Source: an uncultured Phycisphaerales bacterium
Lineage (GTDB): Bacteria > Planctomycetota > Phycisphaerae > Tepidisphaerales > Tepidisphaeraceae
DNA: 64,000 nt
Reading direction: 5' to 3'
NCBI GenBank assembly: GCA_963755915.1
Contig: CAVWLP010000003.1
Location: forward strand, 896,001-960,000
Shown: positions 1 to 64,000 of the stretch, one piece after another
How positions within the stretch are numbered: the stretch's first letter is position 1
Layout of the letters: the number at the start of each line of letters is the position of its first letter
Notes under the pieces: generated by a model
What the model was told of the DNA's origin: nothing
The model's database searches: none
What the model saw: only the letters and a program-made list of their open reading frames with translations
Program-made: the position numbers and the translations under genes

Positions 1-70
1 CTCACTTCGGCCAGGAGAAGGTCTTCATGGACGCCGACGGAAACAACCAAATCGTACAAGGAGACAGATC

Positions 71-472
71 ATGAAGAGGGAAATTATCCGCGTGGAACCG
101 TTTGACAGCAATTTCGAGAAATGGGGTGCGCCGGTCTCGACCTGCACTCGCGCGGGCGACATGATCTTCATCTCTGGTCTGCCGCCATTTGATCCCAAGA
201 CCGGAGAATTTCTCGTTAACGCGCCTTTCGAACAGCAGGCCGAACGCATCCTGGAACAGTTGAAGACGGCACTTGAGGCGGCGGGATCCGACCTCGAGCA
301 TGTCATGAAGATCAACGTACTGTGTGTAAGCCCGGAGCGTTTCAAGGCATTCAACGAAATTTACAAGCGCTACTTTCCCAGCAATCCGCCAGCCCGCATT
401 TTCTTCTGTGTGCCGGTATGGACGGGCCCGTTTGATATTGAAATCGACTGCATCGCGGTCCGGAAAGACTAG
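71..472 (+). CDS. RidA/YjgF/YER057c/UK114 family protein
   Basis: 133 aa with GDMIFISG, QAERILEQLKTALEAAGSDLEHVMKINV, FNEIYKRYF..PPAR and IEIDCIA, typical of the Rid family. Confidence 0.9.
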   Translation: MKREIIRVEPFDSNFEKWGAPVSTCTRAGDMIFISGLPPFDPKTGEFLVNAPFEQQAERILEQLKTALEAAGSDLEHVMKINVLCVSPERFKAFNEIYKRYFPSNPPARIFFCVPVWTGPFDIEIDCIAVRKD

Positions 473-500
473 GCCCGTGGCGCTCCCCGACATGAGCAAG

Positions 501-584
501 CGCTTCCCTTCGGGTCGCGGCTAAACAATTAGGGGGATTTTACCTTCCGGGGTCGCGCTCCCCTGCGGGTCGCGGCTAAACAAT
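501..584. repeat. Two direct copies of a REP-like unit CGCT(T)CCC..CGGGTCGCGGCTAAACAAT
   Basis: Copies at 501-529 and 556-584, between the convergent RidA and hslV genes. Confidence 0.7.
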
Positions 585-587
585 CAG

Positions 588-1121
588 TTAGAGGGATTCT
601 ACCTTGATTTGGGTGTTGGTGTAGATGCAGATTTGCCCTGCGATTTTCAGGGCTTCTTCTACGATTGCTTTGGCGTTGAGGGATGAATGGGCGACTAGGG
701 CTTTGGCGGCAGCCAGGGCGTATGGTCCGCCCGATCCGATGCCGATGATGCCGTCGGTGGGTTCGATGACGTCGCCGGCGCCGCTGACCATCAGGCTTAC
801 CTGGGCATCGGCGACGGCGAGCATTGCTTCCAGCCGCCGCAGGACGCGGTCTGTGCGCCATTCCTTGGCGAGTTCGATGACCGCGCGGCGAGTGTTGTCG
901 GGGTGATCGGCGAGCTTTTTCTCGAAGCGTTCGAGGAGGGCGAAGGCATCGGCGGCGGAGCCGGCGAAGCCGGTGAGGACCTTGCCGGCGCCGAGGCGGC
1001 GGATTTTGACGGCGTCGTGCTTGGCGACGGTGGTGCCGAGGGTGACCTGGCCATCGCCGCCGAGGGCGACCTGGCCGTCTTTTCGGACCGAGAGAATCGT
1101 CGTGGATCGCGCCGGTTTCAT
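588..1121 (-). CDS. hslV: ATP-dependent protease subunit HslV
   Basis: N-terminal [45 protein letters not shown] and ICIYTN are HslV signatures. Confidence 0.97.
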
Positions 1122-1145
1122 GACTCGCCATTATAATCAACAAAC

Positions 1146-3434
1146 ATGTCGGCTGCGCCCGCGGTAGAGTTTTCGTCGGTTGGACTGGGGCTGGCCGCGC
1201 TTGCCCTTGCCGCTTGCGCGATCGCCATCGCAATTGGTGCAAAATCCCCCTGCCTCTCGCCAGCCGCTGGCTTTTCGCGGTCGGCTTGTTGCTGCTCGCG
1301 CTTGCGGCCGCCGGACCTGTATGGTTCCGGACCAAACCCGGGCGCCTTGCCGTCATGGTCGATCTTTCCCCCAGCACCCGCGGCGCCCAGTTCCGCAACG
1401 CCTGGTTCCTCAAGCAGCGGATCACGCAGCTCGTCGGCAACTCGTCGTACCAAACCATCGCCTTCGCCTCGGAAAACCGCCCGCTGGATTTAAGCGGCGC
1501 CATCGAGGAGATGCCGGCGGATCGAACGATTTTCTCGCCTCCGCCTGTCGATGCGATTCTTCTTTTCAGCGATGCCCAGTTCCAGCTCCCGGAAAAATCG
1601 CCGCCGGTTTACGTGGCGATGGACGAGGGGCTGGAGAACGTCAAAGACGGCGCTGTGAAAAAGGTGGAGCTGCGGGGTGGATCGCTGGCCGCCACCATCT
1701 CCAACACCGGCGCGGATCGCGCCGCCTCTTTCCCTGGTTCGACGGCAACCGTGGGCCGGGGAACGATCGTTATCACGCGGCCCGCTCCTTCGGATTCGAC
1801 CATTGCGACGGTGAAGCTCAACGGCGGCGACTTTTGGCCGGAGAATGATTCGATCTCTACGGCCGTCCTCCCGCCCCCGGCGAGCGAGAAGTGGTGGGTT
1901 GGGGAAAATCCTCCCGACACCGACTGGCGAACCTTCGACGCCAACCAGTTGCCGGTGCTTGAACAGGAATATCTTTCACCGGCGGTCATCGTTTTGGCGA
2001 ACCAGCCTGCCGATCGTTTTTTGCCGGTGGGACTGGAGCGCCTGGCGCAATACGTGCGCGATCTGGGCGGGTCGCTGCTGATCGAAGGGGGCGACCATGC
2101 GTTCGGCGCGGGTGGATATGGGGGAACGATTCTTGAGCAATTGAGCCCGCTGGCGAGCTTTCCGCCGACGCCGACGACGCGCTGGGTTTTGCTCGCCGAT
2201 GGAAGCGGTTCGATGGCCAAGGGGACCGGCGGCGCATCGCCGTGGGCCGTGGCAACGAGCGCGATCATCAAGCTGCTTCCCGGCATTCCGCCTGCCGATC
2301 CCGTGCAGATCGGGCAGTTTTCGCAGGACGTAAAATGGTGGCTTCCCGCGGGCACTGCGGCCGATGCGGCCAGCGCCGCGCTTCCGCCGCCCGACGCTTA
2401 TCCGCATGGGCCGACGAACCTTGAAGCGGCGCTGAATGAGGTGGCGGACGATTCCAGCGCCGAAATGCGGACGGAGTTGATCCTGCTCTCGGATTGCGAC
2501 GCCACGATTTCGCATCCGGATCTTTTGTCCAACGTTCTGGCCCGCAAGCAGGTCCGGCTGCACGTGCTGGCGATCGGAGATGGGAGGCGCGCTGGGGATT
2601 ATTCGGGGGATTTGCCAGGGGACGGGGGGGGAAGTCATTGAGGAAAAGGATCCGGAAAAGTGGGCGCAGTCGCTGAAAAGATTGTCGCAGGCGGCGCTGC
2701 CGCCGCTGGTGGTGAATCAGCCGGTGATGGTGCGGTTTGAGAACGGGGCGGAGTCGATTTCGATAGCGCCAACGTCGCTGTGGAACCGGACGTGGGTGAA
2801 GCCGGATGCGCAGTGGTGGGCGGAATCGGATCTGGGGCAGCCGCTGGCGGGATTCTGGAAAATGGGGACGGGAACGGTGCTGGCGATTGGGTTTGGGGCG
2901 GATGATTCTTCACTGGAGGCGCTGGTGGGATTGATCGCGGAGAAGCCGCGCGATCCGCGGTTTTCGGTGAGGTGGGACCAGGATTCGCAGGCCCACCTGA
3001 CGGTCGACGCGGCCGGGAAGGGAGAGTTTCTCAATGGATTGGCGATTACGCTGGAGATTTCCGGGAGCGATGGGACGCAGACGCGGGCGCTGGAGCAGAC
3101 GGGGCCGGGGAGATACGAAGCGATGATTGAATCTTCGCGGGAGACGCGGATCGCGTCGGTGAAAGTCGGGGGCGAGACGATCGATCGGTCGGCAATTTCT
3201 GGACGCTATCCGCAGGAGTTTGACGCGCTGGGAAACGATCATGAAGCGATGCGGAAGTTGGCGCAGCAGAGCGGGGGCGAGGTGATCTGGCCGGGGAGTG
3301 CGGGGCCGATTGATTTTCACTGGCCGAAAGTTGGGGTGGCGCTGGGGCCGGGGATTTGTTTTTTGGGGTTGGGGTTTCTGGTGGCGGGGGTGGTGGTTTG
3401 GCGATTGAACGGGGGATTTTTGGGAAGTGAATGA
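1146..3434 (+). CDS. Membrane protein with VWA / glutamine-amidotransferase-like domains (two frameshifts)
   Basis: N-terminal TM segments, DLSPS and DGSGS MIDAS-like motifs, YVRDLGGSLLIEGG, C-terminal TM. ORFs 1146-, 1214-2641 and 2580-3434 join by frameshifts. Confidence 0.7.
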
Positions 3435-3540
3435 GCGGCTTGATGGGAGTTGGGTTTTGGGAGAAAATTGGGGGGAGATTTTTATCGGTTATGGTTGTTG
3501 TGACGAGGTGGACGCGGTTACTCGAATATCCATGAAAGGC

Positions 3541-3800
3541 TTCCCCGATCAACAAAAAAATTCTCCTCGCGAAAAGCGGTTACTTCTTTTTCATTCCGAG
3601 ACCTCTTCGTCCGTCTGCCGGCTGGTGACTGGCCTCTCGGCGGTCCATATATCCATTCGTGCTGGCCGGGCCCGATCAACAGCGTTTGGCCGAGCGGCAC
3701 ATGATCTCATCCGGCGCGGGCGGCCCAATTATAACGTGGCCTCTCGAGCCTGAATTGCTTCGGGCTCATGGCCAATTCGAGCCAGGGCTGGCCCACTTCC
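3541..3800 (-). ncRNA. Putative bridge/seek RNA of the IS110 element
   Basis: Two stem/internal-loop units whose loop strands match the target (3775-3781, 3727-3737) and the donor circle junction (3648-3656, 3701-3710). Boundaries approximate. Confidence 0.6.
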
Positions 3801-4928
3801 GGACGAGATCAGTTCCTTATGTCTTTTGCTTCCCGGTCTTGGGGGCGGCACCTCCTGATAATCCTGGTTGTTGTTCCACATTGAATAGACGATCCGACAT
3901 ATGCGGTTGGCGACGGTGATGTAGCCGCGACCGCGGTCCTGTTTGCCGTTGTTGGTACGGCGATTGAAAAGTTCTCGCAAAAAAGCGTCCCTTTGCACTG
4001 CCGAGTGGGCGGCCTGAATAAAGGCCCACTGAAGGGTAGTGCGACCGGCGTGACCAAGTCGGCGGCCGATGGGCTTGGCATCGCGATCTTCTCCGCTGTC
4101 GTCGGCCTGCGGCGCCAGCAGGCTGTATTGGAGCAGGCATCGACTGGAGGAGAAACGATCGATTCGGCCGATCTCGGCGACCAGCGTATATCCCAGCACG
4201 GTGGAGATGCCCGGCACGGTCATCAGGCGCTGGCCGATCTCCGATCGTTTCATGGTCGCGCGGAACCGGCGGGTGGCCCGTGCGATCAGGCGACGCAGAG
4301 AATCCAGCAGCATGAGATCTTCCTTGAGCGTCTGGCGTCCTGAGAGGCTCAGGGTCTTGTCCTCGGTGAGCAGCGACAGGAAACGCCGGCCCTGCACACC
4401 GAAGAGGTCGGTGAGCTCGCTGACGATTCCATGGCGGTGCAGCGTCGCGTGAATGCGATTTTTCAACTGCGTTTGAGCCTGAACGAGGGTCATCCGATGG
4501 CGCAGCAGCTCCCGCTGATCACGAATCTCGCGTGGGGCCAGCCAGACTTCCCACCAGCGCTTCATGATGCCTCGCTTAAATATCGGTTTTTCGTTCCAGA
4601 GTTCACTGAGCAGGTCGGCATCGACCTTGTTGCTCTTGGCGATCCCGCGTCCTTCCCGCCATGCCGCCACTTTGCGGCTCGAGGCCAGGTGGGGCTGCAT
4701 GTTCAAAATCTGCAACTCATCGCTGAGCCATCCCCAGCCAAATGTCGCTTCCAGGATCACCGGCGTGCCTCGCGGCCACTGAGCGATTCGCTCTCGAAGC
4801 TTTTGGCGATCCAGGTGATCCAGGCGTTCGCGAGCAATGACCTTCCCGGAAGCGTCGCGCAGACTGGCGGACGAGAACTTCCGATGGACGTCCAGCCCTA
4901 CCTGAACTACCTTGTCGTATAACTTCAT
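3729..4928 (-). CDS. IS110 family transposase/recombinase
   Basis: RuvC-like DEDD N-terminus (VGLDVH, ILEAT, KSNKVDA) and C-terminal Transposase_20-type segment (TVPGIS..LVAEIGRIDRF, DSGE serine, LQWAFIQAA). Confidence 0.95.
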   Translation of the reverse strand: MKLYDKVVQVGLDVHRKFSSASLRDASGKVIARERLDHLDRQKLRERIAQWPRGTPVILEATFGWGWLSDELQILNMQPHLASSRKVAAWREGRGIAKSNKVDADLLSELWNEKPIFKRGIMKRWWEVWLAPREIRDQRELLRHRMTLVQAQTQLKNRIHATLHRHGIVSELTDLFGVQGRRFLSLLTEDKTLSLSGRQTLKEDLMLLDSLRRLIARATRRFRATMKRSEIGQRLMTVPGISTVLGYTLVAEIGRIDRFSSSRCLLQYSLLAPQADDSGEDRDAKPIGRRLGHAGRTTLQWAFIQAAHSAVQRDAFLRELFNRRTNNGKQDRGRGYITVANRICRIVYSMWNNNQDYQEVPPPRPGSKRHKELISSGSGPALARIGHEPEAIQAREATL

Positions 4929-5004
4929 GGCTATCTCCTTGTGTGAATGACACCAAAACCGGAATGTTAACTTCCGGCAGGGAGATGGCCTTTCATGCGA
5001 TTAT

Positions 5005-5110
5005 AAAACGCGGTTCCGCCGCGATAACACGTGGCTGCCCCGGTGACGTTCGGTGCGACCTTGAGGTGTTGGGCGGGAAAGCGCCGTGCAAGCACGGCGG
5101 CTACACGGGG
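5005..5110. repeat. Dispersed ~150-bp repeat, copy A (left part 3476-3527, split by IS110), ending in a GTAG-type hairpin
   Basis: Shares GGTTCCGC..CAC.TGGCTGC.CCGGTGACGTT..GTGTTGGGCGGGAAAGCGCCGTGCAAGCACGGCGGCTACACGGGG with 12929-13030, and its 5' part with 30775-30892. Confidence 0.85.
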
Positions 5111-5135
5111 AGAAGCGGGGGACGGGGGCGGGGGA

Positions 5136-6338
5136 TCAGGTGATTGAATGCATCGTGACTTGGAGGATTTCTGCCGGGGCGTTGACGCGGAGGGGGAACC
5201 AGTTGCCTACGCCGTTGGAGACGATGAGGGTGGAGTTGGGTTTGTCGTAGCGGCCGGACCAGTATCGGAAGCGCAAGGGGCCGGCGCCGATGGATTTGGT
5301 GAGCATGATCTGCCCGCCGTGGGTGTGGCCGGAGATGACGAGGGGGATTTCGTGCTCGGCCGCGGTGTCCCAACTGTGGGGATGGTGGGCCATCATGATG
5401 GGAAAGAGTCCGGGGATGCGCAGGTCGGCGGTGTAGGCGACGGAGCCGGCGCGGAGGTATTCGTCGGTCCAGGTGGTGCCGAGGAGCTGGAACGCAGTGC
5501 CGCGGGTTTGGATGACGCTAGATTCATCGACAAGGATTTTTACGCCGCGGCGGCGGACGGATGCGACAAAGGCACCGGGACCCTGGATGCAGTCGTGATT
5601 TCCCAGGACCAGATAGACGCCGTCGCGGGAATCGAGGCGGAGGACCATGTCCAGGGCGCTGGGCAGATCGGCGCGGGAAATGTTGATCAGATCGCCGGGG
5701 AGGAGAACAAGGTCTGATTTCAGTCGGTTGCTGGCTTCGGCGATGTCGTCGAGCATTTTCTGGGAGGAGAATTCGCCGACGTGAGCATCGGCGATGACGG
5801 TGATGGTGTAGCCGTCGAGTTCTCTTGGCCAGGCGGGGAAGGCAAGGTCGTAGGATTTCACGCGGAATTTTCCGAGCTGGGAGGCGGCGGCGGCGCACAT
5901 CGAGGCGGTGGCGAGAGGGGCGGCGACGATGGCGGCGGAGGCGAGGAAGTTGCGGCGGGAGAGGCTTGCGGGCGGAGATGGGGGCTGCGGAGCCGGAGGC
6001 GTGGGAGAAAGGGCACGCCGTGCCCACTGGCGGATCGTGTGCGCGAAATACTCCAGCAGCAGCATAAGCACCAAAACGGGCAGGACGAGGAAGTGCCAGA
6101 TGAACTGGGCGCTGACAAGCCAGCGGGGCAGCGGGTCGCGGCGTCCGCCGAGCAGGGGATTTGCCAGGGCGGCGGTAACGCAGAAGCCGATCGCGAAAAT
6201 GGCCCAGAGGATGACGAACGTGCGCCAGTATTTTTGGCCGCGCATTCCGCGGGTGAGAACGTAGATTCGGCCTAGAACCAGAAGATCGAGGACGATGAAG
6301 ACGGAGAGGATGGAGGCGAAGAGATAGACGGCGCGCAT
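5136..6338 (-). CDS. Membrane-anchored metallophosphoesterase (YkuE/YaeI-like)
   Basis: N-terminal TMs, SRRNFL linker, DAH, GD, GNHD, HHP and GHTHGGQ motifs. Confidence 0.92.
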   Translation of the reverse strand: MRAVYLFASILSVFIVLDLLVLGRIYVLTRGMRGQKYWRTFVILWAIFAIGFCVTAALANPLLGGRRDPLPRWLVSAQFIWHFLVLPVLVLMLLLEYFAHTIRQWARRALSPTPPAPQPPSPPASLSRRNFLASAAIVAAPLATASMCAAAASQLGKFRVKSYDLAFPAWPRELDGYTITVIADAHVGEFSSQKMLDDIAEASNRLKSDLVLLPGDLINISRADLPSALDMVLRLDSRDGVYLVLGNHDCIQGPGAFVASVRRRGVKILVDESSVIQTRGTAFQLLGTTWTDEYLRAGSVAYTADLRIPGLFPIMMAHHPHSWDTAAEHEIPLVISGHTHGGQIMLTKSIGAGPLRFRYWSGRYDKPNSTLIVSNGVGNWFPLRVNAPAEILQVTMHSIT

Positions 6339-6381
6339 TTCTTTTCGGGGTTAAACGTCAACATAGTGTAGGCGAATGGCG

Positions 6382-6422
6382 GCCCTCACCCCAACCCTCT
6401 CCCGGAATACCGGGCGAGGGGG
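6382..6422 (+). repeat. REP-like palindrome CCCTCACCCCAACCCTCTCCCGGAATACCGGGCGAGGG
   Basis: Related copies at 11106-11203 (reverse, interrupted), 15298-15337, 18484-18522, 20438-20476 and 62012-62052 (reverse). Confidence 0.85.
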
Positions 6423-6435
6423 TTATGATGCGGGT

Positions 6436-7365
6436 ATGAACATTTGCCTGGGCACGACGCCGACGGTGCAGTTAACGATGGTGTTTGAGCGGGTGGCGAC
6501 CGACGAGGTGAACCGGGCGGTTCAGGTAATTCGGGGGGCGGCGGGGAAGCCGATTAATGTAGCGCGGGTGCTGCATACGCTCGGGGATGCGGCGAAGGTC
6601 TTCGTGCCGTTGGGTGCGGATACGGGAAAGTTTCTCGCGGGGGAGCTTTCGAGGGATGGGATTGAGCACGATTGCGTGGAGGCGCCGAATCCGACGCGAA
6701 CTTGCGTGACGGTGATCGATAGCAGCGCGCGAACGGCGACGGAACTGGTGCAGGAACATGCGGCGGTGTCGCCGGAGGTTGTGGGCGGACTGCTGAAAAA
6801 GCTGGAGGGATATCTGCCGGGGGCGCGGTGCTTGATTTTGTCGGGAACATTGGCGCCGGGGACGGGGGATGATTTTTATGCGCGGTGCTGTGAGTTGGCG
6901 GGGAGATTTAAGGTGCCGGTGATTCTGGATGCGCGGGGGGAGCCGCTGGCGCGGGCGCTGGAGCATCGGCCGCTGGTGGTGAAGCCGAACCGGCAGGAAT
7001 TGGCGGGGATGATGGGGCGGAATCTCGATGATGATGGGGCGCTGCGGGAGGCGATGAAGAAGCTGCACGAGCGCAGGGCGCAGTTTGTGATCATCACGAT
7101 GGGCGGCAAGGGGGCGATGGCGTTTGACGGGAAGGCGTTTTGGAACATCGCGGCAATTGAAGTGGAGGTGATCAGCGCGATCGGCAGCGGGGATTCGTTT
7201 GCAGCGGGGCTGGCGTCCGGGATCGGGGCGGGGCGGGAGGTGATCGACGCGTGCCGGCTGGCATCGGCGTGCGCGGCCGCGAATACTCTGGTCGTGGGGG
7301 CGGGTTTTCTCAAGATCGAAGACGTGCGCAGATTGGAGCCCCTGGCACGCGTTCAGAGGCTATAA
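6436..7365 (+). CDS. 1-phosphofructokinase family (PfkB/LacC) hexose kinase
   Basis: AGKPINVARVL, VVKPNRQEL and SAIGSGDSFAAG motifs. ATG at 6436 lies just after the REP. Confidence 0.9.
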   Translation: MNICLGTTPTVQLTMVFERVATDEVNRAVQVIRGAAGKPINVARVLHTLGDAAKVFVPLGADTGKFLAGELSRDGIEHDCVEAPNPTRTCVTVIDSSARTATELVQEHAAVSPEVVGGLLKKLEGYLPGARCLILSGTLAPGTGDDFYARCCELAGRFKVPVILDARGEPLARALEHRPLVVKPNRQELAGMMGRNLDDDGALREAMKKLHERRAQFVIITMGGKGAMAFDGKAFWNIAAIEVEVISAIGSGDSFAAGLASGIGAGREVIDACRLASACAAANTLVVGAGFLKIEDVRRLEPLARVQRL

Positions 7366-7480
7366 TTGGCCAGAGGGCAATCGCGTTGAAGACGAATCCT
7401 GCCCAGATTCCGGCGTTGGGAAACGTACCGAAAAGCAGCGCCTTGCGCCTCGGCGATGGGGGCTGCGCATTGTCCGCACG

Positions 7481-8304
7481 GTGCTGCTGGTTTACCTTGG
7501 CGTGCTGCTCGTGCTTTTCGAACTTCAGGACCATCTTATTTTTCCCGGGTCGGCGACGCAGGGGCAGCGCGACGCGATGATTGCCGGGAGCGAGGGATTG
7601 CAGCTTCTCTCGCTGCGGTCGCCGGATGGCGTGCCAATCGCGGCGATCTTTGGGAAGGCGCTTCAGCCGGACGGCGCAGAGTTCGCCGACAACCGCCCCA
7701 CCGTCATCTTTCTTTACGGCAACGGCGCCTGTATGGCCTACTGCACTGATATCTTCCAGATCATCCGCAAGCTCGGCGTTAACGTCATCATTCCCGATTT
7801 CGAGGGATATGGCATGAGCGGCGGAAAGCCGAGCGAAAAAGGATGCTACGCGGCGGCCAATGCGGCGTATGACTACGTGCTTTGCGCGGGGATGTGGATC
7901 CGAAAAAGATTGTGGCGATGGGATGGTCGCTGGGAGGCGCGGCGGCGATTGACCTCGCGAGCCGGCGGCCGGTCATGGGGATCGTCACCATCAGCGCGTT
8001 CACCAACTTACCGGACATGGCCCGGCAGATCGTGCGGTGGTTTCCCGTGTCGTTCATCTTGAAATATCGCTTCGACAATGTTGGAAAGCTCGCAGGCATC
8101 ACCTGCCCGATTCTGATCGTGCATGGAACGGAGGACGAGCTGGTGCCGTTTACCATGGCCCTGAAATTAGCCGCGGCCGCGAAGGGGAATGTGCAGCGCT
8201 ATAACGTGCGGGGGGCGGGGCATAATGATGTGTTTGAGGTGGGAGGGGAAGAATTGGGGAAGCGGGTGGAGGAGTTTATTTCTAGTTTGCCAATTGCGAA
8301 TTAA
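7481..8304 (+). CDS. Alpha/beta hydrolase (frameshift near 7885; start may lie ~7386)
   Basis: FLYGNG, DFEGYGMSGGKPSEKG, GWSLGG nucleophile, HGTEDELVP, GAGHND. Confidence 0.85.
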
Positions 8305-8908
8305 TTTCCCGTCCCTGCCCCCGCCGCGCCCCTCCGGCCGCTTCCCCCGCTGCCGGCAAATCCGCCTGAATCTGAATCAGGTTGTTGTCCGATTCCTGCC
8401 CCTCCCAATAGAGATAAACTTCCCGGCTGACATCCGTGGGCTGGAGCCCCCGCCGAGCGATTTCGCCATAGAGCTTGCCATAGGCAGCCCCCAGTTGGGA
8501 CGTCGGGCCCGAGTAGATGAGGGTCGCGCAGTGAAGCGGGCCGACGGTTGTCATTTGTATGCCGTCCGGGGCCACTGTTCCATCTTTCACGATCACTCCG
8601 ATGTCGAGGGTAAAGGTCTTGTCGCGATCCTCAGATGCCCCGTGATACGTAAAGACGGCCGGCCCCATCACGCGAAGCTTTCCCGCATCGATAGCGGCGT
8701 CGAGGACGGGCATGAGCTGCCCGATCGCATCCTGCAACTTGTTCAGCGTGGTTTGCGTGGAGACAAACGCATATGTGTACGGCTTAAGGCTTTGAATGCG
8801 AACGTCCGCCACGGTCGGCGCGGACGCCAAGCCGGAGTCGGCACGGGCGGCAAGGCACAAGCCAAGAACCAGCAACGCGATTAAGGTTGAGAGCAATTCA
8901 GTGCGCAT
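8282..8908 (-). CDS. Secreted GyrI-like small-molecule-binding domain protein
   Basis: Signal peptide, ATLIYSGP..LGAAYGKLY and SREVYLYW. GGAGG RBS upstream of ATG 8908. Confidence 0.8.
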   Translation of the reverse strand: MRTELLSTLIALLVLGLCLAARADSGLASAPTVADVRIQSLKPYTYAFVSTQTTLNKLQDAIGQLMPVLDAAIDAGKLRVMGPAVFTYHGASEDRDKTFTLDIGVIVKDGTVAPDGIQMTTVGPLHCATLIYSGPTSQLGAAYGKLYGEIARRGLQPTDVSREVYLYWEGQESDNNLIQIQADLPAAGEAAGGARRGQGREINSQLAN

Positions 8909-8925
8909 GCGTTTCCTCCGGGGGT

Positions 8926-9201
8926 TAGAGCGTGTTATGCACTTTACCATGCCCCGCGATGAGCCGGAAAAGGCTCGAATGCGAGGCGGAGGACCGAAGA
9001 GTATCTGAATTGATACGCTGAGGTCCGACAACGAAGCAGTCGGGCCTTTTCCGGCTCACCCTTCGGGCGGGACGGAATCGGCCCATCTGCGTCGTCGCAA
9101 CGGCTCGAGGGGTCGTTCAGACCCGGTTCTCGCCATTGCTCCTAGCATCTGGGCCGATTCCGTCCCGTCGCGGGGCATGGCAAAGTGCATAACACGCTCT
9201 A
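8926..9201. mobile_element. MITE with 34-bp terminal inverted repeats
   Basis: TAGAGCGTGTTATGCACTTTACCATGCCCCGCGA (8926-8959) and its reverse complement at 9168-9201 (33/34 match). No transposase inside. Confidence 0.85.
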
Positions 9202-9668
9202 GATCAAAACCGCAATTATCCAAATTACCACGCGGAAGCAACAGTGCGGCGCTAACTATTGGCAAACGCGCCTACCCGAATTCCCAAAACTCCCGGCGAA
9301 TTTTATCGGGGGAATTTTTATCTAGCCTGTTTCGCCCCCCCTGTGCGATAATCGCGATCGATCGATTGCACCGTGGGTAAGTTGTATGGTGAGCGATCCC
9401 CGAATTTTTCTGCCGACCGATGGGTGCCGTCGCTGGCGCAGCGCGGTTATCGGTCCATGCAAAGAAATAGATTTCAAAACGGCAGAAAATGCGGCACCGA
9501 ATGTGGCGCGATGCGTTAGATTTTTCGCATCCGATCGCTCGCCGAACCGGCCACCAGGTGCGACAGAAAACGTCGCCCTGACCGCGCTCAGAAATGCTTT
9601 CGCTCCAGCAGGTTGATGACCGATATTTCAACCACTGGATCATGAATACTTTATTGCCCCTTTTGCAA

Positions 9669-11094
9669 ATGCCCTCGCCCGTGAACCCGGAAACGGAAGA
9701 ACTCTTCCAGCGCATCCGCGCTGAAGCTGGATCCGCGCACCTACGACCGCGCGCTCTCCTGCGTTCATTGCGGCTTGTGTCTCCCCGCTTGTCCGACCTA
9801 CTTGCAGACCGGCCACGAAGCGGAAGGCCCGCGCGGACGAATTCAACTGATGCGCGGACTTTCGGACGGAACCATCGAACCAACCCGAAAAGTGCGCGAG
9901 CATCTCGACTCCTGCCTCGGTTGCCGGGGTTGCGAAACAGCGTGCCCCAGCGGCGTCGTTTATCACGAATTGCTCGACGAGACCCGCCACCGGCTCAAGC
10001 AATACGACCGCGAAAAACCCCCGGGCTATGAATCGTATCGCGGCGTGTTGCGCTGGTTTGTGCGCAATGTGGTTACGCATCCGACGCGTCTGAAAGTTTC
10101 CGTCGCGCCGGTCCGCCTGCTGAAACGCACCGGAATGTACGGCGTGCTCGAGCGCCTGAAGGTCATGGAACTTCTCCCCGCCTCCCTGCGGAAAATGGAG
10201 CAGATGGTTCCGGACAAAGGGCCCATCTGGCCCCGGTCGCTGCCGCGATATACGGGCGCCAAGGGAATGGATGCCGTGCTGATGGCCCTGCAAAACACCG
10301 CCCTGCTCGGCAAGGCCGCCCGCTCCAACGACAATGGCCTGGCTCCGCGCAAAATCGTCGGCCTCTTCGCGGGGTGCGTCGGAAGCATTTTTTACGATCG
10401 CGTGAACCGCATGGCGATCGATCTCCTGGCCGCCTGTGGCGTGGACGTCTTCGCGCCGAAGAACCAGGGATGCTGCGGCGCGATCGACAAAAACGACGGT
10501 GAAATCGAATACTCCGCGCGCCGGGCAAAGAAGAACATCGACCTGTTCCTACCACGCGACGGATCGGCGGTCGATTTTATCGTTACCAACATTGGCGGCT
10601 GCGGAGCCGCACTGATGGAGTACGATCTGCTGCTGCGCGACGACTCGGAATATGCAGGGATGGTGCGCGAATTTCACCGGCGGTTCAGGGATATTTCGCA
10701 GATGCTGCTGGAGCTGCCGCTGCCGGAGATGAAATATCCGGTGAACCTGACGGCTGCGTATCATGACGCGTGTCATCTGACGCACGCCCAGCGGCTTCGG
10801 GAGCCACCGCGGGAATTGCTGGCGCGGATTCCGGGCTTGAAGCTGGTTCCGCTGCTGGAGGGGGATTTGTGCTGCGGAGCGGCGGGGACGTACAACCTCG
10901 AGCAGACGCAGATGGCCACCGAGCTTGCGGACCGGAAGATGGGGAACATTGTGGCGACCGGCGCGGAGGTTTTGATCTCGGGCAACGCCGGGTGCGCCTC
11001 GCACCTGGCGGCCCACGCGAAATCGCGCGGCGTGAACCTGCGGATCGTGCATCCGGTGGAGTTGATTCACCAGTCTGTCTTCGGCCGCGAGTGA
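9669..11094 (+). CDS. Fe-S oxidoreductase, glycolate oxidase iron-sulfur subunit GlcF-like (frameshift near 9700)
   Basis: CVHCGLCLPACP and CLGCRGCETACP 4Fe-4S motifs, two CCG domains (GCCGA, YHDACHL, LCCGAAGTYN). Confidence 0.88.
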
Positions 11095-11105
11095 CGTTCC
11101 TCGTC

Positions 11106-11203
11106 TTACCCCCGCCACCGGTAATCCGGCCTTCGGCTCTGAGGCTTCGTCGCGAGCTCAGCCGAGCGGCTCAGGCTCGAAGAGGGGAGGGCAGGGGAGG
11201 GGG
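11106..11203 (-). repeat. REP palindrome interrupted by a 54-bp hairpin insertion (11130-11183)
   Basis: Removing 11130-11183 leaves a near-exact reverse complement of the REP at 18484-18522. Confidence 0.7.
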
Positions 11204-11325
11204 TTTGCTCGGGGCAGCCGCGAACACCACCCGAGATCCGATTCGAAAAACATTTCATCCTTAAGCAGTTGTCTTAATGGAGTGCCCTCGCAACCGAGGC
11301 ACCTACACGGTAATACGTTTCACCG

Positions 11326-11739
11326 ATGGTGCACCTATCACAGAGCGCTGCGGAGACGGAAGCGATCGGCGCGGAGGTTGCCAAGACGCTTGTGGGCGGC
11401 GAATGCGTCGCCCTCGACGGGCCGCTGGGCGCAGGCAAAACCCAGTTCGTGCGCGGCCTGGCAACGGCCCTTGGTGCAAATCCCCGTGCGGTCAGCAGTC
11501 CGACGTTTGTGCTGCTGAACATCTATCGCGGCGGCTGGCTTACGGTTTTTCATCTCGATGCCTACCGGGTGACGGGGCCGGAAGATTTTGAAGGGATTGG
11601 ATTTGGCGAGCTGCTCGAACAAGGCGGGGTGGTTGTGGTGGAATGGGCCAGCCGGATTGCGGAAATTCTTCCGGCCAGGCGAATCAATATTGCGATCGAA
11701 GTGCTTGGGGAATCGGAGCGGCGAATTACGATTGGATAG
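11326..11739 (+). CDS. tsaE: tRNA threonylcarbamoyladenosine biosynthesis ATPase TsaE
   Basis: GPLGAGKT, VSSPTF, HLDAYR and VEWA motifs. Confidence 0.95.
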   Translation: MVHLSQSAAETEAIGAEVAKTLVGGECVALDGPLGAGKTQFVRGLATALGANPRAVSSPTFVLLNIYRGGWLTVFHLDAYRVTGPEDFEGIGFGELLEQGGVVVVEWASRIAEILPARRINIAIEVLGESERRITIG

Positions 11740-11774
11740 CCAGCGGTCAAGGGCCACTGCGAGGCAAAAATCCC

Positions 11775-12347
11775 ATGCTGAAAATGCTAAATCTGACCAA
11801 CCGCGACGAATGGCGCGACTGGCTCGCCGGTCATCACGCCTCCGAGACCGAAGTTTGGCTTATCTACTTTAAGAAACACACGGCCAAGCCTTCAATTCCC
11901 TACGATCATGCTGTGCAGGAGGCGCTATGCTTCGGCTGGATCGACAGCATCGTCAAGAAAATTGACGACCAACGGTACGCGCAGAAATTCACGCCCCGGC
12001 GCGACTGCACCAAATGGTCGCCGTCCAACATAAAAAGAATCCGTACGTTGATTCACGAAGGACGAATGACCAAAGCGGGGTTGGCAAAAATCGACGTCAG
12101 GCTCCTCGACGAACGGCCTGCGGCCCAGCAGGCGACAAAAAAGCGCGATCCAACCCTCCCTCGACTCCTGAGACAGGCTTTGATCGCAAACCCCAAGGCC
12201 TGGAAGTACTTTAATACCCTCGCGCCCTCTTATCGCAGCCTGTACGTTCGGTGGATAATGGCGGCAAAGAAAGCGGAAACGCGCGAACGCCGGTTGCAGG
12301 AAGCCGTCTCACTGTTGCAACAGAACAAAAAACTCGGGTTGAAATGA
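11775..12347 (+). CDS. YdeI/OmpD-associated family protein
   Basis: WRDWLAGHH, AVQEALCFGWIDS, FTPRR..KWS, AKKAETRERR. Confidence 0.9.
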   Translation: MLKMLNLTNRDEWRDWLAGHHASETEVWLIYFKKHTAKPSIPYDHAVQEALCFGWIDSIVKKIDDQRYAQKFTPRRDCTKWSPSNIKRIRTLIHEGRMTKAGLAKIDVRLLDERPAAQQATKKRDPTLPRLLRQALIANPKAWKYFNTLAPSYRSLYVRWIMAAKKAETRERRLQEAVSLLQQNKKLGLK

Positions 12348-12415
12348 GAGGCCGTTGAACTGCTGTTTCGTTACAGAAATGCAATTATGGCTCGATCGGC
12401 GTCCTGGCGCTTCAG

Positions 12416-12838
12416 CTATTTCCCGCCCGGCCCAGGAATCACACCCATCTGCCCCATCATGCCCAGGGTGTCCATGATGATTCGCGTTTCCTTGATCCGC
12501 TTGTCGACCAGCCGGTCGATGACGACACCCCAGACGGTCACCTGGCGGCCCGTCGCCGGGATCCCCAGAAACGGCCCGCTATGGGTGCCGGTCCACACAA
12601 AGCGGGACATCACGCGATCGCCCTCGGTTATCTGCTCTTCGATCTTCCAGTGCATGTCGGGGAATGCGGCTTTCATGCCGCGCAGGACATCCTGCAATCC
12701 CTTGAGACCCGGGCCCTGGCCGGGAAGCGGGACTTCTTCGACGACATCGTCCCAGAAAAACCGGCCGGTTTGGTCGATGTCGCCCTTGTTGAGGACCTGG
12801 TCTATGAATTGGCGAATGATGACGGCGTTGTCGGGCAT
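12416..12838 (-). CDS. SnoaL-like ester cyclase family protein
   Basis: AFPDMHWKIEEQITEGDRV, GTHSGPFLGIPATGRQV. Confidence 0.9.
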   Translation of the reverse strand: MPDNAVIIRQFIDQVLNKGDIDQTGRFFWDDVVEEVPLPGQGPGLKGLQDVLRGMKAAFPDMHWKIEEQITEGDRVMSRFVWTGTHSGPFLGIPATGRQVTVWGVVIDRLVDKRIKETRIIMDTLGMMGQMGVIPGPGGK

Positions 12839-12928
12839 TGCGGGCTCCAGGGGTTGGGGAAAGTGGCACCTTAGACGGGAAGGTTCGGTCGATCAACTTT
12901 TTCTTTGCGAGCTTCGCTTATGCGAATG

Positions 12929-13030
12929 GGGTTCCGCGGCGATGGCACATGGCTGCTCCGGTGACGTTAGGGGCGGCTTTGACGTGTTGGGCGGGAAAGC
13001 GCCGTGCAAGCACGGCGGCTACACGGGGGA
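12929..13030. repeat. Dispersed repeat, copy B
   Basis: Near-identical to 5012-5110, including the GCCGTGC-AA-GCACGGC hairpin and CTAC. Confidence 0.85.
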
Positions 13031-13092
13031 AAAGGGGAGATGCGATCGCCCTGCTTTTTCGCGATTGGACCCGATGCCCCAGGCACAAAACT

Positions 13093-14778
13093 TTACTTTG
13101 AATCCCCGCCGCGCATTTTGGCGAGGGCAGTTTGTTCGATCTGGCGGACGCGTTGCTTGGAGAGGCCGAGGCGTGAGCCGACTTGTTCGTAGGTGGCGGG
13201 AGCGGATTCGCTCAGGCCGTAATGGGCGGCAATGATGTCGCGTTCGCGGCGTTCGAGGCGGGACATGAGCTGGATGATTTCGTCGCGGGCGGTGAGATCG
13301 GCGAGCGTTCGTCCGGGAGCTCGCGGATCCGGTGACCGATTCGAGGGCGGCGTCGCTGTGGATCGCCTCGTGGCCGCTGCAATTGCATTTCGGGGACGCT
13401 GCGGGCGAAGCCTTTCATCAGGGCGAAGGTGGCATAGGTGCTGAAGCGGTTGCCCTTGTGGATGTCGAAGGAATCGACGGCGCGGATGAGGGTGAATTGC
13501 CGTCGCTGATCAGTTCCATGAGGGAGAGCCCTGGCCGCAAGTGCTTGCGGGCGACGCTGACGACGAGGCGGAGATTGGCGCGGACGATCTGGTTTTTCGA
13601 CCTCGGCGACGCATTCTCGGATTTCTTCGAGCCGCTTCACATCCGCCGCGCGGGCAAACTGGGGCTCGACTTTTCGGCGGGCAGAGACAAATTGCGAATT
13701 TGTGGAAATTCAGCTCGAGAAAGAGGGCCCGTTCGCGGCCGCGGGTCAGGAGCGGAGTGCGATAGAGATCCTGCAAATACGCTGGAAGATCGCGCGGGAT
13801 GCGCAGATTCCTCCGGCTTGCTCAGCGCCGGCAGTTCTTCCTGCAAGACGATCTCGCGAATCACCTGGGCGGCGTCGGTCTGGTGATAGAGGGGATCGTC
13901 GATGAATTTCTGTTTGCGGCGAAGCAGCGAAGCGAGGCGATGCTCGATGATGGCGCGATATACGCCGCGGGTGCAGCGGTTGGTCGCGAGCGGCAATCTC
14001 GCGGATGGATTCGCCGTCGCGATACATCGCGGCGATCTGGTCGCGCTGCTCATCGGATATCGGCGCAGCGGGATACCTGAAGATCCGCGACTGCGGATTG
14101 GCCTGGTCGTGATCGCGGATAATGTGGTTGATCGTCAGCGGCGAACGCTCGAGGCGGCGGCCGATGCGGCGGGAGATCTCCGCTCATGCAGCATTGGCAA
14201 TGCCCCGCCAAGCGGCGGGCGCGGCGGAAAATTTCGGCTTTTTCGGATTCATCGGCCTGCGAGAAGTTGGCGGCGCGGATGATCTGGTCGCGGTGAAGCG
14301 AGAGGAACTGCTCGACGGAGCCGAGCATGAAGCCGACGCGGCGCTTGCCGTCTTTGAAGATGAACCGGCGAGCGGAGAGGCCGCGGCGGCGCCAGCGCTG
14401 GATGGTTTTGCTGGTGACGTTGAAGCGCTGGGCGACGTCGTCGATGGTCATTACCGGCTGCGGCGAGTTCGCCTCGCGGAGGTTCAGGGTTTCGCTGACC
14501 TGTTCGATGAGTAGGCCGAGGTCGTGCTGGAGGGCGAGGCCGGTTAAGAGGGATTCGTCATTGGCCTTGGGGTGATAACCGGTGATGCGGAAGACGATGA
14601 AGCTGAAGGGATAGGCTTTGCCGGGGTCGAGCTCAAGAAGGAGTTTTTCGGCAGCGCTGAGCTGGGATGCTCGCGCCACGTGCGGCGTGAAATCGAGTTG
14701 CCGGCACAAATCTCCGATCTTATCGATGCGGAACTTCGGCACGACAACAATTATCCTTCCATCAAAGATATCGGTCAA
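13093..14778 (-). pseudogene. Large sigma-70 family RNA polymerase sigma factor with N-terminal HTH extension (multiple frameshifts; may be intact in vivo)
   Basis: Fragments encode VAQRFNVTSKTIQRWRR (HTH), [37 protein letters not shown] (region 2) and TYEQVGSRLGLSKQRVRQIEQTAL (region 4, stop at 13093). Confidence 0.8.
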
Positions 14779-14822
14779 GGGTAAACATATTCGAGAGACA
14801 AGCCGTTAAAAGAGCTTAGTTT

Positions 14823-15212
14823 GTGACAAAAGGGTACGATCATTGGCCGCATGGGGCGACGGACGCGGCTGGTTGGGATGCTGGCAATCGTGGTGGCGCT
14901 GGGGCTAGGGTCGGCGCGGTTCGGGTGGGATGGGGTTGGTGGGATAAAAGCCTCGGAGACGTCTGTTATGCGGCGGCGGTGTTTCTTTTGATCTCGCTGA
15001 TTGTGCCGAATATGCGGGCTGCCTTGGCGGCGGGATTGGCGATTGTGTTTTGCGTGGGAATCGAGTGTTTCAAGCTGACGGGGCTTCCGAGCCTATGGGA
15101 TAGAAACCCTCTGCTGCGGATAATGTTTGGGTCGACATTTTCGTGGGGGAATATCGTCTGTTATTGTGTGGGGGTTGGGGTGATGGTTGGAATTCGCGTG
15201 GGTTTTGACTAA
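14823..15212 (+). CDS. DUF2809-type small membrane protein (start uncertain)
   Basis: KSLGDVCYA, IECFKL, GSTFSWGNIVCYCVG hydrophobic pattern. Confidence 0.7.
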   Translation: MTKGYDHWPHGATDAAGWDAGNRGGAGARVGAVRVGWGWWDKSLGDVCYAAAVFLLISLIVPNMRAALAAGLAIVFCVGIECFKLTGLPSLWDRNPLLRIMFGSTFSWGNIVCYCVGVGVMVGIRVGFD

Positions 15213-15242
15213 ATCCGTTCGGCCGGGACAATTTGGGGTCCA

Positions 15243-16919
15243 TTGAAACCTGTCGAAAATGCGGTTCAGTTTGAACGGGCGCCAGTGGCGAGTACGGCCC
15301 CCTCCCTAGCCCTCCCCCGGAGTACCGGGGGCGGGGAAACAGGGACTGGCGAGCGGGTGCGTCAGTTTGTAAGTGCGAATCGAAAGTCTCTTCTGGTCTG
15401 CGTGGGGTTGCTAGCGATTCTGATGGGGTGGGTGATCGTCTTTCCGCAGACGGGGGATGGGGATGCGATCATGCATTTTTGAATGCGCGGGATGGGCTAT
15501 GGAAGCCGGCGCTGCTGCTGGGGTCGTGGGCGAGGGTGGGGGACAAGATTCCGCTGCTGATTCCGGCCCAGCTCGGCATCACCGCGGCGCGGTGGACGGC
15601 AGCGCTCATCTCAATCGTTTGCGCCTGGCAGACGATTCGGCTGGCGGAGGATTTGGAGATTCCTCATGCGCATCTGGCGGCGGTGTTTCTGATTTTTCAG
15701 CCCTACGTTTTCACGCTGGCGGCGGACACGATGACGGAAATTCCGCTGGCGCTGGGGATCGTGATCGCGATCCGGCTGTGGATGAAGGATCGGATCTGGG
15801 CGTCGTGTATGGTGATGGGATATTTGCCGACGGTTCGCCCGGAGGGATTTTTCTGTGCGCGCTGTGGGGGGCGATGGTGCTCTCCCGGCGGCGGCTGGGG
15901 CCGGCAATCGTGCTGGGATGGGGGACGATGGCCTGGTTTATCGCCTGCTGGATTTTCTGGGGGAATCCGGACTATTTTTTCCGCGAGGGGTGGTCGTGGC
16001 CGGCCGATTCGCTGCGGATTTATGGGCATGGGACGTTTTTTGCGTATGTGGATCGGTGGGGGCTTTATTGTGGGCCGGTGTTGCTGGGATTGTTTTTGGC
16101 GGGGGTCTACAGAAAATCGCTCCCCTTCGGGTCGCGGCTAAACGGGGTGATGTTGGTGGGGTTGGGGCTTTTGGTTGTGGAGTTGATCGCGCCGGGTCCG
16201 ATTCGCGAAAATATTTTGCCCTGGGTGGGGCTGGCGCTGGCGGCGGTGGTTGCGTGGGAAGTGCGCCGCTGGCGGTTTGCGGTGGGGGTTTGGGTTTTCC
16301 TGCTGATCTTTACGCTGCATAGCGTGCTTTGGTGGCGCGGGTGGTTTGCCTCGTGCGGGCTGATGCGGATTATGGCGTGCGTGGCGCCGATTACGGCCGT
16401 GGTTTGCCTTTATGGGTGGAATCTGGTTGGGCCGCGGATTGGCGCGTGGGGCCGGGGTTTGGTGCTGGGGGCAATTGTGCTGACGGCAATGGGGTATTAC
16501 GTCGTGGAGCCGCGGCATCAGCGGATTTTTCACTTCAGCGGACCTGCGACTTCGCGGCGCGGCACAATCTTCTGGCGTCGGCGCCGATGATTATTTTTGG
16601 GGATCCGATGGCACAGGCCGCGCTGCGGCTGCCGCCGAATCCGCCGAATATTCTGCGTAACGATTGCGACTGGTTCACCGAGTGCAATCATCTCCTGCAC
16701 GCGCCGCTGGGGTCGGCGGGGTTCTGGGATAACCAGCACGCGCAGGAGTGGTTTCGCGTATCGGTCGATGATTTGCCGGCGTTGGGGTATACGATTCTGT
16801 ATCGGACGGAGTCTCGCCCGCGGGTGGCGGTTGAATGGCTGGAGCCATTGAGCTTGCCGCGGGAGCAGGTTTATGTGGTCATTCGGAAGGATCGGGCGGG
16901 GAAATTGCCCGCAAACTAA
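15243..16919 (+). CDS. Polytopic membrane protein, possible GT-C fold glycosyltransferase (three frameshifts)
   Basis: Many TM segments across ORFs 15243-, 15428-, 15457- and 16329-. GDGDAIMH, DTMTE and VRPEG motifs. Confidence 0.55.
15298..15337 (+). repeat. REP-like palindrome inside the 5' end of the membrane protein ORF
   Basis: CCCCTCCCTAGCCCTCCCCCGGAGTACCGGGGGCGGGG, same family as 6382 and 18484. Confidence 0.8.
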
Positions 16920-18445
16920 TTCCTGGATGGCGATGGGACCCAGACCGTGATCTTCACCACCTCGTTGGTGTCCAACGTGCGGAGCTTGAGATCCGCGACG
17001 GATGGGGGCTTGCCGTCGGTGGAGATGACGCTTATGGCGTTGTCCTGGAAATTGTTTTTCCAGTCGTCGGAGAATTTGGACTTGGCGGAATCGGCGAGCT
17101 GTTTAGCCGAGGTTTCGCCGATGCCGACGAGTTCGTACCAGGTGTCGTTCACCCGTACCTGGGGTACGTCGGTGTCCCAACGGATTTCGGCGAACAGGCC
17201 GGTCTGATTGGGATCGGGAACGACCATGAGGGACCAACGATTTTTATTCGTCATTGGGACATTACTCAGGGTCACGAGCTTTTTGTCGGCGTCTAGGGTA
17301 CGGACCTGGAGATCGACAGTCGTGCCGAGCCCGTAGTTCATATTGCTCATGACTTCGACGAGGTCTTCGGCGAAATGTTTGCGCCATCCGTTGGGATCGT
17401 GCGACTGCTGAAAGTTAATGATGTGCGAGACGGGGACGCCTTGGATGGAAACGAGTTCGTACCAGGTGCCGCTGACTTCGGCTTCGGGAACGTCGCCGCG
17501 CCAGCGCAGGCTGGAATAGGGGGCGAGCTTGGGGATCTGGCTATCCGCGGCATAAGGAGACGGCGGTGGAAGCTGCGGAGGCGGCGGTGGCGGGGAATTG
17601 TCAGCGTCGGGCGAGGGAGCCGTCGCCGGAGATTGCGCGTTATCCGGTGATGTTTGACCACCGGCGAGCATCCACGTCGCGCCGCCGATGGTCGCGCCGG
17701 CAAGAACGATGGTGAAGGCGGAGATTCCGACGATTTTCAATTTCGTGGCGGTCATCATGGTCAAAGCTCCTTTCACAAGATGGATGCTTGGAGCGGCCAG
17801 GGCCGAGCCCTGCGGCGCCCCCGCGGCGACGGTGGCGGTGGAAAGCAATCCGCTGGGAGGTGCAAGCCTGACGAAAGCCGCCAGGCCGGCGGACAGCGTT
17901 GCCGCGGAAAGCGTCTGGCCGGATTTGGCGGCGAGGATGCGAAGTTTTTCAACCGCCCGCTCCACGCGCTTGCGGGCGGCGCCGGGGGTGGTCTGGATCT
18001 GGGCCGCCAGCTCTTCGATGGAGAGTTCGCGGTAATAGCGAAGCAGAATGATTTCGCGATCCGACTTTGAAAGCTCGTCGATCAGGCGGTCGAGGAGCGG
18101 GGCAAGCTCCTGCCACTCTTTTGGCTCCGGCGAATCGATGCTGGGCCGGATTTTGGCGGCTTCGGTTTCGCGGGCCCGCCGCCGCTGCTCGCCGCGGGCG
18201 GCGGTTTCGGTGACGTACCAGGCGGTTTTGTGAAGCCAGGCGATGAGCGACCCATCGCCCGCGAAATGCGGGGCCTTACTGTGCAGAAGAATGAAGACCG
18301 CCTGGGCGACGTCGTCGGCCTGGTGGGAATCGCGCAGCCGACGGCGGGCGAGGCCGTAAACCCAGCCTAAGTGGCGGCGCACCAGGTCGGTGAAGGCGGA
18401 GTCGGAGCCGTTGCGGTGCTGGTTGAGCAGCTCTACATCGGTCAT
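16916..18445 (-). CDS. ECF sigma factor with TM helix and C-terminal extracytoplasmic extension
   Basis: SAFTDLVRRH, ADDVAQAVF, WLHKTA, DREIILLRYY..AARKRVERAVEKLR, then a TM, a Pro-rich linker and a duplicated domain. Confidence 0.9.
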   Translation of the reverse strand: MTDVELLNQHRNGSDSAFTDLVRRHLGWVYGLARRRLRDSHQADDVAQAVFILLHSKAPHFAGDGSLIAWLHKTAWYVTETAARGEQRRRARETEAAKIRPSIDSPEPKEWQELAPLLDRLIDELSKSDREIILLRYYRELSIEELAAQIQTTPGAARKRVERAVEKLRILAAKSGQTLSAATLSAGLAAFVRLAPPSGLLSTATVAAGAPQGSALAAPSIHLVKGALTMMTATKLKIVGISAFTIVLAGATIGGATWMLAGGQTSPDNAQSPATAPSPDADNSPPPPPPQLPPPSPYAADSQIPKLAPYSSLRWRGDVPEAEVSGTWYELVSIQGVPVSHIINFQQSHDPNGWRKHFAEDLVEVMSNMNYGLGTTVDLQVRTLDADKKLVTLSNVPMTNKNRWSLMVVPDPNQTGLFAEIRWDTDVPQVRVNDTWYELVGIGETSAKQLADSAKSKFSDDWKNNFQDNAISVISTDGKPPSVADLKLRTLDTNEVVKITVWVPSPSRN

Positions 18446-18483
18446 TGCCTATATAATCGCCGCGAGGAGAAAAGGTGGACAGA

Positions 18484-18522
18484 CCCCCTCCCCTGCCCTC
18501 CCCCGGAGTACCGGGGGCGGGG
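18484..18522 (+). repeat. REP-like palindrome
   Basis: CCCCTCCCCTGCCCTCCCCCGGAGTACCGGGGGCGGGG. Confidence 0.85.
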
Positions 18523-18546
18523 TAATACGGGGGGAATTGAAGTCAT

Positions 18547-20420
18547 ATGAATCTCGAACTGCATCAGGCGATCGAAACCTATCGGGCGGGGCGGATTCAG
18601 GAGGCCGCGGCGCTATTCAATCACATTTTGCGCCGCGATCCCAACCAGGGGGATGCGCTTTTGCATATGGGGATGATCGCCTATCAGACCGGCCGGGCGG
18701 ATGTTGCGGTGGATCTGATCCGGCGGGCGATGAAAACCAAGGGCGGCGATCCGATGGTTCACCATAACCTCGGCTGCGCGCTCTGGCGCTGGGACGGCTC
18801 GACGAGGCGGCGGCGGCACTTCGGCAGGCGATTGCCATCAAGCCGGACTACTTTAACGCGTATAATGCACTGGGGGCGATTCTGGCGGATCAGAATAAGT
18901 TCGACGAAGCGGCGCAGGCTTTTTCGAAGGCGATCGAGCTTGAGCCCAACTCGGCCGAGGCGCACAGCAACCTTGGCGTTTTGCTTCGCAGCCATGGGAA
19001 GGTGAACGAGGCGATCCGGGAATTCAGCCGGGCCATCGAGCTGGCGCCGACCATGGGGGATTATCACACCAATCTTGCGACGGCGTTTAGCGATCAAGGC
19101 GAACTGGACGCGGCGCTGAAATCATTCGCCCGGGCCGTGGAGCTGAAGCCCAATGATGCGGCGATCATGAGCAATTATCTCTATTCGCTCCACTTTCATC
19201 CCGGGTTCGACTCGGCCACGATTCTGACGGAGCATAAAAAATGGGACGATCGGTTCGACAAACCGGCGCGGGCGAAGATCGCGCCGCATGAGAACGATCG
19301 TTCGCCGGGGCGCCGGCTGCGGGTGGGATATGTTTCGCCGGATTTTCGGAATCATCCGGTGGGGCGCTTTTTGCTGCCGGTGCTTCAGAATCACGATCAC
19401 GGCCAGTTCGAGATTTTCTGCTATTCGGATGTGGTATTCCCGGATGAATTCACGCAGAAGATTGCCGCTTGCGCGGATGCGAACCGGAGCCTGCGGGGGC
19501 TTGCCCACGGACCGGCGGCGGAGGCGATTCGGCGCGATCGGATCGATATTCTCGTCGATCTCACGCTGCACATGGGGAACAACCGGCTGCCGGCGTTTGC
19601 GATGAAGCCGGCGCCGATCCAGGTGACGTATCTGGGGTATTGCTCAACGACGGGGCTGGCGGCAATGGATTATCGGTTGACCGATCCGTGGCTCGACCCC
19701 CAGGGAGAAGGTGACGCGAATTACTGTGAGCGCTCGGTGCGGTTGCCGCGGACCTATTGGTGTTACGCGCCGGGGATCGAGACGCTGAGTGTGAGCGACG
19801 CGCCGGTGCTGAGGTACGGGAATGTGACGTTTGGGTGTTTGAATAATTTTGCAAAATCGACGCCGGCCGCGCTGGAGACGTGGGCGAAGATTCTTCTGGA
19901 ATTGCCGGATTCGCGATTGCTCGTCCATGCCAAAGTGGGGGATCATCGCCAGCGGGTGCTCCAGTTTATGGGGGAGAGGGGGATCGATCGGCAGCGGATC
20001 GGCTTCGCGGATTTTTTGCCGCTGCGGAGTTATTTTGCGCTCTACGGCGAGATTGATATTACGCTCGATCCGTTTCCCTATTGCGGAGGGACAACGACCT
20101 GCGACAGTTTGTGGATGGGGGTGCCGGTGGTGACCCTGCGCGGGCGGACGGCCGTGGGGCGAGGTGGGGTCTCGATATTGAGCAATCTGGGGATGGGGGA
20201 ATTTATTGCAGAGACGCCGGAGGATTATGTGCAGATCGCGGTGGGGTTGGGGAAGGATCGGGATCGGCTGGTTGAATGGCGAAGGGGGCTGAGGGGGCGG
20301 ATGCTCTCTTCGCCGCTGATGGATGCACCAGGGTTTGCGCGGGATGTGGAGAGGATTTACCGGGAAATTTGGCAGACGTGGTGCGGCGCTGCGCGAGCGA
20401 GTAGAGCAGTAGAAAGTTGA
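18547..20420 (+). CDS. TPR-repeat O-GlcNAc transferase-like (SPINDLY/GT41) protein (frameshift near 18790)
   Basis: TPRs followed by LRVGYVSPDFRNHPV, DILVDL, PAPIQVTYLGY, FGCLNNFAK and LDPFPYCGGTTTCDSLWMGVPV. Confidence 0.92.
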
Positions 20421-20479
20421 GCAGTAGAGAGACGCGGCCCCCACCCTAACCCTCCCCCGGAGTACCAGGGGAGGGGTAA
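20386..20479 (+). repeat. Composite repeat (GAGCAGTAGA-type units + REP palindrome)
   Basis: A reverse-complement near copy occurs at ~62008-62100. Confidence 0.75.
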
Positions 20480-20499
20480 AGCGCGTACAATTTCGGCCG

Positions 20500-21932
20500 A
20501 TGCCAAGGCTTTCGTTTGATATCGACCCGGTAATCGAAGGCAAAGCCCGCTTGAGCGAGGCCCAGGCGCTGGAGATTTATCACAACGCCTCGATGCAGGA
20601 CCTCGGCCAGTGGGCGCTGGCGCGGTCGCAGCGGATGCACCCTGAGGATTACCGAACCTACGTCATCGACCGGAACATCAACTACACCAATATCTGCACC
20701 GCCAAGTGCACCTTCTGCGCCTTTCGCCGCGACCACGAGGACCGAGATGCTTACACCCTCTCCTTCGAACAGATCGGGGCGAAGATTGCCGAGCTGGTGA
20801 GCATCGGCGGGACGCAGATTTTGATGCAGGGGGGAATGAACGACCGGCTGCCGATCGAGCATTACGAAAACCTTCTCCGCTATATCAAGACGAATTTCCC
20901 GACGATCCACATTCACGCGTTTTCGCCGCCGGAGTTTGTGGAGTTTGAGCGATTTTTTCAGATGGATGTGAGGGAGATCATCCGCCGATTTCATAAGGCG
21001 GGGTTGGACACGATCCCAGGCGGCGGCGGAGAAATCTTCGCACCCCGCGTGCGCCGGCGGATCGGAATCGGCAAATGCACCGGCGACGACTGGCTGCGCG
21101 TCATGCGCGTGGCCCACGAAGAAGGGATGAACACGAGCTGCACCATGCTCATCGGGCACATCGAGTTTGTGCGCGAGCGGATCGAACATATGGGGGCGCT
21201 GCGGGATATGCAGGATTATGCGAAGGAAGTTGCGCGTTGCGAGTTGCGAGTTGCGAGTAAAGAGTTTGAGGAGCAGACGGTGCACATTCGATCTCGCTGG
21301 CCAGGGGTATTTGCAAAATCCCCACTCGCAACTGGCAACTCGCAACTCGCAACTTCCCCCGGCAATTACACCGCCTTCATCCACTGGCCGTTCCAGCGCG
21401 AAAATACGCCGCTGGGACGTGCCGGCGAATGGGACCCCGAAGTCCACGGCCCCTTCGATGAATCGACCAACGATGACGTGCTTCGCGGGCGGGTCGTGCG
21501 AATGGCGGGGCGCAGGAATATCTGCGGATGCTGGGAATCGCCCGGCTCTTCTTCGACAACATCGCGTCGCTGCAGAGCAGTTGGGTGACGATGGGGCCGA
21601 AAATCGGGCAGTTGGCCCTGTTTTTCGGGGCGAATGATATGGGCAGCGTGATGATGGAAGAAAACGTCGTCAGCGCGGCGGGGACGACGTATCGGCTCAG
21701 CGAGCGGGAGATTTGCCGGCTGATTCGGGATTCGGGATGGGTGCCGGCGCAGCGGGATCAGTATTACAACGTGCTGAAACGGCATGAGGGGAAGGATTCG
21801 CCGGACCTCATGCCCAGCGAGCATCCGCCGGTGAGAGAGGTGGCGCGGATTGATAAGGAGTTTATTGGGGCGGCGCCGGGGATTGAGAGCGCTGATCGGA
21901 GCACGAAGGTACAGTTGCCGATATTGGGGTGA
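20500..21932 (+). CDS. mqnC: Cyclic dehypoxanthinyl futalosine synthase MqnC, radical SAM (frameshift near 21510)
   Basis: TYVIDRNINYTNICTAKCTFCAF, ILMQGG, IPGGGGEI, LQSSWVTMG, GANDMGSVMMEENVVSAAG. Confidence 0.9.
21225..21357. repeat. Palindrome of (GAGTTGC)n heptamers inside mqnC, in frame
   Basis: 34-nt arms at 21225-21258 and 21324-21357. Same family is intergenic at 60521-60586. Confidence 0.8.
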
Positions 21933-21975
21933 AGGGCAAATCCGAAACCCGAATTCCGTCTTCGACCCTGAGGCT

Positions 21976-23332
21976 TGTTTTGTTCCAGGACATAGATAAC
22001 ACCTCTCTCAGGACATAGGTAACACTTTTTGTGTGCTGTGCCGAGCCGGAGGGAGCGCAGCGACCGGAGGCTCGGCACAGCACACAACTCGCCGACGGCC
22101 TCGGCTGATTTCCTTCAGATTGACGCCCGCCACTGTTTGTCTGGCATAGACCACGGCCATTATTCCATCCGCCGCGGTCAACCGAATCGCTACCGTCTCG
22201 CCCGCAAAGGCAATGCCCAAACGCCACTCGATGCTCCGGAAGGCGAACAGCCCATTGCGATCCACCTTTCTCACCTGGTCACCGGCAAGGTACTCCACCT
22301 TGAGATCAGGCTCGTAAGCCCGAGGACTTTTGCCGTAGCGGCTGGCCGGAACCGCCAGACCCAACGCCTCGTGGGGACGCACGCAATTGTACTGCTCACG
22401 CCAGGGGTCGAAATGCTTCTGGGCATCAGCCATATTGGCCAGCGGCTGACGCATCAGCAGCTCCTCTTTAAGCGTTCGATGCAGACGCTCGTCCTTGCCT
22501 TGTGTTTGCGGGTGACGCGGACGGCCGTGACATACTCCCACGTTCTGACGCAACAGCCACAGACCCAAACGCGTGTACCCTTGCCGTTCCTGCCCATGCC
22601 AGGTGCCCCACGGAGGACCGTTGTCGCACAAAATCCTCAGCGGCAGGCCATTTTGCTGGAATAGTCGCACCAATGCGGGCTTCACATCCTGCTCGGTCTC
22701 ACCCGTGCATGCCTGCAGGCAAAGACAATAACGTGAGTGATCATCCAGCACCGTCAGGGCATGGCAACGCCGCCCGTTGCCCAAGGCGAAATGTCCCTTG
22801 AAGTCCATCTGCCAAAGGTCATTGGGCTGATCGTGCTCAAAGCGTTGAAACGCCCGGTGCTGTGATGATCGAGCCGGATCGATCAGTCCACCGCGAAATA
22901 AAATACGCCCGATCGTGCTCACCGCAGGCAACGTCGCCGGATCCCGACCCTGATTCTCCAGCAGCTTCCTCAGCTTGCGGCCTCCCCACACCGGATGCTT
23001 CATGCGAAGCCTCACAACCGCCTGCCTCATCCGGCCGTCCACCTGTGCGGGACTGGCGTGCGGGCGACGCGAACGATCCAACAATCCCGCCTGACCCTCG
23101 GCACGATAACGCCGGAGCCATTTGTAACCACAGCGCCGGCTGATTCCGAACCGTCGGCAAAGCGCTGCCAGGTTAGCATCCGCCCGCATAGCCAGTTGCA
23201 CAAACTCACCGCGAACTTCGTTCGTCACACATTCCTTCCAGGGCATCGGCCTCCTTTTTGGCCGTGATACCCAAAATGAAATGTGTTACCTATGTCCTGA
23301 GAGACCTGTTACCCATGTCTCCGGTCTATACA
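21976..23332 (-). mobile_element. IS481 family insertion sequence
   Basis: TGT...ACA ends with a repeated (A)GGACATAG(G/A)TAACA motif at both ends, enclosing the transposase. Confidence 0.9.
22008..23246 (-). CDS. IS481 family transposase
   Basis: MPWKE start, HTH (LCRRFGISRRCGYKW), rve DDE core (WQMDFKG, LDDHSRY, DNG, PQTQGKDERLHRTLK). Confidence 0.96.
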   Translation of the reverse strand: MPWKECVTNEVRGEFVQLAMRADANLAALCRRFGISRRCGYKWLRRYRAEGQAGLLDRSRRPHASPAQVDGRMRQAVVRLRMKHPVWGGRKLRKLLENQGRDPATLPAVSTIGRILFRGGLIDPARSSQHRAFQRFEHDQPNDLWQMDFKGHFALGNGRRCHALTVLDDHSRYCLCLQACTGETEQDVKPALVRLFQQNGLPLRILCDNGPPWGTWHGQERQGYTRLGLWLLRQNVGVCHGRPRHPQTQGKDERLHRTLKEELLMRQPLANMADAQKHFDPWREQYNCVRPHEALGLAVPASRYGKSPRAYEPDLKVEYLAGDQVRKVDRNGLFAFRSIEWRLGIAFAGETVAIRLTAADGIMAVVYARQTVAGVNLKEISRGRRRVVCCAEPPVAALPPARHSTQKVLPMS

Positions 23333-23350
23333 AGCCTCAGACCCGAAGGG

Positions 23351-23460
23351 AATCAAATCCGAATGACGAAATCCGAATGAGCGGGCGAGGCGCACAATGG
23401 CAATTCGTCATTGGGTCATTCGGGCTTGATTCGTCATTCTGGTTTCGGGCTTCGGATTTC
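23351..23460. repeat. AAATCCGAA/GAATGAC-type palindromic repeat (left part 21937-21958)
   Basis: Intact relative at 30158-30278. Confidence 0.75.
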
Positions 23461-23522
23461 GGCCTCGCGCAGAGCGGCTCACCTCCTCCCCCACCGACAG
23501 CTCTTCCGAGTCTCCCTCGCTA

Positions 23523-24344
23523 TCACCGCGCGGAGCGGGATTGGGGGCCGCGGCGACGGAGGAGGAGGCCGCATGCTCCCAGGCTCAGGAGGCAGAGGCT
23601 TGCGGGCTCGGGGACGACCGCGCCGGCGGTTTGTAGTTGGAAACCGTTGAAGAAGGCCTGGGCTCCATTGTTTATGCCGTAGGTGCCGGTGATCTGGCCG
23701 GAACTATTGGGAACGAGGTTGGAGTATTCGACGTAGACGATGCCGAGGGTCGATGTGGAGATTGTGGTTGAAGTGTAATCGGTGCCGCTGGTGATGGCGG
23801 CGCCGGAGGTAGACTACGGATTGGTGTTGGAGCCGGCGCTGCTGATGATGTCGAACTTCGTTCCGTAACTTCCGCCGGAGTCGTGCGTCCAGCCGTAAAG
23901 ATAGAGGTCGTAGGTCGTCGTGGTGGACAAACCGCCGATGGTGAAGTCTCCTGTTGAATAATCCGCCTGGCATTGATCGATCAGGTCGTTGCTGGTGTCC
24001 AGGGTCGAGCCGGGACTGTAGAGGAAACTATTGGTGGTACTTATGGTGACACTGGTGCTGTTTCCGTTTGAATCCTCCAGAGTGCTTGGGGGGGTGATGA
24101 TGATGCTGTTCCAGTCGTGGGCGTCGGGCGTGGTGAGGGCGCCCTGGCCGGTATAGTCGCCAGCGTCGGCGGTGAACTGGACGTTGACGGTGCTGACGGG
24201 GCTGGCGTTTGCCGCCGATGACCAGGCGGCCAACGCGAAAGCGGCGGCGGCGGCGCAGGTCAAAAAGCGATTCTCGGCGCCGGTCGCGACACGCAGACGG
24301 GCCGCGAGGCGGCCATGGATTCCATTGGCCTTTTTAAATCGCAT
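23523..24344 (-). CDS. PEP-CTERM sorting domain protein (frameshift near 23820)
   Basis: Signal peptide, Ser/Thr-rich body, C-terminus read from the minus strand as FNGFQLQTAGAVVPEPASLCLLSLGACGLLLRRR, stop at 23523. Confidence 0.85.
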
Positions 24345-24764
24345 GAGTTTCTCCCTGTTTGTCAAAGACTTAAAATGTAGTTTTCAGAGTGCCGTTTGCG
24401 GCGGGATTCTACGGGAAGTGCGCGCGTCGACAACCTCAATTTTCGGGAGAATTTTTGGCTCCAAAATCGAGACATAGTTCTGACAGTTATTATGGCTACT
24501 GAAAGTGTGAAATGAGCGACACCGGCTGTCGCGGAATGCGTCACGACGGCGACGGGTGGCTATTGGGGCGGGCGTAAGAGGCGGAAATTAACCGCCCGGA
24601 AATTCGACAAGCAGGGAACGAAAAAAGACACGAAATTTTGTTGGGTTCTCTGGAAGATAAGAGAAGAGGGCAACGATTTGGGAGAATTGAAGACGCGCCC
24701 CGCAAGGGGGGCCTTTGCGCCTCTGCGTGAGATCCTCTTCATTGAATGATCGCCCGCGGCCCGA

Positions 24765-25430
24765 TCATGTATTCGGCATCCTCGATTCGCCATTCTTCTT
24801 TTCCCTGAACCTCTTCAGTGCCTCCCCCACCGACGAATCTTCGGAGTCCCCCCCGCTAAGACTCCCCTCGCTAAGACTCCCCAGTGCCCCATCGACCACC
24901 CTGCTCATTCGCCTCTTTTCCCTCAGCACCTTCCGGCGATGATCCTTCCACTCCAGGTCCGCCTTCACCTTCTCCGGATCGCCCGATCCCGCCTTATATT
25001 CCCGAATCAATCCCATCCCCTTCAGAAACGCAAACGCCAGCCGGCCATCGCCCGTCATCATCGACCGTTGGATTGCATCCGCCGCCGTCTCCGTCATGGC
25101 CAACAGCCGCGATTGCGCGCTCTTCCGCATCTGATTATGCCAATCGTTATACGCCGCACGAAATGTTGGATCACTCTTGAGCCAGCGATAGAGGGTGCTC
25201 CTTCCCACATCCGAAGACGCTGCCGCTTGCGACACCGACATCCCGGATACGAGTTGCTCCAGGGCCGTCTGCTGGTCAAAACTCAGTTGATCGAACGCAG
25301 GCCGAATCACCCGCTCCTCTTCCCCGGCTTTTTTCCCTTCAACATTTCTCAAAACGATCGCGGTAGGCGAGTTCGCGGACGAACTCCCGGGCGAACTCTC
25401 CCGCACGTTTCTCACCCTCACCTTCCCCAT
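24765..25430 (-). CDS. Helix-turn-helix domain protein
   Basis: QQTALEQLVSGMSVSQAAASSDVGRSTLYRWLKSDPTFRAAY. Confidence 0.8.
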   Translation of the reverse strand: MGKVRVRNVRESSPGSSSANSPTAIVLRNVEGKKAGEEERVIRPAFDQLSFDQQTALEQLVSGMSVSQAAASSDVGRSTLYRWLKSDPTFRAAYNDWHNQMRKSAQSRLLAMTETAADAIQRSMMTGDGRLAFAFLKGMGLIREYKAGSGDPEKVKADLEWKDHRRKVLREKRRMSRVVDGALGSLSEGSLSGGDSEDSSVGEALKRFREKKNGESRMPNT

Positions 25431-25867
25431 AATCACCTTCCCGCGCCCACTTCGCATAGAAACCTCCCGCTGGAAATAATCTCAAACCATACCAAGAGAC
25501 CCTAACATATACCAAACATCTGTCAAGAAAAAAATCGCGTCGATCAGGGCCGGACTATTCTCGAAACGCCCACGGCGCCGCCGTGGGGAGCTGTGAGTGC
25601 GCCCGCAAACAAACCGCAGAGTCTCCGGATAAAGGCATGTCAAAGCCGTTATTTCCCCACGTGTTCCACGATCTCCCAGCGCCAACAGCCATGCACCTAA
25701 ACGTGAAACCACAATAATGAATGACATCTTTTTCCCGTGTAGCCGCCCCGCTTGCGGGGCGCTTTTTTCGACCTGCACGAATCGCAGTCCCTCATTTAGC
25801 AACGACTACATCCGGAGTGTGTTAAGACCGTTATTGGACTGACCAAGCTAGAAACTATAATGCGCAA

Positions 25868-27253
25868 ATGCCGTTCACCGTTTTCTACGCATGGCAGATG
25901 GACAGGCTACCAAGGCTGAACCGCTGGTTCATTCAAGATGCGCTCAAGGCGGCGATTAAACAGTTAAAAAAAGAGCTTTCAGCCGATGACGCCGACGTAA
26001 AGCTAGAACCCGCGCAGCCGGTGGACGAAAACGAGGATCAAACCGATCCAGAAGCCGATCCGGCAGATGAAAAAATTGTTCTCCAAGTGGGTGCGGTAGG
26101 CGTCGGTGGTGCTCAACTAATCGCGGAAACCATCTTGGACCGCATCGCACAATGCGATGTGTTTGTCGCCGACTTGTCATTCGTTGGCGAAGTAACAACC
26201 GCTGACGGGCGGAAAAAGCTCGTTCCAAACCCCAACGTGCTCATCGAAAGCGGCGCTGCTGCCCGCACTGGACGGGGCTGGGATAGAGTAGTGCTGGTGC
26301 TAAACACGGCCTTTGGGGCGGTCGATCAACTGCCATTCGACCTAAAGCACCGGGTCTGCCATATCCAATATGAATTGAGCAACACAAATCATAATGACCG
26401 GACAAATAAGAAAAACCAGTTGACGAAGGATCTGGTCAGTCAGATCCGGCAGATTTATCAAGTAGAAAAATCAAGGCAACAAGCTGCCCAAGAACAAACG
26501 ACGGTGAATACAGCAAACGAAGGTTTACTTCGAGCAACAAAAGTGCGGGACGACTTTGAGCGAAGTTTAGGAGAGAATAAGTTTTATAACTTCAAGGCTC
26601 AGTGTTGCATTCTCGCCGTCACACTGACTCCGCTTCGTCCCCAAAAAACAGAGTTGAATCTGAGCCGCATAGACGAGTCAATTTTGCGCGGCTATATCCA
26701 ACCCATCGGACATTTTGATGGGCAAACGCGGCATCGCATGAAGTCGGTAACTTGCGAGGCGGGTTCTAGTGTACCGATTTCATTTGTGGAGTTGACATCA
26801 GCACGTAGTTTACTTGCGTGCTACAACCTAAAGTACGGCCAAGACGATGTGACCATACGTGTCCCGCACGTTCCCAAGGTTGACCCATCGAAGCCGTACA
26901 TCCTGTCGATGGAAAACTATCAGTCGCATTTAATATCGGGCGTCCAGCGTTTTTTGAAGGGATTGGTTAAACTCGATATCGTTGGGCCGTGGGTTTTCTC
27001 GCTGTCCTTGCTTAAAGCACGAAACTGTCAGATGGTCCTTGTGGACAGAATTGAGCATCCCCCGAGCGATACCATATGCGAGCTTGACGACATACGGACA
27101 GAAAACTTGATTCTACCTTCCGACTTAAATCTTAAGGACCAAGAAGCGGTAACGATGGCGATGAGCCAGTCGCTTCGGGAGCTTTGGCGGGCCTGCGGTT
27201 ACCCCGCGTTTCCGATTTACCGTTCCGACGGCTCAATTGAGTGGGAGCGTTGA
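25868..27253 (+). CDS. TIR-like / nucleoside 2-deoxyribosyltransferase-like domain protein, candidate defence effector
   Basis: TVFYAWQ, IAETILDRIAQCDVFVADLS, PNPNVLIESGAA, LPFDL. Lower GC than the flanks. Confidence 0.7.
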   Translation: MPFTVFYAWQMDRLPRLNRWFIQDALKAAIKQLKKELSADDADVKLEPAQPVDENEDQTDPEADPADEKIVLQVGAVGVGGAQLIAETILDRIAQCDVFVADLSFVGEVTTADGRKKLVPNPNVLIESGAAARTGRGWDRVVLVLNTAFGAVDQLPFDLKHRVCHIQYELSNTNHNDRTNKKNQLTKDLVSQIRQIYQVEKSRQQAAQEQTTVNTANEGLLRATKVRDDFERSLGENKFYNFKAQCCILAVTLTPLRPQKTELNLSRIDESILRGYIQPIGHFDGQTRHRMKSVTCEAGSSVPISFVELTSARSLLACYNLKYGQDDVTIRVPHVPKVDPSKPYILSMENYQSHLISGVQRFLKGLVKLDIVGPWVFSLSLLKARNCQMVLVDRIEHPPSDTICELDDIRTENLILPSDLNLKDQEAVTMAMSQSLRELWRACGYPAFPIYRSDGSIEWER

Positions 27254-27828
27254 ACGTCGCTGCTCATTAATGCCGAATGGTTCACGCGGGATTTGGAGGC
27301 GACTTTTCGCAAGGCGTGCAGCGAATAGTGCGAGAAACCAATCTAAATTATCGTCGGCGAAACCGTCGTTCACGGGCTGAATTAGCTATCCTGTAAAACA
27401 GGTTCTCGGCAAACTTACAAATAAACGCCACCACGAAAATTACCGCGAGCCACTTGTAAGCGCTCATCATCACGATATGAAAGAACGCATCAGCAGCAGG
27501 TTTTACCGAAACCATCGAATCCTCCCTTGCGCTAGGCTCAAAACGATAACAATTGCTGCGTTTGACATGATCTTCCTAGAAAGGCAGACTAAACCCTATC
27601 GAGATTAGGCTGGTCGGTCAAAGGGGTGGCGCATTTCAAGGCGGGGGTAATTGAAAGTAATGCAACCTTTATATCGATTTTGAACTTCGATCCACACCCG
27701 ACCGATGCCGGGAATGTGGGACAATTTGCCCTAAAGAGCAGGTAGCCGAACATCAATGCGGAATACAGGCACTGCTGCAAATCCGCATAAAATATGGTAC
27801 GCTTTTGCGGAAACAACAGGAAAATACA

Positions 27829-28095
27829 GTGGCCACAGTCAAAATCCCCGATGAGACATTAGCCCGGCTGCAAGCTGCTGCTGCCGCGCGTCATGTCTCC
27901 CTTGAAGCCTATCTCGATGAATTGGCGGCATCGGACGCCAACCGTAAGCATGCGCCTTTCGCTCAATTCCACAAAAGCACCCCCGCCGAGCGGGCGGCGG
28001 CGGCCGAATCGATCCGCAATCTCGCGAGCCAAGTGAAGGGCAAATCCACCATTAAAGAATTGATCGCCGATAAGCACGCCGGGCACAAATACTAA
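27829..28095 (+). CDS. Putative antitoxin (ribbon-helix-helix-like)
   Basis: TVKIPDETLARLQAAAAARHVSLEAYL, C-terminal IKELIADKHAGHKY, directly upstream of a PIN toxin. Confidence 0.75.
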   Translation: MATVKIPDETLARLQAAAAARHVSLEAYLDELAASDANRKHAPFAQFHKSTPAERAAAAESIRNLASQVKGKSTIKELIADKHAGHKY

Positions 28096-28096
28096 G

Positions 28097-28497
28097 ATGG
28101 CAATTGTAGTGGATTGTTCTGTGGCAGCCGCCTGGCGCTCGCCGACGAGCGTACAGCCTGGACAACGGCAGCTTTGCATGCCGCCAGCGTTGAGGGGGCA
28201 ATAGTCCCCTCACTGTTTTGGTACGAGATAAGGAACATCCTGATCATCAATGAACGGCGTGGACGCATTGGCCGGGAGCAATCCGCCCGGTTTCTTATCG
28301 ATGTTGATCCACTGACGGACTTCGACGAAAGCCCTGTTGAGGCGGATGTTCTTGCCCTGGCCCGATCCCATAATTTGACCGTCTATGACGCTTCCTATTT
28401 GGAGTTGGCAAGCCGCCTGGGATTACCGCTGTGCACGCTCGACGCACAACTGATCGACGCCGCCCCGAGAGTCGGCGTCGCCCTCTGGCAACCATAA
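28097..28497 (+). CDS. vapC: VapC-family PIN domain toxin (frameshift near 28137)
   Basis: MAIVVDCSVAAAW joined to VPSLFWYEIRNIL, LTVYDASYLELA and LCTLDAQL. Confidence 0.88.
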
Positions 28498-28763
28498 AAA
28501 CCCTTGACAGCGAATTTCGCCTTCTCATCCACACCGCAGACCAGTTTGGATGACCACTCATGCCGATTGAGGAGCCGGTCGAATGCGAAGCAGGGGCGCT
28601 ATCCAACCCCGATCTTCTTACCCCCCCGCCTATGGCCCACAAACATCTACTATAATCTTCGAGTTAGTGAACACTAATTGAAAACCCCAAAATCGTCCCA
28701 TTTCGTCCCATTCGTCCCATTTACATTTCCACCACTAGTACCCCGATTTCTAGCCCCCAGCCC

Positions 28764-29345
28764 CTATCCCGCAATCGGCCCCAAGATCGGCTGTGGCCCG
28801 ATCACATCCGCCGAAAACGTGCGCAGCTCCGCCCCTGGCTCCTTCCACGCGGTCTCGGCGACGCCGAGTTTTTCTGTGCACAGGCGGCCGAGGAGCTGTT
28901 CGCGCGACCAGCCGGTGTCGCGGGCGACCTGGGGGAGGAAAAGCCCGGTGCGGCCGCGGAAGGTGAGGTGGATGCCGTCGCGCGTCGGTTCGAAATCGAG
29001 GGCGGATTTTTTTTTCTCGAGCGGGCCGAGGATACTCAGCTCGAGGGTGAGTTCGGGAAGCTCGCCGCGCGAGACGGGGTTGGTGAGGAAGCGGGCATCG
29101 CCGATGACGGACTCGGCGGCGTTGACGAGGGTTTCGCGAAGGGGGCGGCCGGTGTCGAGGACACCGATGCAGCCGCGCAGCATGTGGGTGCCCTGGCGAT
29201 GGAGGGAGACGAAGCACCCGGCGGGCTGGGCAAACACAGGATCGTCAAGCGTGGGGATCGGGCGCGGGTCGCCGCCAAGCCGGCGGATGATCACGTCGGC
29301 CGCGAAATCGAGGATCTGCTGCTGAACTTGTGTCGAAAAATCCAT
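28764..29345 (-). CDS. amrA: AmmeMemoRadiSam system protein A (AMMECR1 domain)
   Basis: GCFVSLH, LRGCIG, DARF, ELSIL, DGI and FLPQVA motifs. Confidence 0.93.
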   Translation of the reverse strand: MDFSTQVQQQILDFAADVIIRRLGGDPRPIPTLDDPVFAQPAGCFVSLHRQGTHMLRGCIGVLDTGRPLRETLVNAAESVIGDARFLTNPVSRGELPELTLELSILGPLEKKKSALDFEPTRDGIHLTFRGRTGLFLPQVARDTGWSREQLLGRLCTEKLGVAETAWKEPGAELRTFSADVIGPQPILGPIAG

Positions 29346-29399
29346 CGAAAATATTTTTGGCCGGTGGAAGTATACCGAAAAGTACAGGGGGTGGTCACT

Positions 29400-29516
29400 T
29401 TATCCACCGGGTTATGCACCGGCAATCTTTTGGTGGGTCAAGCAGTTAGGGAAATCGGTGGATAACCGAATCGGAATAGAGCGAAAAAATAGGGGAAAAG
29501 GGTGGAGAGTGGATAT
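29400..29516. promoter_or_regulatory. Cluster of DnaA-box-like 9-mers
   Basis: TTATCCACC 29400-29408, TTATGCACC 29412-29420, GGTGGATAA 29457-29465, weaker AGTGGATAT 29508-29516. Confidence 0.4.
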
Positions 29517-29691
29517 ATTTTCCTTCGTCGTTGGGCACGAAAGTGACCGGCGAAACAGGAGAACGCTCCTGACAAACAGACCGACTTTCGAAATGCGAAA
29601 GACCGTGCGAAGCAACAAAGAGCGGGCACGGCGAAAGTCGGTGGCCAGCGACCAGGCCACCCGATGAAAGCGGCGTCAAAAACGCCCATTC

Positions 29692-30002
29692 AGGCAATCC
29701 GGGTTAGAGTCGCCGCCAGTGATCTGTCCACCGCGGAGAGAAATCCTCCCGATAAAGGACAGGTTGAGCCCAAAATGCCGCGAGTGTTCTGGTAACGGAA
29801 TGCCGAGCGGCGCGGATCCTAGGAGTGGGCTCAGGATAGCGTAATCCCACGGCCGTCCAGTCGGGAACCCGCTGTGCCGCCCTGTTGGGCGAGCGATCGC
29901 GGCGGCAACAGTCGCGATCGAACCGTCTGTGTGAAGCGGTAGTCAACTGCCCTTTCACGCTGAGCGGACCGAGGCGGGCCCAGGCCCAGGAGCAGGTTGC
30001 CT
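29692..30002 (+). ncRNA. Putative large structured non-coding RNA of unknown class
   Basis: Closing stem 29692-29699/29995-30002 encloses at least 8 helices. G-U pairs are consistent with the + strand, there is a GUAA tetraloop, and no credible ORF. Confidence 0.6.
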
Positions 30003-30157
30003 ACAGAATCGGTTCGATACCAGAATTTGGCGGTTTAAGCCGCAAGGCGCAAGCCGACATAGGGCCCACGCGGTGACGTCGCGAGTCACTTCGTGGGCCA
30101 TCTGGTTTTTATCGGGAGGGGAGATTGGGGGAAGGGACCCCCGCTGCTCGTCACGAG

Positions 30158-30278
30158 AAATCCGAAACCAGAAACCAGAAATCCGAATCAAATCAGAATA
30201 TCCAAATGACGAATGGTCGTCATTCTGGTTTCGTCATTCGGGCTTGATTCGGATTTCTGGTTTCTGGTTTCGGGCTTA
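30158..30278. repeat. Heptamer-based palindromic repeat (AAATCCGAAACCAG.../...CTGGTTTCGG)
   Basis: Long imperfect inverted repeat downstream of the PEGA gene, related to 21937-21958 plus 23351-23460. Confidence 0.8.
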
Positions 30279-30290
30279 TTTCGGCAGGGT

Positions 30291-30722
30291 TTACTTCGGT
30301 TTCGTCGTCGGATAGTGCGTCGTCTCCATCAACGCCTTTTCCTGCTGCGCTCGCTCCATAATCCCCGGCGGTGCTTCGCTTTCGGCCGGCTTTGGCGTCA
30401 GCGTGTAGTGCAGATAATGGTGGTCCTTGATGGGAATCGGCAATAGCTCGCTCACTATATCCAGGGGAATCCATTGGTAAATCGGCGCGATGACTTTGGC
30501 CTTGGTCCGGATCGTTTCGTAATCGTCGTGGCGGATCGTGATTTCGTAGGTGCCGTACCAGGTGAAATCGCCGGAGACGGGCGTGCGGCCCCATTCGCTG
30601 TTGTTGAGCTGAACCAGGGCGCCGGGCGGATCGGTCTGGACCGTCAGGATGCGCTCGACGCAGCCGGCGGTCGCGAAAGGCAGAATGGCAACGCATCCGA
30701 GCAGGACCTGGTGAGGCTTCAT
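30291..30722 (-). CDS. PEGA domain lipoprotein
   Basis: TAGC lipobox, LTVQTDPPGALVQLN..GRTP, YGTYEITIR. Confidence 0.85.
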   Translation of the reverse strand: MKPHQVLLGCVAILPFATAGCVERILTVQTDPPGALVQLNNSEWGRTPVSGDFTWYGTYEITIRHDDYETIRTKAKVIAPIYQWIPLDIVSELLPIPIKDHHYLHYTLTPKPAESEAPPGIMERAQQEKALMETTHYPTTKPK

Positions 30723-30774
30723 GCCGGGAACAAAGTATAGGTTGAGGAGAGTTATTAACTAGGAGTCAAGAAGA

Positions 30775-30892
30775 AGATTTTATCGGTCACGGTTTTGGCA
30801 ACGAGAAGACGCGGTTACTCGTATAAAACAAGCGGTTCCGCCGCGGGAGCACATGGCTTGCCCTGGTGACGTTCGAAGTGGCCGTGAGGTGG
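30775..30892. repeat. Dispersed repeat, copy C (empty IS110 target site)
   Basis: GACGCGGTTACTCGTATAAAACAAGCGGTTCCGCCGCG joins the two sequences that flank the IS110 at 3511-3527 and 5005-5023. Confidence 0.85.
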
Positions 30893-30945
30893 GTAGCAGC
30901 AATGGGGAGTTAACAAAATCGATTGGGGGAGTATCTTGGTGGGTT

Positions 30946-32720
30946 ATGGCTTTGAACCAGGAGCTATCGGATCTCTTCCGCACCTTGGCGGCGCTGATGG
31001 ACATCAAGGGGGAAAGCACGTTCAAGGCGATCGCCTTTTCGAAGGTTTCGCGGATTCTGAAGGATATGACGCTCGACCTGGCGGAGTGTTGCCGGGAGGG
31101 GAAGCTGAAGGATTTGGAGGGGATCGGGCCTTCGAGCCAGCGGATCATCGAGCAGTTTATCGCCAGCGGGAAAAGCATTGATTTCGAGGAAGTCGCGGCC
31201 AGCGTGCCGGCGGGACTCATTCCGATGCTGGAGATCCCCAGCCTCGGGCCCAAGACGATCGCCCTGCTCTGGAAGGAGCGGAATATCACCACCCTGGAAG
31301 AGCTGGTGGCGGCGATCGAAGGGAAGAAGCTGGAGGGGATCAAGGGGCTGGGAGATAAAAAGATCGAGGGGATCAAGCAGGGGATCGCGCTGCGGGCGCA
31401 GGCAACGGGGCGGATTGGGATCGTGCGGGCGATGGAGATGGGCGGCGCGATTCTGGAAGCCGTCAGAAAATTCACCGAGGTTCGGGAAGCGGAGCTGGGG
31501 GGAGCCTCCGGCGCCGGCGCGAAACCATCGGCGACATCGACATCGTCTGCTCGTTGAAAAATGATTCGGCCGGTGAGCGCGTTTCCGCCGAATTCGTAAA
31601 GCTGAGCGGCGTGCAGTGCGTGCTCGGCCAGGGATCGACCAAGGCCAGCGTGCTGATGGAAGGGGGCACACAGGTCGATCTGCGGATCGTGCCGGCGGCC
31701 AATTTCGGCGCGGCCCTCCAATATTTCACCGGCTCCAAAGAGCACAACACCAAGTTGCGCGGGCTGGCCCAGCAGAAAAACATGACGCTGAACGAGTGGG
31801 GGCTTTACAGGAATGAGGATTACGACAAGTCGGAGAAGAAGACAGGGTTTCCGCCGAAGGCAAAGCCGGTGGCGAGTAAGACCGAGGAGGATATTTACAA
31901 GGCGCTGGGGATGGCGTGCATGGAGCCGACGCTGCGGGAAGACCGCGGCGAAATCGAGGCGGCGATTGCCGGGAAGCTGCCGAAGGTCATTAAGCTGGAA
32001 GACATCCGCGGCGATTTGCATTGCCACACCACCGCATCCGATGGCCGGAACACCATCGAGCAAATGGCCGAGGCGGCGAAGGCGCGGGGGTATGAATTCC
32101 TGGGAATCACCGATCATTCCAAAACTTCCGTCCTGGCCAACGGCCTGACCGCCGAGCGGCTGATGAAGCACGCGGCGGAAATCCGGCGCATTTCGGCCAA
32201 AATGAGGGGAATTAGCCTCCTGGCCGGGTGCGAGGTGGACATCCTCGCCGACGGCCATCTGGATTTCGAGGATTCCGTGCTGAAGGAACTGGATTTCGTC
32301 GTCGCCAGCCCGCACGTGGCGCTGAAGCAGGATGCGGAGAAGGGGACCGATCGGATTTTGCGGGCGATCGAAAATCGATATGTGAACATCATCGGGCATC
32401 CAACCGGGCGATTGATTTTTGACCGCGAGGGGTTGCCGCTGAATTTCGGCAAGATCTTCAAGGCGGCGGCGGAGACGGGGACGGCGCTGGAAATCAACTC
32501 GGCTTATCCGCGGCTCGATCTGAACGATGTGGCCGCTTATGGGGCGCTGAAGGCGGGGGTGAAATTGTCGATCGACACCGATGCCCACGGCATCGAGCAG
32601 CTTGCCAACATGCGCTTCGGCATCTTCGTGGCGCAGCGGGCGTGGGCGACGGCCGCCGATGTGATCAACTGCATGACGCTGAAGAAGCTGACGGAATTCA
32701 TCGCCAAAAAGCGCGGGTAG
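30946..32720 (+). CDS. polX: DNA polymerase/3'-5' exonuclease PolX with PHP domain (frameshift near 31500)
   Basis: HhH motifs, RRRETIGDIDI, VDLRIV, LQYFTGSKEHN, DLHCHTTASDG, TDHS, HPTGR, DTDAH. Confidence 0.95.
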
Positions 32721-32743
32721 AAATCTCAGGATAAGAAAAAGAA

Positions 32744-32777
32744 ACGGACCGAAGGGGAGCCACCGCCCTCGGTCCGT
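32744..32777. terminator. Hairpin downstream of polX
   Basis: ACGGACCGA.GG...CCCTCGGTCCGT stem preceded by an A-rich tract (U-tract on the minus strand). Confidence 0.5.
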
Positions 32778-32833
32778 GTGACAATCTCAGGTTTGTTAAG
32801 CGCAAAGATAACGCGCCGTTGCGATGCGTCAAT

Positions 32834-33058
32834 ATCCCCGGGCCAGAATTTCACGTTGGCGATGGCGGGGAAGAGCCGGAAGAAAAAATCGCGGGATCGA
32901 CAATTTCGCGGCGCGGGACTCCGGTGCGTGCATCGGCGGCGAAGAATTCGAGCGGCTTTCGCGCGCCATCGGACTTGCGCGAGATATTTGATCGTCTCGT
33001 CATCGACCCGAAGAGCGAAGCGATCGCGAAGCAGTTGGTTCAATTCCCTTTCGTTCAT
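32834..33058 (-). CDS. Small hypothetical protein (probable frameshift)
   Basis: MNERELNQLLRDRFALRVDDETIKYL continues plausibly in another frame as FFAADARTGVPRREIVDP. Confidence 0.4.
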
Positions 33059-33133
33059 GAAGGTTCGTTTTCACACCGGGCGCTTTCACGCCGAGCGATG
33101 TTCTTCTGCGCGAGTATAACGCGCCGGGGGATA

Positions 33134-33318
33134 AGAGCGATTTGCATCTGACCGTAGCGTCCGCGCCGCCTTCGGCGGCCCTTCGGGTTGCGTTCCAAGG
33201 GGTCGTCTGCGGCGTCATCGCTCCTCAGAGGGTCTATTCAAACCCGCTTCGTCGCTCTTCCTTGCATCCGACCCCTTGGAACGCAACGCAGACGCTACGG
33301 TCAGATGCAAAACGCTCT
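33134..33318. mobile_element. MITE-like palindromic element
   Basis: 28-bp terminal inverted repeat AGAGCGATTTGCATCTGACCGTAGCGTC (1 mismatch) plus an internal 19-bp inverted repeat (33187-33205 / 33269-33287). Confidence 0.75.
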
Positions 33319-33379
33319 AAAATTGACTGGGCGGAGGGGGCGGTTAGAATTCGCGGAGTTGGAAATCGTATGAGGACGC

Positions 33380-33452
<73 letters not shown>

Positions 33453-33563
33453 TTTTCAATTATCGTTACAGGGGTTCATTTCGGCCTCATCTTCAGCTTG
33501 ATTTCTCGGGTGCCTGTAGTATTTGTTTGACATCCGGCCCCTGAAGCGATAAAGGCGGTGCTA

Positions 33564-33998
33564 ATGAAGAAGGCAACTTCCCTCGCGAAATCCTTAAACG
33601 CGATCAACGCCCAATTGGAATTGCTGAGGAAGAAGAAAATCCAGGCCATCTTGCGCCCATTGCATCGGGAGCGCAAAAAGCTTTTATCGAGGCTCGATAA
33701 AATAGACCGGACGATCGGTAGCGCCCTGGGGGAAAGGAACGGAGCCAGTCAGCTTGCGATGAAGACGATCGCCAGGGGCCGCAAGCGAATTCGCCGCAGC
33801 GGAAATGAGCTGAAAAAAATCGCCGGTGGCGTCGTCGAGTTTATCAGGTCAAAAGGAACGGCCGGCGTCACTCCCGCCGAAATCAAGGCGGCCTTTGGCA
33901 AACTGCTTCCAAGCCCCCCGCAATTCGTGAAAAAGCACGCCGGTGTGCAACTGAAACGAAAAGGCCCCGCGAAGCGGCCGAGGTATTACCACGGCTAA
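33564..33998 (+). CDS. Basic hypothetical protein, coiled coil plus possible winged-helix DNA-binding domain
   Basis: Very Lys/Arg-rich, helical N-terminus, RKRIRRS linker, C-terminal KRKGPAKRPRYY. Confidence 0.65.
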   Translation: MKKATSLAKSLNAINAQLELLRKKKIQAILRPLHRERKKLLSRLDKIDRTIGSALGERNGASQLAMKTIARGRKRIRRSGNELKKIAGGVVEFIRSKGTAGVTPAEIKAAFGKLLPSPPQFVKKHAGVQLKRKGPAKRPRYYHG

Positions 33999-34052
33999 GG
34001 ATCCCATCAACCAATTGTTGCCAAACGCAACGCGAACAGTGGAGATGACCGA

Positions 34053-34295
34053 ATGAACGAGAACAAAAAGACAATCATCCGCCTGGCCCTTGGGCCCAAG
34101 GAGATGCGCAAGCTGGACGACGTCTGCGAAAAGCGCGGCATGACGCAAATCTCAGCCGTCTCGCGGATGGTGATGTGGCTGGCGCGCCAGGACCACGATA
34201 TCCAGACGGACATCCTCTCCCTCGGCTCGGACGATTCCTCCGACACCAAGCGCCTCAAGCTGCTTAAGCGGATTGCCGGTCAGTCGGCAAAGTAA
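34053..34295 (+). CDS. Small hypothetical protein, ribbon-helix-helix-like
   Basis: TIIRLAL strand then LDDVCEKRGMTQISAVSRMVMWL. GGAG RBS. Confidence 0.65.
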   Translation: MNENKKTIIRLALGPKEMRKLDDVCEKRGMTQISAVSRMVMWLARQDHDIQTDILSLGSDDSSDTKRLKLLKRIAGQSAK

Positions 34296-35232
34296 GCCGC
34301 GGCAAGGCGCTCTGGATCTGCTCGCGATACTTCTCGAGCCACGACGGAAGCATCAGCTTCGCGCCCATGCTTCGGCCGGTTGGTCGGCGGTGAAACCCGG
34401 ATTGTCCGTGGCGATCTCGAACAGCACGCCGCCCGGTTCACGATAATAGATCGAGTGGAAGTAGCAGCGGTCCATGACCGGCGAGACGTTGCGCCCGGCC
34501 ACTGCGATCGCATTGCGCCAATCCGCCTGGGCGGCGTCATCCGGCGCGGAAGGCGACGTGATGCACCACTCCCGCCCCCATCTCGCCCGGCTTGGCCGCC
34601 GGCGTGCAGAGGACATCGACGACCGATGCCAATCCCTCGCCCGCCCCCGTGCGGTATCGAAAGCGGTTCTGGTCGGCCCCTGCGTGGCGGAACTGCATCA
34701 GATTCGTCAGCAGCGACGCGGTTTTTTCGTACCCCTCCTCGACGAGAGTTACGCTGTGAAATCCCCGGATGGCGCGCTCCGGGGCGATTGAATCGATCCG
34801 CCACGGCTGCACTCCCGGCGTTGCCGCCGATTCGGCGAGTTCGAGCTGAAGCCCATCGGGATCGGAGAATTGGATGACGCGCTGCCCGAACCGATCCGGC
34901 GCCGGTTTGCTTTCGATGCCGCGCTCTTTCAGGCGGTCAGCCCAGAAATCGAGCGATTTCTCCGGAACGGCAAATGCCGTGGCCGCCACCTGCGGCGGGC
35001 CGATCTCCCCGCGATAAGCGCCGGGCCAAGCGAAGAACGTCAGGATCGTGCCGGGGTGACCCAGCTCGTCGCCGTAGTAGAGGTGATAGCTGCCGGGGTC
35101 GTCGAAATTCACGGTGAGCTTCACGAGCCGCAGGCCGAGCGTGCGGCAATAGAAGTCGATGTTCTTCTGCGGGTCGGAGCAGATGGCGGTGACGTGATGA
35201 ATTCCGGAAATGGGTTTGGGGGTGTTGGGCAT
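34264..35232 (-). CDS. Ring-cleaving dioxygenase (VOC/glyoxalase, MhqO-like; C-terminal frameshifts)
   Basis: GIHHVTAI, LVKLTVNFDDPGSYHLYYGD, VHHVAFR, DRCYFHSIYYREPGGVLFEIATD. Confidence 0.9.
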
Positions 35233-35282
35233 GGGGGCTCCGATATAAGACGCGGGACGCCGCGTAAACGCGGCCTAAACGG

Positions 35283-35939
35283 TTAGGATGCGAGTGCGAT
35301 AAGTAGTTGTTTGCAGGCATCCAGCTCGTCGTGGTTGATTGTATGCCCCATGCCAGGATATCGGCGCAATTCGACCGCGGTGCCCATGCCGGCCAGGACA
35401 TCCCGCGTATGTTGCACGCGCACGAAGGGGACGTGCGGATCGGGATCGCTGGCGCCCAGAAAAACCGGCGTGCCGTCGAGCGAGCCGGGATAATTTCGCG
35501 GCGTGCCCGGAGGCCCGATCAAACCGCCGGTGAGCGCCATCACTGCGGCGTACCGCCGGGGATTTCGGGCGACGAATTCGCAGCTCAGGCACGCCCCCTG
35601 CGAAAACCCCAGCAGGGCAAGCTTCTCCGCCGCAATTCCGCGGGAAATCACCTCGGAAACCATCGATTCGATCTGGGCCAGGGACCGGTCCAGAAACGGC
35701 TGATTGGCCGCCAGCGGGGCGAGAAACGAATTGGGATACCAGGTATTGCCCGGCGCCTGCGCCGCGACGGCGGCGAGGTGCGGCACGTCGAGCTCGCCAA
35801 AGAGTCCCATCATGTCTTCCGCGGATGCGCCGCGTCCGTGGATTAACACGATGGCCGCGCGAGCCTCTTCGATCGGCGTCCCTCCGAATACCGGCGGTGG
35901 ATAGTTCACTTTTTCGTTCCGCGCCCCCAAAGTTCTCAA
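35283..35939 (-). CDS. Phospholipase/carboxylesterase (MhqD-like); start may be GTG 35909
   Basis: HGRGA, WYPNSFLAP, GFSQG, DPHVP, GHTI. Confidence 0.9.
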   Translation of the reverse strand: MRTLGARNEKVNYPPPVFGGTPIEEARAAIVLIHGRGASAEDMMGLFGELDVPHLAAVAAQAPGNTWYPNSFLAPLAANQPFLDRSLAQIESMVSEVISRGIAAEKLALLGFSQGACLSCEFVARNPRRYAAVMALTGGLIGPPGTPRNYPGSLDGTPVFLGASDPDPHVPFVRVQHTRDVLAGMGTAVELRRYPGMGHTINHDELDACKQLLIALAS

Positions 35940-35969
35940 TATGAGTTCTCAATATGGGTTCTCAATACC
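35931..35969. repeat. 13-bp tandem triplication (AGTTCTCAATATG)
   Basis: Units at 35931, 35944 and 35957; the last overlaps the dps stop codon. Confidence 0.8.
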
Positions 35970-36447
35970 TGCGGGTGATTTCGGCAAGGAACCAAGTTCG
36001 CCGCTCGGTCTGGTCGATCCAGACCTCAAGCATGCTGGTCGTCGCGACATCGTTGTAGCGGTCGCAGGTTTCGTGGGCCACGCGCATCGATTGCGTCAGT
36101 TGCTGGTTGTCCCGGCAAAGCTCGGCAAGCATGTCGAGGGGGCCGACGTTTTCGGTGTCATTGTCCTTGAGGCGCTGGTGGCGGGCGATGTCGCCAATGG
36201 AACGGAGCGTGGTGCCGCCGATCTTTCGCGCCCGCTCGGCAACGTCATCGGTCATGGCAAATATCTGGTCGGAGTGCTCGTCGAGGAGCAGGTGATAATC
36301 GCGGAAATGGGGGCCGGTCATGTGCCAGTGAAAGTTCTTGGTTTTGACATATAGCGCGAAGACATCGGCGAGGAGTTCGCGCAGGGTTTTGGAGATTTCG
36401 ACGACGGCCTCTTTGCCGAGACCGGATTGGGGGTCGCTGATGCTCAT
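35962..36447 (-). CDS. dps: DNA starvation/stationary phase protection protein Dps
   Basis: KTKNFHWHMTGPHFRDYHLLLDE, DDVAERAR, ERRTWFL. Confidence 0.95.
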   Translation of the reverse strand: MSISDPQSGLGKEAVVEISKTLRELLADVFALYVKTKNFHWHMTGPHFRDYHLLLDEHSDQIFAMTDDVAERARKIGGTTLRSIGDIARHQRLKDNDTENVGPLDMLAELCRDNQQLTQSMRVAHETCDRYNDVATTSMLEVWIDQTERRTWFLAEITRRY

Positions 36448-36723
36448 GGTGCTCTCCTTCAAAATGGGTTTGGTCGGCCACTTTACCGCCAACCGTAGGA
36501 TGGGAAAACTGGAAAAGCGAGGGGGACGGAAATTTGTGCCACGGGTCATCGCGCGGTCGGCGGGCCGTTACCTCAATTACCTAAACAACCCAACAGTGCG
36601 CCGAACATCCGCTGTTCATCGAATCGATCTTTTTGCGCCGAAAGAAGTTTGCGCTGGGCGAGACTGTCGTGAACTCCGGCAGATTTCGGAGATTTTCTTG
36701 CGGGCTTCTACGATGCGGGCCGC

Positions 36724-37695
36724 ATGTTTATTGAAGCACTGGAATCCCGCACGTTTCTCTCCGTCGTCACGCTCACCGCGAACACGACCAAAATCCTCAC
36801 CCTCCAATCCGGCGAAACGCTCAACGGAAACGGGCACACCGTCGGAGGTGTGAGCGGATATGACGTCAGCAACGTCACTGTCGAAAATCTCAAAGTCAAC
36901 GGGAGCAAGGGGGATGGAATCGACATCGAATCCGACAAGGCCGGCGTCTCCGGCCTCACCATGAACAACGTCACCATTTGGGGTTTCAAATCCGGTTACG
37001 GGCTGTTCATCTATACCGTCGGCAAGGGAACATTTTCCAAGATCAGCCTCACCGACATCAACGCCTACAGCAACGGCCAGGCGGGAATCTCCACCTGGGG
37101 CCCGACCGAATCGATCACGCAGTTCTCGCTCACCGGCAGCGCCGCGTACAACAACGCCGGGCTTTCCAACGGCCAGGGACCGTCGGGCAGCGGAATCATG
37201 CTCGCGGGCGTCAACGGCGGGACCGTGCTGCAGTGCATCGCGTACGGGAATGGGGCGAACAACGATTCGTCGAGCGGACCGGTGGGAATCTGGGCCTACA
37301 ACTGCAACGCCATTACAATCACCCAGTGCTATAGCTACAACAACAAGACCGAGATGAACGATGGGGGCGGGTTTGATCTCGATGGCGGGGTCACGAATTC
37401 GACTGTGATCGAGTGCCAATCGTGGGGCAACGTGGGGTACGGTTTTGCGGACTTTGCCTATGCGGGCGGTGCCGCGAATTCGGGCAATTCATTTATCGAT
37501 AATACTTCGACGGCAGACGCCGAAGGATTCCTCTACTGGTCCGGCGGGCCGACGATCAGCAACCTTACCGTCAGCGGAAATCAGTTCATCGCCCCGACAT
37601 CCGGATATGCGATTGTGGAATATTCGGGGTCGCCGTATGTAAATATCAATTTCACATCGAATACCTACACCGCCCCGGTGCTGGTTTTAACGTAG
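36724..37695 (+). CDS. Right-handed parallel beta-helix repeat protein with planctomycete LEPR-XLL-type N-terminus
   Basis: MFIEALESRTFLS, Asn/Gly-rich repeats, GPVGIWAY, DGGGFDLDGG. Confidence 0.85.
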   Translation: MFIEALESRTFLSVVTLTANTTKILTLQSGETLNGNGHTVGGVSGYDVSNVTVENLKVNGSKGDGIDIESDKAGVSGLTMNNVTIWGFKSGYGLFIYTVGKGTFSKISLTDINAYSNGQAGISTWGPTESITQFSLTGSAAYNNAGLSNGQGPSGSGIMLAGVNGGTVLQCIAYGNGANNDSSSGPVGIWAYNCNAITITQCYSYNNKTEMNDGGGFDLDGGVTNSTVIECQSWGNVGYGFADFAYAGGAANSGNSFIDNTSTADAEGFLYWSGGPTISNLTVSGNQFIAPTSGYAIVEYSGSPYVNINFTSNTYTAPVLVLT

Positions 37696-37837
37696 AGTTA
37701 ACAATACCCTCGCCAGAGGGGAAAAACCTGGGCGGAAAAAGACTTTGTAGTGCATCGCAGCCTTAGTTATACTTTGGGTGCGGTCATGGCCTTCTCGGTT
37801 GGCCGCGTCAGATCTAAAAGGGCTATTGGACAATTGG

Positions 37838-39335
37838 ATGCAACAGGTCTTGGAGCCCAGGTTCTCTTGCGGTGCGTGCGGCAAGACATTTAAGTGGAAG
37901 CCGGAAATTGCCGGCAAAAAGGGGAAGTGCGCCTGCGGGGCGTCGATCATGGTGCCGATGACGGCGCCGCAGCTTGCCGGGGCAAAGCCGCGGGTAATCG
38001 TAACGACGACGCCGGTCGTAAAGCGCGGTCCCGGTTACGGCGGTGGGGAAGAAATCCGCCGGACCGACCGCCGCACGCGCGCCGGTGGTTGCCGTGCCGG
38101 TGCTTAAATCACCGATATTAAAGCCCGCGATTCCCGCTCCCCCGCCGCCTGTTAAACCGCCGCCGCCTCCCCCGCCACCGCAGGAAGAAGAGGAGCAGAA
38201 CGAATATGACCTGGCGGATGGCATGTCGCACCTCGACTCGCTGCTGCCAACGCCGGAGGCCATCGCCGCCGCCGAGAGGGAAGCACCGCCGGCATTGCCC
38301 GCGGAGCCCGTCGCGGCCGAGCCGATCGAATATCAACGCCAGCGGAAAAAACCGAAAAAGCCGCGCGCCGAGCAATACGATCCCGAGACCGGCGAGCTTT
38401 CCGATCCGGTGAGGGATTACATCGTCCCCGCCGTATTGCTGGCCGCGTCGCTCTTCGGAATCGGCTTGTTCGTGACGCAACGCCTGGGAGCCGGTCCGCT
38501 GGCACAGCTTGCGATCTCGGTAATGTTTGCGTTCCTGCTCGGGCTCACGCTGGTCAGGACTTTGATTCTGACGTGCATTGCCATCCCACTGGCGACGTAT
38601 TGCGATATCGGGCTGGGACTTCTTCGATCGGCAATCCTCAAGATCGCCGCGACACTCCTCTTTAGCGGCGTGGCCATCATGCTCATGGACGCCGCCCTGC
38701 GCATGGCCGGAGTCACCGGCAGATACGGCGGTGGCCCCATCGAATGGCTCGCCAACATCTTCGGGCAAGTCGTCCTCTTCTATCTCTGCTTCTGGTATAT
38801 GTTCAGACTTTCCGGCGGTGGAATCGGATTTGCGATCCTGATGGCGATCGCTTCCTGGATCACGGACTTCCTGCTTGCGATCGCATTTGTGGCGTTGATC
38901 CTCTCGCTGGTCGTCACGCATATCCAACCCACCATGGCGAGCATTCCCGCCAGTCAGGCGCCGGTTTTCTTCGCCCCTGCCACGCCGGTGACGGCTCAGC
39001 CGGGCCAGAATTCGGCGACGATGATGGACGCCGTCATCTCCCAGCAGATTCACCTCAACCGCATGACCGAGGGTTACGCCTGGTGCCGCAACGGCAGGGC
39101 CGACGACGCGGACAAGAAACTGATCAGCGACATGTACAACTCGGGGGCGGACAAGGTTTATGTCGGCGGGCTCGCGACGATGTACGCCCAGTTGCCCACC
39201 GACCCCGCGAAGCGTCAGGCGTGCCTCGATGTCGCCCATGCGTTCCGCAAGAAATATGGCTTGCCGGACGATCCGTCCGTAAACAGCTTGAACTATCAAT
39301 ACATAGTGATCGATCTGATGGGCTCGCACAAATGA
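37838..39335 (+). CDS. Zinc-ribbon, proline-rich membrane protein (frameshift near 38040)
   Basis: CGACGK..KCACG, poly-Pro linker, EYDLAD, ~6 TM segments. Confidence 0.7.
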
Positions 39336-39458
39336 TCTCGCCCGGGGCAAGCGCCTGCTTATAGCTCCCCTCACCGCCCATTTTTCTCATTTGACTTCGT
39401 TTCTTCCCCGTCAATATAAACCGACTCATCGATCGATTTTTCACAGAAGGAGACCTTG

Positions 39459-40492
39459 ATGCGATATCGTCTGCTTGGTTACAGCGGGCTTCGGGTTTCG
39501 GAAATCTGCCTGGGCACGATGACCTTCGGCGAAGACTGGGGATGGGGTGCCTCCAGGGACGACTCCCGCAAAATGTATGACGCCTACCGCGAGGCGGGGG
39601 GAAACTTTCTCGACACCGCCAACCTGTACACCATGGGCACCAGCGAAAAGTTCGTCGGTGAATTCATCCGCCCCCATCGGCAGGAAATCGTCCTGGCGAC
39701 GAAATACACCAACGCGGCCCCGTGCAAAGATGCCAATGCCGGAGGAAACCACCGCAAAAACATGGTGCAGGCGATCGAGGCAAGCCTCAAACGACTTGGC
39801 ACCGACTACATCGATCTCTACTGGCTGCACATCTGGGACCAGCTCACCCCGGTCGAGGAGGTCATGCGCGGATTTGATGATTTGGTCCGCGCCGGAAAAT
39901 CCTCTACGCGGGCGTCTCCGATTGTCCCGCCTGGTGGATCGCGCGGGGGAATACCATAGCCGAGCTGCGCGGCTGGACGCGGTTCGTCGCCCTGCAGATC
40001 GAATACAGCCTGATCGAGCGCACCGTCGAGCGCGAGCTTACCCCGATGGCGGAGGCACTTGGCCTGACGGTCACCGCCTGGTCGCCCCTCGCCGGTGGCG
40101 TTCTCTCGGGCAAATACCATTCCCCCGGCGAGGCGAAAGACGCTCGCTTCAGCAGCGACATGATGAAGCCGATGCAATCCTCCGGCCAGCGCACGGAAAA
40201 GATCGTTGCGGCCGTGAAACAGATCGCCCAGCAGCTCGGCCGCAGCCCGGCGCAGATCGCCATCGCCTGGCTGCTGCACCGCGATCAGCCGATCATCCCC
40301 ATCATCGGCACGCGAAAGATCAGCCAGCTTCACGACAATCTCGCGGCACTGGAAGTGAAGCTCAGCTCCGATCAACTTCGCCTGCTCAACGAAGTAAGCG
40401 CTGTGCCGCTGGGATTTCCGCACGAGTTTTACGCTTCGGAGCTGGTTCGCACGTTTGTCTATGGGGGAATGCGCGACAAGATCATCGCCTGA
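39459..40492 (+). CDS. Aldo/keto reductase (frameshift near 39900)
   Basis: SGLRVSEICLGTMTFG, DTANLY, LATKY, SLKRLGTDYIDLYWLH, WSPLAGG, IPIIG. Confidence 0.93.
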
Positions 40493-40503
40493 CCTGGCGT
40501 GTT

Positions 40504-41815
40504 CTATAGTGATTCGAGCAGCAGCCGGGCCGCGCGCGCCGCTGGCGAGCGCCCCTGCCACGGTGCTGGCCTGGCCGGACGTGTCGATCGCTTCACCGGC
40601 GAAAAAGAGGGTGTTGTCGATCGGCTTCGCCAGCTTATTTCGCGCCGGCATCCCCCCCACCGCCACGTAGCTGTACGCCCCCCGTGAAAACGGATCGGTG
40701 CTCCAGTCGTGGCTGTAGAATGCTTCGGTCATCGATGCCAGTTGCCGCCGCGGAATCTTGAGTAAATCTGACAATGAACTTAACGCCGTCTCCTGAAGCC
40801 GCCGCTTGGAAATCCCGGCAAGTGCGATCGCCTTGGGCCCGCCAACCCAGGCGGTCAGCACGGGAACACGCAGGGGGCGCAACGTCCACCACGTTGGAAT
40901 CGGGGCGTCGGTATCGTGTATGAAAGCGGCGTCGCGAAGTTTCTTGTCCCTTGAATTTTCCCAAAACGCCTCCCGAAATCGGAAGATGCCTTTGACAACA
41001 GATCCGAAGGCAAGGCCCATTGACGTCTCCCTCCACTGCGCAATATCCGGTGCAAACCGGATCGAGCCTTTGGCCTCCGGGGGAAGCTGAAGGATTCCGA
41101 GGGGCAGAGTTATGAGCACGCGTCTGCCTCGGACCACGTTTCGGGAATTCGCCAGCCGTACCTCGACTTTGGATTTGCCCCAGCGGATTTCCGAAACCGC
41201 CGCTCCCAGCCGAAACTTAATGCGCCTCGGATCACAACACCGCCGCAGAAAATCGACCAGCGAAACGTACCCGTCCTTCAAACGAAATTGCGTTTCATCC
41301 CCCACGTCGCCGATTCCCGCCTGTTCCTCGGCCAGCGATTTGGCGCTGATCCGCTCGGGATCGGCCGCATCAAACCCCTCGACGAAGCTGACGGCAAATC
41401 GCCGCGCTTCCGGACGCGCGTGCCGCGATTCATGTTCCCGCAGATAATCCGCGAAGCTTTTATCCTCCCTGCCCAGGTGGACCAGCCCGCCCATGATCTT
41501 GCCAAGCTCAGCATCGATGTTCGCAAGCTCGACGAGTCTCCCGCGCCGGCGCTGCTGATGATCGAACGGCAAATCCATCGCGACCAGCCCTGCTTCACGA
41601 ATCAGCTTCCACGTCGCGTCCGGCCGGCCGTGAATGAATTCCGCTCCAAGCTCGATGGGAATTTGCAGCTTGGGATCGCGGAGCGTATGGATTCGCCCCC
41701 CGATCCGATTCCGCGCTTCCAGGACAATCGCGCGATGCCCCGCATCCGACAATGTCTTCGCCGCCACGAGCCCTGCCGCCCCGGCGCCGACGATAATCAC
41801 CGCTGCATTCTTCAC
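40504..41815 (-). CDS. Flavin-containing monoamine oxidase family protein (frameshift at extreme C-terminus)
   Basis: GAGAAG, LEARNRIGGRI, ELGAEFIHG, DPFSRGAYS, FFAGEA, TVAGALASG. Confidence 0.9.
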
Positions 41816-41842
41816 CAGCCCCGCAGATTACCCGCCATCCGC

Positions 41843-42469
41843 TTATCTCCGCCACCACAATTCCGCCAGCGGAATGTCCAGATCGAGAAACGGCGGTAAG
41901 CGCACGATATCGTCTTTCTTTCCATGCCCCGTCGCGCGGTATTTGCTCCCAGAGAGTTTAAATCCTTCGATCGTTTCCGCATCGGGATCGACAATCCAGT
42001 AGTGGGCGACCTTCCCTTTTTCATACTGTTTGAATTTCTGCTTGCGATCCACCGCCACGCTGGATGGGCTGACGATTTCAACGCATAAATCTGGCGGGCC
42101 TTCCATTGCCTTGCGGCCGACGAGATGCAATCGGCCTTTTGCAAAATAAATCAGGTCGGGACGGCGAACGTCGTGCTCGCCGAATATCGTGTCGACGTCG
42201 CCAAACAAAGCGCCCAAATCGCGGTCTCGAATGTGCAGTCTAAGAATTCCAGTTAAACTACGATCGGCAAATGAATGCATTGGTTCCGGGCTTGGGCTCA
42301 CCTTCACCTCCCCATCGACGAGTTCAAGGCGCACACCCGGCGGGTCCTGGCCGAGCTGGAGGAATTGCCGCGCCGACATCTTGATCGTTCCCAGCGTCAC
42401 AACGGATATTGTACCGGTAGTTCCACCTAATCCGAGCGCTGGTGCAGATAACACTCGCGCTTCCCCCAT
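41843..42469 (-). CDS. Uma2 family (DUF820) putative endonuclease
   Basis: ELVDGEV..SP..H, RPDL, PDLCVEIVSPS, K..YEK..VAHYWIVDP. Start uncertain. Confidence 0.92.
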   Translation of the reverse strand: MGEARVLSAPALGLGGTTGTISVVTLGTIKMSARQFLQLGQDPPGVRLELVDGEVKVSPSPEPMHSFADRSLTGILRLHIRDRDLGALFGDVDTIFGEHDVRRPDLIYFAKGRLHLVGRKAMEGPPDLCVEIVSPSSVAVDRKQKFKQYEKGKVAHYWIVDPDAETIEGFKLSGSKYRATGHGKKDDIVRLPPFLDLDIPLAELWWRR

Positions 42470-42711
42470 TTGCCACTTATAAACAGGCAAAATCGCTCAA
42501 TTTCCCCACGTTTCCCACAATCGGCCATTTTCAGCGCATCTCCTGCCCCGGCCCCCCACGGCGCAGCGGCCGCATGCGAATAACGCGGTGCGTGCGCCGG
42601 ATAAACGGCCCCTTGCCTCCGCCCCCTTAAGCTTTTCGACCGGGGATTGCTTCAAGGAATTAAGACGATAGACCGATTCTTCGCACGTTCAAGCGAAGGG
42701 AAGACCAAACT

Positions 42712-42933
42712 ATGGCATTGAAGCAAACGCACATCTATCGGGGCCACGCAATCGTGCACCAGGTCTTTTCCACGGATGCAACCGAGGAAAAAATCGAGCG
42801 GTTCGTCGTGAGTTGTCCGGGGAAAGCCAATCACCTTTGCACCAAGCACTCGCTCGAAGAGGCCAAGGCGTCGGTCAACGCGCTATTGCAGCCCGCCGCC
42901 GCGCCGGGAAGGTATGCGCTGAACTCCGCGTAA
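42712..42933 (+). CDS. Small hypothetical protein
   Basis: 73-aa ATG ORF filling the intergenic gap; no recognisable motif. Confidence 0.45.
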   Translation: MALKQTHIYRGHAIVHQVFSTDATEEKIERFVVSCPGKANHLCTKHSLEEAKASVNALLQPAAAPGRYALNSA

Positions 42934-42953
42934 GCCCACGGAGTCTGATCCAT

Positions 42954-43937
42954 CTACGAGAACGCCCCTGATGGGCGAAGCGCCAGCTTGCCCAGGAAAT
43001 GCTTCTGAAGCGCCTTGTGCGCTTCGTTCACCTGATCGAGCGTAAACGTGCGATCCACGTGTACCTCAAATGGGGCCTGCTCGATCATTTGATTCAGCTT
43101 TTCGATGGTCCCCGGCTTGGGCATCCCGTCGTAGTTCTGCAATTTAATTCCATCTCGCCCTTTTGGCTCGGGCTCCACGCCATTGGGATACGCGGCCCGA
43201 CCCCCATTGCGCAGCGCCTCCAGCGCCTGCTCGGCGCCGGCCCCTCCGGCGGTCAGAAGAACGCAGTCCAAACCGCCCGGCGCAAATTTCCGCGCCGCGG
43301 CCCGCAGATCGTCTCTATGTCCTTCAATCACCATATCCGCACCCACCTGCGTCGCCAGCGCCACCCCGTCTATCCCCGACGCCACCGCCAAAACCCGCGC
43401 TCCCATTCGTTTGGCAAGCTGCACCGCCAGGTGCCCGATCCCTCCGCTGGCGCCGAAGATGAGGATCGATTCGCCCGATTTCAATCCCAGCCCTTCTTCC
43501 AATCCGATCAATCCGGTAATCGCATCCACCGGCATCGACCCCGCCTGGTCGACATTCAAACCCCCGGGAATTTTTGAAACATGGTCGGCCCCCACGGCCA
43601 CATACTCGGCGTAAAATCCGCCCTTGGGATTGGCCAGCGCTATTGCATAGACGCGATCCCCTTTCCTGAGGTGGCCGAACTCGCCGATGCCGGTTTCCAC
43701 CACGGTGCCCGCTCCCTCCGAGCCCAGGACGTAGGGAAACTTCGGTTTCACCCCCATCATTTCCGCGAAGCCCCCCTCCTGCTCGAACGGATCCCACACG
43801 CCGATGCCGGCTGATTCCACTCGAATCAAAACCTCCCCCGGCCCCGGCTTGGGAACCGGCAACTCATGCATCGAAATCGGACCACCGAACTCGTCAATCG
43901 CGGCGGCTTGCATGGTCTGGGGCGTTGACTGCGTCAT
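42954..43937 (-). CDS. NADP-dependent oxidoreductase (MDR/quinone reductase family)
   Basis: PKPGPGEVLIRV, LGSEGAGTV, GFYAEY, GASGGIG. Confidence 0.92.
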   Translation of the reverse strand: MTQSTPQTMQAAAIDEFGGPISMHELPVPKPGPGEVLIRVESAGIGVWDPFEQEGGFAEMMGVKPKFPYVLGSEGAGTVVETGIGEFGHLRKGDRVYAIALANPKGGFYAEYVAVGADHVSKIPGGLNVDQAGSMPVDAITGLIGLEEGLGLKSGESILIFGASGGIGHLAVQLAKRMGARVLAVASGIDGVALATQVGADMVIEGHRDDLRAAARKFAPGGLDCVLLTAGGAGAEQALEALRNGGRAAYPNGVEPEPKGRDGIKLQNYDGMPKPGTIEKLNQMIEQAPFEVHVDRTFTLDQVNEAHKALQKHFLGKLALRPSGAFS

Positions 43938-44156
43938 GGAGACCTCCCGGTCAATGAAAAAAGTGGCCTGCCCATCTGGGTAGTGCTGCACGTCAAAATC
44001 TTATGCCGACCCACCTGGGTCCGAATACCTGAAAAATCGCGATCCTTCGATATTTCCGCTCGTAATTATTGGGGTGTGCCGGTTCATGAGCCTATTCACG
44101 TTTGCGACATTCCTCAATCCGGCCGCTCGCACCGCCGATGGACCTTCGGGAGAATC

Positions 44157-44588
44157 ATGAATCGCGACAAAATATTAACCTGGGCCATCGGCATTTTATT
44201 GGCCATGGGGGTCTATCGCGTCTTCAACCCCCTGACGAAATTTGCGCCGGATCCTGCGGACGGGGAGTGGACGGCGGCGGTGGAGCGCAGCCGGGATTCG
44301 GGGAAGCCTGCTCTCGTGCTCTTCTCGGCGAACTGGTGTCCGACGTGCCAGTCGCTCAGCCAAAATGTGCTGACGCGCGACGACGTCATGCAGGAGCTTG
44401 ACGATCACTATGTGTTTTACGTCGTGGATCTGACCGATCCGAGCCCGGCGGTGGCGGCACGTTCTAAGAAATTCGGGGTGCACTACATTCCGCAACTCAT
44501 CCGTTATGACAAGGATGGGAACGAAACGGCGCGGGCGAATTTCATGGATGCGGATCAGTTGATCGCCTGGCTGAAGGCTGGGGAATAA
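44157..44588 (+). CDS. Thioredoxin family protein with N-terminal anchor
   Basis: FSANWCPTC motif and cis-Pro segment YIPQL. Confidence 0.88.
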   Translation: MNRDKILTWAIGILLAMGVYRVFNPLTKFAPDPADGEWTAAVERSRDSGKPALVLFSANWCPTCQSLSQNVLTRDDVMQELDDHYVFYVVDLTDPSPAVAARSKKFGVHYIPQLIRYDKDGNETARANFMDADQLIAWLKAGE

Positions 44589-44641
44589 CTGTCTTGCACC
44601 CTATCCCTTAAATCCCAGCACCAATCGCAATGAGATAAACC

Positions 44642-44941
44642 TTAAAGCTTTCGCGAACGCCGCCAACTGCCCGGCTCCCGCCGAAGATCAAACACCGCGA
44701 TAATATCCAACAGATTCACCGCCGTAACGCGATAGATCAGCGCGTAAGGAAACCTTTCAAGCCGATAGCGCCGGATTCCAGGCTCGATCTCCGGCCAGCG
44801 TTGCGGCGCATCAAGGACGCGCGTCAATGCAATTCCAATGTCCACGGCAAACTCAGTTCCCAACCCAGGGCGCCGAGTTTCGTAGAATTCCGCCGCCGCC
44901 ATCAGATCAAGCCTCGCCTCAGGCGCAAAGCGATAGTTCAT
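44642..44941 (-). CDS. RelE/ParE family toxin
   Basis: FAPEARLDL..FYE..PGLG, RFPYALIYR, IIAVFDLRREPGSW. Confidence 0.9.
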   Translation of the reverse strand: MNYRFAPEARLDLMAAAEFYETRRPGLGTEFAVDIGIALTRVLDAPQRWPEIEPGIRRYRLERFPYALIYRVTAVNLLDIIAVFDLRREPGSWRRSRKL

Positions 44942-44944
44942 CCC

Positions 44945-45181
44945 TCACCGTTGGAAGCGTTGTCTAAATTCCCGCATGACTTCCTCGCCAGGTATCGGGA
45001 CTGCCTCTCCGCTGTCAATGGAGGCAATTCGGCGGCGGATTTCCGCGAGTTGGTCCGAACTCAATTCCCCACCGAGTTCCACTGCCGAAGCGAACTGCCA
45101 AAGCGTCTCCGCGACCTCATCCCGCTCCTTTGGATCCAAGGCCATCGCTTCGTTAATGATCTGATCTTTCGTCATGGGCAT
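44945..45181 (-). CDS. Addiction module antitoxin
   Basis: AMALDPKER..LW, EIRRRIASIDSGE..IPGEEV, upstream of the ParE-like toxin. Confidence 0.88.
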   Translation of the reverse strand: MPMTKDQIINEAMALDPKERDEVAETLWQFASAVELGGELSSDQLAEIRRRIASIDSGEAVPIPGEEVMREFRQRFQR

Positions 45182-45230
45182 GACACTCAGTATACCATGC
45201 CGTCGCGCCCCAATCGCGACCCTCTTTTCT

Positions 45231-45815
45231 CTACCCCTTCAACCCCCGCAAAATAAACTCAATCGCGTGCTCCACCGAAAAATGATTGAACTGCTTCAAG
45301 TTCAGCGCAATCATCGCATACCCAATCCCGGTATTGATGAGCTGCCACGCCGGCACGCGCGAGTCTGAGTCCTTGCGGAATTCGCCGGCCTTCTGGCCAT
45401 CCTCGATGATTTTGCGGAAAAACCGCTCGATCTCGCTGTAATGCTCCTTCAGGACTGAAAGCACCTTCCGGTCCCGGGTTGTCGCCAGGGCGCCGTGGAT
45501 CACGTGATAGGCGTTCTCATTGGACTTAATGTGCTGCGGAAACCCGCGGGCGATGGTGCGGATCTTCTCGGTTGAGGTCGGCGCCTTTTCAATCAGTTGC
45601 CGCCAGTGCTTAAGTGTCTGGACGCTAACCGCCCGGGTGATGGCCACGAACATCTCCTGCTTGGTGGAGAAATGGCGGTAGAGGATCGGCTCGGTGACGC
45701 CCGCGGCGTCGGCGATCGCCGCCGTGGTTGCCGCGTCGAAACCGTGTTCCGCAAAGACCTTCGTTGCCACCTGGATCAATTGCTCGCGTCGCTGGGGAGC
45801 CTTCAATCTGGACAT
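45231..45815 (-). CDS. TetR/AcrR family transcriptional regulator
   Basis: RREQLIQVATKVFAEHGF..IADAAGVTEPILYRHFSTKQ. Confidence 0.93.
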   Translation of the reverse strand: MSRLKAPQRREQLIQVATKVFAEHGFDAATTAAIADAAGVTEPILYRHFSTKQEMFVAITRAVSVQTLKHWRQLIEKAPTSTEKIRTIARGFPQHIKSNENAYHVIHGALATTRDRKVLSVLKEHYSEIERFFRKIIEDGQKAGEFRKDSDSRVPAWQLINTGIGYAMIALNLKQFNHFSVEHAIEFILRGLKG

Positions 45816-46016
45816 GTCATGTTTAATACAGATTAGCGGACGATGTGACAAGCAACTCGTGCGTTAACGCCAAAGGCTCATCGAAGTCCGAATAAAGTGC
45901 CCCGCTTCTCATTGCCAGTTCGCCAATCGGCAATCGGCAATTGCCCGACGCCAGTTTCCGCTTGTCCTACCCGCCGCATTCTAGATAATACCCCCATCGC
46001 CATTTGGAGGCTTTTG

Positions 46017-47363
46017 ATGTTTGGGCGCTCGTATCGAGCTATAGAGATACCGCTTTTATTGGCGGCCTTCATTGTATTTTGCACGGCCCCGCTTGGCGCC
46101 CAGTCCGTCTTCCTTAACGCCGCAACTTCCGCGGAAGAGTCCGCCTCCCAGCCCACCGCCACCCAACCGTCTGCCAAAACTGCGCATACCCAGCTCAATG
46201 CAGTACTTCGCACCGGCGGCGTCGATCTCGACTGGGCCTGCGACCTGGCCGATACCGAGAAATTCCGCATCGAGCGCTCCGAACACGATGCTAACAATTG
46301 GCAGGCACTCCAAACCTTCCCCGCCACCATCAGCAGCTATCGCGACGGCAACATTCACACCACCGATTACGACTATCGCATCATCGCCCTTGATAAAGCC
46401 GGGGTACAGCTCGACGTCTCCAACCCCGTCAGCCCCCTGAAAAAGAACATCCTCAACGTCTTCAGCGGCGGCGTCGTCACCCTCCCCGATCTGCTCGATT
46501 TCCAGTTCTGGCAATCTTCCGTCAACTCCATGGTCATGGGGACGCTCGCCTTCATCCCCAAGCTCCTGGCGGCCCTGATCCTCTTCGGAATCTTCTGGAT
46601 CATCTACCGCATTGTCCGACGCATTATCTTGGGCTCCATGGCCCGCGCCCACGTCGATTCCAGCATCCGCGACATGCTCGGCGCCCTACTCCGCTGGTCG
46701 ATCATGGGCTTCGCCCTGGTCATCGCCTGCGATCAGATCGGCGTCCAGATCGCCGCCCTGCTCACCGGTGTTTCGATCATCGGCCTGGCCATCGGCTTCG
46801 CCGCCCAGGAAACGCTCGCCAACTTCATCGCCGGCGTCGTCATCTTTTGGGACCGGCCCTTCAAGGTCGGTGACTGGATCATCATCGACGACATGTTCGG
46901 CAAGGTCCTGCGCGTCAGTTTCCGCTCCACCCGCATGCTGAACCTCAACGGCGAAACCATCGTGCTGCCAAACACCTACATGCTTTCCAACCGGGTCGCC
47001 AACCACAGCACCCACCCGGTCATCCGCGTCGATATCCCGATCGGAATCGCCTACAAGGAATCGATCGACAAGGCCCGCACCGCCCTCCTGGCCGTCGTCG
47101 AAGGCGACCCCCGCATCTGCAAAGACCCCCCGCCCAGCGTCGTGGTCAGCGCCTGTGCTGATAGCAGCGTCAACCTCCTCCTCTGGCTCTGGATTCACGA
47201 CGAATCGGTCGAAAGGGCGGTCTTTTACGAATACCTTGAAAAAGCCAAAAAAGCCCTCGATGCCGCCCATATCGAGATCCCCTTCCCGCATATGCAGCTT
47301 ATGCTGGAAAACACCCCCGCCCTGATGTCCCTACGGCCTGACGCCCTTCAGCCTACGCCATAA
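46017..47363 (+). CDS. MscS family mechanosensitive channel with N-terminal extracytoplasmic (FN3-like) domain
   Basis: GLAIGFAAQETLANFIAG, RPFKVGDWI, IEIPFPH. Confidence 0.92.
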   Translation: MFGRSYRAIEIPLLLAAFIVFCTAPLGAQSVFLNAATSAEESASQPTATQPSAKTAHTQLNAVLRTGGVDLDWACDLADTEKFRIERSEHDANNWQALQTFPATISSYRDGNIHTTDYDYRIIALDKAGVQLDVSNPVSPLKKNILNVFSGGVVTLPDLLDFQFWQSSVNSMVMGTLAFIPKLLAALILFGIFWIIYRIVRRIILGSMARAHVDSSIRDMLGALLRWSIMGFALVIACDQIGVQIAALLTGVSIIGLAIGFAAQETLANFIAGVVIFWDRPFKVGDWIIIDDMFGKVLRVSFRSTRMLNLNGETIVLPNTYMLSNRVANHSTHPVIRVDIPIGIAYKESIDKARTALLAVVEGDPRICKDPPPSVVVSACADSSVNLLLWLWIHDESVERAVFYEYLEKAKKALDAAHIEIPFPHMQLMLENTPALMSLRPDALQPTP

Positions 47364-47607
47364 CCGATCCCCGTGGCCCGGACCGAAAACACGGGCGATT
47401 TTTCAGCCAAAAAATTATCTTGCTCTTGGGCCGGTCGGAGTTTAGAAGATAGGCCGATTATAGAGATTTTGTACCGCACCGCCGTATAATCTGGTGTATC
47501 ATAAGTGACGGCTGTGAAAATGGGTTAGCAAACCGACTTCTCGAAAGACCCCCGGATTGAACCCGCCCCCGAAACCCTGATCCAGCCATCCGAAGGATGT
47601 GCCCCCA

Positions 47608-49388
47608 ATGGCCAAGCAACAGAAAAAACTAGGCGAGATTCTCGTTGAATGGGGAATCATTTCCACCCGCGAGGTCGCCAAGGCGCTGGAACACGCCAAG
47701 GCCAAGAACCTCCGCATCGGCGAAGCGCTGATGGACCTGAAGCTTTGCAACGACGTCAATATTTACAAAGCCCTCGCCCAGCAGCACAACATGGAATACA
47801 TCGACCTCGACAAGAGCTCGGTACCCCCCAACGCCGTCAACCTGATCCCCGACGACCTGATGCGCAAATATCTGATCCTCCCGCTGGGAATGGAGAGCGG
47901 GCGGTTGCGGGTCGCCATCCACGACCCCCTCGATTTCGAGATGCTCGAAGTCCTGCGCTTCCGGCTCAACAAGGATATCCGCACGGTTCTGGCCCCCACG
48001 CTCGCGAATTAAAACCATCCTCGACGAACTCTTTAACACCAGCGCCACCAACACCATCGACAAAACGATGGACCGCACCATCGACCGTCTGCGCGATTCG
48101 CTCGACAAGTCGATGGACCGTTCGCTGGACAAATCGCTCGACCGTTCGATCGACAAATCCCTCGACGACAGACGTCAACGAGGAAGGATCGAAGTCCGAC
48201 CCCACGCAGGCCCCGATCATCAAGCTGGTGCAGGCGATGATCGGCGAAGCCGTCCGCAACCGCGCCAGCGATATTCACATCGAGCCGATGAAGGACCGCG
48301 TGCGCGTCCGCTACCGCATCGACGGCGAATGCGTCGAGCGCGACCGCATCCCCCTGCGCATGAAAGGCCCCCTCATCAGCCGGTTGAAAATCATGGCCGG
48401 CATCGACATCGCCGAAAAGCGTCTCCCCCAGGACGGCCGCATCAAGCTCACCGTCGACAAGTCCAACGTCGACTTCCGCGTCAGCACGCTGCCCGCCTAT
48501 CACGGTGAATCCGTCGTCCTTCGTATTCTGCGCCCCGACAGCGTGCGCATCGGCATCCAGAGCCTGGGGTTCGAGGAAGAAGACTACAAGATCTTCCAGC
48601 AAATCATCAAGCGACCGAACGGAATCTTCCTCGTCACCGGCCCCACCGGCTCCGGCAAAACCACCACGCTTTACGCGGCGCTGAACGAACTGAATCGCCC
48701 CGACCGCAAGATCATCACCGCCGAAGACCCGGTCGAATACAACTTCGTCGGCATCAACCAGTGCCAGGTGCGCGAAAACATCGGCCTGAGCTTCGCCAAG
48801 ATTCTCCGCTCCATGCTGCGCCAGGCCCCCAACATCATTCTGGTCGGCGAAATTCGCGACAAGGAAGTCGCCGAAGTCGCCGTCCAGGCCGCCCTTACCG
48901 GTCACCTGGTCTTCAGCACCCTCCACACCAACGACGCCCCCGGCGCCATCACCCGCCTGATCGACATGGGCGTCAAGCCGTTCCTCGTCGCCAGCTCCAT
49001 CCAGGCCGTCATGGGCCAGCGGCTCATCCGCGCCCTCTGTCCCAAGTGCAAGCAGCCCGACAAGGAACCCGATCAGATGTGGCTCAAGCTCGCCGGCATC
49101 AAACCCGACGACCTCAAGGACAAAATCATCTACAAGCCGCGCGGCTGCGATTACTGCACCGGCACCGGCTTCCGCGGGCGCGTCGGGATCTTCGAGCTCA
49201 TGCACATGAACAACGAAATCCGCACCCTCGCCTTCGAACGCGCGCCTACCAACAAGATCCGCAAGGCCGCCCTCGCCGGCGGAATGAAGTCCCTGCTCGC
49301 CGACGGCCGAGTCAAAGTCCTCTCCGGCATCACCACCGCCGAGGAAATCGTGAAAGTCGCCCAGATGGAAGGCATCGTACAGATGTAA
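47608..49388 (+). CDS. pilB: Type IV pilus / T2SS assembly ATPase PilB/GspE (frameshifts near 48000 and 48170)
   Basis: KLGEILV MshEN-like N-terminus, ASDIHIEP, RLPQDGR, GPTGSGKTTTLY, LRQAPNIILVGEIRD, two CxxC. Confidence 0.9.
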
Positions 49389-49405
49389 CCAACCCATAAA
49401 ACACC

Positions 49406-50662
49406 ATGGCATCAACCCTCCAAATCGACCGTCTCCTGGAAACCTGCGTCCGCCGCAACGCCTCCGACCTTCACCTGGCCGTCGGCAAGCCCCCGACGCT
49501 CCGCCTGCACGGCCACCTCCGCGAGCTCCAGACCAAGGTCCTCGAACCCGAAGACACCATGGCGCTGATGAAAAGCGTCACGCCCGAGCGAATCCAGCAG
49601 GAATTCGAGGAAACCGGCTCGGGCGACTTCGGTTTCGCCTTCGGAACGGAAGCCCGCTTCCGCGTCTCCGTCTTTAAACAGAAGGGCGTCGCCAGCCTCG
49701 TCATGCGCCGAATCCCCAACAAGCTCATGACCTTCGAGCAGATCGGCCTGCCCGACATGGCCGAGCAGATCTGCCGCCGTCCGCGCGGAATCTTCCTCGT
49801 CACCGGCCCCACCGGCTCCGGGAAAACCACCACGCTGGCGTGCATGATCAATCACATCAACGAGAACTTCGATCGCCACATCATCACGATGGAAGACCCC
49901 ATCGAGTATTACCACCAACACAAAAAATCCATCGTGGTGCAGCGCGAGATCGGCGTCGACGTTCCCAGCTTCTCCGAAGCCCTCCGCCGCGCCCTCCGTC
50001 AAGATCCCGACGTCATGCTCGTCGGTGAAATGCGCGACCTGGCCACCATCGGCTCCGCCATCACCGCCGCCGAAACCGGCCACCTGGTCTTCGGAACCCT
50101 CCACACCAGCGGCGCCGCCAGCACCATCAACCGCATCATCGACGCCTTCCCCACCGATCAGCAGGAACAGGTCCGCGTGCAGCTCGCCAACAATCTCATC
50201 GCCGTGCTCTCCCAGGCGCTTTGTCCACGCGTCGACACCGACGGCATGGTCGCCGCCTACGAATTCATGTACGTCACGCCCGGCATTCAAAACCTCATCC
50301 GCGAAAACAAGGTCTTCCGCATCGACTCCGAAATCCAGACCGGCAAACGCTTCGGCATGCAGCTGCTCGACGACACCCTCATCACCCTCTTCCAGGCCGG
50401 GAAAATCACCATGGAAGAGGCCGTCGACAAGAGCAAAGTCCCGGGCCTGATGATGGACCGCCTCAAGCAACGCGGCCTGGTTATCGATGAGGAAGGGGAC
50501 GAATCCCCCGACGACGGTGGCGACGCCAGCGGCGCTCCCGCACGCCCCAAGCCCGCGGCCGGTGGCGGGGGCGGTTCCGCACAATCCTCCGACGCCGAGC
50601 GAAAAGCCCAGATCGAAGCCAACCGGCTACGCATGCAGGCCATGGCCAAAAAAAATAGCTGA
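49406..50662 (+). CDS. pilT: Type IV pilus retraction ATPase PilT
   Basis: ASDLHL, GPTGSGKTTTLA, ALRQDPDVMLVGEMRD, AAETGHLVFGTLHT, IQNLIRE, GMQ. Confidence 0.95.
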   Translation: MASTLQIDRLLETCVRRNASDLHLAVGKPPTLRLHGHLRELQTKVLEPEDTMALMKSVTPERIQQEFEETGSGDFGFAFGTEARFRVSVFKQKGVASLVMRRIPNKLMTFEQIGLPDMAEQICRRPRGIFLVTGPTGSGKTTTLACMINHINENFDRHIITMEDPIEYYHQHKKSIVVQREIGVDVPSFSEALRRALRQDPDVMLVGEMRDLATIGSAITAAETGHLVFGTLHTSGAASTINRIIDAFPTDQQEQVRVQLANNLIAVLSQALCPRVDTDGMVAAYEFMYVTPGIQNLIRENKVFRIDSEIQTGKRFGMQLLDDTLITLFQAGKITMEEAVDKSKVPGLMMDRLKQRGLVIDEEGDESPDDGGDASGAPARPKPAAGGGGGSAQSSDAERKAQIEANRLRMQAMAKKNS

Positions 50663-50722
50663 TGAATTTCCAAAAACCTCCGTCCGCAAGCTTTCGCAGT
50701 ATGTAGAATAAGGAAGCGACAA

Positions 50723-52735
50723 ATGTCAGACCCCCTACCCAAACCCTCGAACCCCTCCGGTTTCCCCCGTCCCGCCGGCAGCGGACGACCGATACCCATC
50801 ACCGCCGTCCCCGTCACGCGCATCCCGCCCCCCGGCTCCGCGCAGCCGCCCAAGCCTCACGCCAGCGGCAACGGCAAACCCCCCATCGCCCCCCCCATTA
50901 CGCCCCCCGCAGGTGGCAACCCACCGCCGGGCGGAAATCCTCCCGGCGCGAATCCTCCCGGCCCAACTCCCGGCGGCGCCCAACCAGCCCCCGGAATGCC
51001 ACCCATTTCCGAGCTAAAAGGCCGCCCCCTCGGCCGCATCCTCCAGAAAATGGGCAAGGTCACGCGCGAGCAATACACCGAAGCCCTCAACTTCCAGAAG
51101 ACCAAGCCCGGCGTCCAGCTCGGCAGAATCCTTATCGACATGGCCGCCATCAAGGAAGGCGACCTCACCATCGCTCTCGCCGCTCAGCAGGGATTTGAAG
51201 TCATCAACCTTGAAGGCATCAACATCGACCCCGCCGCCATCACCGCGGTTCCGGCACAGCTTGCCACCACCAGCAAGGTCCTCCCCATTTCCTTCGATCC
51301 GGCGACCAAGTCCCTCTCCGTCGCCATGGCCTCCCACGAAAATTTCCGCGCCCTCGACGACCTCCGCTCCCTGATGGGCTACCAGGTCACCGCCAAAATC
51401 GCCTCCGACCCCGAAGTCCTCGACCGGCTCATTGCCAAGTTTTACCAGGCCGCCGCGGAAGGGATCGGCGAAATCCTCGGCGAGCTCCAGGACGACGACG
51501 CCCTCAAAGACCTCAAAAACCGCGGCGAATCGATCGACATCGACAGCCTTGAAGAAGCCGCCAATTCCAACCCCGTCCGCAAGCTCATCAACCTGGTTCT
51601 GCTCCAGGCGATCAAAGACAAGGCTTCCGACATTCACTTCGAGCCTTTCGAAGGCGAATTCAAGATGCGCTACCGCATCGACGGCGTGCTGTATGAAATG
51701 ATGCCGCCCCCGGCTCACATCGCCCCCGCGATCAGCAGCCGAATCAAGGTCATGTCCAACCTCGACATCGCCGAACGCCGCATGCCGCAGGACGGCCGCA
51801 TCGAGCTTAACGTCAACAACCAGCCCATCGACCTCCGCGTCAGCGTCCTGCCCACCATGTTCGGCGAAAGCGTCGTCATGCGCGTGCTCGACCGCGCCAA
51901 CGTCAGCCTCGACCTCGACAAGCTTGGCATGCGCGACGAAGACCTCACCGTCACCCGCCAGCTCATTCACAAGCCCAACGGAATCGTCATCGTCACCGGC
52001 CCGACCGGCTCCGGTAAAACGACCACGCTCTATTCCGCACTTCGCGAGCTCAACGACCCCAGCAGCAAGCTCATCACCGCCGAAGACCCCGTCGAATACG
52101 ACATCGACGGCGTCATCCAGTGCCAGATCAAGCCCGACATCGAACTCACCTTCGGACGCATCCTCCGCGCCATGTTGCGCCAGGACCCCGACATCATCCT
52201 CGTCGGCGAAATCCGCGATAAGGAAACCGCCGAGATCGCCGTGCAGGCCTCCCTCACCGGCCACCTGGTTTTCAGCACCCTCCACACCAACGACGCCCCC
52301 AGCGCCATCGCCCGACTCCTCGACCTTGGCCTTGAGCCGTTCCTCGTCACCGCCACCATCGAAGGCATCGTCGCCCAGCGCCTGGTCAGAAAAATCTGCC
52401 TCAACTGCAAAACCGAATACCAGCCGACCCTCGAACAGCTCATGGAACTCGAGCTTCGCGCCGACGACGTCGTCGGCAAAAGATTCTACTACGGCAAAGG
52501 CTGCAACAACTGCAACAACACCGGCTACAAGGGCCGCTTCGGACTCTACGAAATCATGCTCCTCGACGACGACATGCGCGACCTCATCATCCAGCACGCC
52601 AGCACGCAGGTGCTGAGAATGGAAGCCAAAAAACGCGGCATGAGGACCCTCCGCAGCGCCGGGCTGCTGGCGATCTATGATGGGATTACGTCGATTGAGG
52701 AAGTCGTCCGCGAGACGATTGTGGAAGATCAGTAG
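50723..52735 (+). CDS. pilB: Second PilB/GspE ATPase with Pro-rich N-terminal extension
   Basis: PLGRIL/QLGRIL, ASDIHFEP, RMPQDGR, Walker A, LRQDPDIILVGEIRD, CLNC/CNNC. Confidence 0.93.
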   Translation: MSDPLPKPSNPSGFPRPAGSGRPIPITAVPVTRIPPPGSAQPPKPHASGNGKPPIAPPITPPAGGNPPPGGNPPGANPPGPTPGGAQPAPGMPPISELKGRPLGRILQKMGKVTREQYTEALNFQKTKPGVQLGRILIDMAAIKEGDLTIALAAQQGFEVINLEGINIDPAAITAVPAQLATTSKVLPISFDPATKSLSVAMASHENFRALDDLRSLMGYQVTAKIASDPEVLDRLIAKFYQAAAEGIGEILGELQDDDALKDLKNRGESIDIDSLEEAANSNPVRKLINLVLLQAIKDKASDIHFEPFEGEFKMRYRIDGVLYEMMPPPAHIAPAISSRIKVMSNLDIAERRMPQDGRIELNVNNQPIDLRVSVLPTMFGESVVMRVLDRANVSLDLDKLGMRDEDLTVTRQLIHKPNGIVIVTGPTGSGKTTTLYSALRELNDPSSKLITAEDPVEYDIDGVIQCQIKPDIELTFGRILRAMLRQDPDIILVGEIRDKETAEIAVQASLTGHLVFSTLHTNDAPSAIARLLDLGLEPFLVTATIEGIVAQRLVRKICLNCKTEYQPTLEQLMELELRADDVVGKRFYYGKGCNNCNNTGYKGRFGLYEIMLLDDDMRDLIIQHASTQVLRMEAKKRGMRTLRSAGLLAIYDGITSIEEVVRETIVEDQ

Positions 52736-52768
52736 AAACTCGAATTCCTGCGCAACCTTGCTAACATC

Positions 52769-53052
52769 ATGCCTATGACGCTAACCGTCGAACTTCCCAG
52801 CGACCTCGAAGCGGTGATTCGCCAAAGCGTAAAAGGCGATCTTAATGCCTATGGCGCGAGGCCCTGGCGGTTCAGCTATATCGCGACCGAAAGCTCTCCC
52901 ACGCTCAGTTGCAGCAGTTTTTCGGCCTTTCAAGCTTTGAAGTCGACGCGATCCTGAAAAATCATGGCGGTGTCGATGACATCACCGCCGACGAACTCGC
53001 CGCCCAGGTGTCCGCTTCGCGCTCGGCCCGGCAAAAATCCCAGCCGAAATGA
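52769..53052 (+). CDS. UPF0175-like antitoxin (frameshift near 52855)
   Basis: MTLTVELP.. joined to EALAVQLYRDRKLSHAQ..EVDAILKNHG. ATGA overlap with the next gene. Confidence 0.75.
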
Positions 53053-53552
53053 TCGTTGTCTCCGACAACTCCCCCCTTCAGTACCTCGTCCTCATCCAGT
53101 GCATCGAATGTCTTCCCCCACTGTACGGAGAAGTGCTCACGACGCCGCACATCATCCAGGAGCTTCGCCACCCCAAAACCCCCGCCCCAATCCATGCCTG
53201 GCTGGATTCAAGTCCTCCCTGGCTCAGAATCGAATCAACCGCAGCCGTCGAGGCGTTCAATGACCTCGACGCCGGCGAAGCATCCGCGATTTCTCTGGCG
53301 CGGCAGCGAAGGGCCGATCTATTGCTCATTGACGAGCGCGCCGGCGCCCAGGCAGCTCGCGCAATGGGCATCAGCGTAATCGGAACGCTGGGCGTACTGA
53401 TCGAAGCCGGACTTGAAAACCTGATCGACTTCGAATCTTCCCTGAACCGCCTCACGCTTCAAACCCCCTTTTACGCCTCCAGGACCCTCATCGATGCCGC
53501 CCGCCACATCTATCGCCAAAAATCCGGACAATCGCCCGACGCCAGGAAATAG
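53049..53552 (+). CDS. DUF3368-type PIN domain protein
   Basis: MIVVSDNSPL, LDAGEASAI, LLIDER, VIGTLGVL. Confidence 0.88.
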   Translation: MIVVSDNSPLQYLVLIQCIECLPPLYGEVLTTPHIIQELRHPKTPAPIHAWLDSSPPWLRIESTAAVEAFNDLDAGEASAISLARQRRADLLLIDERAGAQAARAMGISVIGTLGVLIEAGLENLIDFESSLNRLTLQTPFYASRTLIDAARHIYRQKSGQSPDARK

Positions 53553-53750
53553 CAAACCTTTTCGTCCTTCGAATTTCGAATTTCGAATTTGTCCCGGCGC
53601 GCCGGGATTCGAGTTTCCCCGATTCGCATTTCCCCCAATAATTAACCTTTTTCTCCCCCTCCGTCCGATAAGTCCCTTACCCGCACGATGTCCGCGCGGG
53701 ACCGTGACAAATTCCCGAAAGGCCACGTGCCTTCGTTAAGGAGAACCCCC

Positions 53751-54152
53751 ATGCTGAAGTCTTCCCTCATGAAATGGGCCGTCGCCGCCGCCCTCGCCGT
53801 CCCGGCAATTCCCGCTTTTGCAACCGTCCGCCATCACCACAAGGTCGTGATGAGTTCCCGCGCGCACCATAACGTCTCGCTCCTGGCCGCTTCCAGCCGC
53901 CATCACGCGAAGACCACTACCACCCGTCACCACACCACCAAGCTCACCCACGGCAAAAAGACTCCAGTCAAGTTCAGCAGCGAATTCAGCAGCAAGCACA
54001 GCAGCAAGCTGACCGCGCATCACCGCGGGCACCTCAAGACCACCGCCCGCACCAGCCATGTGCGCCACACATCGCTCAGCGCCGGCACGCGTTCGCACTT
54101 CAAGGTACACGTCACCAAGATGCCCCCGACAATCGACGGCATCCCCGCTTAA
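53751..54152 (+). CDS. Secreted His/Lys/Ser/Thr-rich low-complexity protein
   Basis: AAGGAG RBS, signal peptide ending PAFA, basic His-rich body, own terminator. Confidence 0.7.
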   Translation: MLKSSLMKWAVAAALAVPAIPAFATVRHHHKVVMSSRAHHNVSLLAASSRHHAKTTTTRHHTTKLTHGKKTPVKFSSEFSSKHSSKLTAHHRGHLKTTARTSHVRHTSLSAGTRSHFKVHVTKMPPTIDGIPA

Positions 54153-54184
54153 GCAAGGAACCAACCGTTTTTGAAGTCCAGCGC

Positions 54185-54217
54185 CGGGCGGCACAGGATG
54201 TGCCGCCCGTTTTTTTT
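54185..54217 (+). terminator. Rho-independent terminator
   Basis: CGGGCGGCACA stem / TGTGCCGCCCG followed by T8. Confidence 0.85.
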
Positions 54218-54249
54218 GCCTTCTCAGCGAGCCCGCCGGCCTCCGCTGA

Positions 54250-54552
54250 TCAGCCGGGCAGCTTTTCCGCCAGAACGTCGATCTTCCTGATCTCCGGCGG
54301 CTTGGCAAAAAGATCCGGCGCTTTTTGCATCAGCGCGGCGGCGACTTTCCCCGTCAGATGCGCCTGCCTGCCGCTCTCATCCGCAAACGCGTCAAAAATC
54401 CCGAACAAATTCGGCGCCATCCGCACGGCAAACCACGCCACCGTCTTGGGTTCCTCCCGCACGAGGGCCGCTCCCTGCTTCAAAAACGCCTCAACGTCCG
54501 CCTCTTTGCCGGGCTTGGCCTCCAGTTGAACGAAAAGTGCAACGCGATTCAT
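54250..54552 (-). CDS. Antibiotic biosynthesis monooxygenase family protein
   Basis: LEAKPGKE..FL, FGIFDAFADESGRQAHLTGKVA. Confidence 0.88.
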   Translation of the reverse strand: MNRVALFVQLEAKPGKEADVEAFLKQGAALVREEPKTVAWFAVRMAPNLFGIFDAFADESGRQAHLTGKVAAALMQKAPDLFAKPPEIRKIDVLAEKLPG

Positions 54553-54638
54553 GATCGTTCCTTTCAATTACGTGCGCCTCCAACGATAGGCCGCGCGAAA
54601 CGACAATCTCAATCGGCGGCGCTGAATTTCTCACCCCT

Positions 54639-55904
54639 TTAATCCCGCGCAGTGCGGGCCTCCTCCAGATGCTCGGGCCGAAATCCCATCCGGACCATCC
54701 GTCCCATCAGCCGGCGCACCATTGGAAACTTTTCCGTAATATTCATAAGCATCGGCGGATCGATCGCCTCCGGCGATTCAAATATCCGCTTCAGCAGGTG
54801 CTCATGCATAAAAATCTGCATTCGCTGTGTCAGCCGCGCCGGCCGCTCCCGCCTTGCCTGTACTGCCTTCAAATCCCCCTCCTTCGCCGTCCGCGTGCGC
54901 AGTTTCTCCGTCAGCAGGTTGGCCGTCGCCACTGCGTCCTGGATCGCGAGGTTGATCCCCACCCCGCCCACCGGCGACATCGCATGGGCGCTGTCTCCGA
55001 TGCACAGAAGCCCCTCGCGATACCACTTCCGCAGATGGTCGACCTTCACGCTCAGCAGTTTGATATCCTCCCACGATTTCAGCTCCCCGGTCCGATCCGA
55101 CAGAAACCGCGCGCACCGCGCGATGTCCGATTGGAACGCCTCCAGCCCGCGCTTCTGGATTTCCTCAAAGGCATCCTTATGGATGATGTACGCGCACTGC
55201 CAGTAGTCGCCCCGGTTGATCAGCACCATGAACTGCTGCCGCTCGACATACCCGAACGCCGCCGCTGCATCCTCCGGCCGCCGCGGCAGGCGGAACCAGA
55301 GCACGTCAATCGGCGACCCCGAATCGATCACCTCAAGCCCCGCGCATTTCCGCACCGTCGACGACCTCCCATCCGCCCCCACCACTAAATCCGCCGTCAC
55401 CTCGAGCCTTGCCCCCGGCGTCTTCGCCGCCACCCCCACGATCTTCTCCCCCTCCCTGAGCAAATCCGTCACCTCCGCTTCCATTCGCAGCCGAAACCCT
55501 GGCAGTTTTTTTGCGTGCCCCGCTATAAAATTCAAAAAATCCCACTGCGGCATAAACGCAACGAACCGGCAATGCGTCGGCAGATGCGTCACGTCCGCGA
55601 TATGCACCACCCGGTCCCCGAACCTCGCCGTGAACTCCCGCATCTCCTGGTGCGGCTGCTTCAACAACTCCTCCAAAATCCCCAGCTCCCGCATCAGCTC
55701 CAGCGTCGAAGGATGAATCGTATCCCCGCGAAAATCGCGGAAAAAATCCTTGTGCTTCTCCAGCACCAGAACGTCCACGCCTTTCCGCGCCAGCAAAAAC
55801 CCCAGCATCACGCCGGCAGGGCCGCCGCCGGCAATGCAGCAGGTCGTTCGCTCCCGCTCAACCGGACCCGGTGAGGATTCGTGCGGCAAGGATTCGGTGG
55901 TCAT
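54639..55904 (-). CDS. FAD-dependent oxidoreductase (UbiH-like monooxygenase family)
   Basis: GGGPAG, DFRGDTIHP, GADGR, GDSAHAMSPVGGVGINLAIQD. Confidence 0.92.
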   Translation of the reverse strand: MTTESLPHESSPGPVERERTTCCIAGGGPAGVMLGFLLARKGVDVLVLEKHKDFFRDFRGDTIHPSTLELMRELGILEELLKQPHQEMREFTARFGDRVVHIADVTHLPTHCRFVAFMPQWDFLNFIAGHAKKLPGFRLRMEAEVTDLLREGEKIVGVAAKTPGARLEVTADLVVGADGRSSTVRKCAGLEVIDSGSPIDVLWFRLPRRPEDAAAAFGYVERQQFMVLINRGDYWQCAYIIHKDAFEEIQKRGLEAFQSDIARCARFLSDRTGELKSWEDIKLLSVKVDHLRKWYREGLLCIGDSAHAMSPVGGVGINLAIQDAVATANLLTEKLRTRTAKEGDLKAVQARRERPARLTQRMQIFMHEHLLKRIFESPEAIDPPMLMNITEKFPMVRRLMGRMVRMGFRPEHLEEARTARD

Positions 55905-55967
55905 CCGTTTACCTTAATTCAACCCTCTAAAATTCGCAGCGTTGAAACCCGAAAGGTTTCTTGCCGC

Positions 55968-56465
55968 TCAATCAAAACCCGCGCCCAATTCATGCAGCCG
56001 CTGAACAATCTTCTCCGCGGTGCGCCGAGCGGGCTCATTCGAGTTATCCAGAATCGTCCCAAACGACGGACAGTGAATCCCCTGCGCATAATGAAATCGA
56101 ATCCTCGACCGCTCCCACTCCGTCAGCTCGCGAGTTCCGCGATTTGAAAGGGCAATTTCCAGCTTCGGAGCCAGCGTAAAGCTGTGCACCACCGCCCCCA
56201 CGGCCGAAAGCCTGCCGACGAATTCCGCGTGGTCCTGCTCCGAAATCGGCCAAACCACGATCGGACAAAACCCGCGCCGATGCCACTGGGCCGACAGCAT
56301 CGCCGCATCGCTCAGCAGCGGTTTGACCGATTCCTCCAGCGACATCCCGGATGGCGCGGGCAGATCATCGATCTCAATCAGCACAGAGCGCGGCATCATC
56401 TCCATCAGCAGTTTCCCGACCGTCGATTTTCCCGCGTTGATCGAGCCGTTGAGATAGATAACCAC
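55968..56465 (-). CDS. P-loop kinase-like protein
   Basis: IYLNGSINAGKST Walker A; shikimate/gluconate kinase-like size. Confidence 0.75.
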   Translation of the reverse strand: MVIYLNGSINAGKSTVGKLLMEMMPRSVLIEIDDLPAPSGMSLEESVKPLLSDAAMLSAQWHRRGFCPIVVWPISEQDHAEFVGRLSAVGAVVHSFTLAPKLEIALSNRGTRELTEWERSRIRFHYAQGIHCPSFGTILDNSNEPARRTAEKIVQRLHELGAGFD

Positions 56466-56530
56466 GGTTGAAGCTTAAGCCCCGCCGCGTCTAACTGAAA
56501 GCGAACCTCCCCCAAGCTATAATCCCCTCC

Positions 56531-56953
56531 ATGCGCCCCTTTGAAACCCAGGAATCCCAAGTCGAAAACACCATCCCCGTTCTTCCAGTTTCGGACGTCC
56601 CCACCTCCATCCGATTCTACTGCGAAATCCTCGGCTTCAAATTGGATTGGGGCGGCAAAAACGAAACCGCCCACATCGCCTCCGTCTCCCGCAACGGCCA
56701 GCACATCATGCTCCAGCGCGGCGAAAGCCCCGGCACCGGCTGCGTCTGGATCGGCGGCTCTATCCTCGTCTGGATCTGGGACAAAATCCGCACCAGCGGC
56801 CAAATCAAGATCTTAAAGCGTCCAACAAACGAGTACTGGGCCCTGGACATGAAAATCGCCGACCCCGACGGCAACGTCCTCTGGTTCGGAACCGAAAGCC
56901 TGAAAGATGTCCCCTTCGGCACCGAGCCTGCTGACAAACAGCTCCCGCGATAA
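56531..56953 (+). CDS. VOC/glyoxalase family protein
   Basis: IPVLPVSD..FYCEILGF, DPDGNVLWFG. Confidence 0.88.
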   Translation: MRPFETQESQVENTIPVLPVSDVPTSIRFYCEILGFKLDWGGKNETAHIASVSRNGQHIMLQRGESPGTGCVWIGGSILVWIWDKIRTSGQIKILKRPTNEYWALDMKIADPDGNVLWFGTESLKDVPFGTEPADKQLPR

Positions 56954-56982
56954 CGCTGACCTGGCTGCGTCCTCCGAGATTT

Positions 56983-57057
56983 AACCACGGATTACACGGA
57001 TTTCACGGATAAAAAAGGAAACTTCTTATCCGTGCCCATCCGCGAAATCCGCGGTTC
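56983..57057. repeat. CACGGAT-based palindromic repeat between convergent genes
   Basis: AACCACGGATTACACGGATTTCACGGATAA ... TTATCCGTGCCCATCCGCGAAATCCGCGGTT. Confidence 0.75.
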
Positions 57058-57063
57058 AATTCT

Positions 57064-58206
57064 TCATTCCTGCGGCCCAGGCAACTCCCCAATGAACTCC
57101 GCCAACTGCAACCCCGTCGGGCTCTCCGCCGTCCGCACATAATATCCACTGGTCGCCACCCCGCTGCACAAGCTCTCCTCAAGCCCCAGCCCGATGATTC
57201 TCCCCAGACAAAACCCCGCATTAAAATGATCCCCCGCGCCAGTCGAAATCTTCGGCTGCTGCACAAACGGCCCCGCAAAACTCGCCGACTCTTTTTCCGT
57301 CGCCGCCGCCGCTCCCTTGCGCGGATGAATCACCACGCACGAAAGCTTCAGCTTCGCGCGTATCCCCGCCGCCGTCTGCTCGATCGCGCTCTCCGGGTCC
57401 TTCGGCACCGCAATCCCCAGCACCTCCGCGATCCCCGTCGATTCCTTCAGATTCAATCCCAGGATCACGTTGCACACCGGCTGAAACCCCGACAAAATCT
57501 CCAGCGCCGCCGCGATATCCCCCCGCGTCCGCTTCTCCGGATCGGCCAGGTCGATAAACAGCGTCCGCTGCCCCTTGGCACACTTCGGCAGAATCTCGCT
57601 CCGCAATTTCCCCAATATCTCCGACATGAACGGCAGCATCGTCCAGTTCACCATCCCGATCAGCGTCGACTCGCTCACCAGCGTAACCAACTGCTCTTTC
57701 CCCACGCGCTCTACGAGATTCTCCCAGTTCACATCCCCCAGGCTCTGGTGCTTGCCGAGCATCAGCTTCCCATCTTCAAACTCCAGCGCATCCGTATGCC
57801 CCGGCTCGGCGATGCTGATCGCCTTGGAATTCTTCGCCAGCTCCGTGAACACCGGATGCAGCGCGGGATAGCCCAAACTGCCGATGTAAGTGACGCCCAG
57901 CCCCGCCGCCCCCAGCGCATTGGCCATGATCGGCCCATTGCCGCCCAATTTTGTCTGCTTGACGTAAAGCTCGTAATTGCTCGATTGCCCCGCCGCGCGC
58001 AGGATCTTTTCCCCAAAGACGCTGATCGTCTTCATCGGCTCATAGCGGCTGCGGTCGATCCGCTTATCCACCACGGCGATGATCTCATCGACAAACCCAT
58101 CCAGCCCGATTAGCGCCAACTGCCTGGGCAGCCCCGGCAGCGCAGCCGTTAGCTTCCGCGATGCCGACTCACAAACGCTAGCGCGACTCGCTCCCATGCG
58201 GTTCAA
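57064..58206 (-). CDS. PfkB family carbohydrate kinase
   Basis: GLDGFVDEI, KLGGNGPIMANAL, STGAGDHFNAGF. Confidence 0.85.
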   Translation of the reverse strand: MNRMGASRASVCESASRKLTAALPGLPRQLALIGLDGFVDEIIAVVDKRIDRSRYEPMKTISVFGEKILRAAGQSSNYELYVKQTKLGGNGPIMANALGAAGLGVTYIGSLGYPALHPVFTELAKNSKAISIAEPGHTDALEFEDGKLMLGKHQSLGDVNWENLVERVGKEQLVTLVSESTLIGMVNWTMLPFMSEILGKLRSEILPKCAKGQRTLFIDLADPEKRTRGDIAAALEILSGFQPVCNVILGLNLKESTGIAEVLGIAVPKDPESAIEQTAAGIRAKLKLSCVVIHPRKGAAAATEKESASFAGPFVQQPKISTGAGDHFNAGFCLGRIIGLGLEESLCSGVATSGYYVRTAESPTGLQLAEFIGELPGPQE

Positions 58207-58682
58207 TGTGGAATTGGCTCAGGCCCCGCGGGTAGCGGCGGCATGCACGTATACGACGGCGGCGGCGAAAGAGACTTGTACACCTGAAGCTGCCAGGGAA
58301 TTTCCAGAAATACTCCCGGCGCGATGTAAAGCAAATTCCCCAGGAACAAAAACGGCTCGGTGAGCATATTCAAATCATACGGCAGCACTGCCGGCTGAAG
58401 CGGCGTGTAGTCCGGCCACGACCAGACCGCGTCATTCACGTAATATGCCGGCGTCGGGTCCCACGCCCGCATCGCCATCGCCCCGTCCGTCTGAATCGGC
58501 GCGTCGTTAAACTGCTCCGTCGGTGGAATCTTCTCTTGAAGATGCACCACCGGCCGGACAGCCGCTGTCACGTTGCTGGTGACGGTGCTCATCGAGCTGT
58601 TGAATGAGCTGCTCGAGCTGCACCCACCAGCCAGCGCCGCCGCAAACGCAAAAATCGCCAATCGCTCAGGGATTAAGGACAT
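58203..58682 (-). CDS. Hypothetical lipoprotein
   Basis: LAGGC lipobox; operonic overlap with both neighbours. Confidence 0.65.
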   Translation of the reverse strand: MSLIPERLAIFAFAAALAGGCSSSSSFNSSMSTVTSNVTAAVRPVVHLQEKIPPTEQFNDAPIQTDGAMAMRAWDPTPAYYVNDAVWSWPDYTPLQPAVLPYDLNMLTEPFLFLGNLLYIAPGVFLEIPWQLQVYKSLSPPPSYTCMPPLPAGPEPIPH

Positions 58683-58908
58683 GATCCATATCCTTCTTGA
58701 AAGCATCGCTGTCGAAATTCGTCAGGCTTCCACCGGAAATATCCTGGTCGTTTTGATTCGGCATATATCCCATCGGGTCCGAAAGCGCCCGCGTGGTGGG
58801 ATCGCCCGAATCCGTCGAGGCGCTGTCCGTACATCCGACGGCCAGCCACCCCAAAGCCGCCACACATCCGATCGTCAGGCACAACGTCAATCGGCTCCGG
58901 TTCCACAT
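58666..58908 (-). CDS. Small hypothetical lipoprotein
   Basis: AVGC lipobox, GAGG RBS, C-terminal DISGG..FKKDMDHVLNP. Confidence 0.65.
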   Translation of the reverse strand: MWNRSRLTLCLTIGCVAALGWLAVGCTDSASTDSGDPTTRALSDPMGYMPNQNDQDISGGSLTNFDSDAFKKDMDHVLNP

Positions 58909-58943
58909 AGGACACCTCGTACAACTATATCGGCATAACTATT

Positions 58944-60488
<1,545 letters not shown>

Positions 60489-60520
60489 TTACGTTCGGAA
60501 GGGGGAAGTGTCAAGGGAGA

Positions 60521-60586
60521 CGAGTTGCGAGTTACGAGTTGCGAGTTGCGACTAAAAACGGGGTTTTCACTCGCAACTCGCAACTT
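60521..60586. repeat. (GAGTTGC)n heptamer palindrome
   Basis: Four forward and two to three inverted units between the divergent guaB and moeB. Confidence 0.8.
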
Positions 60587-60628
60587 CCACCCCTTGATTC
60601 CCCGCCCCCGGCTAACTAGGGTTTCACT

Positions 60629-61919
60629 ATGCCAGTTACGCAATTAAATAACGAGCAGGTGAACCGTTACAAGCGCCACCTGATTCTTCCCGAAATCGGC
60701 ATGGAGGGGCAGCTTAAGCTCCTGAATTCAAAGGTGCTATGCATCGGAGCGGGAGGGTTGGGATGCCCCATCAGCCTCTACCTGGCCGCCGCCGGCGTCG
60801 GCACCATCGGCCTGGCCGATATCGATGTCGTCAGCCCAAGCAATCTCCAGCGGCAGATTCTCTTTGGCGTCTCCAACATCGGCGAAGACAAGGTGAAGGC
60901 AGCCGCCAAGCGGCTCAAGGACCTGAACCCCGACGCGAAAATCATCGAACACAAAACCATCGTCGACAGCTCCAATGTTTTGGAGCTGGTGAAAGATTAC
61001 GACGTCATCATCGACGGCACCGACAATTTCCCCACCCGCTACTGCGTGAACGACGCCTGCGTAATCCTCAAGAAGCCCAACGTCTACGGCTCGATCTTCC
61101 GCTTCGAAGGAATGATCACCGTCTTCGCGCCCCATCTGCCCAACCCGGATCGACCCGGCGAGCATGGCCCGTGCTACCGCTGCATGTATCCTGAGCCGCC
61201 TGACCCCGGCTCCGTGCCAAGCTGCGCCGAGGGCGGCGTCGTGGGCGTTCTGCCGGGCATCATCGGAACCCTCCAGGCCAATGAGGTCATCAAGCTGATT
61301 CTCGGCGTCGGACGGCCGGCCATCGGCCGCCTCACCACCTTCAGCTCCATGGACCTGGAATTTAAAACCTTCAAGCTGCGGCGCGACCCCAACCTGTCCC
61401 GTTTGCGGCGACCACCCCACGATCACCAAGCCGATCGACTACGAGCAATTCTGCGGCGTCCCCGCGCTCGACCCCAAAAGCCTCGCCGAAACCGAGGCGG
61501 AAGTTCATCACGCCAAGTCCGGCGGCAACGGCCAGCCAAAGCCCGATCCATCCCTCGACCCCCGCGGCCTGCCCCCAAACTATCCCTTCAAACCCGATTG
61601 GGAAATCACCCCGCGCGAAGTGAAATCCCTGCTCGACACCAGCAAGGATTTCATCTTCATCGATTGCCGCCTCCCCAGCGAGCAGGCCATCACCGCGATT
61701 CCGCAGGCCAAGCTGATCCCCCTTCAGCAGCTTGCCCAGCGCATCGGCGAGCTGAAAGGCCACGAGCAGGAAAAAATCGTAGTCCACTGCAAAAGCGGCG
61801 GGCGCTCGATGCAGTTCACGCAGATCCTCCGCCAGCAGGGCTTCAAAGACGTAAAAAGCATGGCCGGCGGAATTCTCCTCTGGAATAAAGATGTGAACGC
61901 AGGCGGCCCGCAGTATTAA
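60629..61919 (+). CDS. moeB: Molybdopterin-synthase adenylyltransferase MoeB with rhodanese domain (frameshift near 61395)
   Basis: RYKRHLILPEIG, GAGGLG, SNLQRQ, DGTDNF, CYRC, CPVC, then rhodanese HCKSGGRS. Confidence 0.93.
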
Positions 61920-61965
61920 GCGTTCGCCGCTTATCCCAGCGCGATTGCATCTGCCCTCTCATTTC

Positions 61966-62153
61966 CTCTTACCCCCTCTTACCCCCTCTTACCCCCTCTT
62001 ACCCCCTCTTACCCCCTCGCCCGGTACTCCGGGAGAGGGTTGGGGTGAGGGCCTCCTCTACTGCTCTACTCTCTACTGCTCCACTCACTCGCGCAGCGCG
62101 GGGGTCTTCTCTACTGCTCTACTTTCCACTGCTCTACTCTCTCGCGCAGCGCC
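61966..62153. repeat. Repeat cluster: (CTCTTACCCC)x~5, REP palindrome, CTCTACTG units
   Basis: Directly visible tandem 10-mers at 61966-62015, REP at 62012-62052, CTCTACT(G) arrays to ~62150. Confidence 0.85.
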
Positions 62154-62718
62154 CCCTATCCACTTTTTGCGAACTTCAACAATTTCACCCCAAAAATCGC
62201 CACTTTTTCCAAAAATAGGTACAAAACGTACACCCTTTGGACCTGTATATAGATGCACCGAATTTTTTCAGGACATGTCGGTAATGGGCTAGGGCCAGTC
62301 TCCTCGTTGATCGCCAACGGACCCGCCGTGGAGGATCGAGAATTCGCGACGGCCCTGGGAGAAGAAAAAACCGCGCAAAATCCCGGACAAATTCGGACAT
62401 TTTCGGACATTTACCCCAACACCCAAACCTCCGCTCCCTCCACACCCCTCGTCCGCCCTGAAACGATTCTCAAAAAGTGAGATAAAGTGTGATATTGTGG
62501 GATATGCGCCGCAGGATGTGAGGGTCACACGCGTCCTCTTTGCCGCGCAAGCATCACAAATGGTCAGTCTGATCCCAAAAAGCCCACGGACTTCGGTGAG
62601 CCCAGTCGAACCCCGCCGCCGTGGGGAATTGAAAACTCGCTACCGCGCCTCATATTCACCCACTCCCAAAATGACTCTCTTCTAAACCGTATCTAAAAAT
62701 GGTACGATTGTATTAGAA

Positions 62719-63414
62719 ATGGATACTAACCACCCCCACACCCTCGGTACTTTCCTTCTCGGCAAAACCCGGGGGGCGGTACTTGCGCTCCTGCTCACCC
62801 ACCCCGATGAGCAGTTCTATGTCCGCCAGATCGCCCGCCTCTCCGGCGCGACCCTCGGCCCCGTCCAGAAGGAGCTGAAACTGCTCGAACGATACGGGGT
62901 CCTGAAATCCAATCGGATCGGCCATCAACTCATGTACGGCGTAAATCCCGCCTCGCCGGTGCATGACGAACTGCGCTCCCTCGTCATCAAAACGGTCGGC
63001 TTGGTGGACATTTTAAAGGCGTCCCTGGCCCCGCTCAAACAGCGCATCAAGCTCGCGTTTGTATTCGGCTCATTCGCCAGGGGCGAAGAAAATTTGAACA
63101 GCGATCTCGATCTCATGATAATCGGCGAAGTTTCGGTGGCTCAAATTGCCGGCGTCCTGGCGGATGCGCAGCGCCGCCTGAATCGGGAACTGAACCCGAC
63201 CATCTACCGGCCCGCCGAGTTCAAGGCGAAACTGCGCGAGGGACATCATTTCCTCAGCGCCGTAATGAGCGAGCCAAAGCTATTCGTCATCGGAGACGAG
63301 CATGAGCTTTCAGCAATGGCAGGCCAACGGCTGGATCCGGCCTCACGCGACGAGTCGCAAGGAAATCGGCTCGCTGCTGGCCGTCGTCGAGCGGGACCTC
63401 GCCACCAGCGCTGA
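62719..63414 (+). CDS. Winged-HTH + minimal nucleotidyltransferase (MNT) protein
   Basis: QFYVRQIARLSG..VQKEL HTH and FVFGSFARG..SDLDL NTase motif. Confidence 0.88.
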   Translation: MDTNHPHTLGTFLLGKTRGAVLALLLTHPDEQFYVRQIARLSGATLGPVQKELKLLERYGVLKSNRIGHQLMYGVNPASPVHDELRSLVIKTVGLVDILKASLAPLKQRIKLAFVFGSFARGEENLNSDLDLMIIGEVSVAQIAGVLADAQRRLNRELNPTIYRPAEFKAKLREGHHFLSAVMSEPKLFVIGDEHELSAMAGQRLDPASRDESQGNRLAAGRRRAGPRHQR

Positions 63415-63788
63415 TCCCAACCTGGACGGCGATTGGCGATTTACCATCGCGTACAACGCCGCGCTCCAATGCGCGTCACTTGCCCTCAAGGCGGCGGGAT
63501 TTGAGGTTGCCAAGGGCGGCGGCGCCCGACCTGCGCACCATTGAATCCCTGCGTCTTACCATCGGTGACGATGGGAAGATTGCCGATCCATTACAGGTAT
63601 TTCGCGCCAAACGTGGCGGTGTGGTTTACGAGGCCACTGGCATCGCCAGCGATTCTGAAATCACTGAGCTTCGCGCCTTGGCCATAAACCTGCGAAATCG
63701 AGTCCTGGCGTGGCTGAGAACTTCGCATTCAGAGCTTTTGGAGCCGCCGCGAAAGGGGCCGGAGAGGGGAACCAGCCGTGACAAATAA
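63302..63788 (+). CDS. HEPN-like partner of the MNT (frameshift near 63525)
   Basis: DWRFTIAYNAALQ..AL.AAG joined to RTIESL..FRAKRGGVVYE; follows the MNT gene. Confidence 0.7.
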
Positions 63789-64000
63789 TCCCCGCCGTCG
63801 CGAGCCTTCCCAGCAACGCTATTCACTTCGATTCTTCTAAAATCAACTTAATCCGTTCCACCCACGCGCGAATCTGCTCCTGTGGACATTTCCCCCGAAA
63901 TCATCACAATGTCCCCCCTTCACCTAAACAGGAGAAACTATGGCCGAGGAATCATCAATGGAATCATCACCCTCATCCCCCAACGTCCAGGTTCTTCTGG

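Follow-up and report, generated by a model that had tools for sequence, protein, structure and literature searches.

An IS110-family element and the repeat that it interrupts

The window analysed here, a 64,000-nucleotide stretch of a soil planctomycete genome, contains an IS110/IS1111-type insertion sequence (IS) on the minus strand. The body of the element spans 3529..5001 (1473 bp, or 1475 bp including one TA core), with its extent set by four identical copies, three exact empty sites, and termini conserved among relatives. In the orientation of the transposase gene, tnp, the left end (LE) lies at 5001 and the right end (RE) at 3529. The tnp gene (3729..4928, minus strand), identified from Pfam, NCBIfam and the list of open reading frames (ORFs), encodes an IS110-family DEDD-type RNA-guided transposase of 399 aa. 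Assignment of the gene to the IS110 family, as in the initial annotation, is confirmed by matches to the N-terminal DEDD/RuvC-like domain PF01548 (E = 7.4e-9) and the C-terminal domain PF02371 (E = 1.6e-13), and by a score of 161.5 bits for NF033542 against a cut-off of 140. In the C-terminal P-x4-SG motif, LAPQADDSG, residues S278 and G279 are invariant in the clade. D13, E60 and D103 of the catalytic tetrad are also invariant, and the third position aligns to an invariant asparagine, N100 (KSNKVDA). An aspartate occupies this position in IS621 and ISCro4 (KTDxVDA), in IS5075 (KNDFVDA) and in an element of Halorhabdus (KSDRKDA); the N-terminal alignment to PDB structures is weak when taken alone. 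The nearest named relatives, IS4321 and IS5075, share 27% identity over 89-92% of the protein (tblastn), or 29% by MAFFT; unclassified IS110-family genes score about as well against tnp. Similarity to IS621 is confined to its C-terminal part, the domain-level match having E = 7e-4 with the single protein and 3e-9 with the clade profile.

Where does the element end? Empty sites were examined in the source genome, and the three exact ones read CTCGAATATAAAACGCGG, so that the two flanks of the element overlap by TAT (3527-3529 and 5002-5004). Comparison with relatives, whose termini are conserved from TA-ATCnCATGAAAGGC to GCCTTTCATGRA-TA, narrows the core from TAT to TA. The TA dinucleotide is found at both junctions (3527..3528 at RE and 5002..5003 at LE) and once in each empty site, meaning that it is a shared core without a true target-site duplication. 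An ATA core had been proposed initially, with details that prove to be 2 bp off. The excision product given with it, CTCGAATAAAACGCGG, has no match in the genome, versus three for the TA-core product, and its circle junction, CATGCGATTATATCCATG, is 2 nt too long because neither that partition nor that product was borne out; the predicted junction is CATGCGATTATCCATG (plus strand). Contigs of DNA runs X1, X2 and X4 hold no empty-site or circle joint, which is uninformative because contigs drop rare forms.

Inward of the core at each end lie 10-bp sub-terminal inverted repeats, already recognized in the initial annotation and conserved in relatives: CATGAAAGGC on the plus strand at RE (3531..3540) and GCCTTTCATG on the plus strand at LE (4988..4997). 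Their length compares with a criterion of at least 7 bp for the IS1111 group. With TA as the core, they are 2 bp (RE) and 4 bp (LE) from it, replacing offsets of 3 and 7 bp. The terminal extensions are ATCG (4 bp) at LE and GA (2 bp) at RE, plus the TA core. They are asymmetric (6 + 2 with the core counted on the left), and their total is 1 bp shorter than in the IS1111 definition. The non-coding ends measure ~73 nt at LE (5′) and 200 nt past the tnp stop codon at RE (3′).

The genome holds four copies of the element that are 100% identical from 3521 to 5023, far beyond chance. All four are found at the same position and in the same orientation within a ~140-bp dispersed repeat, with unrelated outer flanks. 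In the window, the left half of the interrupted repeat (3464..3526, plus strand; the right target flank in tnp orientation) and the right half (5004..5084, plus strand; the left target flank) were placed by nhmmer (C3:899464-899532, with an alignment, and C3:900998-901084, respectively). The right half carries a hairpin, CGCGGCGGAACCGCG, followed by TTTT on the minus strand, making a terminator-like site at 5023-5009. Contigs from public runs contain a joint from 5115 to 3470 with 33 letters between, which falls outside the IS and was read as two neighboring repeat copies. The dispersed repeat has no consensus fold worth naming (-5 kcal/mol). Rfam offers no family for the repeat or for the RNA described below; one tRNA alone reaches the gathering score in the window, and matches over 3400-5150 at E <= 10 are at chance level.

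The four copies could have arisen by segmental duplication or recombination among repeats, with the element itself a relic. All copies lie within one repeat family, a setting that could favor homologous exchange, and one relative (L025) has a rearranged left junction. However, beyond about 70-130 bp on either side the copies are unrelated, the repeat halves differ even though the IS is 100% identical, the tnp ORF is intact, and in several related genomes multiple identical copies are spread over different loci. Duplication is therefore a very improbable origin. The repeat halves, which flank every IS copy, might instead delimit a larger mobile unit, in which case the repeat would travel along with the IS and would not be its target. 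The numbers make this equally hard to credit: 39 repeats in the genome are uninterrupted, versus four split by the IS; another genome of the genus matches the repeat 26 times and the IS not at all; and the insertion sites of relatives that share these ends differ widely in sequence.

The predicted bridge/seek RNA

About 30 related elements from Phycisphaerae metagenome-assembled genomes were compared. RNAalifold gave fragments only on plain MAFFT alignments, so helices were set by hand and then counted. The core of the predicted bridge/seek RNA is 202 nt long (3606..3807, minus strand) and is closed by a helix of CUCGUCCG (3800-3807) with CGGACGAA (3606-3613). It is kept in 23 distinct relatives, with 94.6% of cells paired and eight pairs changed on both sides. 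The minimum free energy fold recovers the target loop (z = -2.84). Helix P2, with its 5′ strand UGGGCCAGCCC at 3785..3795 (minus strand) pairing with GGGCCGCCCG at 3717-3726, closes the target-binding internal loop; its nine pairs are formed in 100% of cells, and two have changed on both sides. On the distal side of this loop are helix P3 and its hairpin (3737..3774, minus strand), in which UGGCC (3770-3774) pairs with GGCCA (3737-3741). P3 reads GGUC/GACC in relatives versus GGCC/GGCC here, and four sequences have changed on both sides at one pair. The donor-binding multiloop (3616..3716, minus strand) is closed by helix S1, CGCCGG (3711-3716) with CCGGCA (3616-3621), which is 98.6% paired with two pairs changed on both sides. 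The multiloop contains a candidate right-donor guide, a variable hairpin, the left-donor guide and hairpin H5 (3626-3647).

The 5′ third of the predicted RNA lies inside the tnp reading frame: its first 78 nt are coding and overlap the last 26 codons. The same conserved nucleotides are framed differently in the window and L025 versus 18 other elements, which indicates conservation at the RNA level. This overlap also modifies the description of the element as IS1111-type. Sub-terminal repeats, a short 5′ end, a long 3′ end and the lack of a true target-site duplication all stand, but it is inaccurate to call the 3′ end wholly non-coding, given that the predicted RNA starts 78 nt inside the ORF. 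The 5′ strand of the RNA has an alternative pairing with the internal sequence CCGGACGAG, which is as well paired as that with the 3′ end, and there is possibly a shorter form of ~100 nt ending at CCGGAUGAG. The 3′ hairpin that precedes the U-run in the window was considered as a terminator and is weak and unsupported (z = +0.39). In RNA-library run X8, a metatranscriptome, contigs of a ~92% relative cover 3514-3921, 4096-4278 and 4806-5004, which is not proof of transcription.

What might drive expression of this RNA? A search of the integrated copy for a sigma-70-like site found none. Joining of the ends is predicted to rebuild one, with a -35 box, TTGATC, at 3547..3552 (minus strand) and a -10 box, GATAAT, that would span the RE tip, the TA core and the LE tip. 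Among distinct predicted circle junctions, 28 of 30 rebuild a sigma-70 promoter with a score of at least 9 of 12; that of the window, TTGATC-16-GATAAT, scores 9 of 12.

Guide segments and their covariation with flanks and ends

Across the clade, covariation with flanks or ends is seen for the right-target, left-target and left-donor guides. The right-target guide, CUCGAA (3776..3781, minus strand), lies inside the tnp ORF and is the reverse complement of the right flank, TTCGAG; the adjacent U at 3775 faces the A of the core. Positions +1 to +6 of the right target (RT) are complementary to the RNA in 24-27 of 28 distinct elements, and position +7 in five of 28. The score was reached by none of 10,000 permutations, a comparison that ignores the relatedness of elements. 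A contiguous 5-nt match is absent in five of the 28 (L028, L032, L033, L072, and L036, the last through an anchor error). There is also an example of natural retargeting: a relative with 83% identity has CUCGUA as its guide and TACGAG as its right flank.

The left-target guide (3729..3734, minus strand) consists of UUA, the core UA and an A, in the same sense as the left flank TTA-TA and the first LE base. Position -1 of the left target matches in 24 of 25 distinct RNAs and position -2 in 16 of 25 (permutation p <= 1e-4, relatedness again ignored), such that this guide reads only 2-3 nt of the left flank. Its UAA doubles as the tnp stop codon in the window and in two relatives. The guides for the two target strands occupy one strand each of the loop between P2 and P3; the segment binding the top strand is 5′ of that binding the bottom strand, and the two overlap at the core.

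In the donor loop, the left-donor guide, AAUGGAUA plus U (3649..3657, minus strand), matches, in the same sense, the RE tip ATGGA, the TA core and the first base of the right flank. A G/A position in this guide follows the G/A of the RE tip in 25 of 25 RNAs, and the base after the core equals RT+1 in all 25 (G in 22, T in two, A in one). Such partner-DNA positions are called handshake guides in IS621. A candidate right-donor guide, GAGAU (3704..3708, minus strand), is complementary to the LE tip ATCnC; three lineages with altered LE tips (ATTCC twice, ATGAC once) carry matching changes in the RNA. Three other segments were considered and set aside: the variable stretch before the U-run, as a target loop, is a variable hairpin without a match to the flanks; CGAAU, a donor-loop segment tried as the guide for the right flank, is conserved whatever the target; and H5, in the same role, differs between two elements with the same right flank.

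An alternative is that the target is chosen by protein or by DNA hairpin shape alone, with the conserved 3′ region serving as a regulatory or terminator element of tnp. Most relatives do insert beside GC-rich hairpins, the right flank here begins a small stem (CGAG...CTCG), and the guide RNA is a prediction from sequence. This model does not account for the six consecutive RNA positions that track the right flank across different targets and stop sharply at +7, or for the covariation of left-flank and RE-tip positions with the RNA. Moreover, where the hairpin type is shared but the first six bases are not, the elements carry different guides. Targeting by protein or by shape alone is hence improbable.

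Guide segments in the predicted 3′ RNA that match the flanks bear out the initial proposal that the element is programmed for one site in a planctomycete dispersed repeat, as do the other copies, which share the ends, repeat position and orientation described above. The 11-bp site read by the target guides is TTA-TA-TTCGAG. It is exact at four of four insertions versus four of 39 uninterrupted repeats, and the perfect unoccupied sites in the genome number four in repeats and two elsewhere. The uninterrupted paralogous repeat at 30768..30903 (plus strand) is a near-target. The stretch 30808-30846 within it had been taken for an empty copy; it is indeed a homologous uninterrupted repeat, but it is not a true empty site, and its original alignment was shifted by 2 nt. 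Correctly aligned, it reads CTCGTA-TA-AAA versus CTCGAA-TA-TAA at the occupied site, with two mismatches in the 11 guide-read bp.

Taken with the intact gene and the identical copies, these data argue strongly for a recently active RNA-guided IS110-family insertion sequence of IS1111-type organization. By analogy with IS621, ISEc11 and ISPa11, its transcription, processing, circle formation and strand exchange may proceed as follows. The element would excise as a circle joined RE-TA-LE, and the junction would rebuild the sigma-70 promoter. One transcript from this promoter would carry tnp and the ~200-nt bridge/seek RNA, which overlaps the last 78 nt of tnp and the 3′ end. In the target loop, CUCGAA would pair with TTCGAG, the top strand of the right flank; UUA-UA would pair with the bottom strand across the left flank and the core. 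The second loop would read the element's own ends. The DEDD-type recombinase would then exchange strands at the TA core.

Relation to known systems and functional implications

How does the element compare with known systems? First, the IS1111 group with seekRNA (ISEc11, ISPa11, ISKpn4; Siddiquee et al. 2024, PMC11187229) shares a DEDD-type transposase whose C-terminal domain is PF02371, sub-terminal inverted repeats roughly 10-13 bp long, a short 5′ end, a guide RNA located at the 3′ end, a top-strand segment 5′ of a bottom-strand segment with overlap at the insertion point, and a promoter only at the circle junction, predicted in the present case. Some members of the group also target REP-type repeats (PMC11187229). 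In contrast, the ORF is longer here (399 versus 330-350 aa), the predicted RNA starts inside the ORF rather than in a non-coding region, and the extensions are 4 + 2 bp plus the TA core, versus the 7 + 3 bp, occasionally 6 + 3 bp, of the group (PMC11187229). The structured RNA is ~200 nt, versus 82-96 nt for short and 151-172 nt for long forms of the seekRNA in a review table. The match to the IS1111 group concerns architecture and guide order.

Second, the bridge RNA of IS621 (Durrant et al. 2024, PMC11208160; PDB 8wt6) likewise has target and donor loops, each reading both strands around a 2-nt core, and the base past the core in same-sense guides corresponds to partner DNA (here LE+1 for the left-target guide and RT+1 for the left-donor guide). 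IS621 also inserts in REP sequences. Unlike the element here, its RNA is 5′ of the gene, in the left end, with the guide order reversed, and its sub-terminal repeats are very short. The donor side here is a multiloop, as in many IS1111 orthologues according to the same authors (PMC11208160). Third, ISPpu9 and ISPpu10 of Pseudomonas putida (PMC12288879) are likewise multicopy and occupy one defined position within an intergenic dispersed repeat, with a dinucleotide common to element and target at both junctions. They form circular intermediates; here, the circle is predicted. Unlike the present element, ISPpu9 is of the IS110 group, lacks sub-terminal inverted repeats, has its RNA upstream and has no junction promoter, and the target of the pair is a 35-bp REP (PMC12288879), versus a ~140-bp repeat without a strong consensus fold here.

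The interleaving of tnp and guide RNA in this Phycisphaerae clade raises a further idea. Together with the two mutually exclusive pairings of the RNA 5′ strand, it could form a switch that couples translation of the recombinase, with a putative Asn-containing (D-E-N-D) active site, to guide folding or processing. We regard this idea as doubtful. Two or three codons of the transposase tail would come from the right-target guide; because this guide and the UAA stop codon lie in tnp, retargeting would, on the switch model, rewrite the C terminus of the protein. If the model were true, a ribosome finishing tnp would have to unfold the target-binding loop.

What does the element mean for the family and for its host? 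First, it introduces a previously undescribed clade of Planctomycetota with about 30 natural elements. In the literature, no description was found of IS110 elements in Planctomycetes or of a guide RNA overlapping coding sequence, the supplements of PMC11208160 and PMC11187229, which may bear on both points, aside. Second, in this family a guide RNA can begin within the tnp ORF, so searches restricted to non-coding ends could miss part of them. Third, the guide code would be directly readable (6 nt of the right flank, 2-3 nt of the left flank and the TA core), with natural retargeting events. RNA-guided IS110/IS1111 recombinases are under development as programmable genome-insertion tools. Fourth, for the host genome, RNA-guided insertion would explain the repeated interruption of one repeat family, and it predicts which copies are still open to insertion.

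Insertion sites and core in a dispersed repeat

The interval 3511-5023, which holds the element, occurs four times at 100% identity in the genome of origin (G000; three contigs, 6.6 Mb), differing only within flank sequence, at the first 10 of the 1513 bases of the query. All four copies interrupt the same dispersed repeat at an identical position and in identical orientation, and their outer surroundings are otherwise unrelated. A blastn search with an uninterrupted copy of the repeat (30770-30900) gave 45 hits. An alignment of 33 near-full-length copies indicates that the repeat is ~80% conserved, with two short variable stretches flanking CTCG(T/A)AT(A/G); the insertion point is exactly this region between the variable stretches. 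A repeat profile gave 50 nhmmer hits: 39 uninterrupted repeats with at least 100 model positions covered, eight half-hits representing the four repeats split by the element, and three partial copies. One of these three, with only the 3′ half, lies at 12918-13002. The repeat matches no Rfam family and lacks a convincing consensus fold (−5 kcal/mol); in the whole window, only a tRNA gene (33380-33452) reaches an Rfam gathering score. A genome of the same genus, G124, has 26 repeat matches and no transposase match at E ≤ 1e-30; therefore, the repeat exists independently of the element. Another, G121, has the repeat once, and it was not found in 10 other genomes of the genus, many of them fragmented.

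The left and right flanks of the occupied sites, when joined, give CTCGAATATAAAACGCGGTTCCGCCGCG, a sequence found exactly in three uninterrupted repeats. Relative to these empty sites, the junctions overlap by TAT (3527-3529 and 5002-5004). Both ends are present in 34 of 61 fetched relative loci, and in these and the window the termini start with TA followed by ATCnCATGAAAGGC and finish with GCCTTTCATG(G/A)A followed by TA. This comparison narrows the overlap from TAT to an exchanged core of TA. With one core, the element is therefore 1475 bp long. The 10-bp sub-terminal repeats lie 4 bp from the core at the left end in transposase orientation (LE) and 2 bp from it at the right end (RE). The initial annotation had divided the junctions around ATA, but the excision product of that partition, CTCGAATAAAACGCGG, has no hits in the genome, compared with three for the TA-core product, and the circle junction it gave is 2 nt too long. 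The supposed empty copy at 30808-30846 is indeed a member of the repeat family, but it is not an empty site, reading in register CTCGTA-TA-AAA rather than the CTCGAA-TA-TAA of occupied sites.

Guide segments and fold of the predicted RNA

The 3′ region is kept across the clade, and three segments of the predicted guide RNA track the flanks. The right-target guide, a hexamer, reads CUCGAA in the window (3776-3781, minus strand) and is the reverse complement of right-flank bases 1-6 (TTCGAG). A conserved GGGCCAGCCC stands on one side of it and (U)A-UGGYC on the other, and the left-target guide follows about 35-63 nt downstream. Among 28 distinct elements (L061 and L066, which have no anchor, were left out), complementarity at right target flank positions RT+1 to +6 holds in 27, 26, 24, 25, 26 and 25, respectively, and at RT+7 in only five. 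At least five contiguous pairs are present in 23 of the 28; the misses are L028, L032, L033 and L072, and also L036, from a misplaced anchor. The mean score is 5.96 of 8, versus a permutation mean of 3.45, and none of 10,000 permutations reaches the observed value (kinship ignored).

The left-target guide, UUA-UA-A (3729-3734, minus strand), is directly 5′ of nUGGGCCGCCCG and runs in the same sense as the left flank, TA and the first LE base. Of 25 distinct RNAs with 31 insertions (L041, L061, L056 and L066 left out), 24 agree with the flank at position −1 and 16 at −2, versus permutation means of 17.1 and 6.8 (p ≤ 1e-4; kinship ignored). Position −3 matches in 12 of 25 (p = 0.05; kinship ignored), with no match beyond −3 in these RNAs. 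Where −1 is not G (A twice, T and C), it always matches. The left-donor guide, AAUG(G/A)AUA, runs in the same sense as the RE tip and core; its G/A agrees with the RE tip in 25/25, and in 25/25 the base that follows is the one with which the right flank begins (G in 22, T in two, A in one). In both same-sense guides, the post-core base is that of the partner DNA. In IS621, such positions are called “handshake guides”. A candidate right-donor guide, GAGAU (3704-3708, minus strand), complements the LE tip ATCnC and varies together with three altered LE tips.

For the 202-nt RNA (3606-3807, minus strand), the computed folding energy is −88.6 kcal/mol (z = −2.84), with 4 of 200 shuffled sequences folding as well or better. 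In the minimum free energy structure, helices P2 and P3 enclose an internal loop that has the right-target guide on one strand and the left-target guide on the other. A hand-set structure has four helices: P1 (5′ end with 3′ end), P2, P3 and S1. When 23 distinct RNAs with both anchors were aligned to it (L036, L041, L044, L053, L063, L066 and L072 left out), 94.6% of cells were paired, versus 31-43% in partner-slid controls. Eight pairs are changed on both sides (20 cells); for example, one P1 pair is CG in 13 RNAs, UA in eight and UG in two. The 5′ strand could instead pair with an internal CCGGACGAG, which would close a target-loop domain of ~100 nt. This alternative is equally good (95.3% paired) but has lower covariation, and both pairings may form. 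The donor side of the predicted RNA is a multiloop, a feature that Durrant et al. (PMC11208160) note for many IS1111 orthologues.

The transposase gene and its overlap with the predicted RNA

The transposase gene (3729-4928, minus strand) encodes 399 aa with matches to PF01548 (DEDD_Tnp_IS110) and PF02371, and its product scores 161.5 bits against NCBIfam NF033542, “IS110 family RNA-guided transposase” (cut-off 140). Within the order, 12 of 141 genomes, G000 included, have a match to the transposase (E ≤ 1e-30). The 61 relative loci, fetched with a clade profile, have titles naming Tepidisphaeraceae, Phycisphaerae, other Planctomycetota MAGs and a few bins of other phyla. A hairpin, GCCGGAAGTTAACATTCCGGT then TTT (4958-4978, minus strand), stands in the 5′ untranslated left end directly upstream of the ribosome-binding site and is also kept in relatives; its role may be in attenuation or translational control.

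All 20 elements whose ORF reaches 384 aa or more have a gene that extends 44-80 nt into the RNA, crossing P1, P2 and the right-target guide. The stop codon in the window, L026 and L027 is the UAA of the left-target guide. The overlap stretch is read as SRPGTGQP..PMV in 18 elements; in the window element and L025, this conserved stretch is translated in a different frame (ISSGSGPALARIGHE). Since the same nucleotides are read in two frames, conservation of the overlap is at the nucleic-acid level. The tail is clade-specific, because in alignment the proteins of IS5075 and of a homologue from Halorhabdus stop close to residue 362 of the window’s protein. Hence the 399 aa, compared with the 330-350 aa given for IS1111 transposases in PMC11187229.

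The third residue of the DEDD tetrad aligns to an invariant Asn in seven of seven clade members (N100 in the window, in KSNKVDAD; N100-K101 codons at 4626-4631). Asp occupies this position in the aligned IS5075, Halorhabdus IS110-family protein, IS621 and ISCro4. Clade elements are multi-copy and identical, so the clade is evidently active, and for that reason D-E-N-D may be a tolerated catalytic site.

Target choice, predicted junction promoter and relation to the IS1111 group

All four occupied repeats carry the 11-bp site TTA-TA-TTCGAG, as do 4 of the 39 that are uninterrupted; the 35 repeats without it have no insertion (hypergeometric p about 6e-4). Two more copies outside repeats are both empty. 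Relatives mostly sit at G-TA-GGGTnnGC followed by a GC-rich hairpin, and their left flanks are unrelated, even between copies of one element within one genome. Targeting at these sites is REP-like and reads chiefly the right side. Exceptions are the window element (right flank TTCGAG) and its 83% relative L025 (TACGAG). An inverted repeat of 81 nt (1362-1442 and 2891-2971; 94% complementary) also flanks L025 and takes in the RE tip. At the left junction of L025, an inverted RE tip and right-flank-type sequence replace the canonical LE tip, and the junction fails to match the left-target guide of L025 itself; a rearrangement at the sub-terminal repeat seems to have taken place. The left target flank of the repeats that are hit contains a terminator-like hairpin, CGCGGCGGAACCGCG plus TTTTATA (5009-5023, minus strand). 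Because the hairpin ends exactly at the insertion point, the element lands directly after a possible terminator.

Joining RE, TA and LE in silico creates TTGACn-17-(G/A)ATAAT, with a −10 box that spans RE tip, core and LE tip. This predicted promoter matches at no fewer than 9 of 12 positions in 28 of 30 distinct junctions, including the window’s (TTGATC-16-GATAAT, 9/12); no sigma-70-like site was found in the integrated copy. Transcription, RNA processing, circle formation and strand exchange would be the steps of the mechanism that we infer. Contigs of public runs, which drop rare forms, contained no joints. Contigs from a rhizosphere metatranscriptome (X8), which are not evidence of transcription, compared with 3400-5130, represent a ~92% relative with the same repeat family at its flanks; X8 also has a contig of an uninterrupted repeat, with loose ends at 3514 and 5002. 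Related elements are therefore present in other soils.

How does the element relate to the IS1111 group? The comparison is one of architecture and protein identity. The element differs in that its RNA overlaps the ORF, its terminal extensions are slightly shorter, its predicted RNA is longer, protein identity to the named members IS4321 and IS5075 is low (27%), and Asn aligns with tetrad position 3. It resembles the group in its sub-terminal repeats, the RNA at the 3′ side, the order of the guides, the targeting of repeats, and a junction promoter, which is described for the family and predicted in silico here.

Follow-up and report, generated by a model that had tools for sequence, protein, structure and literature searches.

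The window analysed here, a stretch of 64,000 nucleotides from an uncultured Phycisphaerales bacterium, carries on its minus strand an insertion sequence (IS) of 1473 bp plus one TA core (positions 3529..5001, with TA at 3527-3528 and at 5002-5003). Its transposase ORF (3729..4928, minus strand) encodes a protein of 399 aa, assigned by Pfam and NCBIfam to the RNA-guided (DEDD) transposases of the IS110 family. Pfam recognises an N-terminal DEDD/RuvC-like domain (PF01548, E = 7.4e-9) and a C-terminal Transposase_20 domain (PF02371, E = 1.6e-13). The NCBIfam profile NF033542, “IS110 family RNA-guided transposase”, is matched over residues 10-355 at 161.5 bits for a cutoff of 140. According to the main text of Siddiquee et al. 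(PMC11187229), an SG pair is conserved inside a G--P----S(t)G motif of the C-terminal domain of this family; the translation LLAPQADDSG retains this pair, the first G of the motif being L here.

Among 72,556 plasmid records the best named match is the IS4321 family, at 27% identity over 92% of the query; the further nearest named elements, ISAtu7 and IS1328, also stay below 30%. IS621 (PDB 8wt6) is matched in sequence in the C-terminal domain only (E = 7e-4). More than 1,100 of the 8,000 candidates scored are protein relatives at E <= 1e-20, and none of them bears an IS name. A protein match is present in 10 of the 140 other genomes of the same bacterial family, while the 400 other genomes sampled across the phylum contain no relative at E <= 1e-40.

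The ends of the IS carry 10-bp subterminal inverted repeats, read directly from the sequence and conserved in relatives: CATGAAAGGC (+ strand) at 3531..3540, separated from the right terminus by 2 nt and the core, and GCCTTTCATG (+ strand) at 4988..4997, separated from the left terminus by 4 nt and the core. Repeats of this kind, of 7-17 bp, are described for the IS1111 group in the main text of Durrant et al. (PMC11208160). The left end measures 73 nt and the right end extends 200 nt from the stop codon, so the longer noncoding end is the one downstream of the transposase gene, where a predicted guide RNA (3607-3806) is located. This is the IS1111-type layout as given in the main texts of Siddiquee et al. 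(PMC11187229) and Durrant et al. (PMC11208160), and the element appears to be an IS1111-like member of the IS110 family, in a lineage without an IS name.

Boundaries, core and target sites of the element

The genome (6.6 Mb in 3 contigs) contains four copies of the IS at four loci. They are 100% identical with different flanks: the encoded proteins are the same, and in a four-way alignment all differences fall in the flanks and none inside the IS. All four occupy the same position in the same orientation within a dispersed host repeat, as in the IS1111 group, without duplication beyond the shared core.

This host repeat gave 50 matches across the genome, of which 10 uninterrupted copies were inspected; an Rfam scan of one copy returned nothing usable. 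With the pattern CTCG[AT]AT-N5-9-GCGGTTCC, a scan retrieved 32 repeat cores without interruption. In three of the 32 the spacer is ATAAAAC, and these correspond exactly to the left flank plus the right flank of the occupied sites. These three perfect empty targets, CTCGAATATAAAACGCGGTTCC, which read as left flank + TA + right flank, were used to place the IS boundaries. In the window, the host flank at the right IS end (3514..3528) lies inside the dispersed repeat and consists of the right-target half-site CTCGAA and the core TA. The flank at the left IS end (5002..5017) consists of the core TA and the left-target half-site TAAAAC, followed by the host-repeat GCGGTTCC.

The window sequence taken alone leaves the crossover ambiguous within TAT. 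This ambiguity is resolved by the junctions of the relatives, which set the core as TA and the element as 3529-5001. In the transposase orientation the left junction of every relative reads (target)-TA-ATC(N)CATGAAAGGC, the base preceding TA being A, C, G or T depending on the element. The right junction reads GCCTTTCATGGA-TA-(target), with the exception of locus L041, which has CA instead of TA. TA is the sole dinucleotide common to both junctions. An AT core, our initial reading of the boundaries, was discarded on the same comparison: L054, L044 and L048 have GT, CT or TT at the left junction and AT at the right one, and share TA between both. The non-CT core proposed in the first-pass annotation is thus TA. 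Such a core is not new in principle, since AT, GT and TT cores were engineered in IS621 (main text of PMC11208160). The boundaries, the copy number and the empty sites are direct observations.

A predicted RNA and its target-binding arm

The first-pass annotation had proposed that the right end of the element encodes a bridge/seek RNA of the IS110/IS1111 kind, with a target and a donor loop; it had warned that chance was not excluded for such short matches, and had named beforehand the conservation and covariation of the loops in homologues as a test. A search by nhmmer with the 3' region of the window's element gave 23 loci, drawn from two MAG contigs, 14 metagenome contigs (about 12 usable) and genomes of the same family. 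Exact duplicates were removed before counting (L043 = L031, L058 = L032, L061 = L057 and L062 = L060); L044 is the element of L032 at a different site, and L045 and L046 are a single element at two sites. The nhmmer alignment and the structure counts predict an RNA of about 200 nt (3607..3806, minus strand), composed of a candidate closing helix, a target-binding arm and a donor arm.

By folding energy the region does not stand out from shuffled sequence (z = 0.07 for 3530-3800(-) and 1.15 for a shorter piece), so that the case rests on the relatives. In the 17 distinct sequences 92.5% of the cells are paired overall, against 28-46% when the partners are slid by 1-3 columns. The covariation score was reached by none of 500 shuffles, and nine pairs are changed on both sides. 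A covariance model finds exactly four matches in this genome, which are the four IS copies, and zero orphan RNA genes; it also matches 11 of the 140 other genomes of the family. A scan of 3300-5300 against Rfam, with E values up to 10, yielded nothing credible, the two listed hits being far under their gathering scores and inside the transposase gene.

The candidate closing helix (3800-3806/3607-3613) is 86% paired, with zero pairs changed on both sides, and we retain it tentatively. The RNAalifold consensus pairs 3799-3806 with CCGGAUGA instead, i.e. it pairs the CCGG differently. This pairing was set aside for a separate stem of the donor arm, because pair 115-229 of that stem covaries; it could represent an alternative conformer, both pairings using the invariant CCGG.

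The minimum free energy fold of the single sequence 3530-3800(-) consists of an outer stem, a symmetric internal loop and an inner hairpin. The outer stem of the target arm (helix 2; 3785..3795 with 3717..3726, minus strand) is 100% paired in the 17 sequences and has three pairs changed on both sides. The inner stem with its variable hairpin (helices 3 and 4; 3737..3774, minus strand) has all four counted pairs changed on both sides, and the length of the hairpin varies, L045 for instance having 18 nt more. Between these helices lie the two strands of the loop, UGGCUCGAAU on the 5' side (3775..3784, minus strand) and CGUUAUAAUU on the 3' side (3727..3736, minus strand). The position given to this loop at first agrees with the fold within 1-2 nt, and its size was corrected from 11x11 to 10x10.

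Across relatives the 5' loop strand reads as the right flank in reverse complement. The guide CUCGAAU of the window corresponds to the flank ATTCGAG, confirming the match to 3521-3527 noted earlier, and the other guides follow their own flanks: CUCGUAU and ATACGAG in L031, AUCGCAU and ATGCGAT in L041, CCACCCUA and TAGGGTGG in L054 and L060, CCGCCCCU and AGGGGCGG in L035, AAUGCG and CGCATT in L048, AAAGCG and CGCTTT in L047, ACGCGC and GCGCGT in L049, and GCCGGCUA and TAGCCGGC in L055. This was assessed with one representative per guide type (n = 12, from 16 distinct guide/flank pairs), leaving out L032, L057, L050 and L036, which have no right junction. The summed longest common substring is 86 for a permuted mean of 44.5, and none of 100,000 permutations reaches 86. 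A match count in fixed register had failed in the subgroup of the window, where the guide is offset by one base, and was replaced by the longest common substring.

The 3' loop strand repeats the sequence of the left junction, which runs from the left target through the TA core into the first IS bases; in the window this strand comprises UUA from the left target, the core UA and the first bases of the left end, and also holds the stop codon UAA of the ORF. The guide UUAUAAU of the window equals the junction TTATAAT. The same holds for UCAUAAU and TCATAAT in L041, UCCUAAU and TCCTAAT in L044, AUUUGUAA and ATTTGTAA in L054, AGUUUAAU and AGTTTAAT in L049, and CGUUUAAU and CGTTTAAT in L050. The match of this strand, first counted as 7/9, is better read as seven contiguous bases out of seven (TTA, core TA, and AT of the IS). 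With 13 guide types, matches at the seven variable positions number 48 for a mean of 28.9 (1 of 100,000 permutations), and the run length outward from the core sums to 35 for 8.8 (0 of 100,000). Dropping the odd locus L031 from this test changes little.

These permutations, on relatives of 50-90% protein identity, ignore the kinship among elements; at least eight clearly distinct target words contribute to the covariation signal, which is not that of a single clade. Locus L074, which was found with the covariance model and is absent from the permutation tests, has eight contiguous matches to its flank. Relative to its close relative L060 two guide positions differ, and its flank is changed to match. 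Not all matches are of this length. The window copy matches its right target over only 7 nt, and its left target over only 3 nt in the variable part; the match of CUCGAAU to the flank reaches 9-10 nt in three of the four genomic copies. The broken copy L060 matches its left junction at only one of seven variable positions, and in L031 there is no agreement at all between left flank and guide (run length 0). Four host-repeat sites with the spacer ATAACAG would match the 3' loop strand by one base more, yet all of them are empty.

That these matches and the fold arise by chance in GC-rich sequence would agree with the fold z-scores near zero and with the shortness of the window-copy matches, 7 nt each. 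It is at odds with the permutations (0-1 of 100,000), with the pairing of slid partners (28-46% against 92.5%) and with conservation in 23 loci, and we regard it as extremely unlikely. The caution about chance was justified for folding energy, which gives no support; the covariation of loops with flanks and within stems goes beyond chance. One match is treated as a chance occurrence. The sequence GCGGTTACT does occur both at 3576-3584 and at 3514-3522, as annotated at first, but the flank of the other three copies differs and the internal copy is not conserved in relatives.

The structure could also act on the transposase message as a regulatory element (for instance a translation or stability element or a terminator), as it overlaps the stop codon and is followed downstream by a U-run (3554..3560, minus strand). 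Such an element would have no reason to have both loop strands tracking the DNA beside each insertion, and this explanation is very improbable. The compensatory changes in the helices and the covariation of both loop strands with the flanks are observed, and the reading of this structure as the target loop of a guide RNA, both strands of which would address the two flanks, is strongly supported. In the test named beforehand, both strands of the target loop covary with the insertion sites and the stems compensate. A two-strand internal loop that would pair with opposite strands of the target, and that varies with the target, is characteristic of bridge and seekRNAs. The order of the guides is of the IS1111 type: the 5' strand is complementary to the top strand (ATTCGAG) and the 3' strand identical to it (TTATAAT), in agreement with the IS1111-type seekRNAs, in which, in the main text of Siddiquee et al. 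(PMC11187229), the top-strand match lies 5' of the bottom-strand match.

Overlap with the reading frame and the probable donor arm

The RNA would start at 3806, and the stop codon UAA (3729-3731) lies inside the 3' loop strand, where it is made of the core UA and the following A. The overlap is of 26 codons including the stop, close to the ~25 codons first reported. The transposase frame ends at the same UAA in 9 of the 17 distinct elements, and in 4 at a UGA 13-26 nt earlier, within the inner stem; in the remaining 4 it ends upstream of the RNA or is untraceable, some being broken copies. A PPPRPG motif is found in 94 of the best 120 protein relatives, and at least 83 of these 94 proteins have tails translated from the RNA start onwards. 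These tails use three frames (45, 32 and 6 proteins), and homologous nucleotides are read as ISSGSGPA, SRSGTGQP or LVRERTSP in different sublineages. The overlap is thus, as judged from these translations, a property of the lineage, and the peptide is not conserved.

This bears on an alternative reading, in which 3729-3806 is conserved for a functional C-terminal peptide of the transposase and not for an RNA. The frame open to the same UAA or closed shortly before it, the translated tails of the PPPRPG proteins, and the frame-preserving character of the 18-nt insertion of L045 would fit such a peptide. The use of three reading frames without conservation of the peptide, the helices with compensatory changes, the loop bases that follow the flanking DNA, and the curated family profile, which stops at residue 355, argue for the RNA, and a conserved peptide is in our view very unlikely.

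The overlap may be passive, because stop codons are scarce in the RNA, and this in more than one frame. Alternatively, the target arm may have been built into the 3' end of the transposase ORF with the overlap itself under selection, translation termination being coupled to folding or processing of the guide or to its loading in cis; we consider this rather improbable. If it were true, ribosomes completing the transposase would have to unwind the guide, the nascent transposase could be loaded onto its own RNA (cis preference), retargeting of the left guide would rewrite the last codons, and the persistence of the overlap in three frames would reflect selection for the overlap and not for the peptide. 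In the main-text literature on this family we found no statement of a target loop inside coding sequence.

The second arm is closed by its own outer stem (helix 5; 3711..3716 with 3616..3621, minus strand), in which 98% of the cells are paired. Pair 115-229 of this stem is AU in 9 of the 17 sequences and GC in 8, and is never unpaired. This separate arm is a probable donor arm. [quoted passage not shown] Across relatives the two strands are separated by a 3-bp GUG/CAC stem. Of the longer stem drawn previously (3659-3664/3695-3700) these three pairs stand, and the other two are unpaired in 5/17 and 6/17 sequences. A small hairpin with a GAGA loop (3627..3645, minus strand; helices 7 and 8), 84-100% paired with little covariation and thus moderately supported, makes the donor region a multiloop. 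Durrant et al. (PMC11208160, main text) describe donor-binding bases located in multiloops for many IS1111 orthologues.

The two donor strands match the two IS ends. Against the reverse complement of the left IS end plus the core, AUGAGAUCAU matches at 8/10 positions here, as first counted, and at 9/10 in L041 and L045, whose left end is ATCTCATG. The only variable base of the left end (G/T/A/C) does not covary with this strand, and in the L047-L050 clade the match to the left end is poor, ~5/9. On the 3' side, GAAUGGAUAU (within 3646-3658) equals the right IS end plus the core plus the first right-target base. AAUGGAU is invariant in 17/17 sequences, and the right IS end is invariant too. The base that follows the core is the first right-target base in 11 of the 14 elements with a right junction; it disagrees with the flank in the other three, the L047-L049 clade. 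The 9/9 match of TATATCCAT to the circle junction reported at first had counted the shared dinucleotide twice; this strand agrees at 7/9 positions with the circle junction and at 8/9 with the integrated right junction.

There is hardly any variation in the IS ends, which places the donor pairing beyond the reach of covariation. The RNA may then be a seekRNA with a target loop alone, the protein recognising the IS ends through the subterminal inverted repeats and the donor-like matches being coincidental or part of a scaffold. This would account for the left-end base that the RNA does not track and for the low match of L047-L050. It also agrees with ISEc11, for which, in the main text of Siddiquee et al. 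(PMC11187229), an 82-nt seekRNA with target matches sufficed for transposition, and movement needed the correct target flanks around the donor. Against it, AAUGGAUA is invariant in 17/17 and identical to the invariant right end plus core, whereas by our own arithmetic an exact 8-mer is expected by chance ~0.003 times in ~200 nt. The next base follows the right-target base in most elements (11/14), the two strands flank an inner stem within a covarying outer stem, which is the geometry of a donor loop, and the multiloop position is that reported for IS1111 orthologues. An RNA with a target loop alone is on balance unlikely, and pairing of the second arm with both IS ends is the likely reading of these sequences. 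Of the two loops initially proposed, the target loop is thus borne out by covariation and the donor arm by its covarying outer stem, the donor pairing being supported in part.

Proposed mechanism and relation to known elements

On paper, joining the ends gives the circle junction, right end ...CATGGA-TA-ATCGCATG... left end, and with it a predicted promoter: a -35 box TTGATC (3547..3552, minus strand, read directly and preceded by the U-run), a 16-nt spacer, and GATAAT across the junction. GTTGA(C/T) with a T-run before it is conserved in most relatives. Junction promoters are known in this family (PMC11187229, main text), and this one would presumably drive both the transposase and the RNA. 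Contigs of two rhizosphere RNA libraries cover 3514-3921 and 3586-3861 with relatives 90-95% alike; RNA ends are not visible in these contigs, DNA carry-over is possible, and their coverage gaps over 4314-4799 carry no meaning. We infer that the RNA is transcribed, processed and bound by the transposase.

We favour, at a probability of about 0.88, an active or recently active IS1111-type IS, the 3' part of which would give a ~200-nt bridge/seek RNA with a target and a donor arm. The covariation of the loops with the flanks, the fit of L074 and the compensatory stems support the first proposal of such an RNA. The 3' part of the IS would be transcribed with or after the transposase message. The first arm would offer a 10x10 internal loop and aim the DEDD/Ser recombinase at CTCGAA-TA-TAAAAC in the dispersed host repeat. 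The second arm, with its own closing stem and multiloop shape, would offer two strands that match the IS ends around the TA core, AUGAGAUCA for the left end and AUGGA-UA-U for the right end, and so hold the circular donor. Exchange at the TA core would insert the element without further duplication, and the circle junction would create the -35/-10 promoter (TTGATC, 16 nt, GATAAT) for the transposase and the RNA.

The closest described systems are the IS1111-family elements ISEc11, ISPa11, ISKpn4 and ISPst6 of Siddiquee et al. 2024 (PMC11187229). In the main text of that paper their seekRNAs likewise lie in the longer noncoding region downstream of the transposase gene, with the top-strand match 5' of the bottom-strand match. 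The elements themselves likewise have subterminal inverted repeats with a longer left-end extension, insert site-specifically and add no bases (a host repeat, REP, is also the target of ISPa11), and are expected to have a promoter at the circle junction. They differ by the sequence of the transposase, the nearest named one here (IS4321 family) being only ~27% identical, and by its length: 330-350 aa is usual in the family (PMC11187229), against 399 aa here, because the ORF runs into the RNA.

IS4321/IS5075, also of the IS1111 group, has a similar geometry in the plasmid copy compared: an inverted repeat GGTCACTCCC located several bases from the left end and ~3 from the right, and, after the transposase gene, a right end of ~250 nt. 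Its protein has 334 aa against 399 aa, and its target differs, being the inverted repeats of the Tn21 family (Partridge & Hall 2003, by its title). The RNA described here has no sequence likeness to the right end of IS4321 in this one plasmid copy, and no ORF-RNA overlap was apparent in that copy.

IS621 shares with the present element the DEDD + Ser recombinase family. According to the main texts of PMC11208160 and PMC11208158, its bridge RNA has, as is proposed here, two arms, each with two strands pairing with opposite DNA strands around a 2-nt core, and a guide strand that extends past the core into the partner DNA (handshake guides, PMC11208158); the strands extending in this way here are the two 3' strands. 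In IS621, however, the RNA lies in the left end before the transposase gene, in contrast to the right end after it here, and the core is CT instead of TA. The order of the strands is reversed here, which places the handshake-like extensions on the bottom-strand guides (cf. PMC11187229). Compared with the IS621 description in these main texts, the guide for the right target is here the long one (7-10 nt) and that for the left target the short one (3-5 nt plus the core), the donor region is a multiloop, and the inverted repeats are of 10 bp.

The recombinase-RNA pair was first described as new. This holds for the member, an unnamed lineage, and not for the kind of RNA-guided IS, which is known: the main texts of PMC11208160 and PMC11187229 already report guide RNAs located in the right end of IS1111-type elements, and the finding leaves the known mechanism of such elements unchanged. 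It adds an uncharacterised and apparently abundant soil/peat lineage of IS1111-type RNA-guided recombinases, in which the 10x10 target loop is very regular, the core is TA, and natural retargeting is visible towards at least eight target words. This lineage provides a ready comparative data set for the guide geometry of IS1111 elements (reversed order, long right and short left guide, multiloop donor arm), and may offer an additional orthologue for recombinase engineering.

The host repeat at the insertion point

The IS lies inside a dispersed intergenic repeat of the host, about 150 bp long, whose two halves flank it in the window at 3452-3528 and 5004-5100. Partial copies of this repeat occur at 12930-13018 and 30822-30891, and the genome holds 50 matches to it in all. 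Its consensus reads ...TTTTATCGGTTACGGTTTGGGTGACGAG..GCGG...CTCGAAT-N6-8-GCGGTTCCGCCGCGGGA.CACATGGCTG... and the one copy scanned against Rfam gave no match; a REP- or MITE-like element and an RNA gene are both candidates for its nature. A contig from an RNA library (X1) links the two halves of the repeat (window 3507/4998) through 14 other letters. It represents a repeat copy without an insertion, belonging to a related organism, and the host repeat may thus be transcribed, or may have been carried as DNA in the library.

Two long ORFs of the same strand (1214-2641 and 2580-3434) overlap at 2580-2641, where eight consecutive G occur at about 2624-2631. The pair resembles a single gene broken by a frameshift, or by a homopolymer sequencing error.

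Rearranged, decayed and contig-end copies

An unusual arrangement was observed in L031, an 83%-identical relative (regions 1380-1450 and 2890-2960), and L043 and L034 are the same. The left end of L031 is without the usual ATC(N) extension, and beside it the right flank is repeated in inverted orientation, without a mismatch over at least 46 nt, so that the element sits between two inverted half-repeats. The left flank does not match its 3' guide. An aberrant end-to-end recombination could have produced this arrangement, or it could be an assembly artefact.

L077, in a genome of the same bacterial family (G009, 1420-1620), is a decayed derivative: only about 80 nt separate a left end that carries its inverted repeat from a sequence downstream that resembles the target arm, the transposase gene is absent between the two, and the UAA is missing from the 3' loop. 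Three further matches to the covariance model comprise the donor arm only (G532:C108 13440-13538, G532:C24 1-95 and G022:C170 17593-17686). All three are at or close to contig ends, and are probably IS copies at which the assemblies broke.

Site choice and guide-target pairing

At all four IS insertions the occupied copy of the host repeat has the spacer ATAAAAC, which is found at seven sites of the source genome, the occupied ones included. Four other copies have the spacer ATAACAG, a match to the 3' guide that is better by one base, and none of them is occupied. Either these counts are too small to be meaningful, or the choice of the left target depends on more than simple contiguous pairing.

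In some elements a U of the guide faces a C of the target, a possible rU:dG wobble. Examples occur at the left junction in L040, L046 and L032 and in the right target of L044 and L045; the loci listed for this observation are the left junctions of L044 and L032 and the right junction of L041. Such positions suggest that guide-target pairing tolerates wobble.

What the first reader, a model, noticed from the sequence alone, without database searches (positions are those of the whole stretch)
29692..30002. Unannotated large multi-helix RNA
Seen helices (+ strand): AGGCAATC/GGTTGCCT (29692/29995), GATCTGTCC/GGACAGGTT (29721/29757), GAGCCCA/TGGGCTC (29766/29826), TGCCGC/GCGGCG, GTGTTCTG-GTAA-CGGAATGC (GNRA loop), CACGGC/GCTGTG, CGCCC-TGTT-GGGCG, CGATCGCGGC/GTCGCGATCG (29894-29920), GTGAAG..GGTAG-TCAA-CTGCC..TTTCAC. 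Mismatches are mostly G-U on this strand, and there is no credible ORF. It lacks the RNase P GAGGAAAGUCC core, the SRP GGAAGGAAGCAG core and tmRNA tRNA-like ends. From memory, segments such as GGTTAGAGTCGCCGCCAGT, TGCCGC..GGCGAG and GGTAG..ACTGCC resemble the raiA-motif RNA of Bacillota/Actinomycetota; that resemblance is unverified. Inference: a divergent, enlarged raiA-like RNA or a new ncRNA class in Planctomycetota.
Basis: partly seen in the sequence, partly recalled or inferred. Interest (0 to 1): 0.8.

Follow-up and report, generated by a model that had tools for sequence, protein, structure and literature searches.

The report
New large structured RNA in Tepidisphaeraceae
A roughly 580-base, intricately folded RNA that matches no catalogued RNA family is encoded here and turns up in many soil RNA libraries; it is confined to one group of planctomycete bacteria and its job is still unknown.

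Summary
On 29 homologues, 139 pairs in 22 helices are 96.5% canonical. 68 pairs show changes on both sides, against 33 in shuffles and 20-31 in slid controls. Two pseudoknots covary in 72 sequences. No Rfam 15 family matches, raiA included. RNase P, tmRNA and SRP RNAs lie elsewhere in the genome. There is no conserved ORF. Contigs of three RNA libraries from three studies cover only 29535-30077. The core model hits 55 of 141 genomes of one family labelled Tepidisphaeraceae, and 0 of about 130 genomes of 20 other families of the class. Three DnaA-box-like 9-mers sit at fixed distances upstream. They form the only such cluster in the 6.6-Mb assembly. An invariant palindrome, CCUAGG, changes only to forms that stay largely self-complementary. 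Verdict: a new large RNA class. Function is unknown. My best guess is a stable scaffold RNA, possibly a symmetric dimer, with DnaA-dependent transcription.

The parts
29400..29408 (+). DnaA-box-like 9-mer 1 (TTATCCACC), 127 nt before the RNA start
   Evidence: The position is fixed in homologues. It belongs to the only cluster of 3 or more such boxes in the 6.6-Mb assembly.
29412..29420 (+). DnaA-box-like 9-mer 2 (TTATGCACC), at -115
   Evidence: The fifth base varies among homologues (G, A, T, C), as at the N of the recalled consensus TTATNCACA.
29457..29465 (-). DnaA-box-like 9-mer 3 (GGTGGATAA as read on the + strand), at -70, inverted
29514..29519 (+). Conserved TATATT, read as a -10 element
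   Evidence: Alignments (T15, A16, A18 and T20 are at least 90% conserved in A1). The consensus scan did NOT call a + strand promoter, because there is no -35 match.
29527..30110 (+). The non-coding RNA gene (about 580 nt including the terminator)
   Evidence: Conservation; covariation; contigs of RNA libraries covering 29535-30077.
29528..29553 (+). P1 (UCGUUG/CGGCGA) enclosing a GAAA-capped hairpin (29536-29545)
   Evidence: helices 1 and 2: 97.1% and 98.9% of cells paired; helix 2 has 2 of 3 pairs with changes on both sides.
29565..29570 (+). 5' strand of the long-range helix H3 (GCUCCU), pairing with AGGAGC at 29988-29993
   Evidence: 61-67 of about 70 canonical per pair, with C-G to U-A changes. 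The competing local hairpin keeps only 3 pairs.
29579..29642 (+). H4 (10 pairs) enclosing H5b, CCGUGC (29603-08) / GCACGG (29626-31)
   Evidence: helix 4: 6 of 10 pairs with changes on both sides. H5b pair 141-169 is GC 63, CG 5.
29693..29699 (+). 5' strand of pseudoknot H8 (GGCAAUC), pairing with GGUUGCC at 29995-30001
   Evidence: helix 8: 99.0% paired, 4 of 7 pairs with changes on both sides. pair 291-631: CG 53, UA 13, AU 1. Crossing with H3 and H7 is shown.
29721..29765 (+). H9 enclosing hairpin H10 (29735-29749)
   Evidence: helices 9 and 10: 5 of 6 and 5 of 5 pairs with changes on both sides.
29766..29832 (+). H11 (GAGCC/GGCUC) enclosing weak H12, the GUAA-capped hairpin H13 (29784-29803) and the palindrome strand
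   Evidence: helices 11-13: H13 has 7 of 8 pairs with changes on both sides; H12 is only 70.7% paired.
29818..29823 (+). Palindrome CCUAGG within the invariant GAUCCUAGGA (29815-29824)
   Evidence: 76 distinct sequence contexts keep CCTAGG. The variants are CCATGG (L076, L259), CCTGGG (L016) and CCCAGGG (L264). Mean predicted unpaired probability is 0.59, against 0.35 for the whole RNA.
29860..29985 (+). 3' core domain closed by H15/H16 and containing H17, H18, H19 and H20; model R1 was built on 29855-30001
   Evidence: H15 and H16 are nearly invariant. H17-H20 show changes on both sides in 2 of 7, 3 of 8, 6 of 10 and 4 of 4 pairs.
29965..30016 (+). Pseudoknot H21: CGGACCGA (29965-72) with UCGGUUCG (30009-16)
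   Evidence: helix 21: 99.1% paired; seven pairs are canonical in 72 of 72; pair 603-650 is AU 45, GC 14, GU 13.
30063..30110 (+). Interrupted G+C-rich hairpin (30063-30099) followed by CUGGUUUUU, read as the transcription terminator
   Evidence: helix 22: 14 pairs, 8 with changes on both sides, 98.0% paired. The terminator scan did not call it, because its T run starts more than 2 nt after the stem.
28764..29345 (-). Divergent neighbour gene for an AMMECR1-domain protein (context, not part of the RNA)
   Evidence: Pfam PF01871, E 1.1e-34. Adjacent in most close homologue loci.

Best explanation
Window 29527 to about 30110 (+) is an independent gene for a stable structured non-coding RNA of about 580 nt. 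It belongs to a family that no catalogue holds. SHOWN: the RNA folds into about 22 helices. Three long-range pairings bind its 5', middle and 3' parts into one body: H3 (29565/29988), pseudoknot H8 (29693/29995) and pseudoknot H21 (29965/30009). It is present in RNA libraries. It has no conserved ORF. Its downstream neighbours vary and here converge on it, so it is not a leader of a downstream gene. It occurs in about 40% of sampled genera of one family labelled Tepidisphaeraceae. It is mostly single-copy, and relatives carry versions that I estimate at about 760 to 1000 nt, grown by insertions in hairpin loops. INFERRED: (a) It acts in trans as an architectural RNA, a scaffold for proteins or an RNA-only assembly of the kind shown for OLE, ROOL and GOLLD (about 0.5). 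(b) The invariant, predicted-unpaired palindrome CCUAGG pairs with the same segment of a second molecule, giving a symmetric dimer or higher oligomer (about 0.25-0.3). (c) Transcription starts about 7-8 nt after a conserved TATATT and is governed by DnaA bound to three boxes at -127, -115 and -70, which would tie the RNA level to replication-initiation status (about 0.4-0.5). (d) The neighbouring AMMECR1 enzyme, predicted in print to act on RNA, may bind or modify it but is not obligatory (about 0.15).
For: Structure. On A1 (29 sequences), 139 pairs are 96.5% canonical against 89.1% in shuffles. 68 pairs have changes on both sides, against 33.3 +/- 3.1 in shuffles (0 of 500 reach it) and 20-31 when partners are slid by 1-3 columns. 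The covariation score is 0.294 against 0.050-0.078 slid. RNAalifold on its own finds 137 pairs, 60 of them compensatory. H8, H21 and H5b covary in 72 sequences.

Strand. The + strand folds with z -6.07 and the - strand with z -3.30. Invariant U-G pairs, for example 492-619 in 29 of 29, exist only on the + strand.

Not a known family. Rfam gives 0 matches at the locus at E<=10 and 0 for six divergent homologues at E<=1. raiA, OLE and ROOL models give nothing there. RNase P (294.4 bits), tmRNA (137.8 bits) and SRP RNA (61.7 bits) lie elsewhere. Weak full-length 6S candidates lie elsewhere in 8 of 24 family genomes.

RNA libraries. 18 RNA runs from 13 studies are listed as holding 46-67% of the sampled words. 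Of the three laid, from three studies, contigs run 29536-30066 (X2), 29537-30077 (X6, tiled) and from 29535 (X9). Summed word depths are 13.9, up to 7,808, and up to 409,723. DNA run X1 runs on across both flanks at depth 1.1-8.9.

Stand-alone gene. The terminator hairpin covaries (8 of 14 pairs). Downstream genes differ between loci.

Distribution. DNA search finds it in 17 of 41 relatives, 12 of 12 in the genus. Model R1 hits 8 of 151 class genomes, all in family f1, and 55 of 141 family genomes in 32 of 76 genera. The genome-collection pattern scan gave 30 species, all MAGs labelled Tepidisphaeraceae, Tepidisphaerales, Phycisphaerales, Phycisphaerae or Planctomycetota. The metagenome scan gave at least 120 stretches. 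Viral contigs gave 0.

Boxes. Of 31 non-redundant loci, 17 carry three boxes at about -127/-115/-70, 8 carry two, 2 carry one and 2 carry none; 2 cannot be judged. The three-box pattern occurs once per genome in 16 of 121 family genomes, with 0 matches of the reversed control. 15 of those 16 loci have the RNA core downstream; the 16th is cut by a contig end. Ten AMMECR1 loci in RNA-negative genomes have no box and no core: best 10.7 bits, E 0.25, filters off. Loci where the RNA has left AMMECR1 (L042, L050, L055, L017) keep one or two boxes.

Palindrome. See the parts list. Precedent: palindromic loops that switch between palindromes mark intermolecular kissing loops in OLE and GOLLD (PMC12286853, passages of section 8).

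AMMECR1. 47 of 55 RNA-positive genomes hold the gene against 28 of 86 RNA-negative ones (my tally). It has a RAGNYA nucleic-acid-binding fold and a role in RNA metabolism has been suggested (PMC2034487, passages).
Against: No function is shown. Everything beyond 'a structured RNA that is present in RNA libraries' is inference.

The consensus scan called neither a + strand promoter nor the terminator.

RNA contigs cannot show true ends, strand or level. Their depths sum over relatives at 95% likeness or more. Their 5' ends (29535-29537) lie 8-10 nt inside the conserved P1 strand, so the mature 5' end is uncertain.

The identity of the 9-mers as DnaA boxes rests only on likeness to the recalled consensus. 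No such boxes lie near either dnaA-like gene, and no second cluster marks an origin. One lineage (L029) has the RNA without any box.

The palindrome varies very little: 4 sequence types. One variant (CCCAGGG) leaves a central A-A. The outer U-A is lost in 7 of 77 metagenome sequences with a site found within 3 mismatches. Predicted unpaired probability is below 0.5 in 6 of 27 sequences.

The AMMECR1 association is confounded by relatedness and is not obligate. Eight RNA-positive genomes lack the gene, among them G199 (1 contig, 98% complete) and G058 (97%).

Helices H12 and H14 and the register of H5 and H19a remain uncertain.
Confidence: 0.72

Rival explanations
1. It is a divergent, enlarged raiA-motif RNA.
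For: Both RNAs are structured stand-alone RNAs, and raiA is reported as very abundant (PMC12968392, abstract seen in the listing).
Against: RF03072 gives no match at the locus at E<=10, and the best hits in the genome are 14.2 and 10.7 bits elsewhere against a gathering score of 101.3. Six divergent homologues hit nothing in Rfam at E<=1. The length is about 580-1000 nt against a 209-position model.
Confidence: 0.02
2. It is a catalytic RNA, a new large ribozyme, and not a scaffold.
For: A compact pseudoknotted core is built by long-range pairings. Invariant unpaired or junction stretches persist across sequences about 70% identical: GAUCCUAGGA, CCAGUCGGGA, ACCGUCUG, GCUGA, CGAGGCGG. GNRA loops are frequent.
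Against: There is no substrate, no cleavage signature and no link to a processing pathway. RNA contigs span the whole molecule without an internal break in X2. Conservation of this kind is equally seen in RNAs that bind proteins.
Confidence: 0.1
3. The locus is, or belongs to, the chromosomal replication origin or a DnaA-titrating site, and the RNA is an origin-associated transcript.
For: It holds the only cluster of three DnaA-box-like 9-mers in the 6.6-Mb assembly. The three-box pattern is single-copy in 16 genomes. No box cluster lies near the two dnaA-like genes.
Against: GC skew shows no minus-to-plus switch at C3:925 kb; locally it turns from plus to minus. There are only three boxes in 66 bp. 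L029 keeps the RNA but has no box. The 86 RNA-negative family genomes would then need another origin. In single-contig genomes the RNA lies at 2.50 of 5.54 Mb (G213) and 5.64 of 7.19 Mb (G199), though the contig start points are unknown.
Confidence: 0.07
4. It is a cis-acting leader or riboswitch of a neighbouring gene.
For: It is long and structured and ends in a terminator-like hairpin, as many leaders do. In L029 a gene starts on the same strand right after it.
Against: In the window both downstream genes are on the opposite strand. Downstream families differ among loci: PEGA, DUF1275, CheW, SUFU, QRPTase, DUF2961, TetR. No Rfam riboswitch matches. Laid RNA contigs reach no further than 30077, with some depth to 30100.
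Confidence: 0.02
5. It is a mobile-element or phage RNA, in the way ROOL and GOLLD occur in prophages or as guide RNAs accompany transposon nucleases.
For: A few genomes hold 2-3 copies (G262, G010). One truncated copy sits among repeats (L080). A dispersed palindromic repeat lies 45 nt downstream in the window.
Against: It is single-copy in G000 and most genomes. The upstream neighbour and promoter region are conserved across genera. Viral contigs gave 0 matches. No transposase or nuclease gene is adjacent.
Confidence: 0.03

Closest known systems
OLE RNA (Rfam RF01071; about 610 nt, Bacillota)
   Same: Similar size. It is a many-helix fold supported by covariation, a stand-alone RNA confined to one lineage, and was of unknown biochemical role when found. 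OLE forms a symmetric dimer, and one of its palindromic loops covaries between palindromes (PMC12286853, passages). Here a conserved palindrome likewise changes only to largely self-complementary forms.
   Different: No sequence or structure match. Different phylum. No OLE-associated protein genes nearby. Dimerisation here is only inferred.
ROOL and GOLLD RNAs (large RNAs that form RNA-only cages)
   Same: Large, ornate RNAs supported by covariation whose size varies by insertions. Intermolecular kissing loops are conserved (PMC12286853, passages).
   Different: No match to ROOL or to any Rfam family; that GOLLD is among the 4227 models is my recollection. No prophage context and 0 viral contigs. 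Chromosomal position is conserved.
raiA motif RNA (RF03072)
   Same: A stand-alone structured RNA reported as very abundant, function unknown (PMC12968392, abstract seen in the listing).
   Different: The model test failed. The present RNA is about three to five times longer. It occurs in a different phylum.
Bacterial RNase P RNA (RF00010)
   Same: A core assembled by long-range helices and pseudoknots that join distant segments, with invariant junction nucleotides, stable and abundant (the comparison of architecture is recalled).
   Different: No model match at the locus. A regular RNase P RNA scoring 294.4 bits lies at C2:2765112. Distribution is narrow, not universal.
DnaA-box clusters outside the origin (E. 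coli DARS/datA; B. subtilis DnaA-box clusters) and DnaA-regulated promoters
   Same: A tight group of three 9-mers that agree with TTATNCACA in 8 of 9 positions, with the variable base at the N position, away from the skew-predicted origin. The comparison families are recalled, not tested.
   Different: Here the cluster is locked at fixed distances to the promoter of a large non-coding RNA. Binding by DnaA is untested, and no other boxes are recognisable in the genome.

Membership tests
raiA motif RNA (RF03072) | Match to the family covariance model at or above 101.3 bits | tested here: not met
   No match at the locus at E<=10. In the whole genome the best hits are 14.2 and 10.7 bits, at C2.
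raiA motif RNA (RF03072) | Length of about 200 nt (model of 209 positions) | tested here: not met
   The conserved, covarying element spans about 580 nt here and, by my estimate, up to about 1000 nt in relatives.
RNase P RNA, bacterial type A (RF00010) | Match to the covariance model; one copy per genome | tested here: not met
   No match at the locus. The genome's RNase P RNA is at C2:2765112-2765517, 294.4 bits.
tmRNA (RF00023) and SRP RNA (RF00169) | Match to the covariance model | tested here: not met
   tmRNA is at C2:2332877 (137.8 bits) and SRP RNA at C2:2063898 (61.7 bits). Neither model matches the locus.
6S RNA (RF00013) | Match to the model; rod-like fold of about 185 nt with a central bubble | tested here: not met
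   No 6S match at the locus. Sub-threshold full-length 6S candidates (29.5-41.4 bits) lie elsewhere in 8 of 24 family genomes. The fold here is branched and pseudoknotted.
OLE (RF01071) and ROOL (RF03087) | Match to the covariance model | tested here: not met
   No match at E<=10 in the genome. None of the 14 control genomes rang for these families either, so sensitivity is unproven. The all-family scans also gave nothing.
Large ornate bacterial RNAs (a descriptive group: OLE, ROOL, GOLLD) | More than 500 nt with many covariation-supported helices and tertiary pairings | tested here: met
   About 580 nt, 22 helices, 68 of 139 pairs with changes on both sides, two pseudoknots.
Large ornate bacterial RNAs (descriptive group) | Homo-oligomer held by symmetric intermolecular pairings | tested here: inconclusive
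   The palindrome CCUAGG is nearly invariant, and its three variant types stay self-complementary except for a central A-A in one. Physical assembly cannot be tested with these tools.
DnaA-controlled promoter / DnaA-box cluster | 9-mers matching the consensus TTATNCACA (recalled) | tested here: met
   TTATCCACC, TTATGCACC and TTATCCACC (inverted) each agree in 8 of 9 positions. The N position varies among homologues. It is the only such cluster in the genome.
DnaA-controlled promoter / DnaA-box cluster | Binding by DnaA and an effect on transcription | not testable with these tools
   Two dnaA-like genes exist. There is no binding or expression test.

The most novel reading that the evidence does not exclude
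This would be the first 'ornate' large RNA class of Planctomycetota. It would be a pseudoknotted RNA of about 580-1000 nt that assembles into a symmetric RNA-only dimer or oligomer through its invariant CCUAGG palindrome. Its synthesis would be switched by the replication initiator DnaA through three phased boxes, so that an abundant structural RNA reports on, or feeds back to, chromosome-replication status. The neighbouring AMMECR1 enzyme would be its modifier or partner.
Probability: 0.15. Interest if true: 0.92.

Novelty: categorically new. Interest (0 to 1): 0.85.

Why it matters
Large, intricately folded bacterial RNAs outside the translation and processing machinery are rare: OLE, GOLLD, ROOL, HEARO and raiA are the few named examples (list recalled). 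Each has opened new biology or new RNA architecture. This one comes from a poorly studied soil phylum. It already has deep natural sequence variation (more than 100 sequences in hand) for structure inference. It is present in many public soil, root and litter RNA libraries. It also offers two concrete handles for experiments: a conserved palindrome that predicts self-assembly, and a promoter with DnaA-box-like sites. It is a ready target for cryo-EM and a new test case for RNA structure prediction. If the DnaA link holds, it would be a new kind of connection between replication control and a structural RNA. It may also give the uncharacterised AMMECR1 family a candidate substrate.

Tried and rejected
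1. Known families. Rfam at gathering scores over the whole window gave only a tRNA. At E<=10 over 29300-30350 it gave five plant or animal microRNA-precursor models (20.7-40.6 bits; gathering scores 80-200) on the inverted repeat 30155-30282, and sodF sRNA (18.8 bits, E 3.3) at 30031-30100. I treat all of these as chance.
2. The consensus promoter and terminator scan called nothing for the + strand RNA. The promoter and terminator are my reading of conserved sequence.
3. Origin of replication: rejected on GC skew and on L029.
5. An intramolecular partner for the palindrome (UCCUG at 29567-71, flagged). By my reading of the L076 sequence, it is not kept there, while self-complementarity is.
6. 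AMMECR1 as an obligate partner: rejected, because 8 RNA-positive genomes lack it.
7. The raw all-against-all covariation lists were dominated by relatedness, and I used them only as leads. The first palindrome regex was out of register and was discarded. Many 'variants' were false anchors on the 5' strand of H11 and were dropped. In one search, simple best-match extraction failed for 5 of 20 loci (L245, L247, L253, L261, L264).
8. Flanks without cover in the RNA runs. 29250-29508 had no cover in X2, X6 or X9. Beyond 30100, X2 and X6 had none and X9 had word depth 1-1.7 at 30138-30211. DNA run X1 covers both flanks. The loose letters at 29535, 29537, 29544 and 30077 look like Illumina adapter (recalled).
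9. Literature. Five searches found no description of this RNA. A preprint on structure discovery in metatranscriptomes mentions neither Planctomycetes nor soil (find only).
10. Earlier notes of this scan: three look-ups, nothing.
Full report
WHAT IS THERE

It has no Rfam match at gathering scores or at E<=10. A DNA search showed one copy in the window's genome. It also showed homologues of 78-98% identity over the whole query in all 12 other genomes of the genus and in 2 further genera, with partial matches of about 78% in 2 more. None turned up in 16 genomes of 12 other families of the class.

The conserved block runs from about 29527 to about 30110. A further conserved stretch lies at 29393-29465.

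IS IT A KNOWN HOUSEKEEPING RNA? NO.

- RNase P RNA (294.4 bits), tmRNA (137.8 bits) and SRP RNA (61.7 bits) all lie on another contig.
- 6S was not found in this genome. Sub-threshold, full-length 6S candidates lie elsewhere in 8 of 24 genomes of the family, so this RNA does not stand in for 6S.
- The raiA model gives only 14.2 and 10.7 bits, elsewhere in the genome. OLE and ROOL give nothing. For OLE and ROOL no control genome rang, so those two searches prove little on their own.
- Six divergent homologues also hit no Rfam family at E<=1.

STRUCTURE

I collected homologues from the species-representative genome collection with a three-motif pattern. That gave 30 species, all MAGs labelled Tepidisphaeraceae, Tepidisphaerales, Phycisphaerales, Phycisphaerae or Planctomycetota. 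After removing 11 duplicates, 31 distinct sequences remained. I aligned 29 of them (A1). L012 was left out because it is truncated, and L015 because it contains N and comes from an unpublished genome.

- RNAalifold predicts 137 pairs, 60 with compensatory changes.
- A curated structure of 139 pairs in 22 helices is 96.5% canonical.
- It has 68 pairs with changes on both sides. Shuffles give 33.3 +/- 3.1, and 0 of 500 reach the observed value. Partners slid by 1-3 columns give 20-31.
- The covariation score is 0.294 against 0.050-0.078 slid.

Adding 43 further non-redundant full-length sequences from metagenomes and genomes gave 72 in all. They confirm two crossing pairings:
- H8, GGCAAUC 29693-99 with GGUUGCC 29995-30001. 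One of its pairs reads CG 53, UA 13, AU 1.
- H21, CGGACCGA 29965-72 with UCGGUUCG 30009-16. Seven of its pairs are canonical in 72 of 72, with AU/GC/GU exchange.

They also favour CCGUGC/GCACGG over alifold's alternative. A third long-range helix, H3 (GCUCCU 29565-70 with AGGAGC 29988-93), is better kept than the competing local hairpin. So the 5', middle and 3' parts form one body.

No ORF is conserved, and 225 of 270 indel events are not multiples of three.

GENE BOUNDARIES AND PRESENCE IN RNA LIBRARIES

The conserved RNA begins with GUCGUYG at 29527, 7-8 nt after a conserved TATATT (29514-19). It ends in an interrupted 14-pair G+C-rich hairpin (30063-99; 8 pairs with changes on both sides) followed by CUGGUUUUU. 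The simple consensus scan called neither a promoter nor this terminator, so both are my readings.

Eighteen metatranscriptome runs from 13 studies (soil, root, leaf litter) are listed as holding 46-67% of the sampled words of 29400-30200. I laid three of them, from three studies, and one DNA run, on 29250-30350.
- RNA-library contigs cover 29536-30066 (X2, one 531-nt contig with no differences), 29537-30077 (X6, tiled) and from 29535 (X9).
- Summed word depths are 13.9, up to about 7,800, and up to about 410,000.
- The DNA run covers both flanks at low depth.
- By the tool's own caveats, contigs cannot prove ends, strand or level, and depths sum over close relatives.
- Three studies stopping within 3 nt of each other where DNA goes on is a weak hint of the 5' end.
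- The loose letters at these ends look like sequencing adapter (recalled).

I conclude that the RNA is made and is probably abundant and stable. Its exact ends remain to be mapped.

DISTRIBUTION AND VARIATION

A covariance model of the 3' core (R1) hits 8 of 151 genomes sampled across the class, G000 included. All 8 are in family f1: 7 of 20 sampled f1 genomes besides G000, and 0 of about 130 genomes in 20 other families. It hits 55 of 141 genomes of the family, in 32 of 76 genera, and 24 of 72 high-quality genomes.
- Most genomes have one copy. G262 has three and G010 two. G132 has one plus a truncated fragment among repeats.
- Relatives carry much larger versions. From the spacing of conserved motifs I estimate about 760 nt in L075 and about 1000 nt in L077 and L079. 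They have grown by insertions in hairpin loops.
Viral contigs gave none.

PROMOTER REGION

Three 9-mers that agree with the recalled DnaA-box consensus TTATNCACA in 8 of 9 positions lie 127, 115 and 70 nt before the RNA start. The third is inverted. The variable base sits at the N position.
- Of 31 non-redundant loci, 17 have all three, 8 have two, 2 have one and 2 have none; 2 cannot be judged.
- This is the only cluster of three or more such boxes in the 6.6-Mb assembly, under both a strict and a relaxed pattern.
- The three-box pattern occurs exactly once in 16 of 121 family genomes, with no match of the reversed control.
- In 15 of those 16 loci the RNA core follows. The 16th is cut by a contig end.

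The boxes go with the RNA, not with the divergent AMMECR1 gene. Loci where the RNA sits next to other genes keep one or two boxes (L042, L050, L055, L017). Ten AMMECR1 loci in RNA-negative genomes have no box and no RNA core.

GC skew gives no sign of an origin here, and one lineage (L029) has the RNA without boxes. I therefore read the boxes as a regulatory or titrating site and not as oriC. That DnaA binds them is untested. No similar boxes lie near the two dnaA-like genes.

NEIGHBOURS

The upstream divergent gene encodes an AMMECR1-domain protein.
- tblastn finds it in 34 of 49 fetched loci; these loci include duplicates.
- By my tally it is adjacent in 22 of 31 non-redundant loci.
- Downstream genes vary.
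- Across 141 family genomes, 47 of 55 RNA-positive and 28 of 86 RNA-negative genomes hold an AMMECR1 gene (tally). Relatedness confounds this, and 8 RNA-positive genomes lack it. In many RNA-positive genomes the gene is on another contig.
- A published fold analysis predicts AMMECR1 to be an uncharacterised enzyme with a nucleic-acid-binding fold and a possible role in RNA metabolism (PMC2034487, passages). This is a lead, not a finding.

THE PALINDROME

The invariant GAUCCUAGGA (29815-24) lies in a long unpaired strand between H12 and H11. Its centre, CCUAGG, is self-complementary.
- 76 distinct sequence contexts keep it.
- The only variants are CCAUGG (two genera), CCUGGG (G-U pairs) and CCCAGGG (a central A-A).
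- The outer U-A is lost in 7 of 77 metagenome sequences in which a site was found within 3 mismatches.
- No second copy exists in cis. By my reading, a candidate cis partner is not kept in the CCAUGG variant.
- Predicted unpaired probability averages 0.59 against 0.35 for the whole RNA, and exceeds 0.5 in 21 of 27 sequences.
- The same signature, a palindromic loop switching between palindromes, marks intermolecular kissing loops in the cryo-EM structures of OLE and GOLLD (PMC12286853, passages).
- With so few variants this stays a hypothesis (about 0.25-0.3).

VERDICT

This is a real structured RNA of about 580 nt, present in RNA libraries and matching no catalogued family. It is confined to part of one planctomycete family. 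It works like the 'ornate' large RNAs in size, fold complexity, probable abundance and possible self-assembly, but it is not a member of any of them.

The best-supported mechanism is a trans-acting scaffold RNA whose promoter carries DnaA-box-like sites. A catalytic role is not excluded. The function is open.

Counts, and loci L015, L084 and L225, include one unpublished genome (G014). The structure statistics do not.

Noticed in passing
window 30155-30282: A 128-nt near-perfect inverted repeat, rich in GAAACCAGAAA units, lies 45 nt after the RNA and overlaps the 3' end of the ORF at 30220-30696. It is a dispersed element: BLAST finds about 49 places in the genome and copies at other positions in L003-L005. 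It drew chance hits of microRNA-precursor models.
   Followed up: partly
window 29400-29465 (G000:C3:925400-925465): This is the only cluster of DnaA-box-like 9-mers in the whole 6.6-Mb assembly. No comparable cluster lies near either dnaA-like gene (C2:2.25 Mb, C2:1.09 Mb) or at the skew minimum (C2, about 0.44 Mb). The origin of this genome is therefore not recognisable by boxes.
   Followed up: partly
Read laying on window 29721-29846 (run X9): Three RNA-library contigs join 29721 or 29723 directly to 29846, skipping 122-124 nt: helices H9-H13, the palindrome and part of H11/H14. Depths are 388 and 1221, but the shorter side is only 21-22 letters. This could be a relative lacking that domain, template switching across the base of the domain, or an assembly artefact.
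   Followed up: no
L080 (G132:C71, around 23571-23707): A truncated copy of about 135 nt of the 3' core lies between two kinds of short tandem repeats. It is followed by an ORF that looked to me like a REP-associated or IS200-type transposase; that was judged by eye, not tested.
   Followed up: no
L016 = L054 (G017:C20): The 3' two-thirds of the RNA is conserved, but the about 300 nt where the 5' domain should lie does not align, although AMMECR1 is still upstream. Other genomes of the same genus (G221, G250) have the normal three boxes and RNA core.
   Followed up: no
G000, many places (e.g. C2:55705, C2:574059, C3:144899): The Bac_DnaA model gives dozens of identical weak hits (32.2 or 22.4 bits) in ORFs of 334 or 304 aa. 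They look like helper ATPases of a multi-copy insertion sequence. An IS481-like transposase lies in the window at 22008-23246.
   Followed up: no
window 33380-33452 (+): A tRNA gene (Rfam tRNA, 70.5 bits), 3.3 kb downstream. It is the only Rfam match at gathering score in the window.
   Followed up: no
family f1 genomes, e.g. G005:C67:8177-8403, G017:C8:82012-82250: 6S RNA candidates in this family are 200-240 nt long and score below the Rfam cut-off (29.5-41.4 bits against 46.4). Other families of the class score above it. This suggests a divergent, longer 6S in Tepidisphaeraceae.
   Followed up: no
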